Translations under genes and position numbers: made by a program
Part shown: positions 1 to 5,563 of the stretch, piece after piece
Position numbering within the stretch: position 1 is the first letter of the stretch
Layout of the letters: the number at the start of each line of letters is the position of its first letter
The notes under the pieces: model-generated
Database searches by the model: none
The model's input: only the letters and a program-made list of their open reading frames with translations
Told to the model about the DNA's origin: nothing
IMG/VR virus record: IMGVR_UViG_2541047438_000019
Origin: a virus
Taxonomy: Duplodnaviria; Heunggongvirae; Uroviricota; Caudoviricetes
DNA length: 5,563 nucleotides
Reading direction: 5' to 3' (one strand)

Positions 1-208
1 ATGTAATCATTCTGGCAATGCTTAATGCCGCTGCTTTTTCCAGATTGGTGATATCCTGCTCCAGAGCGGACAGATTTTCAGCCTGCTTAGCCCTGGCTTC
101 ATTGGCCCATTTCAGATCCTGCGCCGCATTAATTTTCTGGTGCATCCACTCATAAAGTTCATCATCGGTATAGTCTGGCGCGATGATGACGGGTTCTCGT
201 TTCTGCAT
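1..208 (-). CDS. hypothetical phage protein, N-terminal 69 codons only (gene continues past the left edge of the window)
   Basis: Absent from the ORF track because no stop lies inside the window. Reverse-strand ATG at 208-206 is preceded by AGGAG (complement of 214-218, 5-nt spacer). The frame stays open down to position 2. Translation starts MQKREPVIIAPDYTDDELYEWMHQKINAAQDLKWANEAR. No family recognised. Confidence 0.45.
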   Translation of the reverse strand, partial: MQKREPVIIAPDYTDDELYEWMHQKINAAQDLKWANEARAKQAENLSALEQDITNLEKAAALSIARMIT

Positions 209-300
209 GTCGGCTCCTTGTGGTTAGCGTTGCCTGCTTTTAACCACGTCAGGCGAGGTGGTATCCTCTGAGGGGTCTGTTACTCGAGAGGAAATTGGTT

Positions 301-501
301 ATGAATACAATCAAGTTTTCTTGCCCAGAATGTGGTGGCGAAGTCTTTGACACATCCTTTAAGCCGCAGGGCTCTGACAGTTTCGCGGGAGCCATCTGCA
401 AAAATTGTGGTCACCTTGTAACTGAAGATGAGTCCTCGCAGTTCGATGACGAAATCGTTGACAATATCTTCGGTGCACTCACCAGAGACTTTCTGAAGTA
501 A
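301..501 (+). CDS. small zinc-ribbon protein, 66 aa (CPEC-x21-CKNC, acidic C-terminus), function unknown
   Basis: ATG at 301 with GAGAGGAAA at 286-294 upstream (the track ORF starts at an in-frame TTG at 295). Two CxxC pairs 21 residues apart are unlikely by chance. Codons are mostly common E. coli codons. A perfect hairpin follows downstream. The fully overlapping reverse ORF 280-636 is its codon-for-codon antisense and uses rare Arg codons for 8 of 9 Arg. Confidence 0.5.
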   Translation: MNTIKFSCPECGGEVFDTSFKPQGSDSFAGAICKNCGHLVTEDESSQFDDEIVDNIFGALTRDFLK

Positions 502-547
502 AGGCGCATACCGCTTAGTTACCGCTCTGATAACTCTTACCTGTCCT

Positions 548-582
548 GCAATGGCGCTGATGTCAATATAAAGCGCCATTGC
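548..582 (+). terminator. candidate intrinsic terminator: perfect 11-bp stem GCAATGGCGCT / AGCGCCATTGC with 13-nt loop, followed by TGCTTCTTTGCC
   Basis: Inverted repeat read directly (548-558 pairs with 572-582). The downstream tract is T-rich but interrupted, so terminator function is uncertain. On the minus strand no U-tract follows. Confidence 0.35.
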
Positions 583-819
583 TGCTTCTTTGCCGATCCC
601 GGGATGCCTTCCATTCTGATGTTTGACTTCGCCCACTGAGAAACCCTCTGTTTCCCCTTAACGCCGGGGTAGCGGAACAAAAAACTGCTGCATAGTTATT
701 AAAGTTGAACCCTGCCGTCATGTTCATACGCCTCGGGCTGGCTACTTAACCCCTGACCACTGCCGGGTAACTCGAAGTATTTCCCTGCGTTCTGTGGGGC
801 GGGGTGGGTTGGTATTTTT

Positions 820-862
820 AGTTTAATAAACATTAAACTTAAGTCAAGTAAAAACTAAACCG
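820..862 (-). promoter_or_regulatory. distal operator-like module with a sigma70-like promoter on the minus strand (TTGACT-N16-TAAACT), near-duplicate of the module at 1835-1884
   Basis: GTTTAATAAAC (821-831, palindromic) + ATTAAACT + AAAAACTAAACCG (850-862) matches GTTTATTAAAC + ACTAAACT + AAAAAAACACTAAACCG at 1846-1884. Minus-strand TTGACT (complement of 842-847) and TAAACT (complement of 820-825) are separated by 16 bp. Confidence 0.4.
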
Positions 863-867
863 CGGGA

Positions 868-912
868 CATAACAAACACAACGCTTTTGATAAAGTCGTT
901 GCGGTTGTTATG
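868..912. terminator. imperfect 16-bp hairpin (14 of 16 paired, 13-nt loop) 20 bp downstream of the parE-like stop; possible bidirectional terminator
   Basis: CATAACAAACACAACG (868-883) pairs with CGTTGCGGTTGTTATG (897-912). TTTCTATT follows on the plus strand; on the minus strand a T-rich tract follows after an 8-nt gap. Not folded computationally. Confidence 0.25.
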
Positions 913-931
913 TTTCTATTGGTAGTGAAAG

Positions 932-1210
932 TTAGGGAAACTGGCGTCTTGCGTGGATCACGTTTACTACTTCAACGCTTGATGTTGTTACGCGGTATAG
1001 AATTATATAGTTAGGGTGGGCTACAATCTCACGCAAGCCAGGTACTCTGTCGCTTGGTGGGTATAAATACGGATGTTCGGATAACGGCAGCACACAACCC
1101 CTTAATCGCTGCCATAAGCGTTCAGCCGCATCTATGTCGAAACGAGCAATATAACTAGTTATATCATCTAGGTCGGTATCTGCGCTTTCAAGCCATAACA
1201 CGGGTAACAT
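932..1210 (-). CDS. parE2: ParE/RelE-family type II toxin (ParE2-like), 92 aa
   Basis: Translation MLPVLWLESADTDLDDITSYIARFDIDAAERLWQRLRGCVLPLSEHPYLYPPSDRVPGLREIVAHPNYIILYRVTTSSVEVVNVIHARRQFP has the ParE pattern (DLDDI..YIA, EHPY, PGLRE..V..Y.I.YRV, V.V..V.HARR). ATG at 1210 lies 1 nt after the stop of the upstream small gene. The longer track ORF (to 1306) would overlap that gene; ParE proteins are about 90-100 aa. Confidence 0.85.
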   Translation of the reverse strand: MLPVLWLESADTDLDDITSYIARFDIDAAERLWQRLRGCVLPLSEHPYLYPPSDRVPGLREIVAHPNYIILYRVTTSSVEVVNVIHARRQFP

Positions 1211-1211
1211 T

Positions 1212-1403
1212 TTACTGCTTGCTCCGTTCCTTGCGCATCTTAGCAAAGCGTTCTGCCATTCTGCGCTCAACTTCGTCATGGGGAATTGCTGGGCGCGGAT
1301 CTGCAAGGCTCGTTGCTACTTTCGCACGCAGCCATTCGTTGTAACTGTTTTCTTGTTCAATGGTTTCAAATTCAGAAACCATTGGTGAAAGGGCTCTATT
1401 CAT
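1212..1403 (-). CDS. paaA2: small antitoxin partnered with ParE (PaaA2-like), 63 aa
   Basis: ATG at 1403 preceded by GGAGGA (complement of 1409-1414). Translation MNRALSPMVSEFETIEQENSYNEWLRAKVATSLADPRPAIPHDEVERRMAERFAKMRKERSKQ matches my recollection of the short PaaA2 antitoxin of E. coli O157:H7. It sits immediately upstream of the ParE gene in the same operon. The track N-terminal extension (to 1457) would overlap the regulator gene. Confidence 0.8.
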   Translation of the reverse strand: MNRALSPMVSEFETIEQENSYNEWLRAKVATSLADPRPAIPHDEVERRMAERFAKMRKERSKQ

Positions 1404-1423
1404 GTTTCCTCCGGTTTTATAAC

Positions 1424-1795
1424 TCAGGCGCGGCGGCATTTTTGCGCCGCAATCCATCTCGCTATGAGATCTTCCATTGATTCTTTTTTCTGCTTTAACT
1501 CGCTGATTATCTGGCGTTGCTCATCCTCAGGGAAGGCTGAAAAAATCTGCAATAATTCCAGTTGATTAGACGTTAACCCTGCATGTGGTGGAGAACCCCC
1601 CGGTTGTTCTGCGTATTCCGCATCCAGATACCCTTCCGGCATCCCGTATGTTTGCTCTATTCTTCTGGCAGCCTTTTCTCCAAACGAGGCTCTCCCACTC
1701 ATTAGTTGAGATAGGTAGCTCTTCTCTTTGGGTGGCAGAGTTTTATCTTTAAACCACTCCTTGAGACGTAAACGGCGAATTTCTTTTTTTTGCAT
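1424..1795 (-). CDS. paaR2: CI-like phage repressor / regulator of the toxin-antitoxin operon (PaaR2-like), 123 aa, N-terminal helix-turn-helix, no LexA-type peptidase domain
   Basis: Helix-turn-helix-like N-terminus (KSYLSQLMSGRASFGEKAARRIEQTYGMPEGYLD) resembles phage CI repressor DNA-binding domains. Sits at the cI position, divergent from a cro-like gene across an operator-bearing spacer. Start taken at ATG 1795 (MQKKEIRRL); the track start at GTG 1858 would add a hydrophobic 21-aa extension lying over the operator region. Confidence 0.8.
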   Translation of the reverse strand: MQKKEIRRLRLKEWFKDKTLPPKEKSYLSQLMSGRASFGEKAARRIEQTYGMPEGYLDAEYAEQPGGSPPHAGLTSNQLELLQIFSAFPEDEQRQIISELKQKKESMEDLIARWIAAQKCRRA

Positions 1796-1892
1796 GTGGT
1801 AATTATCTTTAGTAATCACTAAACAAGCAAATACTTGACTTAATGGTTTATTAAACACTAAACTCGCAAAAAAACACTAAACCGAGGAAGGT
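1796..1892. promoter_or_regulatory. divergent promoter/operator region (OR-like) between the repressor gene and the cro-like gene
   Basis: Three direct copies of CACTAAAC (1817-1824, 1856-1863, 1875-1882); palindromes TTTAGT-N4-ACTAAA (1808-1823) and GTTTATTAAAC (1846-1856). Candidate plus-strand promoter TTGACT (1835-1840)-N18-TAAACT (1859-1864) for ydaS. Candidate minus-strand promoter TTGCTT (complement of 1825-1830)-N16-GATAAT (complement of 1803-1808) for paaR2. Confidence 0.6.
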
Positions 1893-2195
1893 ATGACATT
1901 AAAAGAGTTTATTAAATCATTAAGGGTTGGTGATGCTAAGAAATTCGCGGCCAGACTTGGTGTATCGCCATCTTACTTATCGCAAATGGCGTCTGGACGA
2001 ACAGCTATATCTCCAACCCGCGCCCTTATGATCGAATCTGCGACGGAAGGCCAAGTAAGTAGGGCGGAGCTACGACCCCATGATTGGGAGCTTATTTGGC
2101 CTGAGTATGCGAGCGGCATTCGTTTGGGGCAAACACATGTAGTTCATGCTGAAGGTGATTGTAGTGCATGCTTATCTGATGGAGTTGATTCATGA
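1893..2195 (+). CDS. ydaS: Cro-like helix-turn-helix regulator, YdaS family, 100 aa
   Basis: ATG at 1893 preceded by GAGGAAGG. Translation contains FAARLGVSPSYLSQMASGRTAISPTRALMIESATEGQVSRAELRP, the YdaS/Cro-type helix-turn-helix pattern. First gene of the rightward operon, divergent from the repressor. Confidence 0.85.
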   Translation: MTLKEFIKSLRVGDAKKFAARLGVSPSYLSQMASGRTAISPTRALMIESATEGQVSRAELRPHDWELIWPEYASGIRLGQTHVVHAEGDCSACLSDGVDS

Positions 2196-2617
2196 AAATC
2201 AAGCATGAACACATCCGCATGGCGATGAATGTCTGGGCGCATCCGGACGGCGAAAAAGTACCGGCTGCGAAAATTACCAAAGCGTATTTCGAGCTGGGAA
2301 TGACGTTCCCGGAACTGTATGACGACAGCCATCCGGAAGCCATGGCTCGCAATACTCAGAAAATTTTCCGCTGGGTGGAGAAAGACACTCCTGATGCGGT
2401 TAAAAAAATTCAGGCGTTGTTACCAGCGATCGAAAAAGCGATGCCGCCTCCGCTGGTGGCCCGAATGCGCAGCCACAGTTCCGCTTATTTTCGGGAGTTG
2501 GTAGAGACGAAGGAACGGCTGGTGAAAGATATTGATGATTTCGTTGCATCAGCGATCGTTCTGTTCGATCAGATGAATCGTGGTGGCCCGGCAGGAAACA
2601 CTCTGGCTGTGCATTAA
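2192..2617 (+). CDS. ydaT: YdaT-family protein (CII-like regulator of lambdoid/Rac-type prophages), 141 aa
   Basis: Starts MKIKHEHI, typical of YdaT-family proteins. ATG 2192-2194 overlaps the ydaS stop (ATGA at 2192-2195); GGAG at 2181-2184. Conserved ydaS-ydaT gene order. Confidence 0.85.
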   Translation: MKIKHEHIRMAMNVWAHPDGEKVPAAKITKAYFELGMTFPELYDDSHPEAMARNTQKIFRWVEKDTPDAVKKIQALLPAIEKAMPPPLVARMRSHSSAYFRELVETKERLVKDIDDFVASAIVLFDQMNRGGPAGNTLAVH

Positions 2618-2630
2618 TTGGGTAATAAAT

Positions 2631-3140
2631 ATGAGTAATGACAAAAAATTGACACTGAGCGTTTACGAAAACAGTCCGCACATCTGGCGTGGCGGTTTAT
2701 CTGATGTGGAGCTGGCAGAGTGGTTGATACATAAAGCTAATGCGCTGCTCTGGCGTTTGTCAGCCAGAGAACAGCGCAAGGAAACCAGAATAAAGCTGGC
2801 TGATGCAGAAGCGTGTGCCGGGCTTATTGAGGATTATACAAATCTTGGTATTTCTTCAGCAGAGAGTGATCCCATTCAGCCTCTGAGCAGGGAGTCAATC
2901 CAGCACGCTGGTTGTATGGCACATCTTGTAACTGCTCGTCAACATGAGGTGGGTATTGGATCACTTCCGGCGGGATATTCGCTGATTCCAGAGCTGGTTG
3001 AAGCAAGAAAATCAGTTCAGAAAAAGAGAGATGACGCACTTCAATTATTGAGAGAGCACTATGGCGCGATACCAGAATGCGAACAGCGTCGATACCCTGA
3101 AGGTTATGAATGGATGCAGTCTCTTTTTGAAGTTCGCTAA
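2631..3140 (+). CDS. hypothetical protein, 169 aa, no recognisable family
   Basis: ATG at 2631 (MSNDKKLTLSVYEN...) 13 nt after the ydaT stop, weak SD. Same strand as the surrounding early operon and protein-like composition (about 6 percent Gly). The track start at GTG 2580 would overlap ydaT by 38 nt. The strand is not fully resolved: antisense ORF 2824-3279 has a perfect SD (see findings). Confidence 0.5.
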   Translation: MSNDKKLTLSVYENSPHIWRGGLSDVELAEWLIHKANALLWRLSAREQRKETRIKLADAEACAGLIEDYTNLGISSAESDPIQPLSRESIQHAGCMAHLVTARQHEVGIGSLPAGYSLIPELVEARKSVQKKRDDALQLLREHYGAIPECEQRRYPEGYEWMQSLFEVR

Positions 3141-3357
3141 TCAATATGTCGAGACGAAGGTATGTTTCGGCGCGCAGCCAGGCTCTGTAATCCGGGAGCA
3201 TTTCGGGGCTGTTACACCAGCGGTTTGTTGCTGCAACATTTAATACATGAGCCTGATAAAGGCTTTTCAAAAAATACATGTCGAACCTCCTCTGGTTCTG
3301 TCGATTGGGAACCACAGATTATATCCGGAGGAAGGTTCGGCACCAGATGAGGTAGCC

Positions 3358-4449
3358 ATGCGTGATTACGCAAAAGTTTCTCCGCGATTCTGGCTGGGAG
3401 AAACGGGGAGAGAACTTAGAAAGGCGGGTGCAGAAGCGCAAGTTGTTGCTTTTTACCTGATGACATCCCCTCACGCAAATATGCTGGGTTTGTATTACCT
3501 GCCAGTTTTATACCTTGCTCATGAAACCGGGCTTGGTCTGGAAGGGGCTTCAAAGGGGCTTAAAAGGGCTGTTGAAGCTGGTTTTTGTAGCTATGACCAT
3601 GATGCAGAGATGGTCTGGGTCCATGAAATGGCAGCCTGGCAGGTTGGGGAAACGTTGAAGCCTGGCGATAACCGTTGTGCAGGTGTCAGGAATGAGTATG
3701 CATCATTACCTGAAAACGCTTTTCTGTCAGTGTTTTACGACAGATATAAAACGGATTTCCATCTGGATGTGAGGCGGAATAATAGCCGAAATTCGGTAAG
3801 GGGCTTCGAAGGGGCTTTTAAGGGGCTTCGAAGCCAAGAACAGGAACAGGAGCAGGAGAAAGAACAGGAACAGGACAAAAACACTATGGTTCATGGCAAA
3901 AAAAACACCACGAACCAGGCAGGGGATGTTCAGACCGTCAATCCTGGTCAGCCAGCAGGCACGACACCGGAAGCCGATTCGGGCGCTGTGCAGCAGGTGA
4001 TGACCGCAGGGTCGGAGCAATCACACCAACTGCAGCAGCCTGAAGCCGATTCCGCCATTCAGCGGGAAGCCGATCGGGTAGTCCCGGAAAGCACCGGGCA
4101 GTCTGTGGGACGAGTGGATTATCCGGATGTGTTCGAACAGGTCTGGCGGGAATACCCGTTGCGTGCTGGGGCAAACCCGAAGAAATCCGCTTTCAGTGCC
4201 TGGAAGGCCAGATTGCGCGAGGGGGTGCCACCAGAGACCATGCTGGATGGTGTGAGGCGTTACGCGAGATACCTGGCGGCGACCGGGAAAGCGGGAACGG
4301 AATTTGTTCAGCGAGCGACGACGTTTTTTGGGCCGGACCGGAATTTTGAAAACCCCTGGTTGCTCCCGGTAAGCGGCACGAACAACCAGCGTTGTGTGAA
4401 TCATATTTCTGAACCGGATACCGAAATTCCGCCGGGATTCAGGGGGTGA
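3358..4449 (+). CDS. phage replication initiation / replisome-organiser protein (O-like role), 363 aa, with low-complexity linker
   Basis: Sits immediately upstream of and coupled to a DnaC-like loader gene. C-terminal segment FEQVWREYPLRAGANPKKSAFSAWKARLREG...FFGPDRNFENPW resembles the conserved motif of phage replisome-organiser proteins as I recall it. Iteron-like DNA repeats lie inside the gene. Start chosen at ATG 3358 (GAGGT 5 nt upstream); an in-frame ATG at 3247 lacks an SD and is the alternative. Confidence 0.7.
   Translation: MRDYAKVSPRFWLGETGRELRKAGAEAQVVAFYLMTSPHANMLGLYYLPVLYLAHETGLGLEGASKGLKRAVEAGFCSYDHDAEMVWVHEMAAWQVGETLKPGDNRCAGVRNEYASLPENAFLSVFYDRYKTDFHLDVRRNNSRNSVRGFEGAFKGLRSQEQEQEQEKEQEQDKNTMVHGKKNTTNQAGDVQTVNPGQPAGTTPEADSGAVQQVMTAGSEQSHQLQQPEADSAIQREADRVVPESTGQSVGRVDYPDVFEQVWREYPLRAGANPKKSAFSAWKARLREGVPPETMLDGVRRYARYLAATGKAGTEFVQRATTFFGPDRNFENPWLLPVSGTNNQRCVNHISEPDTEIPPGFRG
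3542..3570. repeat. iteron-like direct repeats, cluster 1: AAGGGGCTT / AAAGGGGCTT / AAAAGGGCT at 10-11-bp spacing
   Basis: Read directly: GAAGGGGCTTCAAAGGGGCTTAAAAGGGCT. The repeat period is not a multiple of 3, so codon repetition does not explain it. Confidence 0.5.
3798..3830. repeat. iteron-like direct repeats, cluster 2: three tandem 11-bp units AAGGGGCTT(C/T)(G/T); candidate replication-origin core inside the initiator gene
   Basis: AAGGGGCTTCG (3798-3808), AAGGGGCTTTT (3809-3819), AAGGGGCTTCG (3820-3830), one helical turn apart, followed by a hexanucleotide repeat and an A-rich stretch. Confidence 0.55.
3838..3876. repeat. tandem hexanucleotide repeat (GAACAG/GAGCAG) encoding an EQEQEQEKEQEQ linker
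   Basis: GAACAGGAACAGGAGCAGGAGAAAGAACAGGAACAGGAC read directly, in frame with the replication gene. Confidence 0.8.
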
Positions 4450-4455
4450 TGTGGC

Positions 4456-5202
4456 ATGAAAAACATTGCGGCAGCCGGGGTTCTTGAACGTATTCGCAGA
4501 CTTGCACCACAGGCGTCGGTTCCACCGTACCGGACGGTGGAGGAGTGGCGGGAATGGCAACTTGCTGAAGGACGAAAACGCAGCGAGGAGATTAACCGCC
4601 AGAATCACCAGTTGCGGGTGGAAAAAATCCTGAATCGTTCGGGCATCCAGCCTCTGCACAGCAAATGCTCGTTTGCGAATTATCAGGTGCAGAACGACGG
4701 GCAAAAATACGCGCTGAGCCAGGCCAAATCCATAGCTGACGAACTGATGACCGGGTGCACGAATTTTGTGTTCAGCGGTAAAACCGGCACCGGGAAAAAT
4801 CACCTTGCAGCGGCGATGGGTAACCGGCTGATGGCGAAGGGGCGCAGCGTGATTATCGTCACCGTGTCTGATGTCATGAGCGTGTTGCATGACAGCTACG
4901 ACAACGGCAAATCCGGGGAAAAATTTTTACAGGAGCTTTGCAGTGTTGATTTGCTGGTCCTGGATGAAATAGGCGTTCAGCGGGAGACGAAAAACGAGCA
5001 GGTGGTATTACACCAGATAATTGATCGCCGGACAGCATCACTGTGCAGTGTCGGGATGTTAACAAACCTGAATCATGCCGCAATGAGTACACTTCTTGGT
5101 GAGAGGATTATGGACCGCATGACCATGAACGGTGGTCGATGGGTGACGTTTAACTGGGATAGCTGGCGTCCAAATGTCAGCAATATGAGGGTTGTGAAGT
5201 AA
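4456..5202 (+). CDS. DnaC-like replicative helicase loader (IstB/DnaC AAA+ ATPase), 248 aa
   Basis: Walker A FSGKTGTGKNHLAAA and Walker B LLVLDEIG. Overall resemblance to E. coli DnaC and the Rac prophage DnaC paralogue. AGGGGG at 4441-4446, 9 nt before ATG 4456, which lies 6 nt after the stop of the initiator gene. Confidence 0.9.
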   Translation: MKNIAAAGVLERIRRLAPQASVPPYRTVEEWREWQLAEGRKRSEEINRQNHQLRVEKILNRSGIQPLHSKCSFANYQVQNDGQKYALSQAKSIADELMTGCTNFVFSGKTGTGKNHLAAAMGNRLMAKGRSVIIVTVSDVMSVLHDSYDNGKSGEKFLQELCSVDLLVLDEIGVQRETKNEQVVLHQIIDRRTASLCSVGMLTNLNHAAMSTLLGERIMDRMTMNGGRWVTFNWDSWRPNVSNMRVVK

Positions 5203-5223
5203 TTTTGTCCGGAGGAAATTTTA

Positions 5224-5563
5224 ATGGAAACCGTATCTGACGCACTGAAAGCACTGAAAAAAGCCTCTTCACATGTGGTGGCAGCTCGCCTTGGAATCAG
5301 TCGTGAAGAGGCTGTCAACGAGCTGTGGGAACTCAAAATAAATGGCGTCGTTGATAAAACTGGTCACACCTGGTTTCTGGCTGGCGAAGGTGAATCCCGG
5401 GTAACCGAAGAGCGGCCAGTAAAATCTGAAGCACAGGATATGCTGACCGGGGAGGTCGAACAAAAAGTTACCGCAGACATGATGATTGAGTTTATCGGTC
5501 AGGATGGGGCTAAAACGTGTGAGGAACTGGCGGGTAAGTTCGGTGTCAGTACTCGCAAGGTTG
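5224..5563 (+). CDS. hypothetical phage protein, N-terminal 113 codons (gene continues past the right edge of the window)
   Basis: Absent from the ORF track because there is no stop in the window. ATG at 5224 preceded by GGAGG (5211-5215, 8-nt spacer); open frame to the window end. Translation METVSDALKALKKASSHVVAARLGISREEAVNELWELKINGVV...GAKTCEELAGKFGVSTRKV has two helix-turn-helix-like segments. Confidence 0.55.
   Translation, partial: METVSDALKALKKASSHVVAARLGISREEAVNELWELKINGVVDKTGHTWFLAGEGESRVTEERPVKSEAQDMLTGEVEQKVTADMMIEFIGQDGAKTCEELAGKFGVSTRKV

What the first reader, a model, noticed from the sequence alone, without database searches (positions are those of the whole stretch)
280..636. 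Zinc-ribbon ORF and its longer antisense shadow both look superficially codable
The plus ORF (301-501) encodes CPEC-x21-CKNC and uses common codons. The minus ORF (280-636, 118 aa) is its exact antisense frame, is longer, and would fit a leftward transcript from the pL-like promoter at 820-847, but 8 of its 9 Arg codons are AGA/AGG/CGG/CGA and the perfect hairpin at 548-582 sits inside it. Gene direction here decides whether the left arm is one leftward operon or holds an opposing gene.
Basis: seen in the sequence. Interest (0 to 1): 0.4.

Follow-up and report, generated by a model that had tools for sequence, protein, structure and literature searches.

The report
Nested antisense gene pair in prophage
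The same ~200 bases of this E. coli O157 prophage appear to encode two different small proteins, one on each DNA strand, and comparison with relatives in other bacteria shows that selection has protected both, so the question 'which strand is the gene?' is best answered 'both'.

Summary
The plus ORF 301-501 encodes a 66-aa CPEC-x21-CKNC protein. The minus ORF 280-636 uses the same codon boundaries on the other strand.

The either/or reading is not supported. The plus ORF is a real gene: it matches NCBIfam NF047912, its four Cys are invariant, and it keeps a conserved promoter-like region, an SD and a hairpin after the stop. The minus ORF is not a mere shadow. Its 24-26 N-terminal codons lie outside the plus ORF and evolve like coding sequence in the minus frame (changes 61/49/107 at positions 1/2/3, omega 0.46). 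It is open in every intact relative. It always runs with the early operon.

Inside the overlap, changes silent in one protein are unusually conservative for the other, in both directions. A control region shows no such effect.

The conserved minus start is ATG 579 (99 aa), not GTG 636.

Caveats: all evidence is evolutionary. Within the window's own E. coli clade only the plus constraint is demonstrable. Three plus nonsense alleles exist. Neither protein has a known function.

Best reading (about 0.7): a nested sense/antisense gene pair that travels as one mosaic module.

The parts
301..501 (+). Plus gene: a 66-aa Cys4 (CPEC-x21-CKNC) zinc-ribbon protein of the ECs_2282 family, coordinates include the TAA stop.
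   Evidence: - NF047912 scores 57.3 bits against a cut-off of 37.
- PGAP annotates it as WP_001092153.1.
- The four Cys, the start and the stop are conserved in Escherichia, Klebsiella, Citrobacter, Enterobacter and metagenomic lineages.
- In the overlap, changes per plus codon position 1/2/3 are 101/42/158. In the E. coli clade alone they are 13/1/42.
- Sites that are 4-fold synonymous in the minus frame and lie opposite the four Cys codons never change.
280..579 (-). Minus gene: a 99-aa protein (ATG 579-577, stop 282-280) that reads through the hairpin and the whole plus gene. It is the first sizeable cistron downstream of the pL-like promoter.
   Evidence: - phrog_21318 matches at E = 3.9e-67 over residues 20-118 of the 118-aa reading.
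- PGAP annotates the same ORF in EDL933 as WP_001240336.1.
- Coding periodicity in the non-overlapped codons is 61/49/107, p = 2e-6, omega 0.46.
- The ORF is open in all 39 unique sequences of the codon alignment and in the further lineages examined apart from one frameshifted contig, L224.
- Selection acts on the minus protein at plus-synonymous sites.
- The AF2 model has pLDDT 72 and pTM 0.60.
580..636 (-). Probably 5' leader rather than coding sequence.
   Evidence: - No 3-periodicity: variable columns 12/9/11 at codon positions 1/2/3.
- The GTG is lost by a frameshift in the L065 lineage.
- Homology with non-E. coli lineages ends here.
548..582 (+). Perfect 11-bp hairpin, about 47 nt after the plus stop, followed by the T-rich tail 583-594. 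It is probably the 3' stem-loop or terminator of the plus transcript. On the other strand it contains the minus start codon and codons 1-11.
   Evidence: - Free energy is -21 kcal/mol, z = -5.
- The core helix is kept in 15 lineages, with UA/CG and GC/AU double changes.
- One pair is G.U in 9 lineages, which would be a C.A mismatch in minus-sense RNA.
- In L177 the hairpin is followed by a run of eight T.
- The simple terminator scan did not call it, because the loop is 13 nt.
232..294 (+). Conserved non-coding region upstream of the plus gene. It contains the palindrome GCCTG(232-236)-N13-CAGGC(250-254), the promoter-like TTAACC(240-245)-16-TATCCT(262-267) with TGn at 259-261, and the SD GAGAGGAAA (286-294).
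   Evidence: - In the lineages that share it, it lies outside both conserved reading frames (5' of the plus ORF; beyond the minus stop, which precedes the plus ATG there; in E. coli-type sequences the minus ORF overlaps its last 15 bases, 280-294). It is nevertheless conserved in nearly all lineages as GCCTGyCTTTTmACCACrTCAGGCkmGGTGGTATCyT...CAAGAAGGA.
- L179 has the compensating palindrome GCCGGG...CCCGGC.
- The promoter assignment rests on inspection only. The scan's own plus-strand hit at 284-311 is different and overlaps the ATG.
820..847 (-). pL-like sigma-70 promoter that would drive the minus gene, ydfC and the genes beyond.
   Evidence: TTGACT-16-TAAACT, 9 of 12 matches. It lies between the RelE/RelB pair with the cI-like repressor (932-1795, minus strand) and the module.
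210..652 (.). Extent of the mosaic module in E. coli. This block is absent from Qin-like phages, where ydfC is followed directly by ydfB.
   Evidence: Phages 689R5, Tritos, 606R7 and 204576 match the window in two pieces. Judged from their 36-37% coverage of the 1000-base query and from the ydfC-ydfB adjacency in L227, the pieces are about 1-209 and about 653-815.

Best explanation
Window ~210-652 is a compact mobile module that carries two protein-coding genes on opposite strands with identical codon boundaries.

The two genes:
1. A self-contained plus-strand cassette. It has a conserved promoter-like region (240-267), an SD (286-294), a 66-aa Cys4 zinc-ribbon ORF (301-501) and a stem-loop with a T-rich tail (548-594).
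2. A 99-aa minus-strand gene (579-280). It starts inside that stem-loop, reads antisense through the whole plus gene and stops just before the plus SD. It is transcribed as part of the phage early operon, here from the pL-like promoter at 847-820.

Shown here, by comparative sequence analysis: both reading frames are under purifying selection, and each constrains the synonymous sites of the other.

Inferred, not shown:
- In the repressed prophage only the plus cassette is transcribed, in the manner of a moron.
- Its convergent transcript also acts as an antisense brake on leaky early-operon expression.
- After induction, early transcription runs through the module and makes the minus protein. 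The two products would then be expressed in alternative states.

The biochemical function of both proteins is unknown. The plus protein is most likely a small zinc-dependent binder of nucleic acid or protein. The minus protein is predicted to be a folded alpha-alpha-beta-beta-alpha domain with no detectable relatives.
For: Minus gene, region not shared with the plus ORF:
- Tree-parsimony changes at minus codon positions 1/2/3 are 61/49/107 over 24 codons (p = 2e-6), with omega 0.46 (CI 0.33-0.62).
- Pairs of non-E. coli lineages give, for example, 4/6/15. All four Gly codons and three Pro codons are used at fixed residues.
- An SD plus start is present in every lineage, for example AGGAGAGGAA-ATG in L003 and GGAGG in L005.

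Overlap, rates relative to the neutral benchmark of 5.1 changes per site:
- Silent in both frames: 0.83.
- Silent in plus only: 0.56 (CI 0.43-0.71).
- Silent in minus only: 0.36 (CI 0.27-0.47).
- Silent in neither: 0.21, close to the product 0.56 x 0.36.
- The result is robust to dropping the most distant sequences.

Reciprocal test with a built-in control:
- Plus-synonymous changes are more conservative for the minus protein than mutational opportunity (transitions +0.64 BLOSUM, CI 0.29-1.02).
- Minus-synonymous changes are more conservative for the plus protein (+0.58, CI 0.14-1.05; transversions +0.82, CI 0.13-1.59).
- The same test in the non-overlapped region with a fictitious plus frame is null.

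Site level:
- The minus 4-fold sites opposite all four Cys codons never change.
- Plus 4-fold sites opposite minus Trp (CCA/TGG) and the minus VTT motif never change.

ORF maintenance:
- With selection on the plus frame only, the minus frame stays open in all 39 sequences in 0 of 400 simulations, or with p = 0.004-0.011 under conservative settings.
- Plus codons 3-66 use 0 of 41 Leu/Ser codon states that would be minus stops.
- In the 37%-GC lineage L226 both ORFs are intact. There the minus gene uses TTA for 3 of 5 Leu outside the overlap and 0 of 10 inside it.

Conservation depth:
- Both ORFs are kept at 38% (P0048, L179-182) and at about 37% further on (P0051).

Context:
- The minus ORF is co-directional with the early operon in every locus. 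It sits on the pL side in the window, L005-8, L172-4, L179-183 and L185, and on the pR side, right after cro, in L003/L004.
- In L173 the plus gene lies next to sieB in the same orientation.

Plus cassette:
- About 60 nt of conserved upstream sequence lies almost wholly outside both reading frames.
- The plus ATG and a strong SD are retained in L003/L004, where the minus ORF has already ended.
- The hairpin is better conserved in the plus sense.
- A plus homologue in Pseudomonas phage KT1 has GC at plus codon positions 1/3 of 0.43/0.73, which marks the plus strand as coding there.

Annotation:
- PGAP annotates the plus ORF in some copies and the minus ORF in the EDL933 copy.
Against: - There are no transcription, translation or peptide data. 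Everything is evolutionary inference from about 40 unique sequences, one NJ tree and parsimony counts. Recombination among the E. coli copies violates the tree.
- Within the window's own E. coli-type clade the minus constraint is not demonstrable: plus-silent sites run at 0.92 of neutral (CI 0.45-2.2) and omega of the non-overlapped part is 0.64 (CI 0.28-1.6). There the minus ATG sits in a perfect -20 kcal/mol hairpin behind a weak SD, and the minus ORF uses mostly rare Arg codons. The minus gene may be relaxed or poorly expressed in this particular prophage.
- The plus ORF carries three independent nonsense alleles: E14* (common, including EDL933), E44* and C33*. Under conservative simulation its openness is not beyond chance (p = 0.4-0.6).
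- The OLGenie-style ratio for the minus frame in the overlap (0.61) is only a little below the ratio that a non-coding frame gives in the control region (0.75, CI 0.48-1.21).
- The AF2 model of the plus protein is poor (pLDDT 59). The minus model has no structural neighbour.
- The minus family is tiny, with 8 clusters in 1.8 billion representatives, and was not detected apart from the plus ORF.
- The regulatory (toggle/antisense) part of the explanation is wholly inferred.
Confidence: 0.72

Rival explanations
1. Plus-only. The zinc-ribbon gene is the only gene, and the minus ORF is a long antisense shadow kept open because the plus gene happens to avoid TTA/CTA/TCA. This is the current PGAP call for this copy.
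For: - The plus coding signature dominates the overlap.
- Within the E. coli clade the minus frame shows no significant constraint.
- The minus ORF uses rare Arg codons.
- The minus start lies in a strong hairpin.
- The exact antisense frame is known to give long shadow ORFs.
- The OLGenie-type ratio for the minus frame is close to the control bias.
Against: - It cannot explain the minus-frame 3-periodicity and omega 0.46 in the 24 codons that lie outside the plus ORF.
- It cannot explain the conserved SD and start there.
- It cannot explain the 0.56 suppression of plus-silent sites, or their bias towards conservative minus replacements while the control is null.
- The minus frame is open in all sequences (p = 0.004-0.011 or less), including the AT-rich L226.
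- Plus 4-fold sites opposite minus Trp and VTT are invariant.
- The minus ORF is consistently co-oriented with the early operon.
Confidence: 0.13
2. Minus-only. The early-operon gene is the only gene, and the CxxC...CxxC ORF is its shadow. This is the RAST and PHROG call, and the PGAP call in EDL933.
For: - Gene callers prefer the longer minus ORF.
- The plus ORF has three nonsense alleles, one of them widespread.
- Under conservative simulation the plus ORF's openness is not unusual.
- The plus AF2 model is poor.
Against: - Minus-silent sites in the overlap evolve at 0.36 of the rate of minus-silent sites outside it. They are slower than minus first positions (ratio of plus-silent to minus-silent rates 1.56, CI 1.17-2.12).
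- The four Cys codons are frozen at minus 4-fold sites.
- Minus-silent changes are conservative for the plus protein.
- The promoter-like region and SD are conserved almost wholly outside the minus ORF. The plus ATG is retained where the minus ORF has already stopped.
- TTA is avoided in the minus gene only inside the overlap.
- The match to NF047912 and the GC3 signature of the KT1 homologue also point to plus-strand coding.
Confidence: 0.1
3. Neither ORF is translated, and the block is conserved as an RNA or regulatory element such as an antisense RNA, a terminator or an operator.
For: - The hairpin and the upstream palindrome are conserved.
- The block sits where lambda has oop/cII-type antisense control.
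Against: - No Rfam family matches.
- Strong frame-specific, codon-position-specific substitution patterns are seen on both strands. An RNA element would not produce them.
- All observed indels are multiples of three.
Confidence: 0.03

Closest known systems
ECs_2282 family putative zinc-binding protein (NCBIfam NF047912; RefSeq WP_001092153.1 and NP_310309.2)
   Same: The plus ORF is a full-length member: 57.3 bits against a cut-off of 37, two CxxC pairs, about 66 aa.
   Different: The family entry says nothing about the gene being nested antisense inside another conserved ORF. No function or zinc binding has been shown.
PHROG phrog_21318 / FIG00644832 hypothetical protein (RefSeq WP_001240336.1 in EDL933)
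   Same: The minus ORF from ATG 579 matches the whole 99-position profile at E = 3.9e-67. It is annotated on this strand in phage Evi and in EDL933.
   Different: This is a sequence-only family built from near-identical calls. It was not previously linked to the zinc-ribbon gene on the other strand.
Antisense overlapping protein-coding gene pairs in bacteria. Examples are the EHEC candidates of the Neuhaus/Scherer group, such as ano/ECs2385 (PMC5960689), asa (PMC6294744) and three EDL933 pairs (PMC9927249), and olg1/olg2 of P. aeruginosa (PMC8850804).
   Same: Two proteins are read from opposite strands of the same DNA. One ORF is fully embedded in the other. There is evidence of purifying selection on the embedded frame.
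   Different: - Here both partners are small and the embedded one is the 'annotated' one.
- The pair is conserved together across several genera down to under 40% identity and moves as a phage mosaic module.
- The evidence is comparative rather than Ribo-seq.
- This locus appears in Zehentner et al. 2020 only as a BLAST line in Table S12, not among their 216 translated candidates.
Convergent antisense transcripts in lambdoid immunity regions: lambda oop RNA against cII, and P22 sar against ant (own knowledge)
   Same: A short unit with its own promoter and terminator faces the early operon and overlaps an early gene next to cro or cI. In L003/L004 the module sits exactly in the cII position.
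   Different: oop and sar are non-coding. Here the antisense unit carries a conserved, selected ORF. An antisense regulatory effect is only inferred.
Lysogen-expressed genes set against the early-left operon, such as sieB of the Rac prophage, and lambdoid 'morons' (own knowledge)
   Same: The plus cassette has its own promoter-like and terminator-like signals, opposes pL, and in L173 lies beside sieB in the same direction.
   Different: Morons normally sit between genes, not inside one.

Membership tests
ECs_2282 family (NF047912) | The HMM score reaches the curated cut-off of 37 bits over the full length. | tested here: met
   57.3 bits, residues 4-59 on profile positions 1-56 of 60.
ECs_2282 family (NF047912) | Two conserved CxxC pairs (putative Zn ribbon). 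| tested here: met
   C8, C11, C33 and C36 are invariant in intact members of all lineages, including CQKC...CSNC in L179 and CPQC...CSNC in L226.
ECs_2282 family (NF047912) | Actual zinc binding. | not testable with these tools
   The AF2 model made without metal is of low confidence (pLDDT 59).
phrog_21318 | Full-length profile match. | tested here: met
   E = 3.9e-67, profile positions 1-99 of 99 on residues 20-118 of the 118-aa reading.
Antisense overlapping gene pair | Both ORFs stay intact across divergent relatives. | tested here: met
   - Minus: intact in all 39 unique sequences of the codon alignment and in the further lineages examined, except one frameshifted contig (L224).
- Plus: intact in all lineages except three derived nonsense alleles.
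Antisense overlapping gene pair | Purifying selection on the plus frame that is independent of the minus frame. | tested here: met
   - Minus-silent sites run at 0.36 of neutral.
- The Cys codons are frozen.
- Minus-silent changes are conservative for the plus protein.
Antisense overlapping gene pair | Purifying selection on the minus frame that is independent of the plus frame. | tested here: met
   - The non-overlapped codons have omega 0.46 with 3-periodicity.
- Plus-silent sites run at 0.56 of neutral and are biased towards conservative minus replacements.
- The control is null.
- This is not demonstrable within the E. coli clade alone.
Antisense overlapping gene pair | Each ORF has its own translation-initiation signals. 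| tested here: met
   - Plus: GAGAGGAAA-N6-ATG.
- Minus: AGGAG or GGAGG in other lineages, but only AAGAAG in the window, where the ATG also lies in the hairpin.
Antisense overlapping gene pair | Both strands are transcribed and translated. | not testable with these tools
   No expression data were found. The locus is not among the Ribo-seq candidates of Zehentner et al..
Intrinsic terminator (hairpin 548-582) | A G+C-rich stem, a short loop and a following U-run. | tested here: inconclusive
   - The stem is strong and conserved in the plus sense.
- The loop is 13 nt and the tail TGCTTCTTTGCC is interrupted, so the scan did not call it.
- The relative L177 has a T8 tail.
Sigma-70 promoter for the plus gene (240-267) | -35 and -10 hexamers with 16-18 nt spacing. 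| tested here: inconclusive
   TTAACC-16-TATCCT with TGn is only 8 of 12 matches and falls below the scan threshold. The motif GGTGGTATCyT is conserved in nearly all lineages.
Lar family restriction alleviation protein (TIGR03655) (considered) | The HMM score reaches the cut-off of 39.6 bits. | tested here: not met
   15.7 bits, E = 0.014. The phrog_6422 match has E = 0.0098 only.
Lambda N-type antiterminator (considered for the minus protein, as first pL cistron) | An N-terminal arginine-rich motif in a disordered small protein. | tested here: not met
   - The N-terminus MALYIDISAIAGQVRVIRAV has no Arg-rich motif.
- The protein is predicted to be folded.
- No Pfam or NCBIfam hit was found.
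Known anti-phage defence proteins (PADLOC) | A significant HMM match. | tested here: not met
   The best plus hit has E = 0.0019 (PDC-M14A, 16.5 bits). The minus proteins have none.

The most novel reading that the evidence does not exclude
The module is an anciently conserved two-proteins-from-one-duplex unit. A zinc-ribbon gene and a codon-aligned antisense gene have co-evolved under reciprocal purifying selection across enterobacterial prophages, and possibly as far as Pseudomonas phage KT1, which shows the same 62-aa-inside-93-aa architecture. The module would work as a lysogeny/lysis toggle: the prophage makes the plus protein and, by convergent transcription, silences the first early gene, while induction reverses the balance.
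Probability: 0.35. Interest if true: 0.8.

Novelty: new member of a known kind. Interest (0 to 1): 0.62.

Why it matters
- Long antisense protein-coding overlaps in bacteria and phages are still disputed. Most candidates rest on ribosome footprints from a single strain.
- Here the argument is evolutionary and reciprocal. It has an internal control and spans several genera, so the pair could serve as a clean test case for overlapping-gene detection.
- It also explains a practical annotation conflict. RAST, PHROGs and PGAP (in EDL933) call one strand, and PGAP (in Sakai and most O157 genomes) calls the other.
- Pipelines that forbid nested genes will always lose one of the two.
- For phage biology, it places a lysogen-type cassette inside the first early gene next to the immunity region. 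That suggests a testable antisense safety-lock on a kil/dicB-type operon.

Tried and rejected
- Structure gave no functional lead.
  - The afdb50 library was unavailable.
  - The plus model was too poor to search with.
- A PDB sequence search with the minus profile found nothing.
- PADLOC found nothing significant.
- Rfam on window 1-1000 gave only a chance miRNA hit.
- The genome-contig scan (one genome per species) gave only two weak or partial hits.
- The IMG/VR scans returned almost only the E. coli allele.
- The representative-library search showed that the minus family is tiny. It yielded one useful distant member, P0051.
- The Pseudomonas phage KT1 antisense ORF shows no detectable similarity to the minus family, so it cannot be counted for or against.
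- The plain OLGenie-type ratio for the minus frame (0.61) was rejected as sufficient evidence. A non-coding control frame gives 0.75.
- The GTG-636 start was rejected.
- N-like antiterminator and Lar-like readings were rejected (see the membership tests).
- Literature searches for ECs_2282, WP_001092153, FIG00644832 and NF047912 found no paper.
Full report
**Where the window comes from.**
- The window is 99.9% identical to a lambdoid prophage of E. coli O157:H7.
- Read on the minus strand from right to left, the left arm holds: a cI-like repressor (1424-1795), a RelB/RelE pair (1403-932), a pL-like promoter (847-820), the region in question, then ydfC (208-2). Beyond the window come dicB and exonuclease genes.
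- The right arm holds cro-like, YdaT-like, O-like and DnaC-like genes.

**The observation.**
- All stated features are present: the plus ORF 301-501 with CPEC-x21-CKNC, the minus ORF 280-636 in exactly the same codon boundaries, 8 of 9 rare Arg codons, and a perfect 11-bp hairpin at 548-582.
  - PGAP calls the plus ORF here ('ECs_2282 family putative zinc-binding protein'; NF047912 at 57.3 bits against a cut-off of 37).
  - RAST calls the minus ORF in phage Evi.
  - PHROGs has a family for the minus ORF (phrog_21318).
  - PGAP itself calls the minus ORF in an EDL933 copy whose plus ORF has a nonsense codon.

**Relatives.**
- Searches with both products, and look-ups of the encoding contigs, gave about 40 unique DNA alleles.
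- Sources include Escherichia, Klebsiella, Citrobacter and Enterobacter prophages and metagenomes.
- The most distant members are P0048 (38% identity to the window's minus protein) and P0051 (a 37%-GC contig).
- Every intact lineage keeps both ORFs: a 62-66-aa Cys4 ORF nested codon-for-codon inside a 93-126-aa antisense ORF that overhangs it by about 26-36 codons at its N-terminus.
- The homology block runs from about 70 nt upstream of the plus ATG to the minus SD and start, and no further.
- In E. coli the block (about 210-652) is an insertion relative to Qin-like phages, where ydfB abuts ydfC.

**Is the minus ORF real?** The decisive region is the part not shared with the plus ORF.
- There, changes on the tree fall 61/49/107 on minus codon positions 1/2/3 (p = 2e-6), with omega 0.46.
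- Pairs of non-E. coli lineages give, for example, 4/6/15. Fixed residues use all synonymous codons.
- A non-coding 3' region of the plus gene would not behave like this.
- The ORF is uninterrupted in all unique sequences apart from one frameshifted metagenomic contig.
- Simulations with selection on the plus protein alone leave the minus frame open in all leaves in 0 of 400 runs. With rates calibrated down to the observed plus-silent count and with codon bias, the probability is 0.004-0.011.
- Plus codons 3-66 never use TTA, CTA or TCA (0 of 41 codon states). The window's own genes use them for about 20% of Leu and Ser codons.
- The minus ORF is co-directional with the early operon in every context. 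It follows pL or the repressor gene in most loci, and follows cro (the cII position) in L003/L004.
- AF2 gives a moderately confident alpha-alpha-beta-beta-alpha fold (pLDDT 72, pTM 0.60, 11 sequences). I treat this as weak support only.

**Is the plus ORF real?**
- In the overlap the fastest position is plus position 3 (plus 1/2/3 = 101/42/158; in the E. coli clade 13/1/42).
- Minus-silent sites, which run at 4.8-5.1 changes per site outside the overlap, drop to 1.7-1.8 inside it.
- The minus 4-fold sites opposite all four Cys codons never change.
- The plus start, stop and SD, and about 60 nt of upstream sequence almost wholly outside both reading frames, are conserved. This includes a GGTGGTATCyT motif that fits an extended -10.
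- In L003/L004 the plus ATG and a strong SD persist beyond the end of the minus ORF.
- In the AT-rich L226 the minus gene uses TTA for 3 of 5 Leu outside the overlap and for 0 of 10 inside it.
- A plus homologue in Pseudomonas phage KT1 has GC3 of 0.73 on the plus frame.

**Both at once.** Rates are given relative to the neutral benchmark.
- Silent in both frames: 0.83.
- Silent in plus only: 0.56.
- Silent in minus only: 0.36.
- Silent in neither: 0.21, close to 0.56 x 0.36. The pattern is robust to subsets.

The simple ratio of doubly non-silent to minus-silent rates is biased: a control non-coding frame gives 0.75. I therefore used a test that holds one frame constant.
- Among changes silent in the plus protein, those that occurred are more conservative for the minus protein than the available mutations (transitions +0.64 BLOSUM units, CI 0.29-1.02).
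- Among changes silent in the minus protein, those that occurred are more conservative for the plus protein (+0.58, CI 0.14-1.05; transversions +0.82, CI 0.13-1.59).
- The same test on the non-overlapped region with a fictitious plus frame is null.

**The hairpin.**
- It lies 47 nt after the plus stop. On the other strand it contains the minus ATG and codons 1-11.
- Its core helix is kept in 15 lineages, with double (compensatory) changes.
- One pair is G.U in nine of those lineages. That is acceptable in plus-sense RNA but a C.A mismatch in minus-sense RNA.
- A T-rich tract follows, and in L177 it is T8.
- I read it as the 3' stem-loop or terminator of the plus transcript. Its T-tract doubles as the A-rich spacer of the minus start. 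It fails a strict terminator definition because of the 13-nt loop and the interrupted tail.

**Corrections and caveats.**
- The 19 codons 580-636 are not conserved as coding sequence, so the minus gene is 579-280.
- Within the window's own clade only the plus constraint is significant. The minus start is weak and structured there, so the minus gene may be relaxed in this prophage.
- The plus ORF has three nonsense alleles.
- No expression data exist. The locus appears in Zehentner et al. 2020 only as a BLAST line.
- No function can be assigned.

**Mechanism.**
- Shown: two co-selected reading frames, a conserved plus-side upstream element, and a conserved plus-sense stem-loop.
- Inferred: the plus cassette is expressed from the repressed prophage and opposes leaky early transcription, in the manner of oop/cII or sar/ant. 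Induction drives the minus gene.

**Verdict.** This is a nested antisense gene pair (confidence about 0.7). It is a new and unusually well-conserved member of a known but rare and disputed class.

Noticed in passing
L228 (EDL933 NZ_CP008957.1 1848502-1848801); also L065, L067, L077, L085, L190 and L222: A GAA->TAA nonsense allele (E14*) of the plus gene is common among O157-type prophage copies. The same change is only F->L in the minus protein. PGAP switches its call to the minus 99-aa ORF (WP_001240336.1) in that copy. Two further independent plus nonsense alleles exist: E44* in L089 and C33* in L183/L184.
   Followed up: partly
window 232-262; L179, L186 and others: Two interleaved inverted repeats lie upstream of the plus gene: GCCTG-N13-CAGGC and ACCAC-N10-GTGGT. 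The first is kept through a compensating change in L179 (GCCGGG...CCCGGC). It could be an operator over the plus -35 region, or an RNA stem at the 3' end of the minus cistron.
   Followed up: partly
L173, L174, L183, L184, L194-L205 (P0040, P0042, P0043); L005-L008: In the Enterobacter-type lineage the minus ORF has a conserved ~32-aa N-terminal extension with its own CxxC motif (MSTSANRKTIKLPAGETFAPISNKCKSCGYVE...), giving 126 aa. The 174-aa ORF of L005 contains a related stretch.
   Followed up: no
L187 (Pseudomonas phage KT1, PQ316073.1) 868-1149: A distant zinc-ribbon homologue (62 aa, 883-1071, plus strand) is again nested codon-for-codon in a 93-aa antisense ORF with a 26-codon overhang and a GGAGG SD. 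That antisense product shows no detectable similarity to the minus family.
   Followed up: partly
window 563-727 (minus strand): The first 25 residues of a 54-aa ORF match phrog_37620 (E = 1e-14). The stretch 653-815 is shared with the ydfB region of Qin-like phages. It looks like a small leader ORF or a ydfB-like remnant cut by the module boundary at about 652.
   Followed up: partly
window 932-1403 (minus strand): A RelE/ParE toxin and RelB antitoxin pair sits between the cI-like repressor gene and the pL-like promoter, inside the immunity region.
   Followed up: no
L173 2323-2823: A sieB (PF14163) gene lies immediately next to the plus zinc-ribbon gene and in the same orientation. Both oppose the early-left operon.
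   Followed up: no
window:301-498:+ against PHROGs: The plus protein also matches the N-terminal part (positions 10-54 of 194) of phrog_4852 at E = 1e-9. The zinc ribbon may therefore occur as a domain of longer phage proteins.
   Followed up: no

What the first reader, a model, noticed from the sequence alone, without database searches (positions are those of the whole stretch)
502..931. Unusually long (430 bp) non-coding stretch between convergent genes
No convincing ORF on either strand, yet the stretch is structured: a perfect 11-bp hairpin (548-582), a CCCC-N8-GGGG hairpin (654-668), an imperfect 16-bp hairpin (868-912), and, on the minus strand downstream of the pL-like promoter, a C-rich, G-poor tract (complement of about 790-812, AACCCACCCCGCCCCACAG). 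A C-rich leader is what a Rho-utilisation site looks like, so this could be a regulated leader or a small RNA rather than spacer DNA.
Basis: inference. Interest (0 to 1): 0.4.

Follow-up and report, generated by a model that had tools for sequence, protein, structure and literature searches.

The report
Conserved structured leader RNA behind pL
The "empty" 430 bp is a patchwork, and its core is a roughly 165-nt folded leader RNA at the start of a prophage's early-left operon; it occurs in about two thirds of complete E. coli genomes (including K-12 Rac), matches no catalogued RNA family, and its function is untested.

Summary
The window is the immunity region of O157:H7 Sakai prophage Sp12, a Rac/Qin-type lambdoid phage with no N gene. 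The 430 bp is not one element. It has four parts:
- 502-650 is the 3' flank of the convergent zinc-ribbon gene, including its likely terminator hairpin.
- 651-815 (minus strand) is a conserved leader RNA that starts at the pL transcription start.
- 816-862 holds pL and the OL operators.
- 867-913 is a hairpin in the position where related phages carry the immunity-operon terminator.

The leader has a long irregular hairpin whose helices covary across at least nine sequence classes from six enterobacterial genera. This is followed by an invariant tail that carries a Shine-Dalgarno sequence and the AUG of a mini-ORF of variable length.

The "rut-like" C-rich tract is one strand of a conserved helix, not unstructured RNA. 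There is no match in Rfam 15, no resemblance to HK022 put, no boxA, and no mention found in the literature. The function is inferred only: control of pL transcripts in cis after initiation.

The parts
502..650 (+). 3' flank of the convergent zinc-ribbon gene ECs_2282; non-coding part of the 285-650 'moron' block
   Evidence: The block 285-650 is found at 100% coverage in 937 E. coli genomes, always as one unit. Substitution density is 14-17 per 100 nt in 502-582 against 3.5 per 100 nt in the CDS. Within 301-501, 6 of 7 changes are synonymous in the + frame and 7 of 7 are non-synonymous in the minus frame. NCBIfam ECs_2282_CxxC scores E = 1e-15.
548..582 (+). Perfect 11-bp hairpin; probable intrinsic terminator of ECs_2282
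   Evidence: -21 kcal/mol, z = -5.0. On the + strand it is followed by UGCUUCUUUGCC. On the minus strand no U tract follows. Termination itself is inferred.
651..710 (-). 3' module of the pL leader: variable hairpin region, conserved GUUCCGCU (678-671), and hairpin P5, CCCC(669-666)-GGCGUUAA-GGGG(657-654)
   Evidence: P5 is paired in 89% of cells and 3 of 4 pairs show compensatory changes. Covariation is 0.162 against 0.036 in shuffles (0/500). An alternative hairpin, CGCY/GGCG, is paired in 92% of cells. In other phages P5 directly abuts the SD of the first gene, ydfA or ydaG. K-12 Qin keeps only this module.
714..748 (-). Invariant single-stranded tail UAAGUAGCCAGCCCGAGGCGUAUGAACAUGACGGC. 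It carries a small hairpin GCC(742-740)/GGC(732-730), an SD-like GAGG (734-731) and an AUG (721-719).
   Evidence: The tail is invariant in 46 representative sequences. It is also invariant in members retrieved with an anchor that did not include it. The only variable positions lie in the SD-AUG spacer, whose length is 7-9 nt.
749..805 (-). Long irregular hairpin HP1: P2a (805-801 with 753-749), P2b (797-794 with 760-757), junction AGAAC (793-789), P1 (788-783 with 767-762), and the conserved top AAAUAC-UUC-GAGUUA (782-768).
   Evidence: The same nested architecture appears in about 20 of 23 single-sequence MFE folds from at least 9 classes. On the CM alignment, covariation is 0.345 against 0.122 in shuffles (0/500) and at most 0.054 when slid; 14 of 20 pairs show double changes. 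On an ungapped P1 alignment that does not depend on the model, covariation is 0.302 against 0.139 (0/500), with 7 of 10 pairs compensatory.
563..721 (-). Mini-ORF starting at the conserved AUG (52 codons in this window; MTAGFNF...). Its length and sequence are not conserved.
   Evidence: Length is 4 to about 52 codons in relatives: MTAG*, MTAL*, MTAVVD*, MKASDDS*, 18 codons in Rac, and fused in frame to ydfA in others. Whether it is translated was not tested.
816..862 (-). pL promoter (-35 at 847-842, -10 at 825-820, start near 813) with OL operator repeats (825-838, 847-860)
   Evidence: The operator family AnTAAACACTAAAC is shared with OR at 1811-1882.
867..913 (.). Imperfect hairpin between the end of the cI-relB-relE operon and pL; positional analogue of the immunity-operon terminator (t_imm)
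   Evidence: Phage 689R5 has a canonical terminator in the same position (L002 3246-3226). A heteroimmune relative has a different hairpin there. The strand on which it acts is unresolved: a U-rich run follows immediately only on the + strand.

Best explanation
Window 813 to 651 (minus strand) encodes the 5' leader of the early-left (pL) operon of a Rac/Qin-type lambdoid prophage.

Shown:
- It is a conserved, modular, structured RNA that begins within a few nucleotides of the pL start.
- A 57-nt irregular hairpin (HP1) has helices that covary while its top loop is fixed.
- An invariant 35-nt tail follows, carrying GAGG and an AUG 7-9 nt later.
- In this window a 3' module follows. Its sequence GUUCCGCY can pair either with the tail (GGCG...GAAC) or with the loop of hairpin P5.

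Inferred: the leader acts in cis after initiation to decide whether pL transcripts are productively translated and elongated into the toxic early-left genes (ydfC, DicF, dicB, exo).

My favoured mechanism is a ribosome-dependent leader switch. Initiation at the conserved mini-ORF start frees or occupies the tail. This re-partitions the GUUCCGCY / P5 pairings. In turn that sets access to the first gene's ribosome-binding site and the exposure of the long untranslated downstream RNA to Rho. HP1, with its fixed apical sequence, would be the binding site of a host factor that tunes this step.

The other hairpins in the 430 bp are ordinary: a terminator for the convergent gene and a terminator or insulator upstream of pL.

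The 0.45 applies to the favoured mechanism. That the region encodes a conserved structured pL leader RNA I put at about 0.9.
For: Position and modularity:
- Conservation begins at the pL start and ends after P5. The segment is always downstream of a repressor gene and promoter, with different operators upstream and different first genes downstream.
- Part of the 430-bp query is found in 3718 of 5426 complete E. coli genomes, with up to 8 places per genome; most listed hits cover only the leader segment 651-815.
- The core was found by exact match to a 19-nt tail motif in Escherichia, Shigella, Serratia, Pectobacterium, Symbiopectobacterium, Superficieibacter and Arsenophonus/Phlomobacter.

Structure.

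Translation start features:
- GAGG and AUG are invariant. Only the spacer varies in sequence and length.
- ORF length varies from 4 to about 52 codons, so the peptide itself is not selected.
- In Rac the mini-ORF stops in the P5 loop, 14 nt before ydaG.
- In a Symbiopectobacterium copy it overlaps the next gene's start.

Alternative pairings.

Context that makes post-initiation control useful:
- About 600 nt of pL RNA is untranslated and antisense to ECs_2282 before ydfC.
- DicF, whose 3' end is reported to be formed by an intrinsic terminator (own knowledge, Faubladier et al. 1990), lies in the same operon.
- Rho is known to silence the Rac kil gene (PMC4150792).
Against: - No experiment bears on function.
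- Mini-ORF translation is unproven. Coupling to the next gene is not uniform across classes.
- The 13 invariant bases upstream of the SD and the fixed HP1 top are not explained by a plain ribosome-binding site.
- The 3' module is absent in four classes.
- MFE folds of the 3' module are inconsistent.
- The tail's invariance gives no covariation test for the proposed tail:GUUCCGC pairing.
- The homologue set was seeded with an exact 19-mer from the tail. Its invariance is therefore partly built in, and was checked independently only for classes A and B.
- K-12 Qin lacks the core yet is reported to express dicB when DicA is inactivated (PMC10448788).
Confidence: 0.45

Rival explanations
1. Processive antiterminator RNA that works like HK022 put. 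The nascent HP1 plus tail hairpin binds the transcribing RNA polymerase without any phage protein. This makes pL-initiated complexes resistant to Rho and to intrinsic terminators such as the one at DicF.
For: - The prophage has no N gene and no boxA.
- The element starts at the very 5' end of the pL transcript, as putL does (PMC9378689).
- The pL operon contains DicF, whose 3' end is reported to be formed by an intrinsic terminator (own knowledge), and long untranslated antisense stretches.
- The unpaired residues are identical across six genera, which fits a conserved host partner such as RNA polymerase.
- Two hairpins in tandem is loosely put-like.
Against: - Arsenophonus/Phlomobacter copies keep the element immediately upstream of a canonical nutL (boxA, boxB, boxC) and an N-like arginine-rich protein. 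There it is not a substitute for N.
- No second copy exists on the pR side in any locus searched.
- The covariance model finds nothing in HK022.
- Local similarity to putR is a single 17-nt stretch inside helices that are not conserved in the family, and putL shows none.
Confidence: 0.25
2. One reading: the C-rich, G-poor 5' tract is a Rho-utilisation site, and the leader is a Rho-dependent attenuator.
For: The first 78 nt have C/G 1.35. Rho does silence Rac-type early-left genes (PMC4150792).
Against: - The tract pairs with a G-rich strand in a helix that is conserved by compensatory change. In other classes the tract is not C-rich at all, for example GCAACAGGCAAA in Arsenophonus.
- C/G falls below 1 for the rest of the leader.
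Confidence: 0.05
3. RNA processing or stability element, or an RNA that acts in trans. HP1 could be an RNase III substrate or a 5' stabiliser. Alternatively the leader could be cut out and act as a decoy for a host protein or RNA early after induction.
For: A long imperfect hairpin with internal loops resembles phage RNase III sites, a resemblance drawn from general knowledge. The leader is the first RNA made from pL. Its fixed loop and tail sequences suggest a specific partner.
Against: RNase III sites do not need invariant apical or flanking sequence. About 8-10 unpaired nucleotides precede the hairpin, so it is a poor 5'-end protector. No terminator or defined 3' end is seen. No Hfq-associated RNA is reported at this locus in Sakai.
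Confidence: 0.15
4. Part of the stretch is protein-coding. One option is that the minus-strand 118-aa ORF (280-636) is the real first gene of the pL operon. The other is that the 52-54-aa ORF from 721/727 encodes a protein.
For: - Some phage and RefSeq records annotate the minus ORF, and it matches phrog_21318.
- It has a GAGGG-N8-GUG start just after P5.
- In 502-636, 9 of 18 changes are synonymous in that frame.
- The 54-aa ORF matches phrog_37620 over its first 25 residues.
Against: - Over 301-501 all 7 substitutions are non-synonymous in the minus frame, while 6 of 7 are synonymous in the + frame.
- A copy with only 95% DNA identity encodes the identical zinc-ribbon protein, WP_001092153.1.
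- The 721 ORF is cut by frameshifts or stops after 4-18 codons in relatives.
Confidence: 0.07

Closest known systems
HK022 put RNAs (putL, putR): cis-acting antiterminator RNAs
   Same: A structured RNA encoded immediately downstream of pL in a lambdoid phage. It is made as the first part of the early-left transcript, has tandem hairpins, and needs no dedicated phage protein encoded nearby.
   Different: - No sequence or model-level similarity.
- One 57-nt irregular hairpin plus a largely single-stranded invariant tail, rather than two stem-loops of about 30-35 nt.
- No pR copy.
- Coexists with nutL and N in some phages.
- Contains a ribosome-binding site and a start codon.
Lambda nutL / N leader (boxA, boxB)
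   Same: Same genomic slot, between pL and the first early-left gene. In Arsenophonus prophages the element sits directly upstream of a canonical nutL.
   Different: The window has no boxA-like site, no boxB-type hairpin and no N-like protein. The element is a separate module from nut.
Leader-ORF-controlled Rho attenuators of enterobacteria (e.g. the Salmonella corA and mgtA leaders)
   Same: A 5' leader with stem-loops, a short ORF whose peptide is unimportant, and mutually exclusive downstream pairings. The setting is one where Rho is known to silence the downstream genes.
   Different: No C-rich unstructured rut has been identified within the leader. No homology. The 3' switch module is missing in several classes. 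All of this is inferred.
dicBF operon leader of K-12 Qin and the racR-ydaG region of K-12 Rac
   Same: Same operon type. Rac carries the complete element, scoring 123.6 bits against the model (sequence). Qin carries only the 3' module in front of ydfA.
   Different: Neither region has an annotated RNA feature in RefSeq MG1655. The outline and abstract of the dicBF regulation paper PMC10448788 mention no leader element, and it does not appear in the passages read of the Rac Rho-termination paper PMC4150792.

Membership tests
HK022 put antiterminator RNA | Sequence or profile similarity to putL/putR | tested here: not met
   The covariance model of the element finds nothing in the HK022 immunity region at E <= 1. 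Local alignment to putL is at shuffle level. For putR there is one 17-nt stretch (3 of 500 shuffles reach its score), lying in helices that are not conserved in the family.
HK022 put antiterminator RNA | Two adjacent stem-loops of about 70 nt in total | tested here: not met
   The structure is one 57-nt irregular hairpin plus a 35-nt tail carrying only a 3-bp hairpin.
HK022 put antiterminator RNA | Copies downstream of both pL and pR | tested here: not met
   In E. coli-type loci there is one copy, on the pL side only. Second copies in Arsenophonus belong to a second repressor-pL module.
HK022 put antiterminator RNA | Suppresses termination in cis by binding the RNA polymerase beta' zinc-binding domain | not testable with these tools
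   This needs reporter or in vitro transcription assays.
Lambda-type nut site | boxA (CGCUCUUUA-like) followed by a boxB hairpin, with an N protein carrying an arginine-rich motif | tested here: not met
   No boxA match within 2 mismatches lies in or near the leader. No N-like ORF is present. By contrast, Arsenophonus copies have boxA, boxB and an N-like ORF downstream of the element.
Rho-utilisation (rut) site | About 70-80 nt of C-rich, G-poor, unstructured RNA | tested here: not met
   The C tract is base-paired in a covarying helix. C/G exceeds 1 only in the first window.
Rho-utilisation (rut) site | Rho-dependent 3' ends that are sensitive to bicyclomycin | not testable with these tools
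   No transcript data are available here.
Intrinsic terminator (for hairpin 548-582) | GC-rich stem directly followed by a U-rich run, downstream of a gene on the same strand | tested here: inconclusive
   An 11-bp stem lies 46 nt after the ECs_2282 stop and is followed by UGCUUCUUUGCC (6 U in 12). The 13-nt loop exceeds the scanner's limit, so the scan did not call it.
Intrinsic terminator (for hairpin 867-913) | Stem directly followed by a U-rich run on the strand of the upstream operon | tested here: inconclusive
   On the minus strand (the cI-relBE operon) the stem is followed by CCCGCGGUUUAGUUUUU. On the + strand it is followed by UUCUAUU. A canonical terminator occupies this position in phage 689R5.
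AgvB/AsxR prophage anti-sRNAs (Tree et al. 2014) | An sRNA of 51-60 nt with a conserved 3' terminator, located at the PR' moron site | tested here: not met
   These sRNAs lie downstream of Q/PR', not in the immunity region (PMC4104026). None of the listed EcOnc coordinates falls in Sakai 2249500-2250099.
Any Rfam 15 family | Covariance-model match | tested here: not met
   No match overlaps the leader at E <= 10 in the window, or at E <= 0.1 in six loci from other classes.

The most novel reading that the evidence does not exclude
The leader is an undescribed class of cis-acting RNA that binds a conserved host machine (RNA polymerase or the ribosome) as it emerges. It would render pL-initiated transcription of N-less Rac/Qin-type prophages resistant to Rho and to intrinsic terminators. 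In function it would be a counterpart of HK022 put with an unrelated fold, present in K-12 Rac and in most E. coli genomes.
Probability: 0.25. Interest if true: 0.8.

Novelty: new variant of a known kind. Interest (0 to 1): 0.6.

Why it matters
Rac- and Qin-type prophages carry toxic early-left genes (kil, dicB, DicF). They have no N protein, and how their early-left operon is read through terminators and long untranslated stretches is not known.

A leader RNA with fixed sequence motifs and covarying helices sits exactly where lambda has nutL and HK022 has putL. It is present in about two thirds of complete E. coli genomes. That makes the question directly testable in K-12, in the racR-ydaG region.

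It also adds an uncatalogued structured RNA motif to a very well-studied organism. It further shows that 'intergenic' length in prophage immunity regions can hide several unrelated modules.

Tried and rejected
- **AgvB-like anti-sRNA.** Considered for the CA-rich arm of hairpin 867-913. Rejected because AgvB sits at the PR' moron site and has a different sequence.
- **Rfam.** Searches of the window and of six other loci gave nothing on the element.
- **RNAalifold on a plain MAFFT alignment.** It found only the invariant 3-bp hairpin, because the helices are out of register between classes. A covariance-model alignment, single-sequence folds and an anchor-based ungapped alignment were used instead.
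- **G-U versus A-C counts to assign the strand.** Not decisive: 22 against 45 once the one conserved U-G is set aside. The strand rests on promoter, SD/AUG and nutL orientation.
- **Metagenome scan with a tail-independent anchor.** It returned only the common E. coli classes plus chance hits.
- **Literature searches** by sequence motif and by gene names found no description. Supplements of Tree et al. 2014 list no sRNA at this locus.
- **MFE folding of the 3' module.** It gave inconsistent structures. The proposed tail:GUUCCGC pairing therefore remains a hypothesis.
- **CRISPR-repeat resemblance.** The 28 nt ending in P5 superficially resemble CRISPR-repeat termini. This was noted and not pursued.

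Full report
**What the window is.** The 5563 bases are 100% identical to E. coli O157:H7 chromosomes and correspond to Sakai prophage Sp12.

Gene order, in window coordinates:
- ydfC (208 to 1, minus)
- ECs_2282 zinc-ribbon gene (301-501, plus)
- the 430-bp stretch
- relE/parE toxin and relB antitoxin (932-1403, minus)
- a DicA-like repressor (1424-1795, minus)
- a divergent cro-like gene, then ydaT and replication genes

This is a Rac/Qin-type lambdoid immunity region. Further left in the same prophage lie DicF, dicB, ydfD and an exonuclease VIII gene. No N gene is present.

The promoter TTGACT-16-TAAACT (847 to 820, minus strand) is embedded in 14-nt repeats. These occur twice here and three times between the repressor and cro genes, so they are the OL and OR operators and the promoter is pL. 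Transcription should start near 813 and run leftward.

**The stretch is four modules.** Similarity searches split the 430 bp cleanly.
- *502-650* travels only with the zinc-ribbon gene. Block 285-650 is found at full length in 937 E. coli genomes.
- *651-815* is far more widespread. Part of the query is found in 3718 of 5426 complete E. coli genomes, with up to 8 places per genome and six in O157 strains; most listed hits cover only 651-815. Only 12 of 50,697 phage records carry it, and none is a classical model phage.
- *816-931* occurs only with this immunity type.

**Module 502-650.** Some records annotate a minus-strand ORF of 99-118 aa here. I compared six copies.
- Inside 301-501, 6 of 7 substitutions are synonymous third-position changes in the plus frame, and all 7 are non-synonymous in the minus frame.
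- A copy only 95% identical in DNA encodes the identical zinc-ribbon protein.
- Substitution density rises from 3.5 to 14-17 per 100 nt beyond the stop codon.

The plus-strand gene is therefore real, the minus ORF is its shadow, and 502-650 is its non-coding 3' flank. The perfect 11-bp hairpin (z = -5.0) followed by UGCUUCUUUGCC on the plus strand is most simply that gene's terminator. This last step is inferred.

**Module 651-815, the leader.** In every context examined the segment lies just downstream of a repressor gene and a promoter, on the same strand. The operators upstream differ and so do the first genes downstream:
- ydfA in Qin-type phages
- ydaG in Rac
- an N-like gene in Arsenophonus
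- other genes in Serratia and Symbiopectobacterium

Conservation starts at the transcription start. The ORF that begins at 721 is interrupted by frameshifts or stops after 4-18 codons in relatives, so the segment is not a protein gene.

*Gathering relatives.* Scanning public collections for a 19-mer from the segment gave at least nine sequence classes. They come from Escherichia/Shigella, Serratia, Pectobacterium, Symbiopectobacterium (eight copies in one genome), Superficieibacter and Arsenophonus/Phlomobacter.

*Structure of the core.*
- Independent minimum-energy folds of 23 sequences give the same nested architecture in about 20. It consists of an outer helix P2a, an internal loop, helix P2b, a 4-5-nt junction, and helix P1 with a recurrent central mismatch. 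The top is fixed: CAAUAC-NNN-GAGUUA.
- The helix sequences are completely different between classes. For example, ACCCC/GGGGU plus CCAC/GUGG in E. coli becomes GCAAC/GUUGC plus GGCAAA/UUUGCC in Arsenophonus.
- On a covariance-model alignment of 66 distinct sequences, 14 of 20 pairs show changes on both sides. The covariation score is 0.345, against 0.122 in shuffles (0 of 500) and at most 0.054 with slid partners.
- That alignment is fitted to the model, so I also tested P1 on an ungapped alignment anchored only by the invariant loop. There 7 of 10 pairs are compensatory, with covariation 0.302 against 0.139 (0 of 500).

*The tail.* After the hairpin comes UAAGUAGCCAGCCYGAGGC-NNAN-GAACAUGAMGGC.
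- It is invariant in all members, including those retrieved with an anchor that did not contain it. That independent check covered only the two commonest classes.
- It holds GAGG and, 7-9 nt later, an AUG.
- The only variable positions are in that spacer.
- The ORF it opens runs 4 to about 52 codons, with no conserved sequence beyond Met-Thr/Lys-Ala.

*The 3' module.* This is present in the window and in several other classes.
- That hairpin is paired in 89% of cells, with compensatory changes at 3 of 4 pairs.
- In other phages it ends directly at the ribosome-binding site of the first gene.
- CGCY can alternatively pair with GGCG in that hairpin's loop (92% of cells paired) or with GGCG in the tail.
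- The window's copy has lost its original first gene. The zinc-ribbon block is joined right after GGGGAAA.

**Module 816-931.** This holds pL/OL and, between the toxin's stop codon and pL, the 22-nt-arm hairpin. A related phage has a canonical terminator at this position, and a heteroimmune relative has a different hairpin there. It is most likely the terminator or insulator at the end of the immunity operon. Which strand it serves is not resolved.

**What the leader is not.**
- It matches no Rfam 15 family.
- The model finds nothing in HK022. Similarity to putR is one short stretch in non-conserved helices.
- There is no boxA.
- It is not a rut site. The tract is paired, and C/G is below 1 for most of the leader.
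- No second copy exists on the pR side.
- I found no description in the searchable literature. RefSeq MG1655 annotates nothing between racR and ydaG, although Rac carries the complete element behind a near-consensus promoter.

**How it probably works.** This section is inference. The pL RNA of this prophage must cross about 600 untranslated nucleotides antisense to ECs_2282. It then passes DicF, whose 3' end is reported to be formed by an intrinsic terminator (own knowledge, Faubladier et al. 1990), before reaching dicB and the exonuclease gene. Rho is known to silence Rac's kil gene. A leader that sets the fate of pL transcripts after initiation is therefore plausible. Two mechanisms fit.

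1. *Ribosome-dependent switch (favoured, about 0.45).* It is built on the conserved translation start and the competing pairings of the 3' module. Two facts favour it. The invariant SD and AUG have a variable spacer. The element also persists upstream of a complete nutL and N gene in Arsenophonus, where a second antiterminator would be redundant.
2. *Put-like, factor-independent modification of RNA polymerase (about 0.25).* This fits the 5'-terminal position, the N-less host phage and the cross-genus invariance of the unpaired residues.

Neither mechanism explains everything. In particular, the fixed top of the hairpin and the 13 invariant bases before the SD point to an unidentified partner.

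**Verdict.** It is not a rut site or a single long spacer. It is an uncatalogued, widespread, covariation-supported leader RNA at pL, flanked by ordinary terminator-like hairpins that belong to neighbouring modules.

Noticed in passing
window 932-1403 (minus): A relB/relE-type toxin-antitoxin pair lies between the repressor gene and pL, the position rexAB occupies in lambda.
   Followed up: no
window 280-636 (minus) versus 301-501 (plus): Public records disagree on which strand is coding. PGAP calls the plus-strand zinc-ribbon gene, while several phage records and O55:H7 RefSeq call a 99-118 aa minus-strand ORF. Substitution patterns support the plus strand. PPompW and O55:H7 copies carry a premature stop (340 G>T) in the zinc-ribbon frame.
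   Followed up: yes
L144 1-4800; also L137, L175, L132, L237, L258, L229, L256, L269: Arsenophonus/Phlomobacter prophages carry two complete modules in tandem, each with a repressor, pL, the leader, nutL and an N-like gene. The modules lie 1.7-2.7 kb apart on the same strand.
   Followed up: partly
L275 1843-2012 (K-12 Qin) and L276 2960-3160 (K-12 Rac): K-12 Qin has lost the hairpin and tail. It keeps only the 3' module (GUUCCGC plus the P5 hairpin) in front of ydfA. K-12 Rac has the whole leader behind TTGACA-17-TATAGT.
   Followed up: partly
window 216-345 (minus-strand RNA): The RNA just upstream of ydfC has C/G of 1.5-1.9. This is a more rut-like composition than the 5' C tract.
   Followed up: no
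L001 5095-5146 (minus), outside the window: A DicF sRNA gene (Rfam, 76.7 bits) lies in the same pL operon, between ydfC and dicB.
   Followed up: no
window 651-678 (minus): The 28 nt GUUCCGCUACCCCGGCGUUAAGGGGAAA begin with GUUC and end with GAAA around a hairpin, like many CRISPR repeats. Identity to the E. coli I-F repeat, as I recall it, is only about 11 of 28, so this is probably chance.
   Followed up: no
window 867-888 (plus): The 5' arm of the hairpin contains CAAACACAAC, which by my recollection of the GcvB sequence is complementary to its R1 seed. It is buried in the stem, and the locus is not one of the known AgvB sites.
   Followed up: partly

Follow-up and report, generated by a model that had tools for sequence, protein, structure and literature searches.

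The DNA at positions 820–862 is the leftward promoter and operator region (PL/OL) of a CP-933P/Sp12-type E. coli prophage, a real element that is already known as PL933P. It was named, together with its operators OL1–OL3, in strain EDL933 by Jurenas et al. (mBio 2021; PMC8630535). Because the element was published in 2021, 820–862 adds no new biology. New here are a precise map of the immunity cassette, at 819–2185, and the conservation of the PL/OL design across the repressor family, both of which support the published assignment. All coordinates refer to the window, the whole 5,563-nucleotide stretch that was analyzed.

The window covers the part of a lambdoid prophage that holds its immunity and replication genes. 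Over positions 500–2200, it matches prophage Sp12 of E. coli O157:H7 Sakai, as well as many other O157 genomes, with 100% identity, and over 1–2341 there is only one difference from Sakai Sp12 (L001), at position 125. According to the published description, Sp12 and the CP-933P prophage of EDL933 are identical (PMC8630535). The genes around the element are as follows.

932–1210, minus strand: parE2, toxin gene (Pfam ParE_toxin, E = 1.9e-16).
1212–1403, minus strand: paaA2, antitoxin gene (Pfam PaaA2, E = 1e-19).
1424–1795, minus strand: paaR2, the CI-analogue repressor gene, with a leaderless mRNA.
1893–2195, plus strand: ydaS, the Cro analogue (Pfam YdaS_toxin and HTH_3), which also represses PL (PMC8630535).
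2192–2617, plus strand: ydaT.
Rightward after ydaT, plus strand: an unnamed open reading frame (2631–3140), an O-like gene (400 aa) and a DnaC-like gene.

The Sakai annotation labels the repressor gene “CI” and ydaS “Cro.” PaaR2 is represented in the PDB by its N-terminal domain only (7nkv, 8c3k, and 8c3l). The right part of the window, beyond ~2620, is unlike Sakai Sp12, where a 963-bp replication gene directly follows ydaT, and, at a coverage of at least 80%, the window as a whole was absent from all complete E. coli genomes. Its source is therefore another mosaic with the same immunity cassette, which leaves the element unaffected. Within the O-like replication gene, repeated GGGGCTT-containing units (AAGGGGCTTCGAAGGGGCTT...) occur in direct and inverted orientation at 3537–3578 and 3793–3845; they look like the origin iterons of a lambdoid ori.

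Published reporter data bear directly on the element. The −35 and −10 hexamers of PL933P are identical to those of PR933P, and a PL933P-gfp fusion was repressed ~100-fold by PaaR2 or YdaS, with no effect of YdaT, when the regulators were over-expressed from pBAD (PMC8630535). PaaR2, YdaS, and YdaT behave like lambda CI, Cro, and CII (PMC8630535). We located the cloned fragment in the window from its primers.

814–931, minus strand: the PL933P-gfp fragment, bounded by primers F-PL-SacI (931 to 911) and R-PL-BamHI (814–835).

Given these primer positions, the tested fragment contains all of 820–862. Since it ends at 814, the native start site, which we place near 813 by prediction, lies outside the reporter. 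A search for work after 2021 on OL binding or looping by PaaR2 returned nothing beyond PMC8630535 in the searchable literature; the later papers on this system found there concern YdaT and add nothing on OL.

The element and its counterpart between paaR2 and ydaS (the OR region) consist of the following parts. The labels OL1 and OL2 are our own naming and are not matched to the published OL1–OL3 numbering.

820–825, minus strand: PL −10 hexamer TAAACT, which is the outer half-site of OL1 plus one base.
821–838: OL1, an 18-bp quasi-palindrome, GTTTAATAAACATTAAAC, sharing 16 of 18 positions with the OR 18-mer at 1846–1863.
842–847, minus strand: PL −35 hexamer TTGACT (spacer of 16), inside the 11-mer ACTTGACTTAA (839–849).
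843–860, minus strand: OL2-like 18-mer, GTTTAGTTTTTACTTGAC, overlapping the −35, with 4 mismatches to the consensus and 22 bp from OL1.
1796–1892: OR region with PRM and PR; 18-mers at 1807–1824 and 1846–1863.
1835–1840 and 1859–1864: PR −35 and PR −10, followed by an IR4-like element near 1865–1882.

An earlier note on this DNA had called 820–862 a near-duplicate, and an inverted copy, of the operator/promoter at 1835–1884. All of the elements that it named are present in both places. The local alignment that it had proposed, run here as 812–866 against 1796–1892, gave a score of 37 in the direct orientation and of 30 in the inverted one. In shuffles matched for composition, the score was 15.9 ± 2.6 and reached 37 in 0 of 2000 cases, and 812–866 is the best match to the OR region in the window. 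The palindrome GTTTAWTAAAC occurs exactly at 821 and 1846, with a single 1-mismatch copy at 1907 (chance expectation 0.13 in the window); at least three matches were seen in 0 of 200 shuffles. The 18-bp frame GTTTA-N8-TAAAC is restricted in the window to 821–838, 1807–1824, and 1846–1863 (expected 0.14). The 11-mer ACTTGACTTAA is found at 839–849 on the minus strand and at 1833–1843 on the plus strand, in PR (expected 0.10), and CTAAACCG occurs only at 855 and 1877. The OL2-like 18-mer includes the A-tract-CTAAACCG element, in which CTAAACCG occupies 855–862.

A promoter scan recovered the minus-strand TTGACT-N16-TAAACT that the earlier note had described, running from 847 to 820 and lying 85 bp beyond the parE2 stop; on the plus strand, it returned TTGACT-18-TAAACT at 1835–1864. 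The PL −10 agrees with the −10 consensus at only 4 of 6 positions. The term “inverted copy” holds for the −35 block ACTTGACTTAA but not for the 18-mer or the A-tract/CTAAACCG element, which are direct copies of their OR counterparts. The 18-mer is close to a perfect palindrome, so that the outer half-site yields a TAAACT −10 on either strand; since either half-site can supply the −10, moving the −35 to the other side reverses the promoter.

At OR, the start sites of PR933P and PRM933P have been mapped, and PaaR2 (~78 bp) and YdaS have been footprinted on the 97-bp intergenic region, which carries 18-bp inverted repeats with the half-site consensus GTTTAGTAA (PMC8630535). An operator-like sequence, GTTTATTAAATCATTAAG, lies at 1907–1924 within the first ydaS codons; it contains the 1-mismatch 11-mer and, behind OL, ranks second among the matches to OR. 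Judged from this resemblance, it may be a weak extra site for PaaR2 or YdaS. It falls within the published footprint fragment, and the main text of the paper, so far as available to us, does not discuss it (PMC8630535).

We next asked how widely the two-site layout occurs by scanning one genome per species for loci encoding PaaR2 relatives. This gave 27 loci (L003–L029) with repressors 43–76% identical to PaaR2, in hosts including Photorhabdus, Xenorhabdus, Yersinia, Erwinia, Morganella, Raoultella, Arsenophonus, Massilia, Mycoavidus, and others. Counting 18-mers with at most 3 mismatches to the two OR consensus sequences, we found 48 sites at OR in 26 of the 27 loci and 22 sites downstream of the repressor gene in 20 of the 27, between +445 and +2293 relative to the repressor start. 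The other 142.7 kb of these loci had 0 sites. At OR, the strongly conserved layout is a pair of 18-mers, spaced by ~38 bp, that precede the repressor start. Downstream, every site is on the repressor strand and has the same build, in which a −35-like hexamer (TTGACT or TTTACT) and a GTTTA half-site come 16–18 bp before the −10. When the site of the window was pooled with 21 sites of relatives, the −10 was exactly TAAACT, formed from the end of the 18-mer, in 19 of 22. Of 22 relatives, 14 also have a GTTTA half-site farther upstream, at −22 to −24. Because the peptide patterns used to retrieve the relatives cover the recognition-helix region, the conservation of the operator sequence is partly built in; this does not apply to the existence of the second site, to where it lies, or to how it is oriented. 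Together with the published PL933P data, these comparisons agree with the proposal of the earlier note that 820–862 is an OL/pL-like, repressor-controlled promoter directed leftward, away from the repressor operon.

Several further features of these loci were observed. Across L003–L029, one N-terminal helix-turn-helix sequence and near-identical 18-bp operators are joined to different C-terminal halves, either short PaaR2-like tails or LexA/S24-like domains (e.g., L018–L021, L023, and L026). The cargo between the repressor gene and OL also varies (0.1–1.6 kb). The PR-proximal 18-mer of the window (1846–1863) has the opposite orientation, relative to the repressor gene, from that in most relatives, and agrees at every position (0 mismatches) with their consensus when this is reverse-complemented. 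In Xenorhabdus khoisanae (L015, ~3625–3990), the OR operators stand ~340–376 bp before the repressor start, compared with the usual ~30–115 bp, and the interval holds tandem copies of a ~21-nt unit (AGTGTTATGTGTACGGTAAAT-like).

Closer relatives within E. coli delimit the element as part of an exchangeable block. Among the PaaR2-type variants (L001, L002, L030, and L031), the 18-mer and the −35 are invariant, and the variable bases are at 840, 849, 854, and 863–869. A prophage of E. coli YDC107 (L032), which has a LexA-family repressor, matches the window only at 1–208, 651–818, and 2186–2617. Since L032 shares these flanks and not the block between them, we read that block as a cassette exchanged as one unit.

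819–2185: the immunity cassette, exchanged whole in L032, running from OL/PL (−10) as far as the end of ydaS.

In place of the 18-mer, L032 carries a GTAAC-N4-GTTAC palindrome at both the OL and OR positions. Thus, the operator motif at both sites changes in concert with repressor specificity in this heteroimmune relative. A consensus scan of L032 for promoters and terminators gave no PL-equivalent promoter and no terminator; a candidate PL-equivalent promoter has a poor −10, and a terminator hairpin was then confirmed by folding. Of the mosaic junctions, 818/819 falls in the PL start region and 2185/2186 at the boundary between ydaS and ydaT. The shared sequence ends a few bases from the predicted PL start, which fits a common leader served by alternative promoter-operators.

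Two features flank the promoter.

651–818, minus strand: leader of the leftward transcript, 98% identical to L032, where it precedes ydfA (DUF1391).
867–913, minus strand: long hairpin with a 22-bp stem, between the parE2 stop and the PL −35.

The hairpin folds with −24 kcal/mol (z = −4.5, equaled in 0 of 200 shuffles), and it is at the equivalent place that L032 has its canonical terminator hairpin with a U-run. Because of the strength of the hairpin and the position of the L032 terminator, we read 867–913 as the end of the repressor-operon transcript; it is probably a terminator or insulator of the paaR2-paaA2-parE2 transcript, like the t_imm terminator. The fold of the leader (505–813, minus strand) was unexceptional (z = 0.28), and thus nothing in it points to a structured RNA of the put or nut type. 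An Rfam scan of the whole window at E ≤ 1 returned only a chance match to a miRNA model, on the 867–913 hairpin; no known RNA family was matched at the element or in its 165-nt leader. No N-like open reading frame was recognized downstream of PL.

The genes to the left of PL point to the operon that it would control. The ydfC gene at 1–208 is 98.6% identical to ydfC of the K-12 Qin prophage, and 651–678 matches the ribosome-binding region of Qin ydfA. Further left, Sakai Sp12 has the DicF RNA, a DicB-like gene, an exonuclease gene, xis, and int. The DicF gene is at 5097–5148 of L001 (Rfam, 76.7 bits), on the PL strand and ~350–400 bp past the left end of the window; copies are also present in phage Evi (L002) and in L032. 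Because ydfC, the ydfA ribosome-binding region, DicF, and the DicB-like gene follow it, PL appears to be the counterpart of the DicA-repressed dicBp of Qin and, by this sequence comparison, would head a homologue of the Qin dicBF operon. With DicF downstream of PL, PaaR2 may control one DicF copy of O157:H7.

The segment between the leader and ydfC has its own features. On the plus strand, 301–501 encodes a 66-aa CxxC...CxxC protein (NCBIfam ECs_2282_CxxC), and a hairpin with a 10-bp stem follows this gene at ~558–590. A 118-aa minus-strand open reading frame, 280–636, overlaps it in antisense and is the one annotated in phage Evi. Neither this frame nor a 54-aa minus-strand frame at 563–727 has an NCBIfam match, and 280–636 has no Pfam match either. 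We take 280–636 to be probably spurious, as the NCBIfam match falls instead on the plus-strand gene. In Sp12, the gene order is that of an early-left operon; in the window, the opposite-strand gene at 301–501 intervenes. As this gene stands in the way of the leftward transcript, transcription may stop short of ydfC and DicF.

Taking this evidence together, we are confident that the whole of 820–862 is best explained as PL plus OL of the CP-933P/Sp12-type immunity region, working by occlusion. OL1 (821–838) would cover the spacer and supply the −10 (825 to 820), and the second 18-mer (843–860) would overlap the −35 (847 to 842). PaaR2, as dimers or higher oligomers, would bind both OL sites through its N-terminal helix-turn-helix by contacts that are predicted here, and YdaS, when made, would bind them likewise. 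Either protein would then occlude RNA polymerase and shut off the leftward transcript from ~813, which would run through the leader into ydfC and on to the DicF RNA, the DicB-like division inhibitor, the exonuclease, xis, and int. On the other side, the 867–913 hairpin would probably end the paaR2-paaA2-parE2 transcript just before PL. If so, paaA2-parE2 would occupy the cargo slot held by rexAB in lambda.

The two operator clusters may also act together. PaaR2 is reported to octamerize in solution (De Bruyn 2019, as cited in PMC8630535), and looping was raised in the paper on the basis of this octamer, by likeness to CI (PMC8630535). By analogy with lambda, bridging of OL and OR over ~1 kb by octameric PaaR2 is plausible. 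We tentatively propose, as a reading with somewhat less than an even chance of being correct, that octameric PaaR2 loops OL to OR (~1 kb) around paaA2-parE2, and that the two-site layout with an operator-supplied −10 is ancestral to a family with one helix-turn-helix specificity. This family would span Enterobacterales and some Burkholderiales, with a C-terminal domain of either the PaaR2 type or the RecA-cleavable S24 type. If this is true, prophages of different genera and induction modes could share immunity.

The same promoter and operators could instead work with OL and OR independent of each other, PaaR2 repressing PL locally with no loop, and we give this close to an even chance. The distance between OL and OR in the relatives ranges from ~0.5 to 2.4 kb with no obvious constraint. 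Moreover, relatives with a LexA-like S24 C-terminal domain keep the two-site layout, which therefore does not need the PaaR2-type oligomerization domain. However, the reported octamer of PaaR2 resembles that of lambda CI, so far as the cited account goes (PMC8630535), and the two adjacent 18-mers at OL, with at least two at OR, have the geometry for a bridge from dimer pair to dimer pair.

We regard it as unlikely that PL is a relic that fires on a plasmid and yields no meaningful transcript in a cryptic prophage, with transcription halting in the leader or colliding with the convergent ECs_2282 gene. CP-933P is defective, and the published work could assign no function to the open reading frames after PL (PMC8630535). 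In addition, ydfA and ydfB of Qin-type operons are replaced here by the segment with the opposite-strand ECs_2282 gene, which has a promoter-like site at 284–311. Against decay, 593 of 5426 complete E. coli genomes (~11%) have kept the module, always beside a ParE-family gene, and its operator and −35 are invariant. It also occurs in Evi, which was deposited as a phage genome, and ydfC, DicF, and the dicB-like gene remain downstream. Finally, although the region is AT-rich and a minus-strand T-run (853 to 849) follows the strong hairpin, a chance resemblance in the toxin-operon terminator region with no promoter or operator function is extremely improbable, as the observed similarity arose in none of the 2000 or 200 shuffles, the site is conserved across genera with no off-site matches in the 142.7 kb searched, and the published reporter activity and repression contradict it (PMC8630535).

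As PL/OL, the element would control the early-left operon in a prophage found in ~11% of complete E. coli genomes, O157:H7 included, and operons of this type encode a DicB-like division inhibitor along with the DicF small RNA. It also frames the paaR2-paaA2-parE2 toxin-antitoxin module within a lambda-like bistable switch.

The closest known system is PL933P with OL1–OL3 of CP-933P in EDL933, which is the same DNA without differences in the element; only the right part of the window differs. At OL, two 18-mers are clear by our count, against three operators in the published one (PMC8630535).

Like pL/OL of lambda, the element is a second operator cluster beyond the repressor operon, with a promoter that faces away from it and is repressed by both a CI and a Cro analogue. 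Both systems have a slot for non-essential cargo between the repressor gene and OL, filled by rexAB in lambda and by paaA2-parE2 in the window. Both also have a terminator just before pL, a function that is predicted for the window, and a repressor that, in the case of PaaR2, is reported in the cited account to octamerize. Unlike lambda, the repressor belongs to an unrelated family and PaaR2 is without a RecA-cleavable domain. The operators here are an 18-bp GTTTA...TAAAC palindrome rather than the 17-bp operators of lambda, and OL and OR are ~1.0 kb apart compared with ~2.4 kb. Neither an N gene nor nutL was recognized here. N/nutL antitermination defines lambda itself and not all lambdoid phages.

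Compared with dicBp of Qin in K-12, the window differs in repressor specificity and operators, in the replacement of ydfA/ydfB, and in the toxin-antitoxin pair between the repressor gene and the promoter. PaaR2 gives a weak, sub-threshold match to the DicA model in its C-terminal part (E = 1.4e-6, 28 bits against a cutoff of 101). The two promoters share their position just after the repressor gene and the type of operon that follows them, and bistable CI/Cro-like control has been reported for both systems.

Follow-up and report, generated by a model that had tools for sequence, protein, structure and literature searches.

The locus at 932–1795 of the 5563-bp window (the whole stretch of DNA that was analysed) is almost certainly the paaR2-paaA2-parE2 operon, or RAE2, from the immunity region of a lambdoid E. 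coli prophage of CP-933P type. By all of the sequence criteria tested, it is a member, in fact the type example, of the PaaR2-PaaA2-ParE2 system. The identical locus from prophage CP-933P of strain EDL933 was studied by Jurenas et al. 2021 (mBio, PMC8630535), and a small dedicated literature covers its genetics (2010), four sets of solved structures and a regulatory dissection (2021, 2023). The first-pass annotation of this DNA had assigned the arrangement to CP-933P of E. coli O157:H7 and had supposed that it was probably not new. Both points were correct. The interpretation, including the analogy with rexAB, is already in print and the locus adds nothing new to the system. Its remaining interest concerns what ParE2 acts on in the cell, and which function is served by a toxin wired to a prophage repressor, be it retention, protecting the immunity region or anti-phage defence.

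Gene organization and protein identities

The ORF table and translations present three co-directional ORFs on the minus strand (Table 1). A gap of 20 nt (1404–1423) separates paaR2 from paaA2 and a gap of 1 nt (1211) separates paaA2 from parE2, in exact agreement with the regulator, 63-aa antitoxin and toxin described in the first-pass annotation. A GGAGGA Shine-Dalgarno sequence can be read directly in the sequence at 5–6 nt ahead of the paaA2 ATG. Since parE2 starts one base past the paaA2 stop, translational coupling of the two genes is plausible. Three longer ORFs, starting with TTG at 1306 (124 aa), ATG at 1457 (81 aa) and GTG at 1858 (144 aa), were rejected in favor of the published starts, which agree with the crystallised constructs and, for PaaR2, with N-terminal sequencing that gave MQKKE (PMC8630535).

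Table 1. Features of the RAE2 operon and its surroundings in the 5563-bp window.
Feature	Coordinates	Strand	Basis or remark
PL933P with OL operators, leftward	820..865	-	Downstream of parE2; hexamers identical to PR
Hairpin, candidate operon terminator (t_imm analogue)	867..913	-	Lies 19 nt past the parE2 stop, just before PL
parE2, ParE-family toxin, 92 aa	932..1210	-	PDB identity and Pfam
paaA2, antitoxin, 63 aa, lacking a DNA-binding domain	1212..1403	-	PDB identity, Pfam and NCBIfam
paaR2, CI-analogue repressor/activator, leaderless, 123 aa, MQKKEIRR...	1424..1795 (ATG at 1795)	-	PDB identity and published N-terminus
Divergent control region: OR operators, PRM933P (leftward), PR933P (rightward)	1796..1892	.	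97 bp, exactly as in PMC8630535
ydaS, Cro analogue, 100 aa	1893..2195	+	Pfam YdaS_toxin/HTH_3; identical to the CP-933P-type copy
YdaT operator OM, TTGATTCATGAAAATCAA	2185..2202	.	PRE933P region; spans the ydaS stop and ydaT start
ydaT, CII analogue, 141 aa, hybrid allele	2192..2617	+	Pfam YdaT_toxin; phrog_163
Crossover interval; left arm of CP-933P/Sp12 type, right arm of Sp4/CP-933M type	2233..2341	.	Inside ydaT

Profile and sequence searches of the three proteins, which had been suggested as a check on the ParE-type assignment, matched ParE, PaaA2 and PaaR2. Over its full length of 92 aa, ParE2 is 100% identical to PDB 5cw7_B / 5czf_C ("Plasmid stabilization protein ParE"), and the product matches Pfam PF05016 ParE_toxin with E = 1.9e-16 (60.9 bits against a cut-off of 23). 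Residues 2–63 of the antitoxin are identical to PDB 3zbe_A (PaaA2). The 63-aa product also exceeds the cut-offs of Pfam PF21217 PaaA2 (E = 1e-19, 70.7 bits against 27) and NCBIfam NF050103 (84 bits against 50), and no helix-turn-helix or ribbon-helix-helix domain was found in it by Pfam. The upstream regulator had been called CI-like, and this is borne out by residues 1–66 of PaaR2, which are identical to PDB 7nkv_A and 8c3k, "Phage repressor protein CI"; beyond this point the deposited chains run into a His tag. The PDB identities of 100% therefore refer to native residues, and in the case of PaaR2 they cover the N-terminal domain. No Pfam domain, including the S24 peptidase, was found on PaaR2, and its C-terminal part (72–119) weakly resembles the C-terminus of DicA (NCBIfam, 28 bits against a cut-off of 101). 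With Pfam scores well above the cut-offs and identity to solved PDB chains, the assignment of the three-gene operon is not attributable to chance.

According to Hallez et al. 2010, as cited in PMC8630535, paaR2, paaA2 and parE2 form an operon. In the same account, ParE2 is found together with the nucleoid and triggers the SOS response, whereas PaaA2 lacks a DNA-binding domain and is a substrate of the proteases ClpAP and ClpXP. The toxicity of ParE2 and its neutralisation by the cognate PaaA2 are credited to the same study in PMC8630535 and PMC4803016. PaaA2 is intrinsically disordered and wraps around ParE2; PMC8251345 cites Sterckx 2016 for evidence against binding of ParE2 to GyrA.

The control region and transcription of the operon

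The published regulatory elements, namely the 97-bp operator region, PR, PL and the YdaT site, were all found in the window. The 97 bp between the start codons of paaR2 and ydaS hold both PRM933P and PR933P (PMC8630535). From a consensus scan, the PR hexamers are TTGACT (1835–1840) and TAAACT (1859–1864). The same two hexamers recur on the minus strand at PL (TTGACT, 847–842; TAAACT, 825–820), and PMC8630535 likewise describes the PL933P hexamers as identical to those of PR. The PRM -10 element may be GATAAT at 1802–1807 on the minus strand, as read from the sequence. By 5' RACE, the PRM transcript begins at the paaR2 ATG, giving a leaderless message like that of lambda cI (PMC8630535).

Repeat analysis identified a direct repeat within OR (1808–1831 / 1847–1870) and inverted repeats that tie OL to OR (821–850 / 1832–1856). 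All four copies of the half-site ACTAAAC in the window (854, 1818, 1857 and 1876) lie at OL or OR; chance would give 0.43 copies. PaaR2 and YdaS both footprint on the 97-bp region, which contains four 18-bp repeats, in a study that also used EMSA (PMC8630535). PaaR2 represses PR and PL and activates its own PRM at low level, and YdaS represses PRM preferentially (PMC8630535).

The first-pass annotation had named YdaS and YdaT as analogues of Cro and CII, a view that is published in PMC8630535 and PMC9986795. In the window, YdaT matches phrog_163 "CII-like transcriptional activator" with E = 4e-45. Its operator, TTGATTN6AATCAA, was defined by footprinting (Prolic-Kalinsek et al. 2023, PMC9986795) and has one exact match in the window (Table 1), against 0.00 expected by chance. 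YdaT activates a leftward promoter, PRE933P, located between ydaS and ydaT (PMC8630535). In experiments that included promoter-gfp fusions, PaaR2, YdaS and YdaT were shown to be analogues of CI, Cro and CII, and the switch is bistable and heritable (PMC8630535).

In these data, which were obtained with identical sequences, a CI/Cro/CII-like switch governs a leftward transcript encoding the repressor analogue, the antitoxin and the toxin. YdaS competes with PaaR2 for the operators, making the switch bistable, and YdaT binds TTGATTN6AATCAA at the ydaS/ydaT junction and turns on leftward PRE. The first-pass annotation had proposed that the toxin is made from the lysogenic repressor transcript. 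The published operon, transcribed from the PRM analogue, supports this proposal in so far as the toxin lies on that transcript. The linkage is not exclusive, however, as a paaA2-parE2 reporter is on in both the "lysogenic" (RAE2-on) and "lytic" (ydaST-on) states (PMC8630535).

Transcription of paaA2-parE2 mainly from a promoter of its own, or from another alternative promoter, would also explain a reporter at the 3' end of the operon that is on in both states of the switch. PRE933P, activated by YdaT, supplies another leftward transcript, and a review states that the PaaA-ParE complex partly represses the paaR promoter (PMC4803016), which may be counted on the same side. A consensus scan of the minus strand from 1404 to 1795, including the interior of paaR2, found no σ70-like promoter, however, and the gaps of 20 nt and 1 nt leave no intergenic room for one. 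In addition, the earlier expression studies are cited in PMC8630535 as showing an operon, and PRE transcripts would still cross paaR2. A main promoter other than PRM is thus very improbable, and transcription from the PRM analogue as part of the operon is the reading retained here.

At the other end of the operon, a hairpin with 22-nt arms that are 82% complementary lies between parE2 and PL (Table 1). As RNA it folds with -24 kcal/mol (z = -4.7), and none of 200 shuffled sequences fold as well. A consensus terminator scan did not call this hairpin, which has no immediate T-run. It is offered here, beyond what is said in the cited papers, as a candidate analogue of the lambda t_imm terminator. 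An Rfam scan of the whole window (E ≤ 1) identified no known RNA family, its sole match being a spurious miRNA on the same hairpin. A nut-like or other regulatory structure in the conserved PL leader (645–815, minus strand) was considered and dropped, as this segment is no stabler than its shuffles (z = +1.8).

Distribution and mosaic structure

Many E. coli O157:H7 chromosomes carry window positions 840–1900 with 100% identity. Of 5426 complete E. coli genomes, 633 (approximately 12%) have this segment, with at least 99% identity in 574 of the 633. In an annotated O157:H7 genome, it is flanked on one side by ydfC and dicB, and on the other by a YdaS-like regulator and a "toxin YdaT family protein". 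The cassette also occurs, at 98.3% identity, in the isolated coliphage Evi (LR597642.1), which was obtained from infant faeces (PMC10910852). The ParE2 ORF of Evi is intact and encodes a 100% identical protein, yet it is unannotated in LR597642.1.

The complete 5563 bp were contiguous in none of the 5426 complete E. coli genomes. Positions 1–2341 match the CP-933P/Sp12 locus with a single SNP, at 125, and positions 2181–5563 match the Sp4/CP-933M-type prophage of the same O157:H7 genomes at 99.97%, with a mismatch at 2232. Judged from these alignments, the window is a natural mosaic and not canonical CP-933P. The crossover falls near the 5' end of ydaT, within 109 bp over which the two prophages do not differ, bounded by a P-type base at 2232 and an M-type base at 2342. 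As a result, YdaT is a hybrid that carries 19 substitutions relative to the CP-933P-type copy, from residue 51 onward.

Two other origins of the junction were considered. An assembly chimera over the 109-bp repeat was rejected, as the junction type is present in four complete genomes and several independent draft assemblies. The four complete genomes are from bovine E. coli and match at 98.9%, and one draft contig aligns with the window over its whole length at 99.95%. A chromosomal inversion between Sp4 and Sp12 in O157:H7 is unsupported, since the inversions documented in the literature searched are Sp4-Sp14 and Sp9-Sp12, and 0 of 5426 complete genomes have the contiguous window.

Exchange of this kind is seen on both sides of the cassette. 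The exact YdaT protein occurs on 476 contigs, adjoining both paaR1-type and paaR2-type cassettes. In other loci, a Rac-like left arm with kilR, ydaE and recT gives way to the cassette at 651 or 782. Left-hand breakpoints thus fall at these two positions and right-hand ones either within ydaT or where this gene ends, and across different prophage backbones the cassette is always linked to its cognate regulator. The cassette and ydaS thus behave as one module with exchangeable flanks, an arrangement that amounts to ordinary lambdoid mosaicism and is compatible with addiction.

Role of the toxin-antitoxin pair

The first-pass annotation had left the choice between prophage retention and defence against superinfecting phage to experiment. 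Retention has been tested in the form of plasmid stabilisation: an unstable mini-F was stabilised by the RAE2 and ydaST-RAE2 loci as efficiently as by ccdAB, by post-segregational killing (PMC8630535), and the effect depends on ClpAP/ClpXP (PMC8630535). In the cited work on identical sequences, PaaA2 folds onto ParE2 and neutralises it while being itself labile to proteases; once the locus is lost, ParE2 is freed and the cell is killed or arrested. The role of the pair is thus somewhat more probably than otherwise one of addiction, where loss or replacement of the immunity module would end the supply of labile PaaA2, ParE2 would poison the cell, and the immunity region or prophage would be stabilised. 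Stabilisation was demonstrated on plasmids, namely mini-F (PMC8630535), and SOS induction by ParE2 went undetected in both transcriptional states at steady state, which speaks against this role. On a chromosome, addiction would be predicted to work against a deletion of the immunity region or its exchange for a heteroimmune one, which is also what the authors of PMC8630535 propose, in that a toxin-antitoxin pair inserted into the immunity region would make this region addictive. In the genomes compared, the integrity of the cassette is kept while both flanks are exchanged among prophages, as would be expected of a travelling unit.

Alternatively, paaA2-parE2 may be a selfish passenger that was inserted behind the repressor and is kept only since losing it kills the cell, while neither prophage nor host would gain from it. 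PaaA2 would have shed its DNA-binding domain and come to rely on the phage repressor for control of its transcription. The complete lack of a DNA-binding domain in PaaA2, the suggested insertion into the immunity region and the lack of a steady-state phenotype (both PMC8630535) are all in keeping with such a history. The paralogue paaR1-paaA1-parE1, which occupies the equivalent position with a ParE that is only 67% identical, would likewise fit an old self-maintaining module. Against this, the cassette is near-invariant and always accompanied by its cognate regulator, a pattern that fits, without proving, selection on the immunity module. A passenger of no benefit to its carrier is considered unlikely, and addiction on behalf of the immunity region or prophage is the favored role.

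The position of the pair next to the repressor gene has also invited comparison with the exclusion genes of lambda. The first-pass annotation had placed the pair where rexAB lies beside cI, and Prolic-Kalinsek et al. 2023 (PMC9986795) state explicitly that rexA-rexB is replaced by paaA2-parE2. A defensive role like that of rexAB would have phage shut-off or proteolysis lead to the decay of PaaA2, after which ParE2 would damage DNA or halt replication before the phage cycle ends. This would be compatible with addiction. Apart from position and co-transcription with the repressor, it draws on the protease lability of PaaA2, a property exploited by defence systems based on toxin-antitoxin pairs, and on the presence of the cassette in phage Evi as well as in bacterial genomes. 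None of PaaR2, PaaA2 and ParE2 matched a PADLOC defence model at E ≤ 0.01, however, and no homology with RexA or RexB was found, so the likeness of paaA2-parE2 to rexAB is positional only. Furthermore, no phage-challenge test of PaaR2-PaaA2-ParE2 was found in the literature searched, and ParE2 was not activated under the conditions tested in PMC8630535, where SOS induction, taken as ParE2 activity, went undetected in either transcriptional state at steady state. Defence against superinfection is therefore rated as quite improbable, behind addiction as the preferred role.

A more speculative extension is that the ParE2 pair, being wired into the repressor transcript, serves as a guard of the immunity module, killing the cell when a superinfecting or recombining heteroimmune lambdoid phage replaces or silences the module, or aborting infection by an unrelated phage upon decay of PaaA2. 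With the cassette intact and both of its flanks exchanged, the mosaic structure fits this idea, which remains doubtful. The idea is directly testable in phage Evi, which carries the cassette. More generally, Evi with its identical toxin, and the natural recombinants that keep the cassette while swapping flanks, make the questions of role and target somewhat easier to approach experimentally.

Comparison with known systems

The lambdoid immunity layout is shared with racR-ydaS-ydaT of Rac and dicA-dicC of Qin in E. coli K-12, which have regulators of the YdaS/YdaT family and a leftward operon toward ydfC and dicB. Unlike the window, neither of these immunity regions has a toxin-antitoxin pair behind the repressor. 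Among toxin-antitoxin systems, classical parDE, as in plasmid RK2 and Caulobacter ParDE, shares the ParE fold and Pfam family with ParE2, and the C-terminal region of the antitoxin wraps the toxin as PaaA2 does. ParE2 belongs to the ParE family by fold and profile, and gyrase poisoning, the textbook activity of this family, is for ParE2 a putative activity at most, given the evidence on GyrA cited in PMC8251345.

With lambda cI-rexA-rexB, the locus shares gene order and logic in that a leaderless repressor message is followed by two co-transcribed passengers. Also lambda-like are the divergent PRM and PR promoters with operators in common, the PL/OL set at a distance and the activation of a leftward promoter by a protein of CII type. 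In contrast, there is no sequence homology between the two loci, the passengers are a ParE toxin and its antitoxin rather than RexA and RexB, and the control region of CP-933P type has four 18-bp repeats where lambda has three operators. PaaR2 has neither an S24 autopeptidase domain nor detectable homology with CI, and is CI-like in action without being a member of the CI family. As is also stated in PMC8630535, PaaR2 lacks the peptidase motif, and it is thus not cleavable in the SOS response.

A paralogous cassette is paaR1-paaA1-parE1 of CP-933M/Sp4, which has the same gene order and position beside ydaS/ydaT-like genes. Relative to the window, 62 of 92 residues are identical in ParE and 39 of 56 in PaaA. 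PaaR1 and PaaR2 are alike only in their C-terminal halves (41 of 95 identical) and their N-terminal HTH domains are unrelated; the YdaS of CP-933M/Sp4 is unrelated to that of the window as well, which points to a different immunity specificity. The antitoxins of the paralogous cassettes do not cross-neutralise (Hallez et al. 2010, as cited in PMC4803016).

CP-933P itself (Sp12 of Sakai) does not differ from the window in PaaR2, PaaA2, ParE2 or YdaS, nor in the operators, the promoters PR and PL or the YdaT site. Unlike CP-933P, the window is of Sp4/CP-933M type from ydaT codon 51 rightward, with an ORF of the ECs1072 family and a different DnaD-like replication initiator. Overlapping ORFs, with candidates on either strand, lie at 2631–3279. 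Given this right arm, the host prophage is a mosaic relative of CP-933P that carries the RAE2 operon in its identical form.

Mosaic organization of the window

The window joins sequence from two paralogous prophages of the O157:H7 type in a mosaic. The arms listed in the table meet within the start of ydaT, and the YdaT protein encoded here is a hybrid produced by the crossover. The whole window was found in none of the complete genomes searched. A junction of the same type occurs in four complete bovine E. coli genomes (98.9%), and a draft contig, L007, matches the window at 99.95%.

Features of the window and of related loci (window coordinates unless another record is named)
Feature	Position	Strand	Description
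Left arm	1-2341		CP-933P/Sp12-type
Right arm	2181-5563		Sp4/CP-933M-type
Crossover junction	2233-2341		109-bp identical stretch, ydaT 5' end
Small CxxC...CxxC protein	301-501	+	NCBIfam ECs_2282 family putative zinc-binding protein
Conserved stretch	651-813		~160 nt, directly downstream of PL
Hairpin	867-913		between parE2 stop and PL933P; 22-nt arms, -24 kcal/mol, z=-4.7
PaaR2 residues 72-119	gene at 1424-1795	-	weak likeness to DicA C-terminus
Plus-strand long ORF	2631-3140	+	phrog_8304, E=4e-120
Minus-strand long ORF	2827-3279	-	NCBIfam 'ECs1072 family phage-associated protein', E=2e-30
ParE2 ORF of phage Evi	L011 (LR597642.1) 6093-6371	-	protein 100% identical
L005	GCA_000752655.1 contig CCQA01000237.1, 1-6426		extra modules upstream of the RAE2 cassette

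To the right of the junction, the two long ORFs overlap in antisense and each has database support. The PGAP annotation of the pair selects the minus strand. Across nine related loci, only three SNPs fall within the overlap, and each of them changes the protein in the plus frame but is silent in the minus frame; this pattern gives a weak hint in favor of the minus-strand ORF.

The leftward promoter region

The hairpin that separates parE2 from the leftward promoter PL933P is stable despite its AT-rich composition and is a candidate terminator of the repressor-toxin-antitoxin operon, analogous to λ t_imm. A canonical T-run is absent from it, and no mention of the hairpin was found in the cited literature on the paaR2-paaA2-parE2 locus.

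The stretch that follows PL is 95–99% conserved across prophages that differ in immunity type and in left arm. Sp4-type and Rac-like loci carry this stretch as the 5' leader of a DUF1391 (ydfA-like) gene, which the window lacks. RNA structure prediction on this PL leader returned nothing significant (z=+1.8) and a search of the stretch against Rfam gave no match. Further along, between PL and ydfC, the gene for the small CxxC protein runs in the opposite direction to PL transcription; the protein scores 57 bits against its NCBIfam family (cut-off 37).

The cassette in other genomes

The paaR2-paaA2-parE2 cassette is present in the isolated coliphage Evi with a DNA identity of 98.3%, where the ParE2 ORF is unannotated in the database record. 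Thus, the cassette is not restricted to cryptic prophages, and Evi offers a tractable phage model for the system. In contig L005, two more immunity-like modules (HTH repressor / YdaS-like / YdaT-like) stand in tandem upstream of the cassette, as does a HigB-HTH pair, and the contig shows a threefold repetition of PL-leader fragments. Immunity regions may truly be arrayed in tandem there, or the contig may be misassembled. The sole PLSDB 'plasmid' match for the cassette is a non-mobilizable E. coli record of 1.41 Mb (CP061244.1), probably a piece of chromosome that was deposited under the plasmid label; a copy on a genuine plasmid is less likely.

Comparison of PaaR2 with DicA and PaaR1

The weak resemblance of the PaaR2 C-terminal half to the DicA C-terminus falls below the cut-off of the NCBIfam model (PRK09706, E=1.4e-6). 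This half is also the sole part conserved with PaaR1, and the two observations suggest a shared oligomerization domain lying under swapped HTH specificity domains. Between the two paralogous repressors, conservation is confined to the C-terminal half (41/95).

What the first reader, a model, noticed from the sequence alone, without database searches (positions are those of the whole stretch)
1424..1795. Short CI-like repressor without a LexA-type autocleavage domain
The repressor is only 123 aa: a helix-turn-helix N-terminus plus a short C-terminal segment, with nothing resembling the ~100-aa S24 peptidase domain that lets lambda-type CI self-cleave in response to RecA. Induction of this switch presumably uses another route (antirepressor, proteolysis by host proteases, or Cro/CII-driven bistability).
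Basis: partly seen in the sequence, partly recalled or inferred. Interest (0 to 1): 0.4.

Follow-up and report, generated by a model that had tools for sequence, protein, structure and literature searches.

The report
PaaR2: known short prophage CI-like repressor
The 123-residue protein is PaaR2, the already characterised CI-like repressor of the E. coli O157:H7 cryptic prophage CP-933P; it really does lack the self-cleaving peptidase domain, but that fact and its Cro-driven bistable switch have been published, so the finding is correct but ordinary.

Summary
A 123-codon ORF runs on the minus strand from ATG 1795 to the stop at 1424-1426. It has a helix-turn-helix head (residues 1-58), a flexible linker, and an all-helical tail (76-122). 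There is no S24 peptidase domain, motif or fold.

The protein is PaaR2. Window 900-2200 is 100% identical to E. coli O157:H7 chromosomes, and residues 1-66 match the PDB entries titled "PaaR2 N-terminal domain". The PaaA2 antitoxin and ParE2 toxin genes follow it on the same strand. The Cro-like ydaS and CII-like ydaT genes lie opposite it.

Jurenas et al. 2021 showed that PaaR2 binds OR and OL, competes with YdaS and produces a bistable switch. They state explicitly that it lacks the RecA-autocleavage motif.

What I add:
- The head also occurs fused to a true S24 domain, in 29 of 67 species-level loci.
- The tail is homologous to the tail of DicA (Qin prophage).
- None of the 67 loci outside E. 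coli carries the toxin-antitoxin pair, so the pair is a late insertion.
- The whole module sits in a plaque-forming phage, Evi.
- No Rem-like antirepressor or LexA box was found.

Verdict: already known, low interest.

The parts
1424..1795 (-). paaR2 coding sequence (123 aa plus stop), the CI-equivalent repressor, translated from a leaderless mRNA
   Evidence: Translation. 100% nucleotide identity of window 900-2200 to O157:H7 chromosomes. Residues 1-66 identical to PDB 7nkv/8c3k/8c3l, 'PaaR2 N-terminal domain'. Start codon verified experimentally in PMC8630535.
1622..1795 (-). PaaR2 head, residues 1-58: helix-turn-helix DNA-binding domain
   Evidence: Solved structures. Model helices at 3-14, 22-33 and 40-49. 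Near-invariant across 67 loci. Distantly related to the YdaS helix-turn-helix (E 3e-4).
1571..1621 (-). PaaR2 linker, residues 59-75: low-confidence, variable connector
   Evidence: Mean pLDDT about 51 for residues 61-70, with residues 64-68 below 50. Not conserved in alignments. The two differences from phage Evi PaaR2 (G66E, G67I) fall here.
1427..1570 (-). PaaR2 tail, residues 76-123: short helix plus long helix, DicA-type, the presumed oligomerisation domain
   Evidence: Model helices 76-86 and 90-122, pLDDT above 90. BLASTP to the DicA tail, E 4e-7. NCBIfam DicA model positions 83-130, E 1.4e-6. Conserved 'LTxxQxxLLxLFxxLPxxE' motif in short homologues. Octamerisation of PaaR2 is cited in PMC8630535. 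Assigning that role to the tail is my inference.
1796..1892 (.). 97-bp OR region with divergent promoters and shared PaaR2/YdaS operators. PR is TTGACT-18-TAAACT at 1835-1864 (+). The PRM -10 GATAAT lies at 1807-1802 (-). Palindromes lie at 1808-1823 and 1847-1862, with a half-site at 1876-1882.
   Evidence: Promoter scan. Palindrome search gave 8 hits against 2.1 expected. ACTAAAC gave 4 hits against 0.43 expected. Repeats. DNase I footprints and 5'RACE in PMC8630535. The PRM -10 was read directly from the sequence.
1212..1403 (-). paaA2 antitoxin gene (63 aa plus stop), with its own GGAGG ribosome-binding site, 20 nt after the paaR2 stop
   Evidence: Pfam PF21217 PaaA2, E 1e-19. NCBIfam NF050103, E 5e-24. 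RefSeq annotation at the matching O157 position.
932..1210 (-). parE2 toxin gene (92 aa plus stop)
   Evidence: Pfam PF05016 ParE_toxin, E 1.9e-16. RefSeq annotation as a RelE/ParE family toxin.
867..913 (-). Strong hairpin followed by a U-rich stretch, just after parE2: likely terminator of the paaR2-paaA2-parE2 operon (inferred)
   Evidence: Inverted repeat I2. RNA fold -24 kcal/mol, z -4.67, 0 of 200 shuffles as stable.
817..866 (-). OL/PL region. The promoter at 847-820 (-) has the same TTGACT and TAAACT hexamers as PR. Operator-like palindromes lie at 822-837 and 844-859.
   Evidence: Promoter scan. Exact 12-nt inverted copy of the PR -35 region (I3). Palindrome search. PL933P was shown to be repressed by PaaR2 and YdaS in PMC8630535.
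1893..2195 (+). ydaS: Cro-equivalent regulator, competitor of PaaR2
   Evidence: Pfam YdaS_toxin E 3e-12 and HTH_3 E 6e-7. phrog_35. Function shown in PMC8630535.
2192..2617 (+). ydaT: CII-equivalent activator of a PRE-like promoter that reads back into paaR2
   Evidence: Pfam YdaT_toxin E 1.2e-9. phrog_163 'CII-like transcriptional activator', E 4e-45. PMC8630535 and PMC9986795.
2185..2202 (.). YdaT operator OM, TTGATT-CATGAA-AATCAA, at the ydaS/ydaT junction
   Evidence: Read directly from the sequence. It matches the published 5'-TTGATTN6AATCAA-3' site (PMC9986795).

Best explanation
The ORF encodes PaaR2, the CI-equivalent repressor of a CP-933P/Sp12-type lambdoid prophage immunity region.

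Shown in the literature for the identical protein:
- It is translated from a leaderless mRNA that starts at its ATG.
- It binds the repeated GTTTAGTAA-type operators in the 97-bp OR spacer and at OL about 1 kb away.
- It represses PR (ydaS-ydaT) and PL. At low dose it activates its own promoter PRM, and at high dose it represses it.
- It forms octamers in solution.
- It competes with the Cro-like YdaS for the same sites, which gives two heritable states. YdaT (CII-like) can restart paaR2 transcription from a PRE-like promoter.
- paaA2-parE2 ride on the repressor transcript as an addiction cargo, in the slot that rexAB occupies in lambda.

Shown here:
- The protein is a two-module chimera. Its head also occurs fused to genuine S24 autoprotease domains in other bacteria. 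Its helical tail is homologous to the tail of DicA.
- It has no autoprotease.

Inferred:
- The tail drives dimer-to-octamer assembly and OR-OL cooperativity.
- The switch cannot be flipped by RecA-stimulated self-cleavage. It flips stochastically or physiologically through the PaaR2/YdaS balance.
- It may also be flipped by an as yet unidentified antirepressor, as happens for DicA (Rem) and the Gifsy repressors.
For: Identity:
- 100% nucleotide identity over window 900-2200 with many O157:H7 chromosomes, and 98% over 1-2617.
- PDB 7nkv, 8c3k and 8c3l, 'PaaR2 N-terminal domain', are identical over residues 1-66.

Operon and neighbours:
- PaaA2 and ParE follow on the same strand; YdaS and YdaT are divergent.

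Operators and promoters:
- Recovered from the sequence, in agreement with the footprints, 5'RACE and reporter assays in PMC8630535.

No S24:
-. The paper says the same.

Modular architecture:
- The head is 76% identical to the S24-bearing P0067 over residues 1-58 only.
- 29 of 67 head-sharing proteins carry PF00717.
- The tail aligns to the DicA tail at E 4e-7 and to the NCBIfam DicA model at E 1.4e-6.

CI role is ancestral:
- Short and long homologues both sit in the cI slot. 57 of 67 lie opposite a YdaS-type gene, and 0 of 67 have PaaA2 or ParE2.

Still a working phage module:
- Phage Evi, a plaque-forming temperate coliphage, carries the whole block at 97% identity.
Against: - No direct test of PaaR2 cleavage after DNA damage appears in the papers I could read. 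The 'not reactive to mitomycin C' statement cites Asadulghani 2009, which scored the Sp12 repressor as 'disrupted' and predicted Sp12 to be non-excisable, so that evidence is indirect.
- The role of the tail in oligomerisation is inferred. Only the head has been solved, and the tail has no significant structural match.
- In the plasmid reporter most cells sat in the ydaST-on state, so how tightly PaaR2 holds repression in a single-copy prophage is not established.
- The window is a mosaic rather than CP-933P itself: the replication genes differ.
Confidence: 0.93

Rival explanations
1. The switch is SOS- or stress-inducible after all, through a small antirepressor that binds PaaR2. This is how DicA is inactivated by Rem and how the Gifsy repressors are inactivated by LexA-controlled GfoA/GftA. 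The antirepressor would be encoded outside this window, or by a co-resident prophage acting in trans. This adds to the best explanation rather than excluding it.
For: - The PaaR2 tail is homologous to the DicA tail.
- DicA is relieved 165-fold by Rem (PMC10448788).
- Short non-cleavable lambdoid repressors, including DicA and RacR, were proposed as a class under antirepressor control, with cross-talk between prophages (PMC3121763).
- O157 strains carry many lambdoid prophages whose repressors lack the peptidase domain.
- The best full-length fold neighbour after PaaR2 itself is the SPC32H repressor from a repressor-antirepressor complex, but only weakly (E 0.17).
Against: - No Rem homologue in the window, in 13 kb of CP-933P or in 35.7 kb of phage Evi.
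- No LexA box with a perfect CTGT-N8-ACAG core in any of them.
- It is not known whether Rem contacts the DicA tail or its head.
- PMC8630535 explains the switching by PaaR2/YdaS competition alone.
- Spontaneous DicA derepression is itself independent of Rem and RecA.
Confidence: 0.2
2. PaaR2 is primarily the third component of a toxin-antitoxin system: a detached DNA-binding domain of the antitoxin whose job is to autoregulate paaA2-parE2. It is not a prophage master repressor.
For: - It was first described as the regulator of a three-component TA operon (Hallez 2010, as cited).
- It is co-transcribed with paaA2-parE2.
- PaaA2 has no DNA-binding domain.
Against: - 0 of 67 species-level loci with this head have PaaA2 or ParE2 within 3 kb, while 57 of 67 have a divergent YdaS-type cro.
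- Photorhabdus and Salmonella short homologues sit between ydaS-ydaT-replication genes and recombination or lysis genes, without a TA pair.
- PaaR2 primarily represses ydaS-ydaT and PL.
- The TA pair therefore looks like an insertion into an existing immunity region, as the authors also argue.
Confidence: 0.05
3. The gene is a truncated, disrupted remnant of a full-length CI repressor that lost its peptidase domain during prophage decay. Asadulghani 2009 scored the Sp12 repressor as 'D' (disrupted).
For: - Asadulghani 2009, Table 1 and text.
- Full-length relatives exist with the same head plus S24.
Against: - About 31 of 67 loci encode proteins of 135 aa or less, in Photorhabdus, Xenorhabdus, Arsenophonus, Klebsiella, Citrobacter and others.
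- The tail carries a conserved motif (P89 nearly invariant). It folds confidently and is homologous to the DicA tail rather than to any part of S24.
- The protein is biochemically and genetically active.
- It is present in a viable phage.
Confidence: 0.02
4. The protein can still be cleaved, either through a cryptic site (A72-G73 in the linker) cut in trans by another S24 protease, or through a hidden divergent peptidase.
For: An Ala-Gly dipeptide lies in the linker at residues 72-73.
Against: - The dipeptide is not conserved in homologues.
- There is no Ser/Lys dyad, no beta structure and no S24 hit.
- Only 51 residues lie beyond the dipeptide.
Confidence: 0.01

Closest known systems
PaaR2 of E. 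coli O157:H7 cryptic prophage CP-933P / Sp12 (Hallez 2010; De Bruyn 2019; Jurenas 2021, PMC8630535; PDB 7nkv, 8c3k, 8c3l)
   Same: Identical gene and flanks: 100% nucleotide identity over window 900-2200. Same paaA2-parE2 cargo, same ydaS-ydaT partners, same OR, OL, PR, PRM and PL sequences.
   Different: Only the surroundings differ. Beyond ydaT the window has an extra ECs1072-family ORF and a different 400-aa O-type replication protein, so it comes from a mosaic relative of CP-933P.
DicA, repressor of the Qin cryptic prophage of E. coli K-12
   Same: Short (135 aa), no S24 domain, occupies the cI slot opposite a Cro-like gene (dicC), and forms a bistable switch. The C-terminal tail is homologous: 29% identity over 70 residues, E 4e-7, with a shared LELLxxFxAxPExEQ motif.
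   Different: The DNA-binding heads do not align. DicA has a known antirepressor, Rem, while no Rem homologue is found near paaR2. DicA has no TA pair behind it.
S24-bearing CI/LexA-like repressors with a PaaR2-type head (e.g. P0067 Erwiniaceae, P0066 Serratia, P0076 Yersinia; 29 of 67 loci)
   Same: The head is 70-83% identical over residues 1-58. They occupy the same cI slot opposite a YdaS-type cro.
   Different: They carry a roughly 150-residue S24 autoprotease tail with the A-G region, GDSM and catalytic Lys. PaaR2 has a 48-residue helical tail instead.
Gifsy-1/-2/-3 repressors GfoR, GtgR and GfhR of Salmonella (Lemire 2011, PMC3121763)
   Same: Small (about 136 aa) lambdoid repressors without a cleavage motif, and not cleaved on induction.
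   Different: They are induced by LexA-controlled antirepressors encoded next to a dinI homologue downstream of the replication genes. No such module or LexA box is seen here. They gave no tblastn match to PaaR2 in the phage collection at E<=1e-3.
Lambda CI
   Same: Same position, leaderless mRNA, OR/OL architecture, self-activation then self-repression, octamerisation, competition with Cro, and a cargo operon behind the repressor (rexAB in lambda, paaA2-parE2 here).
   Different: No sequence similarity beyond the helix-turn-helix class, no S24 C-terminal domain and no RecA-stimulated cleavage. There are four 18-bp inverted repeats rather than three operators.

Membership tests
PaaR2 (regulator of the paaR2-paaA2-parE2 / CP-933P immunity region) | Sequence identity to the characterised PaaR2 protein | tested here: met
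   Residues 1-66 are identical to PDB 7nkv/8c3k/8c3l, 'PaaR2 N-terminal domain'. The whole gene is 100% identical at nucleotide level to O157:H7.
PaaR2 (regulator of the paaR2-paaA2-parE2 / CP-933P immunity region) | Followed on the same strand by the PaaA2 antitoxin and ParE2 toxin genes | tested here: met
   PF21217 E 1e-19 and PF05016 E 1.9e-16, at 1212-1403 and 932-1210.
PaaR2 (regulator of the paaR2-paaA2-parE2 / CP-933P immunity region) | Divergent ydaS-ydaT across a 97-bp spacer that carries GTTTAGTAA-type repeats, with a second operator cluster (OL/PL) beyond parE2 | tested here: met
   The spacer 1796-1892 is 97 bp, as published.
LexA / lambda-CI type self-cleaving repressors (MEROPS S24) | C-terminal Peptidase_S24 domain (all-beta fold) | tested here: not met
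   No PF00717 hit at E<=0.1, whereas 29 of 67 relatives hit it. The AF2 model has no beta strands. No S24 structure appears among the Foldseek hits.
LexA / lambda-CI type self-cleaving repressors (MEROPS S24) | Conserved Ala-Gly (or Cys-Gly) cleavage site plus a Ser/Lys catalytic dyad | tested here: not met
   In alignment A1 the GDSM and Lys motifs of the long relatives fall where PaaR2 has no sequence. The A72-G73 dipeptide is not conserved in the short family.
LexA / lambda-CI type self-cleaving repressors (MEROPS S24) | RecA-stimulated cleavage in vivo or in vitro | not testable with these tools
   The literature claim of no mitomycin C response is indirect.
DicA-type short prophage repressors | C-terminal helical tail with the LELLxxFxxLPxxEQ motif | tested here: met
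   BLASTP against K-12 DicA, E 4e-7, residues 53-119 against 63-130. NCBIfam NF007257, E 1.4e-6, positions 83-130.
DicA-type short prophage repressors | Full-length match to the DicA model (NF007257, cut-off 101 bits) | tested here: not met
   Only 28.1 bits, from the tail alone. The heads do not align. It therefore shares a domain with DicA but is not a DicA orthologue.
DicA-type short prophage repressors | Cognate Rem-type antirepressor in the same prophage | tested here: not met
   tblastn with K-12 Rem found no credible hit in the window, in CP-933P (13 kb) or in Evi (35.7 kb). The window's own prophage beyond 5563 could not be examined.
Gifsy / 186 / N15-type antirepressor-induced repressors | LexA-box-controlled antirepressor gene outside the immunity region | tested here: inconclusive
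   No perfect LexA core in the window, L001 or L009. Only part of each prophage was scanned, and antirepressors acting in trans from other prophages cannot be excluded.
Lambda-CI functional analogue (works-like, not membership) | cI position; divergent PR/PRM sharing multiple operators; distant OL/PL with matching sites; cargo operon behind the repressor | tested here: met
   Experimental confirmation in PMC8630535.

The most novel reading that the evidence does not exclude
The DicA-type helical tail may be a portable docking module for antirepressors. It would be interchangeable with the S24 autoprotease on the same DNA-binding head. A given immunity specificity could then exist in a directly RecA-sensing version and in a version wired to a so far unidentified small antirepressor, possibly supplied in trans by co-resident O157 prophages. 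PaaR2-type prophages and phage Evi would then be inducible by a signal that has not yet been found.
Probability: 0.15. Interest if true: 0.45.

Novelty: already known. Interest (0 to 1): 0.12.

Why it matters
As a finding it matters little. PaaR2 has been known since 2010, and its CI-like role, operators, bistability and missing peptidase motif were published in 2021.

Three practical points follow:
- RefSeq still labels this protein 'hypothetical protein', and many gene callers extend it to a wrong upstream GTG.
- An older O157 prophage survey scored it as a disrupted repressor. The comparative data here show it is an intact member of a widespread short-repressor architecture.
- The head/tail modularity (the same head with either an S24 tail or a DicA-type tail) and the presence of the module in a live phage give a clean system for asking how non-cleavable lambdoid repressors are induced.

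Tried and rejected
- Hidden S24 domain: rejected.
- Truncated pseudogene: rejected, because the short form is conserved and its tail is homologous to DicA's.
- Rem-type antirepressor next to hokD, by synteny with Qin: the 92-aa ORF after hokD in CP-933P is not Rem-like, and tblastn found no credible Rem hit in the window, CP-933P or Evi.
- LexA boxes: one hit in the window, with one mismatch, inside the O-like gene and at chance level. Only one-mismatch cores in CP-933P and Evi, none in a promoter-like position that I could recognise.
- Fold search for the tail: nothing significant. SPC32H Rep at E 0.17 and the DdrO, EspR and SinR-type hits at E>=0.6 are generic 'HTH plus helices' resemblances.
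- A72-G73 as a cleavage site: not conserved.
- De Bruyn 2019 (PMC6486494), the PaaR2 biophysics paper, is not held in the library. The octamer statement is therefore taken second-hand from PMC8630535.
- A search for a paper describing the 8c3k/8c3l structures found nothing relevant.
- ECs_2282 zinc-ribbon ORF (295-501) as a candidate antirepressor: there is no evidence beyond its small size and position, so it is left as a note.

Full report
**1. The observation**

The window has an ORF on the minus strand from ATG 1795 to the stop at 1424-1426. It is 123 codons plus the stop and begins MQKKEIRRLRLKEWF.... The finding's coordinates are exact. A longer reading from GTG 1858 (144 aa) is possible on paper, and many automatic gene calls use it (P0001 and P0002). 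It would, however, run through the operator and promoter spacer. For the identical gene, 5'RACE, N-terminal sequencing (MQKKE) and intact mass place the start at the ATG, on a leaderless transcript (PMC8630535).

**2. Is an S24 domain really absent?**

Yes, by four independent tests.
- Pfam shows no Peptidase_S24 hit for the protein even at E<=0.1.
- The protein shares its first 58 residues with a set of 208-215-aa proteins that do carry PF00717. Similarity ends abruptly after '...GYLD58' (76% identity over 1-58 with P0067, nothing beyond). The A-G region, GDSM and catalytic Lys of those relatives have no counterpart here.
- An AlphaFold2 model built on 50 short homologues (mean pLDDT 84.7) has helices at 3-14, 22-33, 40-49, 76-86 and 90-122, a low-confidence linker, and no beta strand.
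- Foldseek against the PDB returns only the PaaR2 N-terminal-domain entries at significant E-values.

**3. What it is**

Window 900-2200 is 100% identical to many E. coli O157:H7 chromosomes, and window 1-2617 is 98% identical to the ompW-adjacent prophage of strain 9000. Residues 1-66 are identical to PDB chains 7nkv, 8c3k and 8c3l, whose titles read 'PaaR2 ... N-terminal domain'. The protein is therefore PaaR2 of the cryptic prophage CP-933P/Sp12.

The neighbourhood is the published one:
- A 63-aa PaaA2 antitoxin follows on the same strand (1212-1403; PF21217, E 1e-19).
- A 92-aa ParE2 toxin follows that (932-1210; PF05016, E 1.9e-16).
- A Cro-like YdaS (1893-2195) and a CII-like YdaT (2192-2617) are divergent across a 97-bp spacer.
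- Replication genes come next.

**4. Regulatory DNA**

The spacer 1796-1892 carries:
- a perfect palindrome TTTAGTAATCACTAAA (1808-1823);
- a second palindrome with one mismatch (1847-1862), and a further half-site (1876-1882);
- a PR-type promoter TTGACT-18-TAAACT (1835-1864, +);
- a weak PRM whose -10 GATAAT (1807-1802, -) lies 7 nt from the ATG.

About 1 kb away, just beyond parE2, a second cluster (817-866) has two degenerate palindromes and a leftward promoter with the same two hexamers as PR. It also contains an exact 12-nt inverted copy of the PR -35 region. The ACTAAAC half-site occurs 4 times against 0.43 expected. A strong hairpin with a U-rich tail (867-913; -24 kcal/mol; z -4.7) separates parE2 from this OL/PL region and is probably the operon terminator. 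The published YdaT operator TTGATT-N6-AATCAA is present at 2185-2202.

**5. How it works**

For the identical protein, Jurenas et al. 2021 (PMC8630535) report the following.
- PaaR2 and YdaS both footprint the spacer, over 78 bp and 65 bp respectively.
- Both repress PR, PRM and PL. Low PaaR2 activates PRM about 4-fold while repressing PR.
- PaaR2 octamerises in solution.
- YdaT activates a PRE-like promoter.
- The locus is bistable, with states that daughter cells inherit. Stationary phase favours the PaaR2-on state.
- The TA pair acts as an addiction module but is not activated by the switch.

One caveat applies. Reference 26 (Asadulghani 2009) does not test PaaR2 directly. It scored the Sp12 repressor as 'disrupted' and predicted Sp12 to be non-excisable. 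In the papers I could read, non-cleavage of PaaR2 rests on sequence logic, not on a blot.

**6. What the comparative analysis adds**

(a) Two-module architecture. The head (1-58) is nearly invariant across 67 species-level loci from Enterobacterales, Pasteurellaceae, Burkholderiales and others. Of these, 29 carry a Pfam S24 domain, and about 31 are 135 aa or shorter. The short tail carries a conserved 'LTxxQxxLLxLFxxLPxxE' motif. It is homologous to the tail of DicA, the Qin prophage repressor (BLASTP E 4e-7; NCBIfam DicA model E 1.4e-6, tail only), while the DicA and PaaR2 heads do not align. PaaR2 is therefore an intact chimera of a CI-type head and a DicA-type tail, not a truncated CI. This corrects the 'disrupted' call of 2009.

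(b) The CI role is ancestral and the TA pair is cargo. 57 of 67 loci have a YdaS-type gene about 100 bp upstream and divergent. None has a PaaA2 or ParE2 match within 3 kb. Photorhabdus and Salmonella short homologues and an Erwiniaceae S24 homologue all sit in the cI slot of lambdoid regions.

(c) The head of PaaR2 and YdaS are themselves distant homologues across the helix-turn-helix (SYLSQxxSGR; E 3e-4). This fits their overlapping operator use.

(d) The module is not confined to a dead prophage. Escherichia phage Evi carries window 1-2615 at 97% identity. Evi is a plaque-forming temperate coliphage from infant faeces, isolated without chemical induction (PMC6969025; PMC10910852). Its PaaR2 differs only at linker residues 66-67, and its parE is intact but unannotated.

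**7. Induction route**

DicA, the tail relative, is relieved by the small antirepressor Rem, and it also switches spontaneously without Rem or RecA (PMC10448788). The Gifsy repressors are inactivated by LexA-controlled antirepressors, and Lemire 2011 already listed DicA and RacR in that class. I therefore looked for an equivalent here.
- No Rem homologue is present in the window, in 13 kb of CP-933P or in 35.7 kb of Evi.
- No LexA box with a perfect core is present in any of them.

The best-supported mechanism remains PaaR2/YdaS competition with YdaT feedback. An unidentified or trans-acting antirepressor stays possible; I put it at about 0.2.

**8. Verdict**

The residual open question is what signal, if any, flips a PaaR2-type switch in a live phage such as Evi. 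The comparative points in section 6 are modest extensions.

Noticed in passing
window 2618-4386 (compare L001 7718-8641): The window is a mosaic relative of CP-933P. Positions 1-2617 are 98% identical to it. An extra 169-aa ORF follows (2631-3140; phrog_8304; annotated 'ECs1072 family phage-associated protein' in related genomes), then a different 400-aa O/DnaD-type replication protein replaces the CP-933P gene. Similarity resumes at 84% in the DnaC-like gene. No complete E. coli genome covers 80% or more of the window in one place.
   Followed up: partly
L011-L077 (67 loci); alignment A3: The PaaR2-type head together with a divergent YdaS-type cro behaves as a conserved immunity cassette across Gamma- and Betaproteobacteria. 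The repressor's C-terminal domain varies: 29 loci have S24, about 31 have a short helical tail, and several are 140-190 aa with unclassified tails.
   Followed up: partly
L009 (Escherichia phage Evi LR597642.1), locus 19181-21795: This plaque-forming temperate coliphage carries the complete paaR2-paaA2-parE-ydaS-ydaT block. parE is intact but not annotated in the record, and PaaR2 is annotated only as 'putative regulator'.
   Followed up: yes
window 1424-1858; L001 6525-6896: RefSeq/PGAP labels the experimentally characterised PaaR2 (WP_001169686.1) as 'hypothetical protein'. Large protein clusters (P0001 at 144 aa with 231 members; P0002 at 150 aa) use an upstream start that would read through the operators.
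   Followed up: partly
window 295-501 (+): A 68-aa CxxC...CxxC zinc-ribbon ORF (NCBIfam ECs_2282 family, E 1e-15) lies between OL/PL and ydfC, on the strand opposite to PL transcription. Its function is unknown. [quoted passage not shown]
   Followed up: no
window 1427-1795 (-) against 1893-2192 (+): The PaaR2 head and YdaS share a recognisable helix-turn-helix stretch (SYLSQ-L/M-x-SGR; 35% identity over 46 residues; E 3e-4). The repressor and its Cro-like competitor are thus distant paralogues.
   Followed up: partly
window 867-913 (-): A 22-bp-arm hairpin followed by a U-rich stretch lies directly after the parE2 stop and just before OL/PL. It is a likely operon terminator and was not picked up by the simple terminator scan.
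   Followed up: partly
window 3826-3885 (+), within the O-like ORF 3247-4449: A low-complexity acidic Gln/Glu linker (SQEQEQEQEKEQEQDKN) separates the N- and C-terminal halves of the replication protein. The two halves match different PHROG families.
   Followed up: no
L001 12086-12364: A 92-aa ORF sits between hokD and the DUF968 gene in CP-933P, at the position rem occupies in Qin. It shows no sequence similarity to Rem.
   Followed up: partly

What the first reader, a model, noticed from the sequence alone, without database searches (positions are those of the whole stretch)
1796..1892. Operator region with three CACTAAAC repeats, back-to-back promoters, and a likely leaderless repressor mRNA
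Three direct CACTAAAC copies plus two palindromes fill the 97-bp spacer. One copy lies in the spacer of the candidate repressor promoter, one overlaps the -10 (TAAACT) of the candidate ydaS promoter, and one lies just downstream of it, an OR1-3-like arrangement. The minus-strand -10 (GATAAT) ends about 7 nt from the repressor ATG with no SD between, predicting a leaderless or near-leaderless transcript, as for lambda cI from PRM.
Basis: partly seen in the sequence, partly recalled or inferred. Interest (0 to 1): 0.55.

Follow-up and report, generated by a model that had tools for sequence, protein, structure and literature searches.

The report
Known PaaR2/YdaS prophage switch operator

Summary
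Three exact CACTAAAC copies lie at 1817, 1856 and 1875. A ydaS promoter (TTGACT-18-TAAACT) faces right, and a weak repressor promoter faces left. The -10 of that repressor promoter (GATAAT) ends 6 nt before the repressor ATG, with no Shine-Dalgarno sequence.

Window 780-2200 is 100% identical to prophage Sp12/CP-933P of E. coli O157:H7. For that sequence, Jurenas et al. 2021 (PMC8630535) already published:
- 5' RACE mapping of both promoters;
- proof that paaR2 is leaderless (N-terminal sequence MQKKE, mass spectrometry);
- EMSA and DNase I footprints of PaaR2 and YdaS on this 97-bp spacer;
- reporter assays, an OL/PL region, and a YdaT-activated PRE.

My comparison with 26 homologous loci from other genera refines the reading. 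CACTAAAC is a half-site of 18-bp quasi-palindromic operators (consensus GTTTAGTAATTACTAAAC). Only two full palindromes (1807-1824 and 1846-1863) are conserved. The third copy is a lone half-site found only in the CP-933P lineage, and the middle operator is inverted relative to the homologues. The direct-repeat relation is therefore not conserved.

The -10 / 6 nt / ATG leaderless geometry is kept in 14 loci, with 5 or 7 nt in two more.

Verdict: real, correctly interpreted, already known. Interest is low.

The parts
1424..1795 (-). paaR2, the CI-like repressor (123 aa, starts MQKKE), translated from a leaderless mRNA
   Evidence: ORF. DNA is 100% identical to Sakai ECs_2279, annotated 'phage repressor protein CI'. 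PDB 7NKV/8C3K/8C3L hold its N-terminal domain. Leaderless translation is shown in PMC8630535.
1802..1807 (-). PRM933P -10 hexamer GATAAT. It ends 6 nt before the ATG, so the transcription start is the A of the ATG at 1795.
   Evidence: Sequence. A 5' RACE start at the start codon is reported in PMC8630535. The equivalent hexamer (CAAAAT or CACAAT) sits at the same position in the 17 compact homologue loci.
1825..1830 (-). PRM933P -35 hexamer TTGCTT (3 of 6 consensus positions, 17-nt spacer)
   Evidence: Sequence. TTGCTT is at least 90% conserved among 24 unique homologue sequences. The paper finds PRM weaker than PR and activated by low PaaR2.
1807..1824 (.). Operator IR1, CTTTAGTAATCACTAAAC. 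Its right half is CACTAAAC copy 1. It fills the PRM spacer and touches the PRM -10.
   Evidence: It scores 21.8 with a matrix built only from homologue sites; shuffled windows reached 11.4 at the 95th percentile. The 18-bp inverted repeats with consensus GTTTAGTAA are described in PMC8630535.
1827..1844 (.). Degenerate operator IR2, GCAAATACTTGACTTAAT. Only the right half (TGACTTAAT) resembles a half-site. It covers the two back-to-back -35 elements.
   Evidence: [quoted passage not shown] It is not detected by the palindrome matrix.
1835..1840 (+). PR933P -35 hexamer TTGACT
   Evidence: Promoter scan. Conserved in the homologues.
1846..1863 (.). Operator IR3, GTTTATTAAACACTAAAC. Its right half is CACTAAAC copy 2. 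It overlaps the PR spacer and -10.
   Evidence: It is the best matrix hit in the window, at 25.7. It is the exact reverse complement, relative to paaR2, of the commonest homologue IR3.
1859..1864 (+). PR933P -10 hexamer TAAACT. The predicted ydaS transcription start is near 1871.
   Evidence: Promoter scan. The paper says the 5' RACE start is in line with the predicted promoter. The exact +1 is shown only in a figure that I could not read.
1865..1882 (.). IR4, CGCAAAAAAACACTAAAC. A lone right half-site (CACTAAAC copy 3) at about +4 to +12 of the ydaS transcript.
   Evidence: Its full-palindrome score is -1.6. It is absent from all 26 homologue loci. IR1 to IR4 span 76 bp, close to the roughly 78-bp PaaR2 footprint.
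1884..1890 (+). Shine-Dalgarno sequence of ydaS (GAGGAAG)
   Evidence: Sequence.
1893..2195 (+). ydaS, the Cro-like regulator that binds the same spacer
   Evidence: Pfam YdaS_toxin at 3.3e-12 and HTH_3. PDB 8C7K is identical over residues 1-100. EMSA and footprint are in PMC8630535. It shares the SYLSQxxSGR helix with PaaR2.
820..860 (-). PL933P with OL operators: -35 TTGACT (847-842), 16-nt spacer, -10 TAAACT (825-820); operator-like sites at 821-838 and 843-860
   Evidence: Promoter scan. Matrix scores are 21.8 and 13.0. PL933P and OL1-3, repressed by PaaR2 and YdaS, are reported in PMC8630535.
932..1403 (-). paaA2 (1212-1403) and parE2 (932-1210), the antitoxin and toxin co-transcribed with paaR2
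   Evidence: Pfam PaaA2 at 1e-19 and ParE_toxin at 1.9e-16. Sakai annotation.
2185..2202 (.). YdaT operator OM, TTGATTCATGAAAATCAA, at the ydaS/ydaT junction (PRE region)
   Evidence: Exact match, with 0.03 expected by chance. The site is defined in PMC9986795.

Best explanation
The spacer is the right operator (OR) of the lambdoid immunity switch of cryptic prophage CP-933P/Sp12.

Layout. Two back-to-back sigma-70 promoters have -35 hexamers only 4 bp apart. They drive paaR2-paaA2-parE2 leftward (PRM, weak) and ydaS-ydaT rightward (PR, strong). PRM starts transcription on the A of the paaR2 AUG, so the repressor mRNA has no leader and no Shine-Dalgarno sequence, as for lambda cI.

Binding sites. 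PaaR2 (the CI analogue) and YdaS (the Cro analogue) have related helix-turn-helix domains and compete for the same sites. These sites are 18-bp quasi-palindromes with consensus GTTTAGTAA|TTACTAAAC. They sit 19-20 bp apart, about two helical turns, so they lie on one face of the DNA. IR1 (over the PRM spacer and -10) and IR3 (over the PR spacer and -10) are full operators. IR2 (over the -35 pair) and IR4 (just after the PR start) are half-operators.

Inferred order of events. The half-operators are probably filled cooperatively by oligomeric PaaR2, giving the continuous footprint of about 78 bp. Low PaaR2 occupies the best site (IR3) and its neighbours, which shuts PR and stimulates PRM. High PaaR2 also fills IR1 and shuts PRM. 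YdaS fills the PRM side first and its own promoter later.

What is shown and what is inferred. Shown experimentally for this exact sequence: promoter positions, leaderless translation, binding of both proteins, mutual repression, activation by low PaaR2, and bistability. Inferred here: the 18-bp palindrome rather than the direct repeat is the recognition unit; which site fills first; and cooperative filling of the half-sites.

Confidence. The stated 0.9 applies to the identity and overall mechanism. For the palindrome-versus-direct-repeat sub-claim my confidence is about 0.7.
For: Identity with CP-933P/Sp12. Window 780-2200 is 100% identical (H65). The 97-bp spacer matches Sakai exactly.

Published experiments on that sequence (PMC8630535): 5' RACE, N-terminal sequencing (MQKKE), mass spectrometry, EMSA, DNase I footprints, gfp reporters, PL/OL, and PRE activated by YdaT.

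Sequence anatomy..

Statistics. Three copies of an 8-mer occurred in 75 of 20,000 Markov simulations.

Comparative evidence:
- 26 PaaR2-homologue loci from Photorhabdus, Xenorhabdus, Yersinia, Erwinia, Raoultella, Enterobacter, Massilia, Mycoavidus and others keep a nearly invariant core, GTCAAGTATTTGCTTGTTTAGnnATTACTAATCAAAAT, plus a second palindrome, GTTTATTAAACACTAAAC.
- The 6 nt between the -10 and the ATG are variable and carry no conserved Shine-Dalgarno sequence.
- The ATG lies exactly 6 nt after the -10 in 14 loci, and 5 or 7 nt after it in two more.
- A matrix built only from homologue sites picks out 1846-1863, 1807-1824, 821-838 and 843-860 as the top four hits in the window. Its consensus half-site equals the paper's GTTTAGTAA.
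- The middle operator is inverted in the window relative to the homologues, and the third copy is absent elsewhere. This argues that orientation is irrelevant, as expected for a symmetric dimer on a palindrome.

Shared recognition helix. PaaR2 residues 3-48 align with YdaS residues 4-49 at 35% identity, with SYLSQxxSGR in common. This helix is invariant in both families.
Against: [quoted passage not shown]

IR2 and IR4 are poor palindromes, yet the PaaR2 footprint covers them. In CP-933P the 11-mer AAACACTAAAC is repeated exactly, which could mean that a direct-repeat mode has been selected in this lineage.

Figures and Table S1 of the paper are not held as text. I therefore could not map the published +1 of PR, the footprint borders or OR1-3 onto coordinates. 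My IR2 and IR4 coordinates and the order of site filling are inferences.
Confidence: 0.9

Rival explanations
1. The recognition units are the direct repeats themselves. PaaR2 and/or YdaS would bind head-to-tail to (A)AACACTAAAC units at 1817, 1856 and 1875. These correspond to the paper's 'pseudosymmetrical OR1-OR3' overlapping IR1, IR3 and IR4. The palindromic left halves would be secondary.
For: There are three exact 8-mers, two of which are exact 11-mers. A 24-nt direct repeat, 1808-1831 against 1847-1870, is 83% identical. The paper lists three operators overlapping IR1, IR3 and IR4 and leaves both modes open. The PaaR2 footprint of about 78 bp reaches IR4, which has only the direct-repeat half.
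Against: In 26 homologous loci with the same recognition helix, the two CAC-type half-sites are inverted relative to each other, and there is no third copy. Positions 7-8 of the IR1 half-site (the 'CA' of CACTAAAC) vary freely among the homologues, while the outer GTTTA/TAAAC and the opposite half TTACTAATC are at least 90% conserved. HTH_3/Cro-type dimers typically bind dyad-symmetric sites (established knowledge).
Confidence: 0.15
2. The repeats are a chance product of AT-rich promoter DNA and have no operator function.
For: The spacer is AT-rich. With one mismatch allowed, the motif is not enriched window-wide.
Against: Clustering of three exact copies is rare in simulations. There is strong cross-genus conservation. 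Published footprints and reporter assays exist for the identical sequence.
Confidence: 0.01
3. The repressor is not leaderless. It would start at the upstream in-frame GTG at 1858, giving the 144-aa ORF 1424-1858, so the 'spacer' would be partly coding.
For: the ORF listing reports an open frame from the GTG at 1858 with no stop before the ATG.
Against: N-terminal sequencing gave MQKKE, and the intact mass fits the 123-aa product expressed from its own promoter. The homologues begin at the aligned Met, with a fixed 6-nt gap after the -10. A GTG start at 1858 would lie upstream of the -10 and -35 assigned to PRM.
Confidence: 0.01

Closest known systems
OR region (PRM933P/PR933P) of cryptic prophage CP-933P / Sp12 of E. 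coli O157:H7, regulated by PaaR2 and YdaS (Jurenas et al. 2021, mBio, PMC8630535)
   Same: It is the same sequence. Window 780-2200 is 100% identical to Sakai Sp12. The match covers the 97-bp spacer, paaR2, paaA2, parE2, ydaS and PL/OL.
   Different: The switch itself does not differ. The window comes from a mosaic relative. Downstream of ydaT it carries an extra ORF (2631-3140) and a different O-like replication gene. Identity to Sakai ends at 2617 and resumes at 84% from 4387.
Bacteriophage lambda OR with PRM/PR, CI/Cro and leaderless cI
   Same: Both have divergent back-to-back promoters. Here the starts are about 76 bp apart; in lambda they are about 82 bp apart (from memory). In both, repressor and Cro-type protein compete for shared operators that overlap both promoters. 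In both, low repressor activates PRM and high repressor represses it. Both have a leaderless repressor mRNA, a second operator set at PL, and a CII-like activator of a PRE promoter.
   Different: There is no detectable sequence similarity between PaaR2/YdaS/YdaT and CI/Cro/CII (paper), and PaaR2 has no Pfam hit. The operators are 18 bp at a 19-20 bp pitch: two full and two half sites, rather than three full 17-bp sites. One half-site lies downstream of the PR start. PaaR2 lacks the S24 autocleavage domain, so it is not SOS-inducible. A toxin-antitoxin pair replaces rexAB.
RacR / YdaS / YdaT module of the E. coli K-12 Rac prophage
   Same: The gene order is the same: repressor, then divergent ydaS-ydaT, then replication genes. 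The repressor silences ydaS-ydaT from the intergenic region (PMC5700373 and PMC5700377, listed).
   Different: The Rac YdaS and YdaT are only 26% and 31% identical to the CP-933P proteins. RacR is a different repressor, and the operators are different sequences. I did not examine the Rac spacer.
S24-peptidase CI-type repressors with a PaaR2-like N-terminal domain (Yersinia, Erwinia, Mycoavidus and other prophages found here)
   Same: They have the same N-terminal DNA-binding domain, with KEKSYLSQL invariant. They share a nearly identical promoter and operator core, a divergent YdaS-like gene, and the same -10 / 6 nt / ATG geometry.
   Different: They carry a C-terminal Peptidase_S24 domain, so they are presumably RecA-cleavable. 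They have only two operators in a dyad-symmetric arrangement, without the third CACTAAAC copy. None is characterised experimentally, as far as my searches show.

Membership tests
CP-933P/Sp12 PaaR2-YdaS immunity switch | Sequence identity of the spacer and both regulator genes with the characterised locus | tested here: met
   100% identity over window 780-2200 to Sakai Sp12. The 97-bp spacer is found exactly in L001. PDB 7NKV (PaaR2 N-terminal domain) and 8C7K (YdaS) match at E-values of 5e-41 and 1.5e-63.
CP-933P/Sp12 PaaR2-YdaS immunity switch | paaR2 followed by paaA2-parE2 in one operon | tested here: met
   Pfam PaaA2 and ParE_toxin on the two ORFs downstream of paaR2. The layout is the same as Sakai ECs_2279-2281.
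CP-933P/Sp12 PaaR2-YdaS immunity switch | Second operator and promoter set (PL933P/OL) with the same -35 and -10 as PR | tested here: met
   Minus-strand TTGACT-16-TAAACT at 847-820. Operator-like sites at 821-838 and 843-860.
Lambdoid CI/Cro-type genetic switch (functional class) | Divergent repressor and cro-like genes separated by a short spacer with back-to-back promoters | tested here: met
   plus hand placement of PRM. 5' RACE is in PMC8630535.
Lambdoid CI/Cro-type genetic switch (functional class) | Both regulators bind the same multipartite operator, which overlaps both promoters | not testable with these tools
   Shown by EMSA and DNase I footprinting in PMC8630535. Supported here only indirectly, by the shared recognition helix and the conserved sites.
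Lambdoid CI/Cro-type genetic switch (functional class) | Leaderless repressor mRNA from PRM | tested here: met
   The geometry is -10, 6 nt, ATG, with no Shine-Dalgarno sequence, and it is conserved in the homologues. The experimental proof is in PMC8630535.
Lambdoid CI/Cro-type genetic switch (functional class) | Repressor carries a LexA/S24-type autocleavage domain (SOS induction) | tested here: not met
   PaaR2 (123 aa) has no Pfam domain at E<=0.01. The paper says it lacks the peptidase motif and does not respond to mitomycin C. Longer homologues do carry Peptidase_S24.
Lambda CI / Cro protein families (homology) | Detectable sequence similarity to lambda CI or Cro | tested here: inconclusive
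   YdaS hits HTH_3 and, only below threshold, P22_Cro (16.2 bits against a cut-off of 30.2). PaaR2 hits nothing. The authors report no detectable similarity. The proteins are functional analogues, not demonstrated family members.

The most novel reading that the evidence does not exclude
The published work does not cover the comparative picture.

The PaaR2/YdaS operator-promoter core and its leaderless geometry form an almost invariant cassette shared by prophages of Gamma- and Betaproteobacteria. In these prophages the repressor C-terminal domains differ: a short oligomerising tail in some, an S24 peptidase in others.

The ancestral OR is a dyad-symmetric pair of operators. In the CP-933P lineage, local duplication and inversion flipped IR3 and added a downstream half-site (IR4). 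This created a same-orientation array at a 19-20 bp pitch.

That rearrangement might be what lets octameric, non-cleavable PaaR2 coat about 78 bp and lock PR. If so, it would be an adaptation that stabilises a cryptic prophage and its toxin-antitoxin cargo.
Probability: 0.3. Interest if true: 0.3.

Novelty: already known. Interest (0 to 1): 0.1.

Why it matters
It matters little as a discovery. The switch has been dissected experimentally, and structures of both DNA-binding proteins are deposited in the PDB.

It does show that the first-stage reading can recover a real regulatory architecture from sequence alone: operators, divergent promoters and a leaderless mRNA.

The residual open point is the one the authors flag, namely the exact recognition sequence and the order in which sites are occupied. 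The cross-genus comparison made here narrows it. It favours 18-bp palindromes over direct repeats, and it marks the third repeat as a lineage-specific addition. The same operator region is present in about 11% of complete E. coli genomes, so the module is common.

Tried and rejected
- The consensus promoter scan did not report PRM, because its -35 matches only 3 of 6 positions. I placed PRM by hand and by conservation.
- Table S1 and the figures of PMC8630535 are not held as text. I therefore could not transfer the published +1 of PR, the footprint borders or the OR1-3 coordinates.
- Table S2 lists only strains and plasmids.
- Literature searches for PaaR2, CP-933P and the PDB codes 7NKV, 8C3K, 8C3L, 8C7K and 8CO2 found no paper that defines the binding sites more precisely.
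- A scan of IMG/VR for CACTAAAC-N11-CACTAAAC returned about 42 contigs nearly identical to CP-933P, plus unrelated hits. It found no diverged lineage with the tandem arrangement.
- Phage Evi carries the same immunity region with one substitution in the spacer, outside the repeats. This gives no informative variation.
- I considered and rejected the 144-aa GTG-initiated ORF as the repressor. I also considered and rejected chance.
- I did not run the large protein searches or structure prediction, because the answer did not depend on them.

Full report
**Observation**

The spacer 1796-1892 is exactly 97 bp. It lies between a minus-strand ORF that begins MQKKE (ATG at 1795) and a plus-strand ORF that starts at 1893.

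CACTAAAC occurs three times without mismatch, at 1817-1824, 1856-1863 and 1875-1882. The copies extend to 11-mers with spacings of 39 and 19 bp. Three copies of any non-trivial 8-mer in a 97-bp sequence of this composition arose in 75 of 20,000 first-order Markov simulations and in none of 20,000 shuffles. The clustering is therefore not chance.

Two quasi-palindromes contain copies 1 and 2:
- CTTTAGTAA|TCACTAAAC at 1807-1824;
- GTTTATTAA|ACACTAAAC at 1846-1863.

The promoter scan finds TTGACT-18-TAAACT at 1835-1864 on the + strand. Copy 2 overlaps its -10, and copy 3 follows 11 nt later.

On the minus strand, GATAAT (1807-1802) is followed by only six bases (TACCAC) and then the ATG. A 17-nt spacer upstream holds copy 1, and the -35 is TTGCTT (1830-1825). 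The scan missed this promoter because its -35 matches only 3 of 6 positions.

**What it is**

Window 780-2200 is 100% identical to prophage Sp12 of E. coli O157:H7 Sakai. There the genes are annotated 'phage repressor protein CI' and 'phage antirepressor protein Cro'. The 97-bp spacer is found exactly in that record.

Pfam identifies the two ORFs downstream of the repressor as PaaA2 and ParE. It identifies the divergent pair as YdaS and YdaT. PDB entries 7NKV, 8C3K and 8C3L are the N-terminal domain of this repressor. Entries 8C7K and 8CO2 are this YdaS.

The locus is therefore the paaR2-paaA2-parE2 / ydaS-ydaT immunity region of CP-933P (Sp12). The window itself comes from a mosaic relative. 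Identity with Sakai ends after ydaT at 2617 and resumes at 84% at 4387. The same spacer is present in about 600 of 5,426 complete E. coli genomes, almost always unchanged. It is also in phage Evi, with one substitution outside the repeats.

**What is already published**

Jurenas et al. 2021 (mBio, PMC8630535) studied exactly this 97-bp region. They report:
- promoters PRM933P and PR933P, predicted and then confirmed by 5' RACE;
- a PRM start that coincides with the paaR2 start codon;
- translation of the leaderless mRNA, confirmed by N-terminal sequencing (MQKKE) and intact mass;
- binding of both PaaR2 and YdaS to the spacer in EMSA, with several complexes;
- a continuous DNase I footprint of about 78 bp for PaaR2;
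- two protected stretches, of 27 and 32 bp, for YdaS, which binds the PRM side first;
- four equally spaced 18-bp inverted repeats with half-site consensus GTTTAGTAA, of which IR2 and IR4 lack conserved left halves;
- three 'pseudosymmetrical' operators OR1-3 that overlap IR1, IR3 and IR4.

Both proteins repress both promoters. Low PaaR2 activates PRM. A PL933P promoter with OL1-3 lies beyond parE2. YdaT activates a PRE promoter. The locus is bistable. The authors state that the precise binding sequences remain to be determined.

Prolic-Kalinsek et al. 2023 (PMC9986795) define the YdaT operator as TTGATTN6AATCAA. I find it at 2185-2202.

**Independent anatomy in the window**

IR1 is 1807-1824, IR3 is 1846-1863 and IR4 is 1865-1882. 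By equal spacing, IR2 is 1827-1844.

The half-site centres are 19-20 bp apart. IR1 to IR4 span 76 bp, which fits the PaaR2 footprint.

The two -35 hexamers are 4 bp apart (1825-1830 and 1835-1840). The transcription starts are about 76 bp apart.

PL is found on the minus strand at 847-820, with the same hexamers as PR.

**Comparative evidence (new here)**

A genome scan with PaaR2 returned 27 loci, with proteins 43-76% identical. They come from Photorhabdus, Xenorhabdus, Yersinia, Erwinia, Raoultella, Enterobacter, Morganella, Arsenophonus, Winslowiella, Massilia, Mycoavidus, Glomeribacter and others. Twenty-six of them carry a nearly invariant DNA core upstream of the repressor:

GTCAAGTATTTGCTTGTTTAGnnATTACTAATCA(A/C)AAT

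This core holds the PR -35, the PRM -35, IR1 and the PRM -10. Most columns are at least 90% conserved among 24 unique sequences. Each locus also carries a second palindrome, GTTTATTAAACACTAAAC, 4-6 bp to the other side.

The bases between the -10 and the ATG are variable and hold no conserved Shine-Dalgarno sequence. The gap length, however, is fixed:
- exactly 6 nt in 14 loci;
- 5 and 7 nt in two others;
- in one more locus (L011) the ATG is at that position but is out of frame by one base in an A7 run.

The leaderless geometry is therefore a family trait. Nine Photorhabdus and Xenorhabdus loci instead have 71-333 nt between the core and the start codon.

The divergent gene is YdaS-like in most loci.

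Both protein families keep an invariant SYLSQ(L/M)xxG helix. PaaR2 residues 3-48 align with YdaS residues 4-49 at 35% identity. This fits their competition for the same sites.

Several homologues are 210-222 aa long and carry a Peptidase_S24 domain. PaaR2 has none.

**Half-site or direct repeat?**

I built a symmetrised weight matrix from the homologue sites only. Its consensus is GTTTAGTAATTACTAAAC, and its half-site equals the published one. It ranks the window's sites as follows:

| Window position | Score |
|---|---|
| 1846-1863 | 25.7 |
| 821-838 | 21.8 |
| 1807-1824 | 21.8 |
| 843-860 | 13.0 |

Shuffled windows reached a mean maximum of 6.1 and a 95th percentile of 11.4. IR4 scores -1.6 as a palindrome, and IR2 is not detected.

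In the homologues, the two CAC-type half-sites face each other across the -35 pair, so the whole OR is dyad-symmetric. In the window, IR3 is the exact reverse complement of the commonest homologue IR3, which turns the two copies into direct repeats. The third copy is absent from all 26 homologue loci.

Positions 7-8 of the IR1 half-site (the 'CA' of CACTAAAC) vary freely among the homologues. The outer GTTTA/TAAAC and the opposite half-site do not.

A 24-nt direct repeat (1808-1831 against 1847-1870, 83% identical) suggests that a local duplication produced the flipped IR3 and the extra half-site.

A scan of IMG/VR found the tandem arrangement only in near-identical copies of CP-933P.

I conclude that the recognition unit is the 18-bp palindrome.

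**Mechanism**

Shown for this sequence by others:
- divergent promoters;
- leaderless paaR2;
- shared occupancy by PaaR2 and YdaS;
- mutual repression;
- activation of PRM at low PaaR2;
- PL/OL;
- PRE activated by YdaT;
- bistability.

Inferred here:
- dimers of either protein read 18-bp dyads that lie two helical turns apart;
- IR3, the best site, is filled first by PaaR2, blocking the PR -10;
- IR2, centred about 40 bp upstream of the PRM start, or IR3, about 60 bp upstream, could provide the activating contact;
- IR1 gives negative autoregulation;
- IR4, at about +4 to +12 of ydaS, adds a downstream block that the homologues lack.

**Comparison and novelty**

The switch works like the lambda OR/PRM/PR switch, but it is not homologous to lambda in its proteins. 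It also fails one lambda feature, because the repressor has no S24 cleavage domain.

It is the CP-933P switch itself. The novelty class is 'already known', and interest is low.

The only increments are the comparative points above. The most novel reading still open is that the CP-933P-specific rearrangement is adaptive for locking the cryptic prophage.

Noticed in passing
window 1907-1924 (inside ydaS, codons 5-11): An operator-like 18-mer, GTTTATTAAATCATTAAG, scores 8.5 with the homologue-derived matrix; about 0.3 hits at or above 8 are expected per shuffled window. It forms a 21-nt, 86% complementary inverted repeat with 1839-1859. It lies 42 bp from the centre of IR4. It could be a fifth weak site or a coding coincidence. 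It may lie outside the fragment footprinted in the paper.
   Followed up: partly
window 820-860: The PL933P/OL region is a partial inverted copy of OR. It has the same TTGACT and TAAACT hexamers. Relative to its promoter, its operator has the opposite orientation to the PR operator, which matches the homologues' PR arrangement.
   Followed up: partly
window 2185-2202: An exact YdaT operator OM, TTGATTCATGAAAATCAA, spans the ydaS stop and the ydaT start, as published in PMC9986795.
   Followed up: yes
window 3537-3578 and 3793-3845 (inside the O-like replication gene 3247-4449): Two clusters of AAGGGGCTT-type repeats lie about 256 bp apart, followed by a duplicated AAGAACAGGAACAGGA. The layout recalls iterons of an origin embedded in the initiator gene, as in lambda O. 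This was not examined further.
   Followed up: no
window 2617-4387: There is a mosaic junction. Identity to Sakai Sp12 stops right after ydaT. The window then has an extra ORF (2631-3140, with no Pfam hit; RefSeq records that match the window include a feature named 'ECs1072 family phage-associated protein') and a different O-like gene. Similarity resumes at 84% in the DnaC-like gene.
   Followed up: partly
L014 1227-1444 (Xenorhabdus khoisanae): A 21-bp tandem array of 10.4 copies (consensus GTTATGTGTACGGTAAATAGT) is inserted between the conserved PRM-like promoter and the repressor start codon. It gives a leader of about 310 nt.
   Followed up: partly
L002-L008 and L015 (Photorhabdus and Xenorhabdus): These homologues keep the operator and promoter core, but the repressor ATG lies 48 nt or more downstream of the predicted start, with no obvious Shine-Dalgarno sequence. 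The leaderless design was therefore lost, or replaced, in this clade.
   Followed up: no
L017-L022, L025 and L026: The PaaR2-type N-terminal DNA-binding domain and the same operators occur fused to a Peptidase_S24 C-terminal domain (three of these eight proteins were tested in Pfam). This implies domain swapping between SOS-cleavable and non-cleavable repressors of one immunity specificity.
   Followed up: partly
L018 and L020 (Erwinia): The six bases between the -10 and the ATG read GGGAGG or AGGAGG. That is a Shine-Dalgarno-like sequence with zero spacing to the start codon, at a position predicted to be upstream of the transcription start.
   Followed up: no
window 301-501: A small + strand ORF (66 aa) has two CxxC pairs and gives only sub-threshold zinc-ribbon hits. 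It lies downstream of PL but on the opposite strand. [quoted passage not shown]
   Followed up: no

What the first reader, a model, noticed from the sequence alone, without database searches (positions are those of the whole stretch)
2631..3279. Unknown gene between the CII-like and replication genes, with an antisense ORF that has a perfect SD
Plus ORF 2631-3140 (169 aa) has no family I recognise and is extra relative to the cro-cII-initiator-loader order. On the opposite strand, ORF 2824-3279 (151 aa from its ATG) has AGGAGG exactly 6 nt upstream of the ATG (complement of 3286-3291) and uses only CGC/CGT Arg codons, whereas the plus ORF uses several AGA/AGG. I favour the plus ORF on synteny and composition (the antisense product has 3 Gly in 151 aa), but the sequence alone does not settle it.
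Basis: partly seen in the sequence, partly recalled or inferred. Interest (0 to 1): 0.55.

Follow-up and report, generated by a model that had tools for sequence, protein, structure and literature searches.

The report
Two genes overlapping on opposite strands
The disputed stretch of this E. coli O157:H7 prophage does not hold one gene and one decoy: it holds two real protein-coding genes that run towards each other and share 317 bases, both kept intact by selection across Escherichia, Salmonella and Serratia phages, which makes it an unusually clean natural example of long antisense gene overlap.

Summary
In detail: a plus ORF at 2631-3140 and a minus ORF at 3279-2824, with AGGAGG 6 nt upstream of the minus ATG. 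RefSeq annotates only the minus ORF (ECs1072 family). Comparative evidence says both are genes.

- In its non-overlapped 5' part, each ORF shows strong frame-specific purifying selection (ratio 0.10 and 0.12), while phantom antisense frames give about 1.
- In the 317-nt overlap, both proteins are under purifying selection (0.44 and 0.46, p<0.001) and codon periodicity disappears.
- Across 12 independent lineages, down to about 30% identity, neither frame has an internal stop (30 and 41 expected). One lineage lacks the plus gene, and there stops reappear at the expected rate.
- The frame relation never changes, and the two genes move together between prophage contexts.
- The minus protein folds confidently (pLDDT 90.6) into an all-helical fold with no known relative. 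The plus protein is predicted as long helices with low confidence.

Function is unknown. My working model is head-on, mutually exclusive expression: the minus gene in the lysogen, from its own conserved leader, and the plus gene within the early lytic operon. That leader is a hairpin that sequesters the SD, and it also precedes at least 10 unrelated small prophage genes.

The parts
2631..3140 (+). Plus-strand gene, 169 aa, unnamed family (PHROG 8304). It starts 13 nt after the stop of the YdaT/cII-like gene and points the same way as the cro-ydaT-replication operon.
   Evidence: Full-length homologs reach 31-35% identity. Purifying selection is specific to this frame in codons 5-64. There are no stops in 17 lineages. 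Salmonella-type relatives carry their own SD, caGGAGGatatATG. The AF2 model has pLDDT 64 and consists of long helices.
2824..3279 (-). Minus-strand gene ECs1072 (WP_000273724.1), 151 aa, with a compact all-alpha fold.
   Evidence: It matches NCBIfam NF033230 and is the ORF PGAP annotates. The family extends to about 20-30% identity. Codons 2-46 give ratio 0.12. It is intact in all 15 distinct module sequences. AF2 gives pLDDT 90.6 and pTM 0.87.
2824..3140 (.). 317-nt antisense overlap of the 3' parts of the two genes. Codon position 1 faces position 1, and position 2 faces position 3, so no site is synonymous in both frames.
   Evidence: The frame relation is invariant in 19 loci. Divergence is flat across phases (0.35/0.35/0.37), against 0.30/0.20/0.53 in the minus-only part. 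dNN/dSN is 0.44 and dNN/dNS is 0.46, both p<0.001. Stop avoidance gives p=9e-9 and 4e-13.
2631..2823 (+). Exclusive 5' part of the plus gene (codons 1-64), containing the conserved motif SPHIWRGGLSDxELAxWL..KANA.
   Evidence: Invariant columns are listed. Pooled pairs give dNN/dSN 0.10 (p=8e-13), while the phantom antisense frame gives 1.75, not significant.
3141..3279 (-). Exclusive 5' part of the minus gene (codons 1-46), containing the conserved motif PDYRAWLRAETYLRLD.
   Evidence: Conservation is shown. dNN/dSN is 0.12 (p=8e-11), while the phantom antisense frame gives 1.00.
3286..3291 (-). Shine-Dalgarno AGGAGG of the minus gene, 6 nt before the ATG.
   Evidence: Read directly from the sequence. 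The string GGAGGTTCGAC-ATG is conserved in nearly all family members.
3280..3344 (-). Conserved cassette leader of the minus gene. It comprises GGTGCCGAACCT (3344-3333), an anti-SD arm (3339-3327), a perfect TATAAT in the loop (3323-3318) and an SD arm (3292-3282). It folds into a hairpin that sequesters the SD and the start codon.
   Evidence: The leader is more conserved than the CDS across members at about 30% aa identity. Folding gives -26.3 kcal/mol, z=-2.7 for the minus-sense RNA and -31.8, z=-4.6 for the plus-sense RNA. There is no Rfam match. The same leader precedes at least 10 unrelated cargo genes in 88 IMG/VR contigs.
2192..2617 (+). Context: the YdaT / cII-like gene upstream of the plus gene.
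   Evidence: It matches Pfam PF06254 and PHROG 163.
3358..4449 (+). Context: the replication-initiator/DnaD-like gene. Its true start is at 3358, so pR-type transcripts must cross the whole minus gene and its leader to reach it.
   Evidence: PGAP gives these coordinates. The PHROG 1701 alignment starts at residue 38 of the 3247 ORF.

Best explanation
The interval holds a mobile two-gene cassette of temperate enterobacterial phages. Its two protein-coding genes converge and overlap antisense by 317 nt here (about 260-320 nt in most lineages).

Shown:
- Both reading frames are protein-coding and under purifying selection, both in their exclusive 5' parts and inside the overlap.
- The frame relation is fixed, and the two genes always travel together.
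- The plus gene always points the same way as the early operon it sits in. Here that operon is cro - ydaT - plus gene - replication genes.
- The minus gene (ECs1072) is the lone opposite-strand gene and brings its own conserved leader with a perfect SD.

Inferred:
- The minus gene is transcribed from a promoter inside its leader (TATAAT at 3323-3318) in the repressed prophage, like a moron.
- When the early operon fires, RNA polymerases that must read through to the replication genes run head-on across the minus gene and its promoter, and they produce an RNA fully complementary to its mRNA. Expression of the two proteins would then be mutually exclusive: ECs1072 in the lysogen, the plus protein early in lytic growth.
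- The leader hairpin, in which the anti-SD arm pairs with the SD and start codon, would block translation of any read-in transcript that starts upstream of the arm.

The biochemical functions are unknown. ECs1072 is a compact helical protein of a fold without known relatives, and the plus protein is an elongated helical protein.
For: Dual coding:
- Exclusive segments: pooled independent close pairs give ratio 0.10 for the plus gene (p=8e-13) and 0.12 for the minus gene (p=8e-11). Phantom antisense frames in the same segments give 1.75 and 1.00, not significant. The six-frame control agrees.
- Overlap: dNN 0.046 against dSN 0.105 and dNS 0.100, so the ratio is 0.44 for minus (p=3.5e-4) and 0.46 for plus (p=8e-4). 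Both 'half-synonymous' classes run at half the neutral rate of 0.22 seen in the exclusive parts.
- No internal stops in either frame in 17 carrier lineages. Over 12 independent lineages 29.9 and 40.9 stops are expected, with Fisher combined p=9e-9 and 4e-13.
- Natural control: L005/L006 lack the plus gene. There the plus frame has 3 stops (3.5 expected), and codon periodicity returns in comparisons with it (0.49/0.42/0.68).
- The plus-family ORF is found opposite every ECs1072-family gene down to about 30% identity (L062-L067, L075, L079, L140). It is never found opposite other cargo genes that share the leader.
- AF2 gives pLDDT 90.6 for the minus protein.

Expression model:
- Gene orientation in every context that has gene calls.
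- The conserved leader, its hairpin and the TATAAT.
- No terminator-like site on either strand between the two genes.
- The ECs1072 probe signal changes in uninduced Sakai cultures on a 70-mer array (PMC2241611).
Against: - There is no direct evidence of translation of either product. No Ribo-seq or proteomic data were found for this locus.
- The plus gene is dispensable in some lineages. It is frameshifted in L007-L009 (+2 nt, three independent contigs) and in L053 (-1 nt, though an intact relative, P0042, exists). It lacks its first ~24 profile positions in L065 and is absent in L005/6. Its C-terminal end varies (102-197 aa).
- The plus model has low confidence (pLDDT 64, pTM 0.34).
- The promoter assignment is weak. 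The consensus scan finds no sigma-70 site in 2500-3450. Salmonella leaders have only GATAGC where E. coli has TATAAT. If the transcription start lies upstream of the arm, the hairpin would repress the gene's own translation instead.
- The hairpin arms are almost invariant, so there is next to no covariation to prove an RNA structure.
- Mutual exclusivity is inferred from geometry alone.
Confidence: 0.8

Rival explanations
1. Only the minus ORF (ECs1072) is a gene, as in RefSeq. The plus ORF is a shadow ORF that stays open by chance or by codon bias.
For: PGAP annotates only the minus ORF. The plus model has low confidence. The plus ORF is broken or absent in some lineages. Long antiparallel ORFs are usually not under selection (bioRxiv 10.1101/724807).
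Against: The 193-nt part of the plus ORF that lies outside the minus gene shows ratio 0.10 in the plus frame, and only there. Strong SDs precede the plus ATG in divergent lineages. In the overlap dNN/dNS is 0.46, p=8e-4. Zero stops are seen against 29.9 expected, while stops do appear in the one lineage without the plus 5' part.
Confidence: 0.03
2. Only the plus ORF is a gene. The minus ORF with its perfect SD is a decoy.
For: The plus ORF is co-oriented with the operon, and PHROG 8304 matches it at full length.
Against: The minus-only codons 2-46 give ratio 0.12, p=8e-11. The minus family reaches about 20% identity with conserved motifs. AF2 gives pLDDT 90.6. The minus ORF is intact in all distinct module sequences, including lineages where the plus gene is lost. 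It has a curated NCBIfam model.
Confidence: 0.02
3. Both strands code, but only the first roughly 65-100 residues of the plus protein matter. Its overlapping C-terminal tail is a tolerated read-through with little or no function, kept open mainly because stops there are mildly deleterious.
For: The plus C-terminus ends at different places (102, 143-154, 168-169, 192-197 aa). L007-9 keep an 83-aa frameshifted version. pLDDT is below 50 for residues 105-119 and 149-169. Conservation is strongest in residues 1-100.
Against: dNN/dNS over the whole overlap is 0.46, not 1. Stops are avoided along the whole 257-323 nt in 16 lineages. Residues 120-144 form a conserved predicted helix with the motif GYSLIPEL...QKK.
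Confidence: 0.12
4. The pair is a toxin-immunity (toxin-antitoxin-like) module. The plus protein, made from the repressed early operon, is harmful to the host or to a competitor. ECs1072, made constitutively in the lysogen, neutralises it at the protein level and/or as an antisense RNA.
For: The two genes co-occur strictly as a mobile pair. ECs1072 persists intact where the plus gene is lost (L005/6, L007-9, L065). The converse occurs only once, in a near-identical variant (L122). The convergent 3' overlap resembles type I systems such as txpA/RatA (my own knowledge).
Against: There is no match to any PADLOC or Pfam toxin or antitoxin family. Neither protein looks like a small membrane toxin (GRAVY -0.50 and -0.23).
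Confidence: 0.15

Closest known systems
Antisense overlapping genes (OLGs) reported in E. coli O157:H7 and Pseudomonas (nog1/citC, laoB, ano, asa, pop/ompA, oloz genes, olg1/olg2)
   Same: Both involve two protein-coding frames on opposite strands sharing hundreds of nucleotides. Annotation pipelines keep only one of them (PMC9927249, PMC7103648, PMC8850804).
   Different: Those cases are mostly young, taxonomically restricted ORFs embedded in an older 'mother' gene, and they are supported mainly by Ribo-seq and phenotypes. None of the three oloz genes lies in a phage region. Here both partners have their own exclusive 5' domain. Both are conserved to about 30% identity across genera. Both show a ratio below 1 in the overlap, and the support is evolutionary rather than experimental.
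Lambda oop RNA / cII (leftward antisense transcript between cII and O)
   Same: In the window the minus gene sits where oop sits in lambda: between the cII-like gene and the replication initiator, transcribed leftward and antisense to the rightward early transcript (my own knowledge of lambda; layout).
   Different: oop is a 77-nt non-coding RNA that overlaps the 3' end of cII. Here the leftward unit encodes a conserved 151-aa protein, it overlaps a separate protein-coding gene rather than the cII-like gene, and the cassette also occurs at quite different places in other phages.
Phage morons (autonomous accessory genes with their own promoter inserted in phage operons)
   Same: ECs1072 is the lone opposite-strand gene. 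It carries its own leader and SD, and it moves between phage contexts. The same leader serves many unrelated small cargo genes.
   Different: A classical moron is a single gene flanked by a promoter and a terminator. Here no terminator is seen, and the moron is permanently coupled to a convergent overlapping partner.
IS10/IS50-type 'fold-back inhibition' leaders (SD sequestered only in read-in transcripts)
   Same: An upstream arm complementary to the SD and start codon brackets a promoter-like -10 element. Transcripts that start inside would have a free SD, while transcripts from outside would not (geometry; the IS10 mechanism is from my own knowledge).
   Different: The transcription start has not been mapped here. 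The element is not part of a transposase gene, and it precedes diverse phage accessory genes.

Membership tests
ECs1072 family phage-associated protein (NCBIfam NF033230) - minus ORF | Whole-protein score above the curated cut-off of the family HMM. | tested here: met
   The score is 105.7 bits against a cut-off of 70, E=2.1e-30, covering 4-145 of 151 aa. PGAP names the ORF accordingly.
PHROG 8304 (unknown function) - plus ORF | Full-length match to the PHROG profile. | tested here: met
   The score is 398.8 bits over 1-169 of 169. The score implies that members are near-identical, so membership by itself says little.
Non-trivially overlapping antisense protein-coding gene pair | Both frames under purifying selection inside the shared nucleotides. 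| tested here: met
   dNN/dSN is 0.44 (p=3.5e-4) and dNN/dNS is 0.46 (p=8e-4). Phantom-frame controls give 1.00 and 1.75.
Non-trivially overlapping antisense protein-coding gene pair | Both ORFs kept open beyond what codon usage and the partner's protein sequence predict. | tested here: met
   Zero stops are seen against 29.9 and 40.9 expected over 12 lineages, p=9e-9 and 4e-13. The lineage without the partner has 3 stops (3.5 expected).
Non-trivially overlapping antisense protein-coding gene pair | Both products translated in vivo. | not testable with these tools
   No Ribo-seq or proteomic record for this locus was found. The only expression evidence is a 70-mer array signal for ECs1072.
Toxin-antitoxin or known anti-phage defence system | Similarity of either protein to a known toxin, antitoxin or defence family. 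| tested here: not met
Known structured RNA family (Rfam) for the leader | Covariance-model match. | tested here: not met
   A cmscan of the window at E<=1 finds only a spurious miRNA hit elsewhere.

The most novel reading that the evidence does not exclude
The cassette is an ancient, horizontally mobile bistable expression module. Two proteins are encoded on opposite strands of the same DNA, and the head-on overlap itself is the regulatory device: it guarantees that the lysogen-state protein (ECs1072) and the lytic-state protein are never made together. In addition, the shared SD-sequestering leader defines a previously unrecognised 'plug-in' expression element that enterobacterial prophages use to mount many different accessory genes.
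Probability: 0.3. Interest if true: 0.8.

Novelty: new member of a known kind. Interest (0 to 1): 0.62.

Why it matters
Whether bacteria and their phages really maintain long antisense overlaps between two functional protein genes is disputed. Genome-wide surveys find that most long antiparallel ORFs are not under selection (10.1101/724807), and the experimentally supported cases are young embedded ORFs.

This pair differs in several ways:
- It is deeply conserved.
- It passes selection tests in both frames, with internal negative controls: phantom frames, and a lineage that lost one partner.
- It sits in a genetically tractable E. coli O157:H7 prophage.
- Each gene has an exclusive 5' part, so either can be knocked out without touching the other. 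That is rarely possible for overlapping genes.

It also shows that current RefSeq annotation drops a real gene in about 450 complete E. coli genomes. Finally, it points to a conserved leader element shared by many prophage accessory genes.

Tried and rejected
- Function by homology gave nothing consistent for either protein: Pfam, NCBIfam, PHROGs and PADLOC, and PDB sequence profiles.
- The plus model was too weak (pLDDT 64) to search with.
- The genome-contig scan with the family alignment found no relatives, because it holds one genome per species. The metagenome scan found only near-identical copies.
- The search for related loci with the broad alignment failed for lack of a conserved stretch. 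P0029 and P0031 gave nothing in viral contigs.
- Literature: ECs1072 appears in only one paper's table. Supplements of the Sakai Ribo-seq paper and the EDL933 TSS paper hold no record of the locus. A sequence-string search for the leader returned only unrelated primer matches.
- The consensus promoter scan found no sigma-70 site in 2500-3450, so the leader promoter remains an inference.
- I considered and rejected a LexA box in the leader, because the CTG-N14-CAG spacing is wrong.
- I considered and rejected an intrinsic terminator role for the hairpin, because no T-run follows it on either strand.
- The weak N-peptide Pfam hit of one plus-family member (E=0.019) was judged to be chance.

Full report
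WHERE WE ARE. The window is the immunity/replication region of a lambdoid prophage of E. coli O157:H7. It is 100% identical to NZ_AP018488 and many other O157 genomes, and the 2560-3400 stretch is present in 499 of 5426 complete E. coli genomes. From left to right the layout is:
- a ParE/PaaA2 toxin-antitoxin pair and a repressor on the minus strand;
- YdaS/cro-like (1893-2195);
- YdaT/cII-like (2192-2617);
- the disputed interval;
- a DnaD-like replication protein, whose real start is 3358 rather than 3247;
- a DnaC-like loader.

OBSERVATION. Two small details needed correcting: the minus ORF has 2 Gly, not 3, and one of its 8 Arg codons is AGA.

WHO ANNOTATES WHAT. RefSeq/PGAP calls only the minus ORF (WP_000273724.1). 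It matches NCBIfam NF033230 'ECs1072 family phage-associated protein' at 105.7 bits. The plus ORF matches only PHROG 8304, at near-identity. Neither has a Pfam family.

BOTH TRANSLATIONS HAVE DEEP FAMILIES. Word-indexed and exhaustive profile searches found full-length relatives of the minus protein down to about 20-30% identity. Relatives of the plus protein reach 31-35% identity. They occur in Escherichia, Salmonella and Serratia prophages. DNA of 20 distinct lineages was fetched. The two ORFs always lie opposite each other, with the same frame relation: codon position 1 faces position 1, and position 2 faces position 3. The overlap is 257-323 nt in most lineages, 140 nt in the most divergent one, and 392 nt in the P0042 type.

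The cassette moves between contexts:
- between ydaT and the replication gene in E. coli;
- just after cro in Serratia;
- in the cox...recE early operon of Salmonella prophages;
- next to cI at the head of the leftward operon in others.

In every context that has gene calls, the plus gene points the same way as the early operon around it, and the minus gene is the lone opposite-strand gene.

IS EITHER ORF A SHADOW OF THE OTHER? Four tests say no.

(1) Exclusive segments. The plus gene has 64 codons outside the minus gene, and the minus gene has 46 codons outside the plus gene. In each segment, the lowest pN/pS among all six frames is the proposed frame (0.37 and 0.32 as raw proportions). I used an OLGenie-style count on independent close pairs: five for the minus-only segment and the overlap, four for the plus-only segment. 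The real gene gives dN/dS 0.10 (plus, p=8e-13) and 0.12 (minus, p=8e-11). A phantom antisense frame in the same geometry gives 1.75 and 1.00, neither significant.

(2) The overlap. In this frame relation no site is synonymous in both genes.
- Changes non-synonymous in both genes occur at 0.046 per site.
- Changes synonymous only in minus occur at 0.105 per site.
- Changes synonymous only in plus occur at 0.100 per site.
- This gives a ratio of 0.44 for the minus protein (p=3.5e-4) and 0.46 for the plus protein (p=8e-4).
- Both half-synonymous classes run at half the 0.22 seen at truly synonymous sites next door.
- Codon periodicity of divergence is lost: 0.35/0.35/0.37, against 0.30/0.20/0.53 in the minus-only part.

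(3) Stop avoidance. Permuting synonymous codons of one gene predicts 1-5 stops in the partner's frame per lineage. None is observed in any of 17 carrier lineages, in either direction. Over 12 independent lineages, 29.9 and 40.9 stops are expected and none seen, with Fisher combined p=9e-9 and 4e-13.

(4) A natural control. L005/L006 carry an ECs1072 homolog but no plus gene. There the former plus frame has 3 stops (3.5 expected). In comparisons with that lineage, the minus-frame wobble position is again the most variable (0.49/0.42/0.68) and pS is saturated.

In addition, Salmonella-type plus genes carry their own strong SD, caGGAGGatatATG. In the window, the plus ATG lies 13 nt after the ydaT stop codon, so translational coupling is plausible.

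EXCEPTIONS. These show the plus gene is dispensable in some phages, and that its last 20-40 codons are the least constrained.
- The plus gene is frameshifted by +2 nt in L007-9 (three independent contigs) and by -1 nt in L053, although an intact relative, P0042, exists.
- It is shortened by about 20 codons in L003/4.
- It lacks its first ~24 profile positions in L065.
- It is absent in L005/6.
- The minus gene has a premature stop in one near-identical E. coli-type contig, L122.

THE LEADER. The 65 nt upstream of the minus ATG (3344-3280) are more conserved than the coding sequence, even between members whose proteins share about 30% identity. An upstream arm, CGAACCTCC, is complementary to the SD region GGAGGTTCG. 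The minus-sense RNA folds into a hairpin that buries the SD and start codon (z -2.4 to -4.0). The plus-sense RNA folds even better (-31.8 kcal/mol, z -4.6).

In the E. coli version the loop contains a perfect TATAAT, 17 nt after CTGGTG. Other lineages have weaker -10-like hexamers. The generic scan does not call a promoter, and Rfam has no match.

The same leader occurs in 88 IMG/VR contigs, and in about 20 more with variant arms. It precedes at least 10 unrelated small genes, including a BssS-family protein, a 97-aa family, and a 151-aa family that may be a distant paralog of ECs1072 (hhalign probability 61%). Only ECs1072-family cargo has the antisense partner.

The arms hardly vary, so covariation cannot decide among three readings: an RNA hairpin in the minus mRNA, a hairpin in the rightward transcript, or a DNA-level element. 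Two single variants fit RNA pairing. GCC>GTC adds a pair. CGAACC>CGAACT keeps a G.U pair only in the minus-sense RNA.

HOW IT MOST LIKELY WORKS. It is shown that two genes are under selection on opposite strands. The following is inferred. ECs1072 behaves like a moron, expressed from its own leader in the lysogen. A Sakai 70-mer array detects regulated ECs1072 signal without induction (PMC2241611). The plus gene is part of the repressor-controlled early operon. Rightward transcripts must cross the entire minus gene and its leader to reach the replication genes, and no terminator separates the two units. Induction should therefore silence ECs1072 by polymerase collision, promoter occlusion and duplex formation, while in the lysogen the ECs1072 transcript is antisense to the plus gene. 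That would make the two proteins mutually exclusive.

A toxin/immunity relationship is a possible layer on top of this. ECs1072 survives the loss of its partner, and the reverse is seen only once. This relationship is untested.

COMPARISON WITH WHAT IS KNOWN. The pair belongs to the small, contested class of long antisense overlapping genes. It is atypical within that class. Both partners are old, both have exclusive domains, the pair is mobile, and the evidence comes from selection rather than from Ribo-seq. I found no description of this pair. Positionally, in the window, the minus unit occupies the slot of lambda oop, but it encodes a protein and also occurs elsewhere in other phages.

VERDICT. 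This is a new, well-supported member of a known but rare kind, with an additional unexplained conserved leader element.

Noticed in passing
window 3280-3344 (minus strand); also L002, L062, L063, L065 and L068-L147: This is a conserved ~65-83-nt leader (GGTGCCGAACCT...GGAGGTTCGAC-ATG) with an anti-SD/SD inverted repeat. It is more conserved than the genes it precedes. It is shared by at least 10 unrelated small prophage genes in 88+ IMG/VR contigs, and it is not in Rfam. Whether it acts as an RNA hairpin, an insulated promoter or a recombination linker is unresolved.
   Followed up: partly
window 237-270 (upstream of the ORF at 301-501, plus strand); L067 2436-2465: A second leader type (TTGCCTG.CTTTTAACCACGTCAGGCnnGGTGGTAT, promoter-like with TGgTATCCT) precedes a 66-aa zinc-ribbon ORF in the window. 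It also precedes the ECs1072-family gene of L067, which lacks the first leader. Leaders and cargo genes therefore appear to be shuffled independently.
   Followed up: partly
L005 3463-3960 / L006 719-1174; also L119, L134, L086, L127: A 151-155-aa family (MSLMAVCQKIK...LPELRWSDLPNELF) uses the same leader, and in L005/6 it sits directly downstream of the ECs1072 homolog. hhalign against the ECs1072 family gives probability 61%, E=8e-5 over 69 collinear columns. It may be a distant paralog, and it has no antisense partner.
   Followed up: partly
window 3247-3357: The long ORF of the replication gene begins at 3247, but PGAP and all PHROG alignments start it at ATG 3358, which has GAGG 5 nt upstream. 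The first 37 codons of the ORF are the reverse complement of the minus gene's leader and start, and are probably not translated.
   Followed up: yes
window 3832-3885: There is a low-complexity SQEQEQEQEKEQEQDK linker in the middle of the replication protein. It lies between the part matched by PHROG 25210/12196 (N-terminal) and the part matched by PHROG 18526/3729 (C-terminal, DnaT-like end).
   Followed up: no
window 932-1457 (minus strand): A ParE-family toxin (PF05016) and a PaaA2/RelB-type antitoxin (PF21217) sit directly downstream of the prophage repressor gene on the same strand. This is a second accessory module in the immunity region.
   Followed up: no
L007-L009, about 3490-3502 (locus coordinates): The plus gene carries the same +2-nt frameshift in three contigs from independent samples, yet the downstream part of its old frame is still stop-free (0 stops against 4.05 expected). 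The shift is either very recent or compensated in some way, for example by slippage near an A-run.
   Followed up: partly
L122 (IMGVR_UViG_2671180460_000010): This is an E. coli-type copy in which ECs1072 is cut to 97 aa by a premature stop while the plus ORF stays intact. It is the only case seen of the minus gene being broken.
   Followed up: no
L001 6451-6841 (NZ_AP018488): In the reference genome the prophage early region is interrupted about 1.2 kb downstream of the window by an ISEc8 (IS66-family) insertion that truncates a DUF977 gene.
   Followed up: no

What the first reader, a model, noticed from the sequence alone, without database searches (positions are those of the whole stretch)
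3542..3915. Candidate replication origin embedded in the initiator gene
Two clusters of AAGGGGCTT repeats (3542-3570 and 3798-3830) at 10-11-bp periodicity lie inside the replication gene. The period is not a multiple of 3, so amino-acid repetition cannot explain the DNA repeats. Cluster 2 is followed by a hexanucleotide repeat and an A-rich stretch (3877-3915). This mirrors lambda, where ori iterons and the AT-rich region sit in the linker-coding part of gene O, although this initiator does not look like lambda O.
Basis: partly seen in the sequence, partly recalled or inferred. Interest (0 to 1): 0.6.

Follow-up and report, generated by a model that had tools for sequence, protein, structure and literature searches.

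The report
Replication-origin repeats inside a phage initiator gene
Inside the replication-initiator gene of an E. coli O157:H7 prophage lie two clusters of a 9-base repeat that evolution has kept at the DNA level across very different bacteria, so they are most likely the initiator's own binding sites (the phage replication origin), the same kind of arrangement as in phage lambda but in an uncharacterised protein family.

Summary
AAGGGGCTT occurs exactly five times, plus one degenerate copy, always 11 bp apart. The copies form two clusters (3542-3572 and 3798-3828) inside the initiator gene, whose true start is probably 3358 and whose end is 4449. A (CARGAR)n hexamer repeat and an A-rich tract follow cluster 2.

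The repeats are under DNA-level selection:
- In 79 species-level homologues (host GC 36-69%) the same 9-mer sits at the same two gene positions with 11-bp phasing.
- Its synonymous sites are frozen: GGG 93% against 22% for Gly elsewhere in the domain, CTT 90% against 13% for Leu.
- Cluster 2 is inverted in most lineages, which changes the peptide (EGASKGL to APSKPL) but keeps the DNA motif.
- The hexamer repeat persists even where it is read in another frame.

The repeats track only the N-terminal domain. That domain is a predicted winged helix with no Pfam match, and cluster 1 encodes its predicted recognition helix. C-terminal domains and downstream helicase or loader genes vary. A phage with an unrelated N-domain and the same C-module has the same layout built from different repeats (GTCACG).

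Best reading: an iteron-type origin embedded in the initiator gene, a new member of the lambda O / SPP1 gp38 kind. Binding, unwinding site and origin activity are untested.

The parts
3358..4449 (+). Replication initiator gene (363 aa). It has an N-terminal winged-helix domain, an EQ linker and a C-terminal recruitment domain.
   Evidence: PHROG 1701/3729. GenBank homologues are annotated 'replication protein O' or 'primosomal protein I'. RefSeq CDS 4718-5809 of L008 corresponds to window 3358-4449 and is annotated 'hypothetical protein'. No Pfam hit even at E<=10.
3358..3789 (+). Coding region of the folded N-terminal domain (aa 1-143), a predicted winged helix-turn-helix.
3542..3572 (+). Iteron cluster 1: AAGGGGCTT at 3542 and 3553, plus degenerate AAAGGGCTG at 3564, with 11-bp spacing. 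It encodes aa 62-71 (EGASKGLKRA), inside the predicted recognition helix (aa 60-73).
   Evidence: Present at +184/+195 in 62 of 79 homologous loci, with frozen synonymous sites. Helix assignment.
3712..3792 (.). Moderately AT-rich patch just upstream of cluster 2. It is the least stable part of the gene and one candidate unwinding region.
   Evidence: Nearest-neighbour stability is lowest at about 3720-3760 within the gene. An AT excess of +0.11 to +0.16 at the same relative position appears in both low-GC and high-GC homologue groups. It may simply reflect amino-acid composition.
3798..3828 (+). Iteron cluster 2: AAGGGGCTT at 3798, 3809 and 3820, with 11-bp spacing. It encodes a disordered segment (aa 147-157).
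   Evidence: Homologues carry 2-3 copies here, mostly on the opposite strand (AAGCCCCTT), sometimes in mixed orientation. pLDDT below 50 for aa 144-168.
3831..3875 (+). Invariant AAGC(CAA) junction followed by the (CARGAR)n hexamer repeat, which here encodes S-Q-(EQ)n.
   Evidence: TRF period 6. The AGC Ser codon is present in 71/71 loci and the following CAA in 58/71. The hexamer repeat follows cluster 2 in 84/85 loci. It is read as (QE)n in 77 and in the +1 frame as (GA)n/(RA)n in 7.
3877..3917 (.). A-rich tract (51% A) containing an imperfect hairpin at 3887-3917 around an A8 run. It is the first part of the C-terminal mosaic module.
   Evidence: The mosaic junction lies at about 3878: downstream DNA is 92% identical to phages with other N-domains. 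The same tract is present in phage Tritos after different repeats.
3880..4449 (+). C-terminal domain of the initiator, presumed to contact the loader or helicase.
   Evidence: PHROG 3729/270/26426, 'replication initiation protein'. Weak match of the last 24 aa to the DnaT C-terminus (E 0.002, below cut-off).
4456..5202 (+). DnaC-like helicase loader gene.
   Evidence: Pfam IstB_IS21 3.9e-19. NCBIfam PRK12377 1.6e-153 and DnaC 3.3e-89. PHROG 50.

Best explanation
The two clusters of 5'-AAGGGGCTT-3' are iterons: binding sites for the winged-helix N-terminal domain of the protein whose gene contains them. Together with the adjacent hexamer-repeat and A-rich DNA they form the prophage's origin of replication.

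Proposed mechanism:
1. Transcription from the early-right promoter produces the initiator.
2. Its N-domain occupies the 9-mers. The 11-bp phasing puts successive protomers on nearly the same face of the helix.
3. The two clusters, 256 bp apart, are probably brought together into one nucleoprotein complex.
4. Nearby less stable DNA opens, either the AT-richer patch upstream of cluster 2 or the purine-rich hexamer/A-rich tract downstream.
5. The C-terminal domain recruits the phage DnaC-like loader carrying host DnaB.

Shown here: the repeats, their phasing, DNA-level selection on them, their exclusive linkage to the N-domain, the winged-helix fold, and the modular exchange of C-domains and helicase or loader partners.

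Inferred: who binds, where the DNA melts, loader recruitment, and origin activity.
For: 1. Five exact 9-mers at 11-bp spacing in two clusters.
2. In 79 species-level homologous loci the exact 9-mer is 123-fold denser in the +150..+520 zone of the gene than in 378 kb of flanks. Spacing is 11 bp in 143 of 164 neighbouring pairs. 56 of 79 loci have both clusters.
3. Synonymous sites are frozen. Among 60 genes with the EGAxKGL motif, GAA is used 100%, GGG 93%, GCT 85%, AAG 100% and CTT 90% inside the motif. The same amino acids elsewhere in the N-domain use these codons 49%, 22%, 19%, 65% and 13% of the time. The same holds in hosts with GC of at least 58%.
4. Cluster 2 is inverted in most lineages, direct in enterobacterial ones and mixed in some. 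The peptide changes (EGASKGL, APSKPL) while the DNA motif and phasing stay.
5. The repeats co-occur with the N-domain only. Downstream partners are DnaB-type helicases (19), DnaC/IstB loaders (15), lambda P (2) and others among 59 loci. C-domains are mosaic.
6. The N-domain is a winged helix.
7. Phage Tritos shares the C-module but has an unrelated N-domain. It has the same layout with other repeats: GTCACG x4 and x5 at 10-bp spacing, 260 bp apart, then a repeat-encoded linker.
8. The (CARGAR)n repeat after cluster 2 is kept in 84/85 loci in two different reading frames.
9. There are experimentally established precedents for origins inside initiator genes: lambda and Stx phages (PMC7466680) and SPP1 oriL in gene 38 (PMC6316719).
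Against: No experiment exists for this family, and no paper in the searchable library mentions the motif in this context.

No strongly AT-rich unwinding element is present. E and Q codons in the linker are not AT-biased relative to the rest of the gene, and in high-GC hosts the linker is mostly GAGCAG.

There is no DnaA box.

In O157 Sakai, Sp4 is one of three prophages with a DnaC-type loader and probably the one in this window. It was amplified after mitomycin C only through a neighbouring prophage. That is attributable to its non-cleavable repressor, but it gives no positive evidence for origin activity.

Codon statistics treat related sequences as independent, so the p-values are overstated.
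Confidence: 0.75

Rival explanations
1. The repeats are protein-binding sites with a non-origin role. Candidates are autoregulation or a roadblock to transcription through the initiator and loader genes, copy-control 'handcuffing' sites, or a centromere-like element. The true origin would then lie elsewhere.
For: Short repeats at 11-bp phasing in two clusters also occur in centromere and operator arrays (R1 parC, from my own knowledge). Acinetobacter homologues have an extra cluster just upstream of the start codon (-38/-27/-16), where it could act as an operator. No clear unwinding element was found.
Against: No partition genes are in the window or in annotated homologous regions. The repeats are tied to an initiator N-domain across many helicase and loader partners. 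Every characterised analogue of this layout is an origin. Regulation and origin function are not mutually exclusive.
Confidence: 0.12
2. The conserved block (cluster 2 plus the AAGC junction plus the hexamer repeat) is mainly a recombination joint. It would be a shared microhomology that lets phages swap N- and C-terminal initiator modules, rather than a replication element.
For: The mosaic breakpoint sits immediately after the hexamer repeat at about 3878. The same DNA repeat is joined to different C-domains and is even read in another frame. Partners vary widely.
Against: It does not explain cluster 1, 256 bp upstream inside the folded domain, which has the same 9-mer and frozen synonymous sites. 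It does not explain the strict 11-bp phasing or the strand inversions that keep the motif. Phage Tritos has different repeats at the same place.
Confidence: 0.06
3. The two clusters pair with each other in the mRNA (or in single-stranded DNA) to form a long-range helix that controls translation or stability of the initiator message.
For: In about half of the homologues cluster 1 is forward and cluster 2 is its reverse complement: ++|-- in 20 loci and ++|--- in 18. That would allow an interrupted helix of about 20 bp.
Against: In the window and all enterobacterial relatives both clusters are on the same strand and cannot pair. Mixed-orientation arrays exist. The 2-nt spacers do not co-vary between clusters. 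The motif is nearly its own reverse complement (AAG-SSS-CTT), which fits duplex recognition better.
Confidence: 0.03
4. The repeats arise from chance or from protein-level repetition (an internal EGASKGL peptide repeat) and have no DNA function.
For: In the window both clusters encode EGA(S/F)KGL-like peptides.
Against: The 11-bp period puts copies in different frames. Synonymous sites are frozen in hosts from 36% to 69% GC. Cluster 2 is inverted in most lineages and then encodes APSKPL. About 0.04 exact copies are expected by chance and five are observed.
Confidence: 0.01

Closest known systems
Phage lambda ori-lambda within gene O (and Stx-phage derivatives)
   Same: The origin is embedded in the initiator's own reading frame. 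There are multiple initiator-binding repeats followed by a strand-asymmetric A-rich tract. The initiator is modular: its N-domain binds the repeats and its C-domain recruits the helicase loader. The gene lies in the early-right operon after the cII-like gene (PMC7466680).
   Different: There is no sequence similarity to O and no PF04492 hit. The iterons are 9 bp at 11-bp spacing, not 19-bp inverted repeats. They are split into two clusters 256 bp apart, the first in the recognition-helix codons rather than in the linker. The loader is DnaC-like, not P. The AT-rich element is weak.
Bacillus phage SPP1 oriL within gene 38 (replisome organiser gp38)
   Same: Direct repeats bound by the gene's own product lie inside the gene, with an adjacent unwinding element. 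A separate loader and helicase are recruited (PMC6316719).
   Different: There is no detectable homology: no PF09681 hit and no PDB sequence hit. The repeat sequence and geometry differ. The hosts are Gram-negative.
Escherichia phage Tritos-type initiators (weak PF09681-like N-domain, same C-terminal module)
   Same: The architecture is identical. Two clusters of short repeats at helical phasing lie about 260 bp apart in the N-domain coding region. The second abuts a repeat-encoded low-complexity linker and the shared A-rich/hairpin tract. The C-module DNA is 92% identical.
   Different: The N-domain is unrelated in sequence. The repeats are GTCACG at 10-bp spacing, and the linker is (ACAGATAAAGAT)3. 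As far as I could find, this type is also uncharacterised experimentally.
Iteron plasmid origins (RepA, pi, TrfA; RepA_N)
   Different: Plasmid iterons are typically 17-22 bp and lie outside the rep gene (from my own knowledge; review PMC4980987 was listed but not read). There is no Rep_3 or RepA_N sequence match.
SaPI / PICI origins (two iteron sets flanking an AT-rich region)
   Same: A bipartite set of short iterons flanks a central region. This rests on my own knowledge and was not checked here.
   Different: SaPI origins are intergenic and follow the rep gene, and the Rep there is a helicase. Here the central region encodes a conserved protein domain.

Membership tests
Initiator-gene-embedded iteron origin (lambda ori / SPP1 oriL kind) | Several copies of a short repeat inside the initiator's reading frame | tested here: met
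   Five exact copies plus one degenerate copy in the gene at 3358-4449.
Initiator-gene-embedded iteron origin (lambda ori / SPP1 oriL kind) | Repeats maintained at the DNA level, beyond what the protein requires | tested here: met
   Synonymous sites are frozen. The motif is kept through strand inversion with a changed peptide. It is conserved in hosts with GC 36-69%.
Initiator-gene-embedded iteron origin (lambda ori / SPP1 oriL kind) | Repeat specificity travels with the DNA-binding domain of the initiator, not with the rest of the replication module | tested here: met
   The same 9-mer accompanies the N-domain next to DnaB-, DnaC-, P-type and other partners. A different N-domain on the same C-module carries different repeats.
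Initiator-gene-embedded iteron origin (lambda ori / SPP1 oriL kind) | Adjacent AT-rich DNA unwinding element | tested here: inconclusive
   There is an A-rich tract at 3877-3915 (51% A) and a modest AT patch at 3712-3792. Linker codons are not AT-biased. In the stability scan all 12 least stable 40-bp windows of the 5.5-kb window lie outside the gene, and the gene's own minimum (about 3720-3760) is only about 1.7 SD less stable than the window mean.
Initiator-gene-embedded iteron origin (lambda ori / SPP1 oriL kind) | Initiator binds the repeats, and the fragment supports initiator-dependent replication | not testable with these tools
   This needs EMSA or footprinting and a plasmid replication assay. 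No published data were found.
Lambda O protein family (Pfam PF04492 Phage_rep_O) | Sequence match to the family profile | tested here: not met
   No Pfam family matches the 400-aa ORF at E<=0.01, nor the N-domain alone at E<=10; the C-terminal half gives only a chance-level PF22029 match (E 0.048, 14 bits against a 27-bit cut-off).
Phage replisome organiser N-terminal domain (PF09681) / DnaD-like | Sequence match to the family profile | tested here: not met
   No hit. hhalign against the Tritos N-domain gives probability 0.2%. The PHROG 1701 label 'DnaD-like helicase loader' is an annotation, not a test.
[quoted passage not shown] | H-strand-H-H-strand-wing-strand topology with structural matches to known wHTH domains | tested here: met
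Plasmid/partition centromere arrays (parC-type 11-bp repeats) | Adjacent partition ATPase and adaptor genes | tested here: not met
   The neighbours are repressor, cro-like, YdaT-like, initiator, DnaC-like and DUF1627 genes.

The most novel reading that the evidence does not exclude
The module may be self-referential and built to tolerate frame changes.

First, cluster 1 of the origin is written in the very codons of the recognition helix that reads it (aa 62-71). A change in the site therefore also changes its reader. That would explain why one 9-mer has stayed fixed from Enterobacteria to Burkholderiales and Acinetobacter.

Second, the (CARGAR)n repeat after cluster 2 may be a functional DNA element, for example a periodic single-strand binding lattice or unwinding element for the initiator. 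It has no stop codon in any forward frame, so 11-bp iteron gains or losses and module swaps can occur inside a coding region without destroying the protein.
Probability: 0.25. Interest if true: 0.7.

Novelty: new member of a known kind. Interest (0 to 1): 0.5.

Why it matters
This initiator family has no Pfam model. RefSeq annotates the gene as 'hypothetical protein' in hundreds of E. coli O157 genomes. The family includes the 'Eru4' replication type of Stx1 phages, whose proteins the literature calls 'of unknown function' (PMC8951638).

Pinpointing its likely origin and iteron (cgAAGGGGCTT, 11-bp phasing) gives a directly testable replicon for Stx-phage replication studies. It also gives a search pattern for annotating origins in prophages of many Proteobacteria. 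Finally, it is a clean natural case of overlapping protein and DNA codes: an origin written into the codons of its own reader, with strand flips and frame changes that separate the two constraints.

Tried and rejected
- **Pfam and NCBIfam.** Pfam on the full protein and on the two halves gave nothing up to E=10. NCBIfam gave only a sub-threshold match to the DnaT tail.
- **PDB sequence search** with a 38-sequence profile gave no hit.
- **DnaA box scan** found none.
- **Promoter and terminator scan** of 3100-4500 was at background level. It found only a terminator-like hairpin on the minus strand at 3917-3887.
- **AT-bias test of the EQ linker.** I asked whether it is AT-biased at synonymous sites, as a DUE signature. 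It is not different from the rest of the gene. GC3 dips around both clusters and the linker in high-GC hosts, but this is largely explained by the motif itself and by E/Q codon usage.
- **G-quadruplex reading.** Rejected: there are only 2-3 G-runs per cluster, and many homologues carry the C-rich strand.
- **Long-range RNA pairing.** Rejected because the window's clusters are co-oriented and the spacers do not co-vary.
- **Literature.** Searches for the motif with 'iteron', 'origin' and related terms found nothing relevant. The Eru papers describe no origin.
- **Homology with the Tritos N-domain.** hhalign found no detectable homology.
Full report
**Context**

The window is the early-right region of a lambdoid prophage. 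It is 100% identical to many E. coli O157:H7 chromosomes. In order it contains:
- a short repressor without a peptidase domain (1424-1795, minus strand);
- a YdaS/Cro-like gene (1893-2195);
- a YdaT-like gene (2192-2617);
- an ORF of unknown function (2631-3140);
- a 400-aa ORF (3247-4449);
- a DnaC-like loader (4456-5202).

Homologues, PHROG matches and a GAGG box place the real start of the 400-aa ORF at ATG 3358, giving 363 aa. RefSeq starts it there too and calls it 'hypothetical protein'. GenBank phage records call homologues 'replication protein O', 'primosomal protein I' or 'DNA-binding protein'. Pfam has no model for it.

**The observation**

Exact AAGGGGCTT occurs at 3542, 3553, 3798, 3809 and 3820, and a degenerate copy (AAAGGGCTG) at 3564. 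Every neighbouring pair is 11 bp apart, and the clusters start 256 bp apart. About 0.04 exact copies would be expected by chance.

GAACAG x6.3 follows at 3838-3875. Next comes a tract that is 51% A (3877-3915). The top strand of 3838-3915 is 74% purine.

With an 11-bp period the copies are read in different frames, so a peptide repeat cannot explain them.

**Selection acts on the DNA**

The gene is a mosaic. Its C-terminal half, from about 3878, is 92% identical to phages whose N-terminal halves are unrelated. Its N-terminal half is 64-77% identical to Stx phages of Shigella and E. coli and to Klebsiella, Acinetobacter and Ralstonia phages.

In seven annotated phage relatives the same 9-mer occurs in two clusters at the same gene positions.

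A scan of one genome per species returned 79 loci from Gamma- and Betaproteobacteria and assorted MAGs. Their GC ranges from 36 to 69% and their N-domain identity from 44 to 79%. Across these loci:
- The exact 9-mer is 123 times denser in the +150..+520 zone of the gene than in 378 kb of flanking DNA.
- Spacing is 11 bp in 143 of 164 neighbouring pairs.
- 56 of 79 loci have both clusters.

Sixty genes carry the peptide EGAxKGL. Codon use inside the motif, compared with the same amino acids elsewhere in the same N-domains, is:

| Codon | In motif | Elsewhere in N-domain |
|---|---|---|
| GAA | 100% | 49% |
| GGG | 93% | 22% |
| GCT | 85% | 19% |
| AAG | 100% | 65% |
| CTT | 90% | 13% |

The contrast holds in hosts with at least 58% GC. 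The intervening Ser codon varies freely. The sequences are related, so the p-values are inflated, but the within-gene contrast is unambiguous.

Cluster 2 gives an independent proof. In most lineages it lies on the other strand, as AAGCCCCTT x2-3, and encodes APSKPL. In the window and other enterobacterial members it is direct and encodes EGASKGL. Some loci mix orientations within one array. The 11-bp phasing is kept throughout.

The consensus of 335 clustered copies is t-s-G-A-A-G-G-G-G-C-T-T-c-g-a, with GGGGC at 94-99%. The motif is nearly its own reverse complement (AAG-SSS-CTT), which may be why inversion is tolerated.

**The block after cluster 2**

Cluster 2 is followed in all 71 loci with a recognisable EQ-type linker by AGC, and in 58 of the 71 by CAA. 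A (CARGAR)n hexamer repeat follows in 84 of 85 loci. In 77 of these it is read as (QE)n. In 7 the same DNA is read one frame over as (GA)n or (RA)n.

So the hexamer repeat is also conserved as DNA, independent of frame. Its E and Q codons are not more AT-rich than elsewhere in the gene, so I cannot call it an unwinding element on composition alone.

**What the repeats belong to**

An AlphaFold2 model of aa 1-175, built on a 38-sequence alignment, has mean pLDDT 81 and is above 89 for most of aa 11-140. It shows a canonical winged helix: H25-36, strand 45-47, H50-57, H60-73, strands 77-80 and 85-88. Two further helices follow, and aa 144-175 are disordered.

By topology, H60-73 is the recognition helix. 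Cluster 1 (aa 62-71) encodes exactly that helix. Cluster 2 encodes the disordered segment before the linker.

Downstream genes in 59 homologous loci are DnaB-type helicases (19), DnaC/IstB-type loaders (15), DUF6475 (5), lambda P (2), an SF2 helicase and others. The only constant companion of the repeats is therefore the N-domain.

Phage Tritos makes the complementary point. It has the same C-module, an N-domain with no detectable similarity, and the same architecture built from a different repeat. GTCACG occurs x4 at 1154-1192 and x5 at 1414-1462 with 10-bp spacing, 260 bp apart. A (ACAGATAAAGAT)3 linker follows, and then the shared A-rich/hairpin tract.

**Mechanism**

The best-supported reading is an iteron origin embedded in the initiator gene.

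The N-domain binds the 9-mers. The 11-bp phasing aligns protomers along one face of the helix. The two clusters probably join in one complex. Nearby DNA opens. The C-domain brings in the DnaC-like loader with host DnaB.

This is the logic established for lambda O and ori-lambda (PMC7466680) and for SPP1 gp38 and oriL (PMC6316719). Everything from binding onward is inference.

The unwinding site is unresolved. There are two candidates:
- A modest AT-rich patch at 3712-3792, which is the least stable part of the gene and is AT-enriched at the same position in both GC classes of homologues.
- The purine-rich hexamer and A-rich tract at 3838-3915.

No DnaA box is present.

**Rivals**

- **A regulatory, handcuffing or centromere role.** This is possible, and an extra cluster upstream of the start codon in Acinetobacter phages hints at autoregulation. 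But no partition genes are nearby, and such roles usually coexist with origin function.
- **A recombination joint.** This fits the mosaic breakpoint next to the hexamer repeat. It does not explain cluster 1 or the phasing.
- **Long-range RNA pairing.** This is excluded for the window because the clusters are co-oriented, and the spacers do not co-vary.
- **Peptide repetition or chance.** Refuted.

**Known or new**

Origins inside initiator genes are textbook. This family is not described:
- There is no Pfam model.
- RefSeq says 'hypothetical protein'.
- The Stx-phage literature classes its Shigella 75/02 relative as 'Eru4' with proteins of unknown function and mentions no origin (PMC8951638).
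- No paper in the searchable library links the motif to replication.

[quoted passage not shown] Sp4 was amplified after mitomycin C only via its neighbour Sp5, consistent with its non-cleavable repressor (PMC2669165). So there is no functional evidence either way.

I file this as a new member of a known kind. It has unusual features: a 9-bp quasi-palindromic iteron at 11-bp spacing, a bipartite layout, cluster 1 written in the recognition-helix codons, strand flips, and a frame-independent hexamer repeat.

**Verdict**

| Question | Result |
|---|---|
| Observation | Confirmed |
| Confidence that the repeats are a DNA-level functional element | About 0.97 |
| Confidence that they are initiator-binding iterons of the origin | About 0.75 |
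| Interest | 0.5 |

Noticed in passing
window 2631-3140 (+) and 2824-3279 (-): Two long ORFs overlap on opposite strands, and each matches a family. The + ORF matches PHROG 8304 over its full length (E 4e-120). The - ORF matches NCBIfam 'phage_ECs1072' (E 2e-30) and is the one RefSeq annotates. At most one is likely to be real. The + ORF fits the operon direction.
   Followed up: partly
window 3141-3357: A gap of about 217 bp lies between the upstream ORF and the probable initiator start at 3358. The mechanical ORF extends to ATG 3247, but homologues do not align there. The stretch 3236-3275 is among the least stable 40-mers of the window.
   Followed up: no
window 3967-3980, 4039-4052, 4063-4076: Three copies of CCGGAAGCCGATTC-like sequence lie in the C-terminal half at spacings of 72 and 24 bp, both multiples of 3. 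They encode PEADS/READ peptides. The same repeats occur in phage Tritos. They are probably a peptide repeat in a second linker, but a DNA-level role was not tested.
   Followed up: no
window 3887-3917: An imperfect hairpin, TGGTTCATGG...CCACGAACCA, surrounds an A8 run. It scores as terminator-like on the minus strand and is present with changes in Tritos and PhiR5_2. It recalls the palindrome to the right of lambda's AT-rich region (from my own knowledge).
   Followed up: partly
L168 (Escherichia phage Tritos) 1154-1192 and 1414-1496: An initiator with an unrelated N-domain has its own putative iterons in the same bipartite layout: GTCACG at 10-bp spacing, x4 and x5, 260 bp apart, then (ACAGATAAAGAT)3. 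This suggests a general design for this class of enterobacterial phage initiators.
   Followed up: partly
L004, L015, L018, L026, L030, L031, L049 (Acinetobacter), positions -38 to -16 relative to the start codon; L073 -913 to -647: Extra clusters of the same 9-mer lie just upstream of the initiator start codon in Acinetobacter phages and prophages. In one MAG (L073) they lie further upstream. They could be an operator for autoregulation or an extension of the origin.
   Followed up: no
L041, L052, L055, L063, L072, L073, L081 (linker region): In these lineages the (CAGGAG)n DNA after cluster 2 is read in the +1 frame and gives (GA)n/(RA)n linkers instead of (QE)n. The repeat has no stop codon in any forward frame.
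   Followed up: yes
window 932-1457 (-) and 1424-1795 (-): A RelE/RelB-type toxin-antitoxin pair sits immediately beside a 123-aa repressor that lacks a peptidase domain. This matches the published note that Sp4-type repressors cannot be SOS-cleaved (PMC2669165).
   Followed up: no
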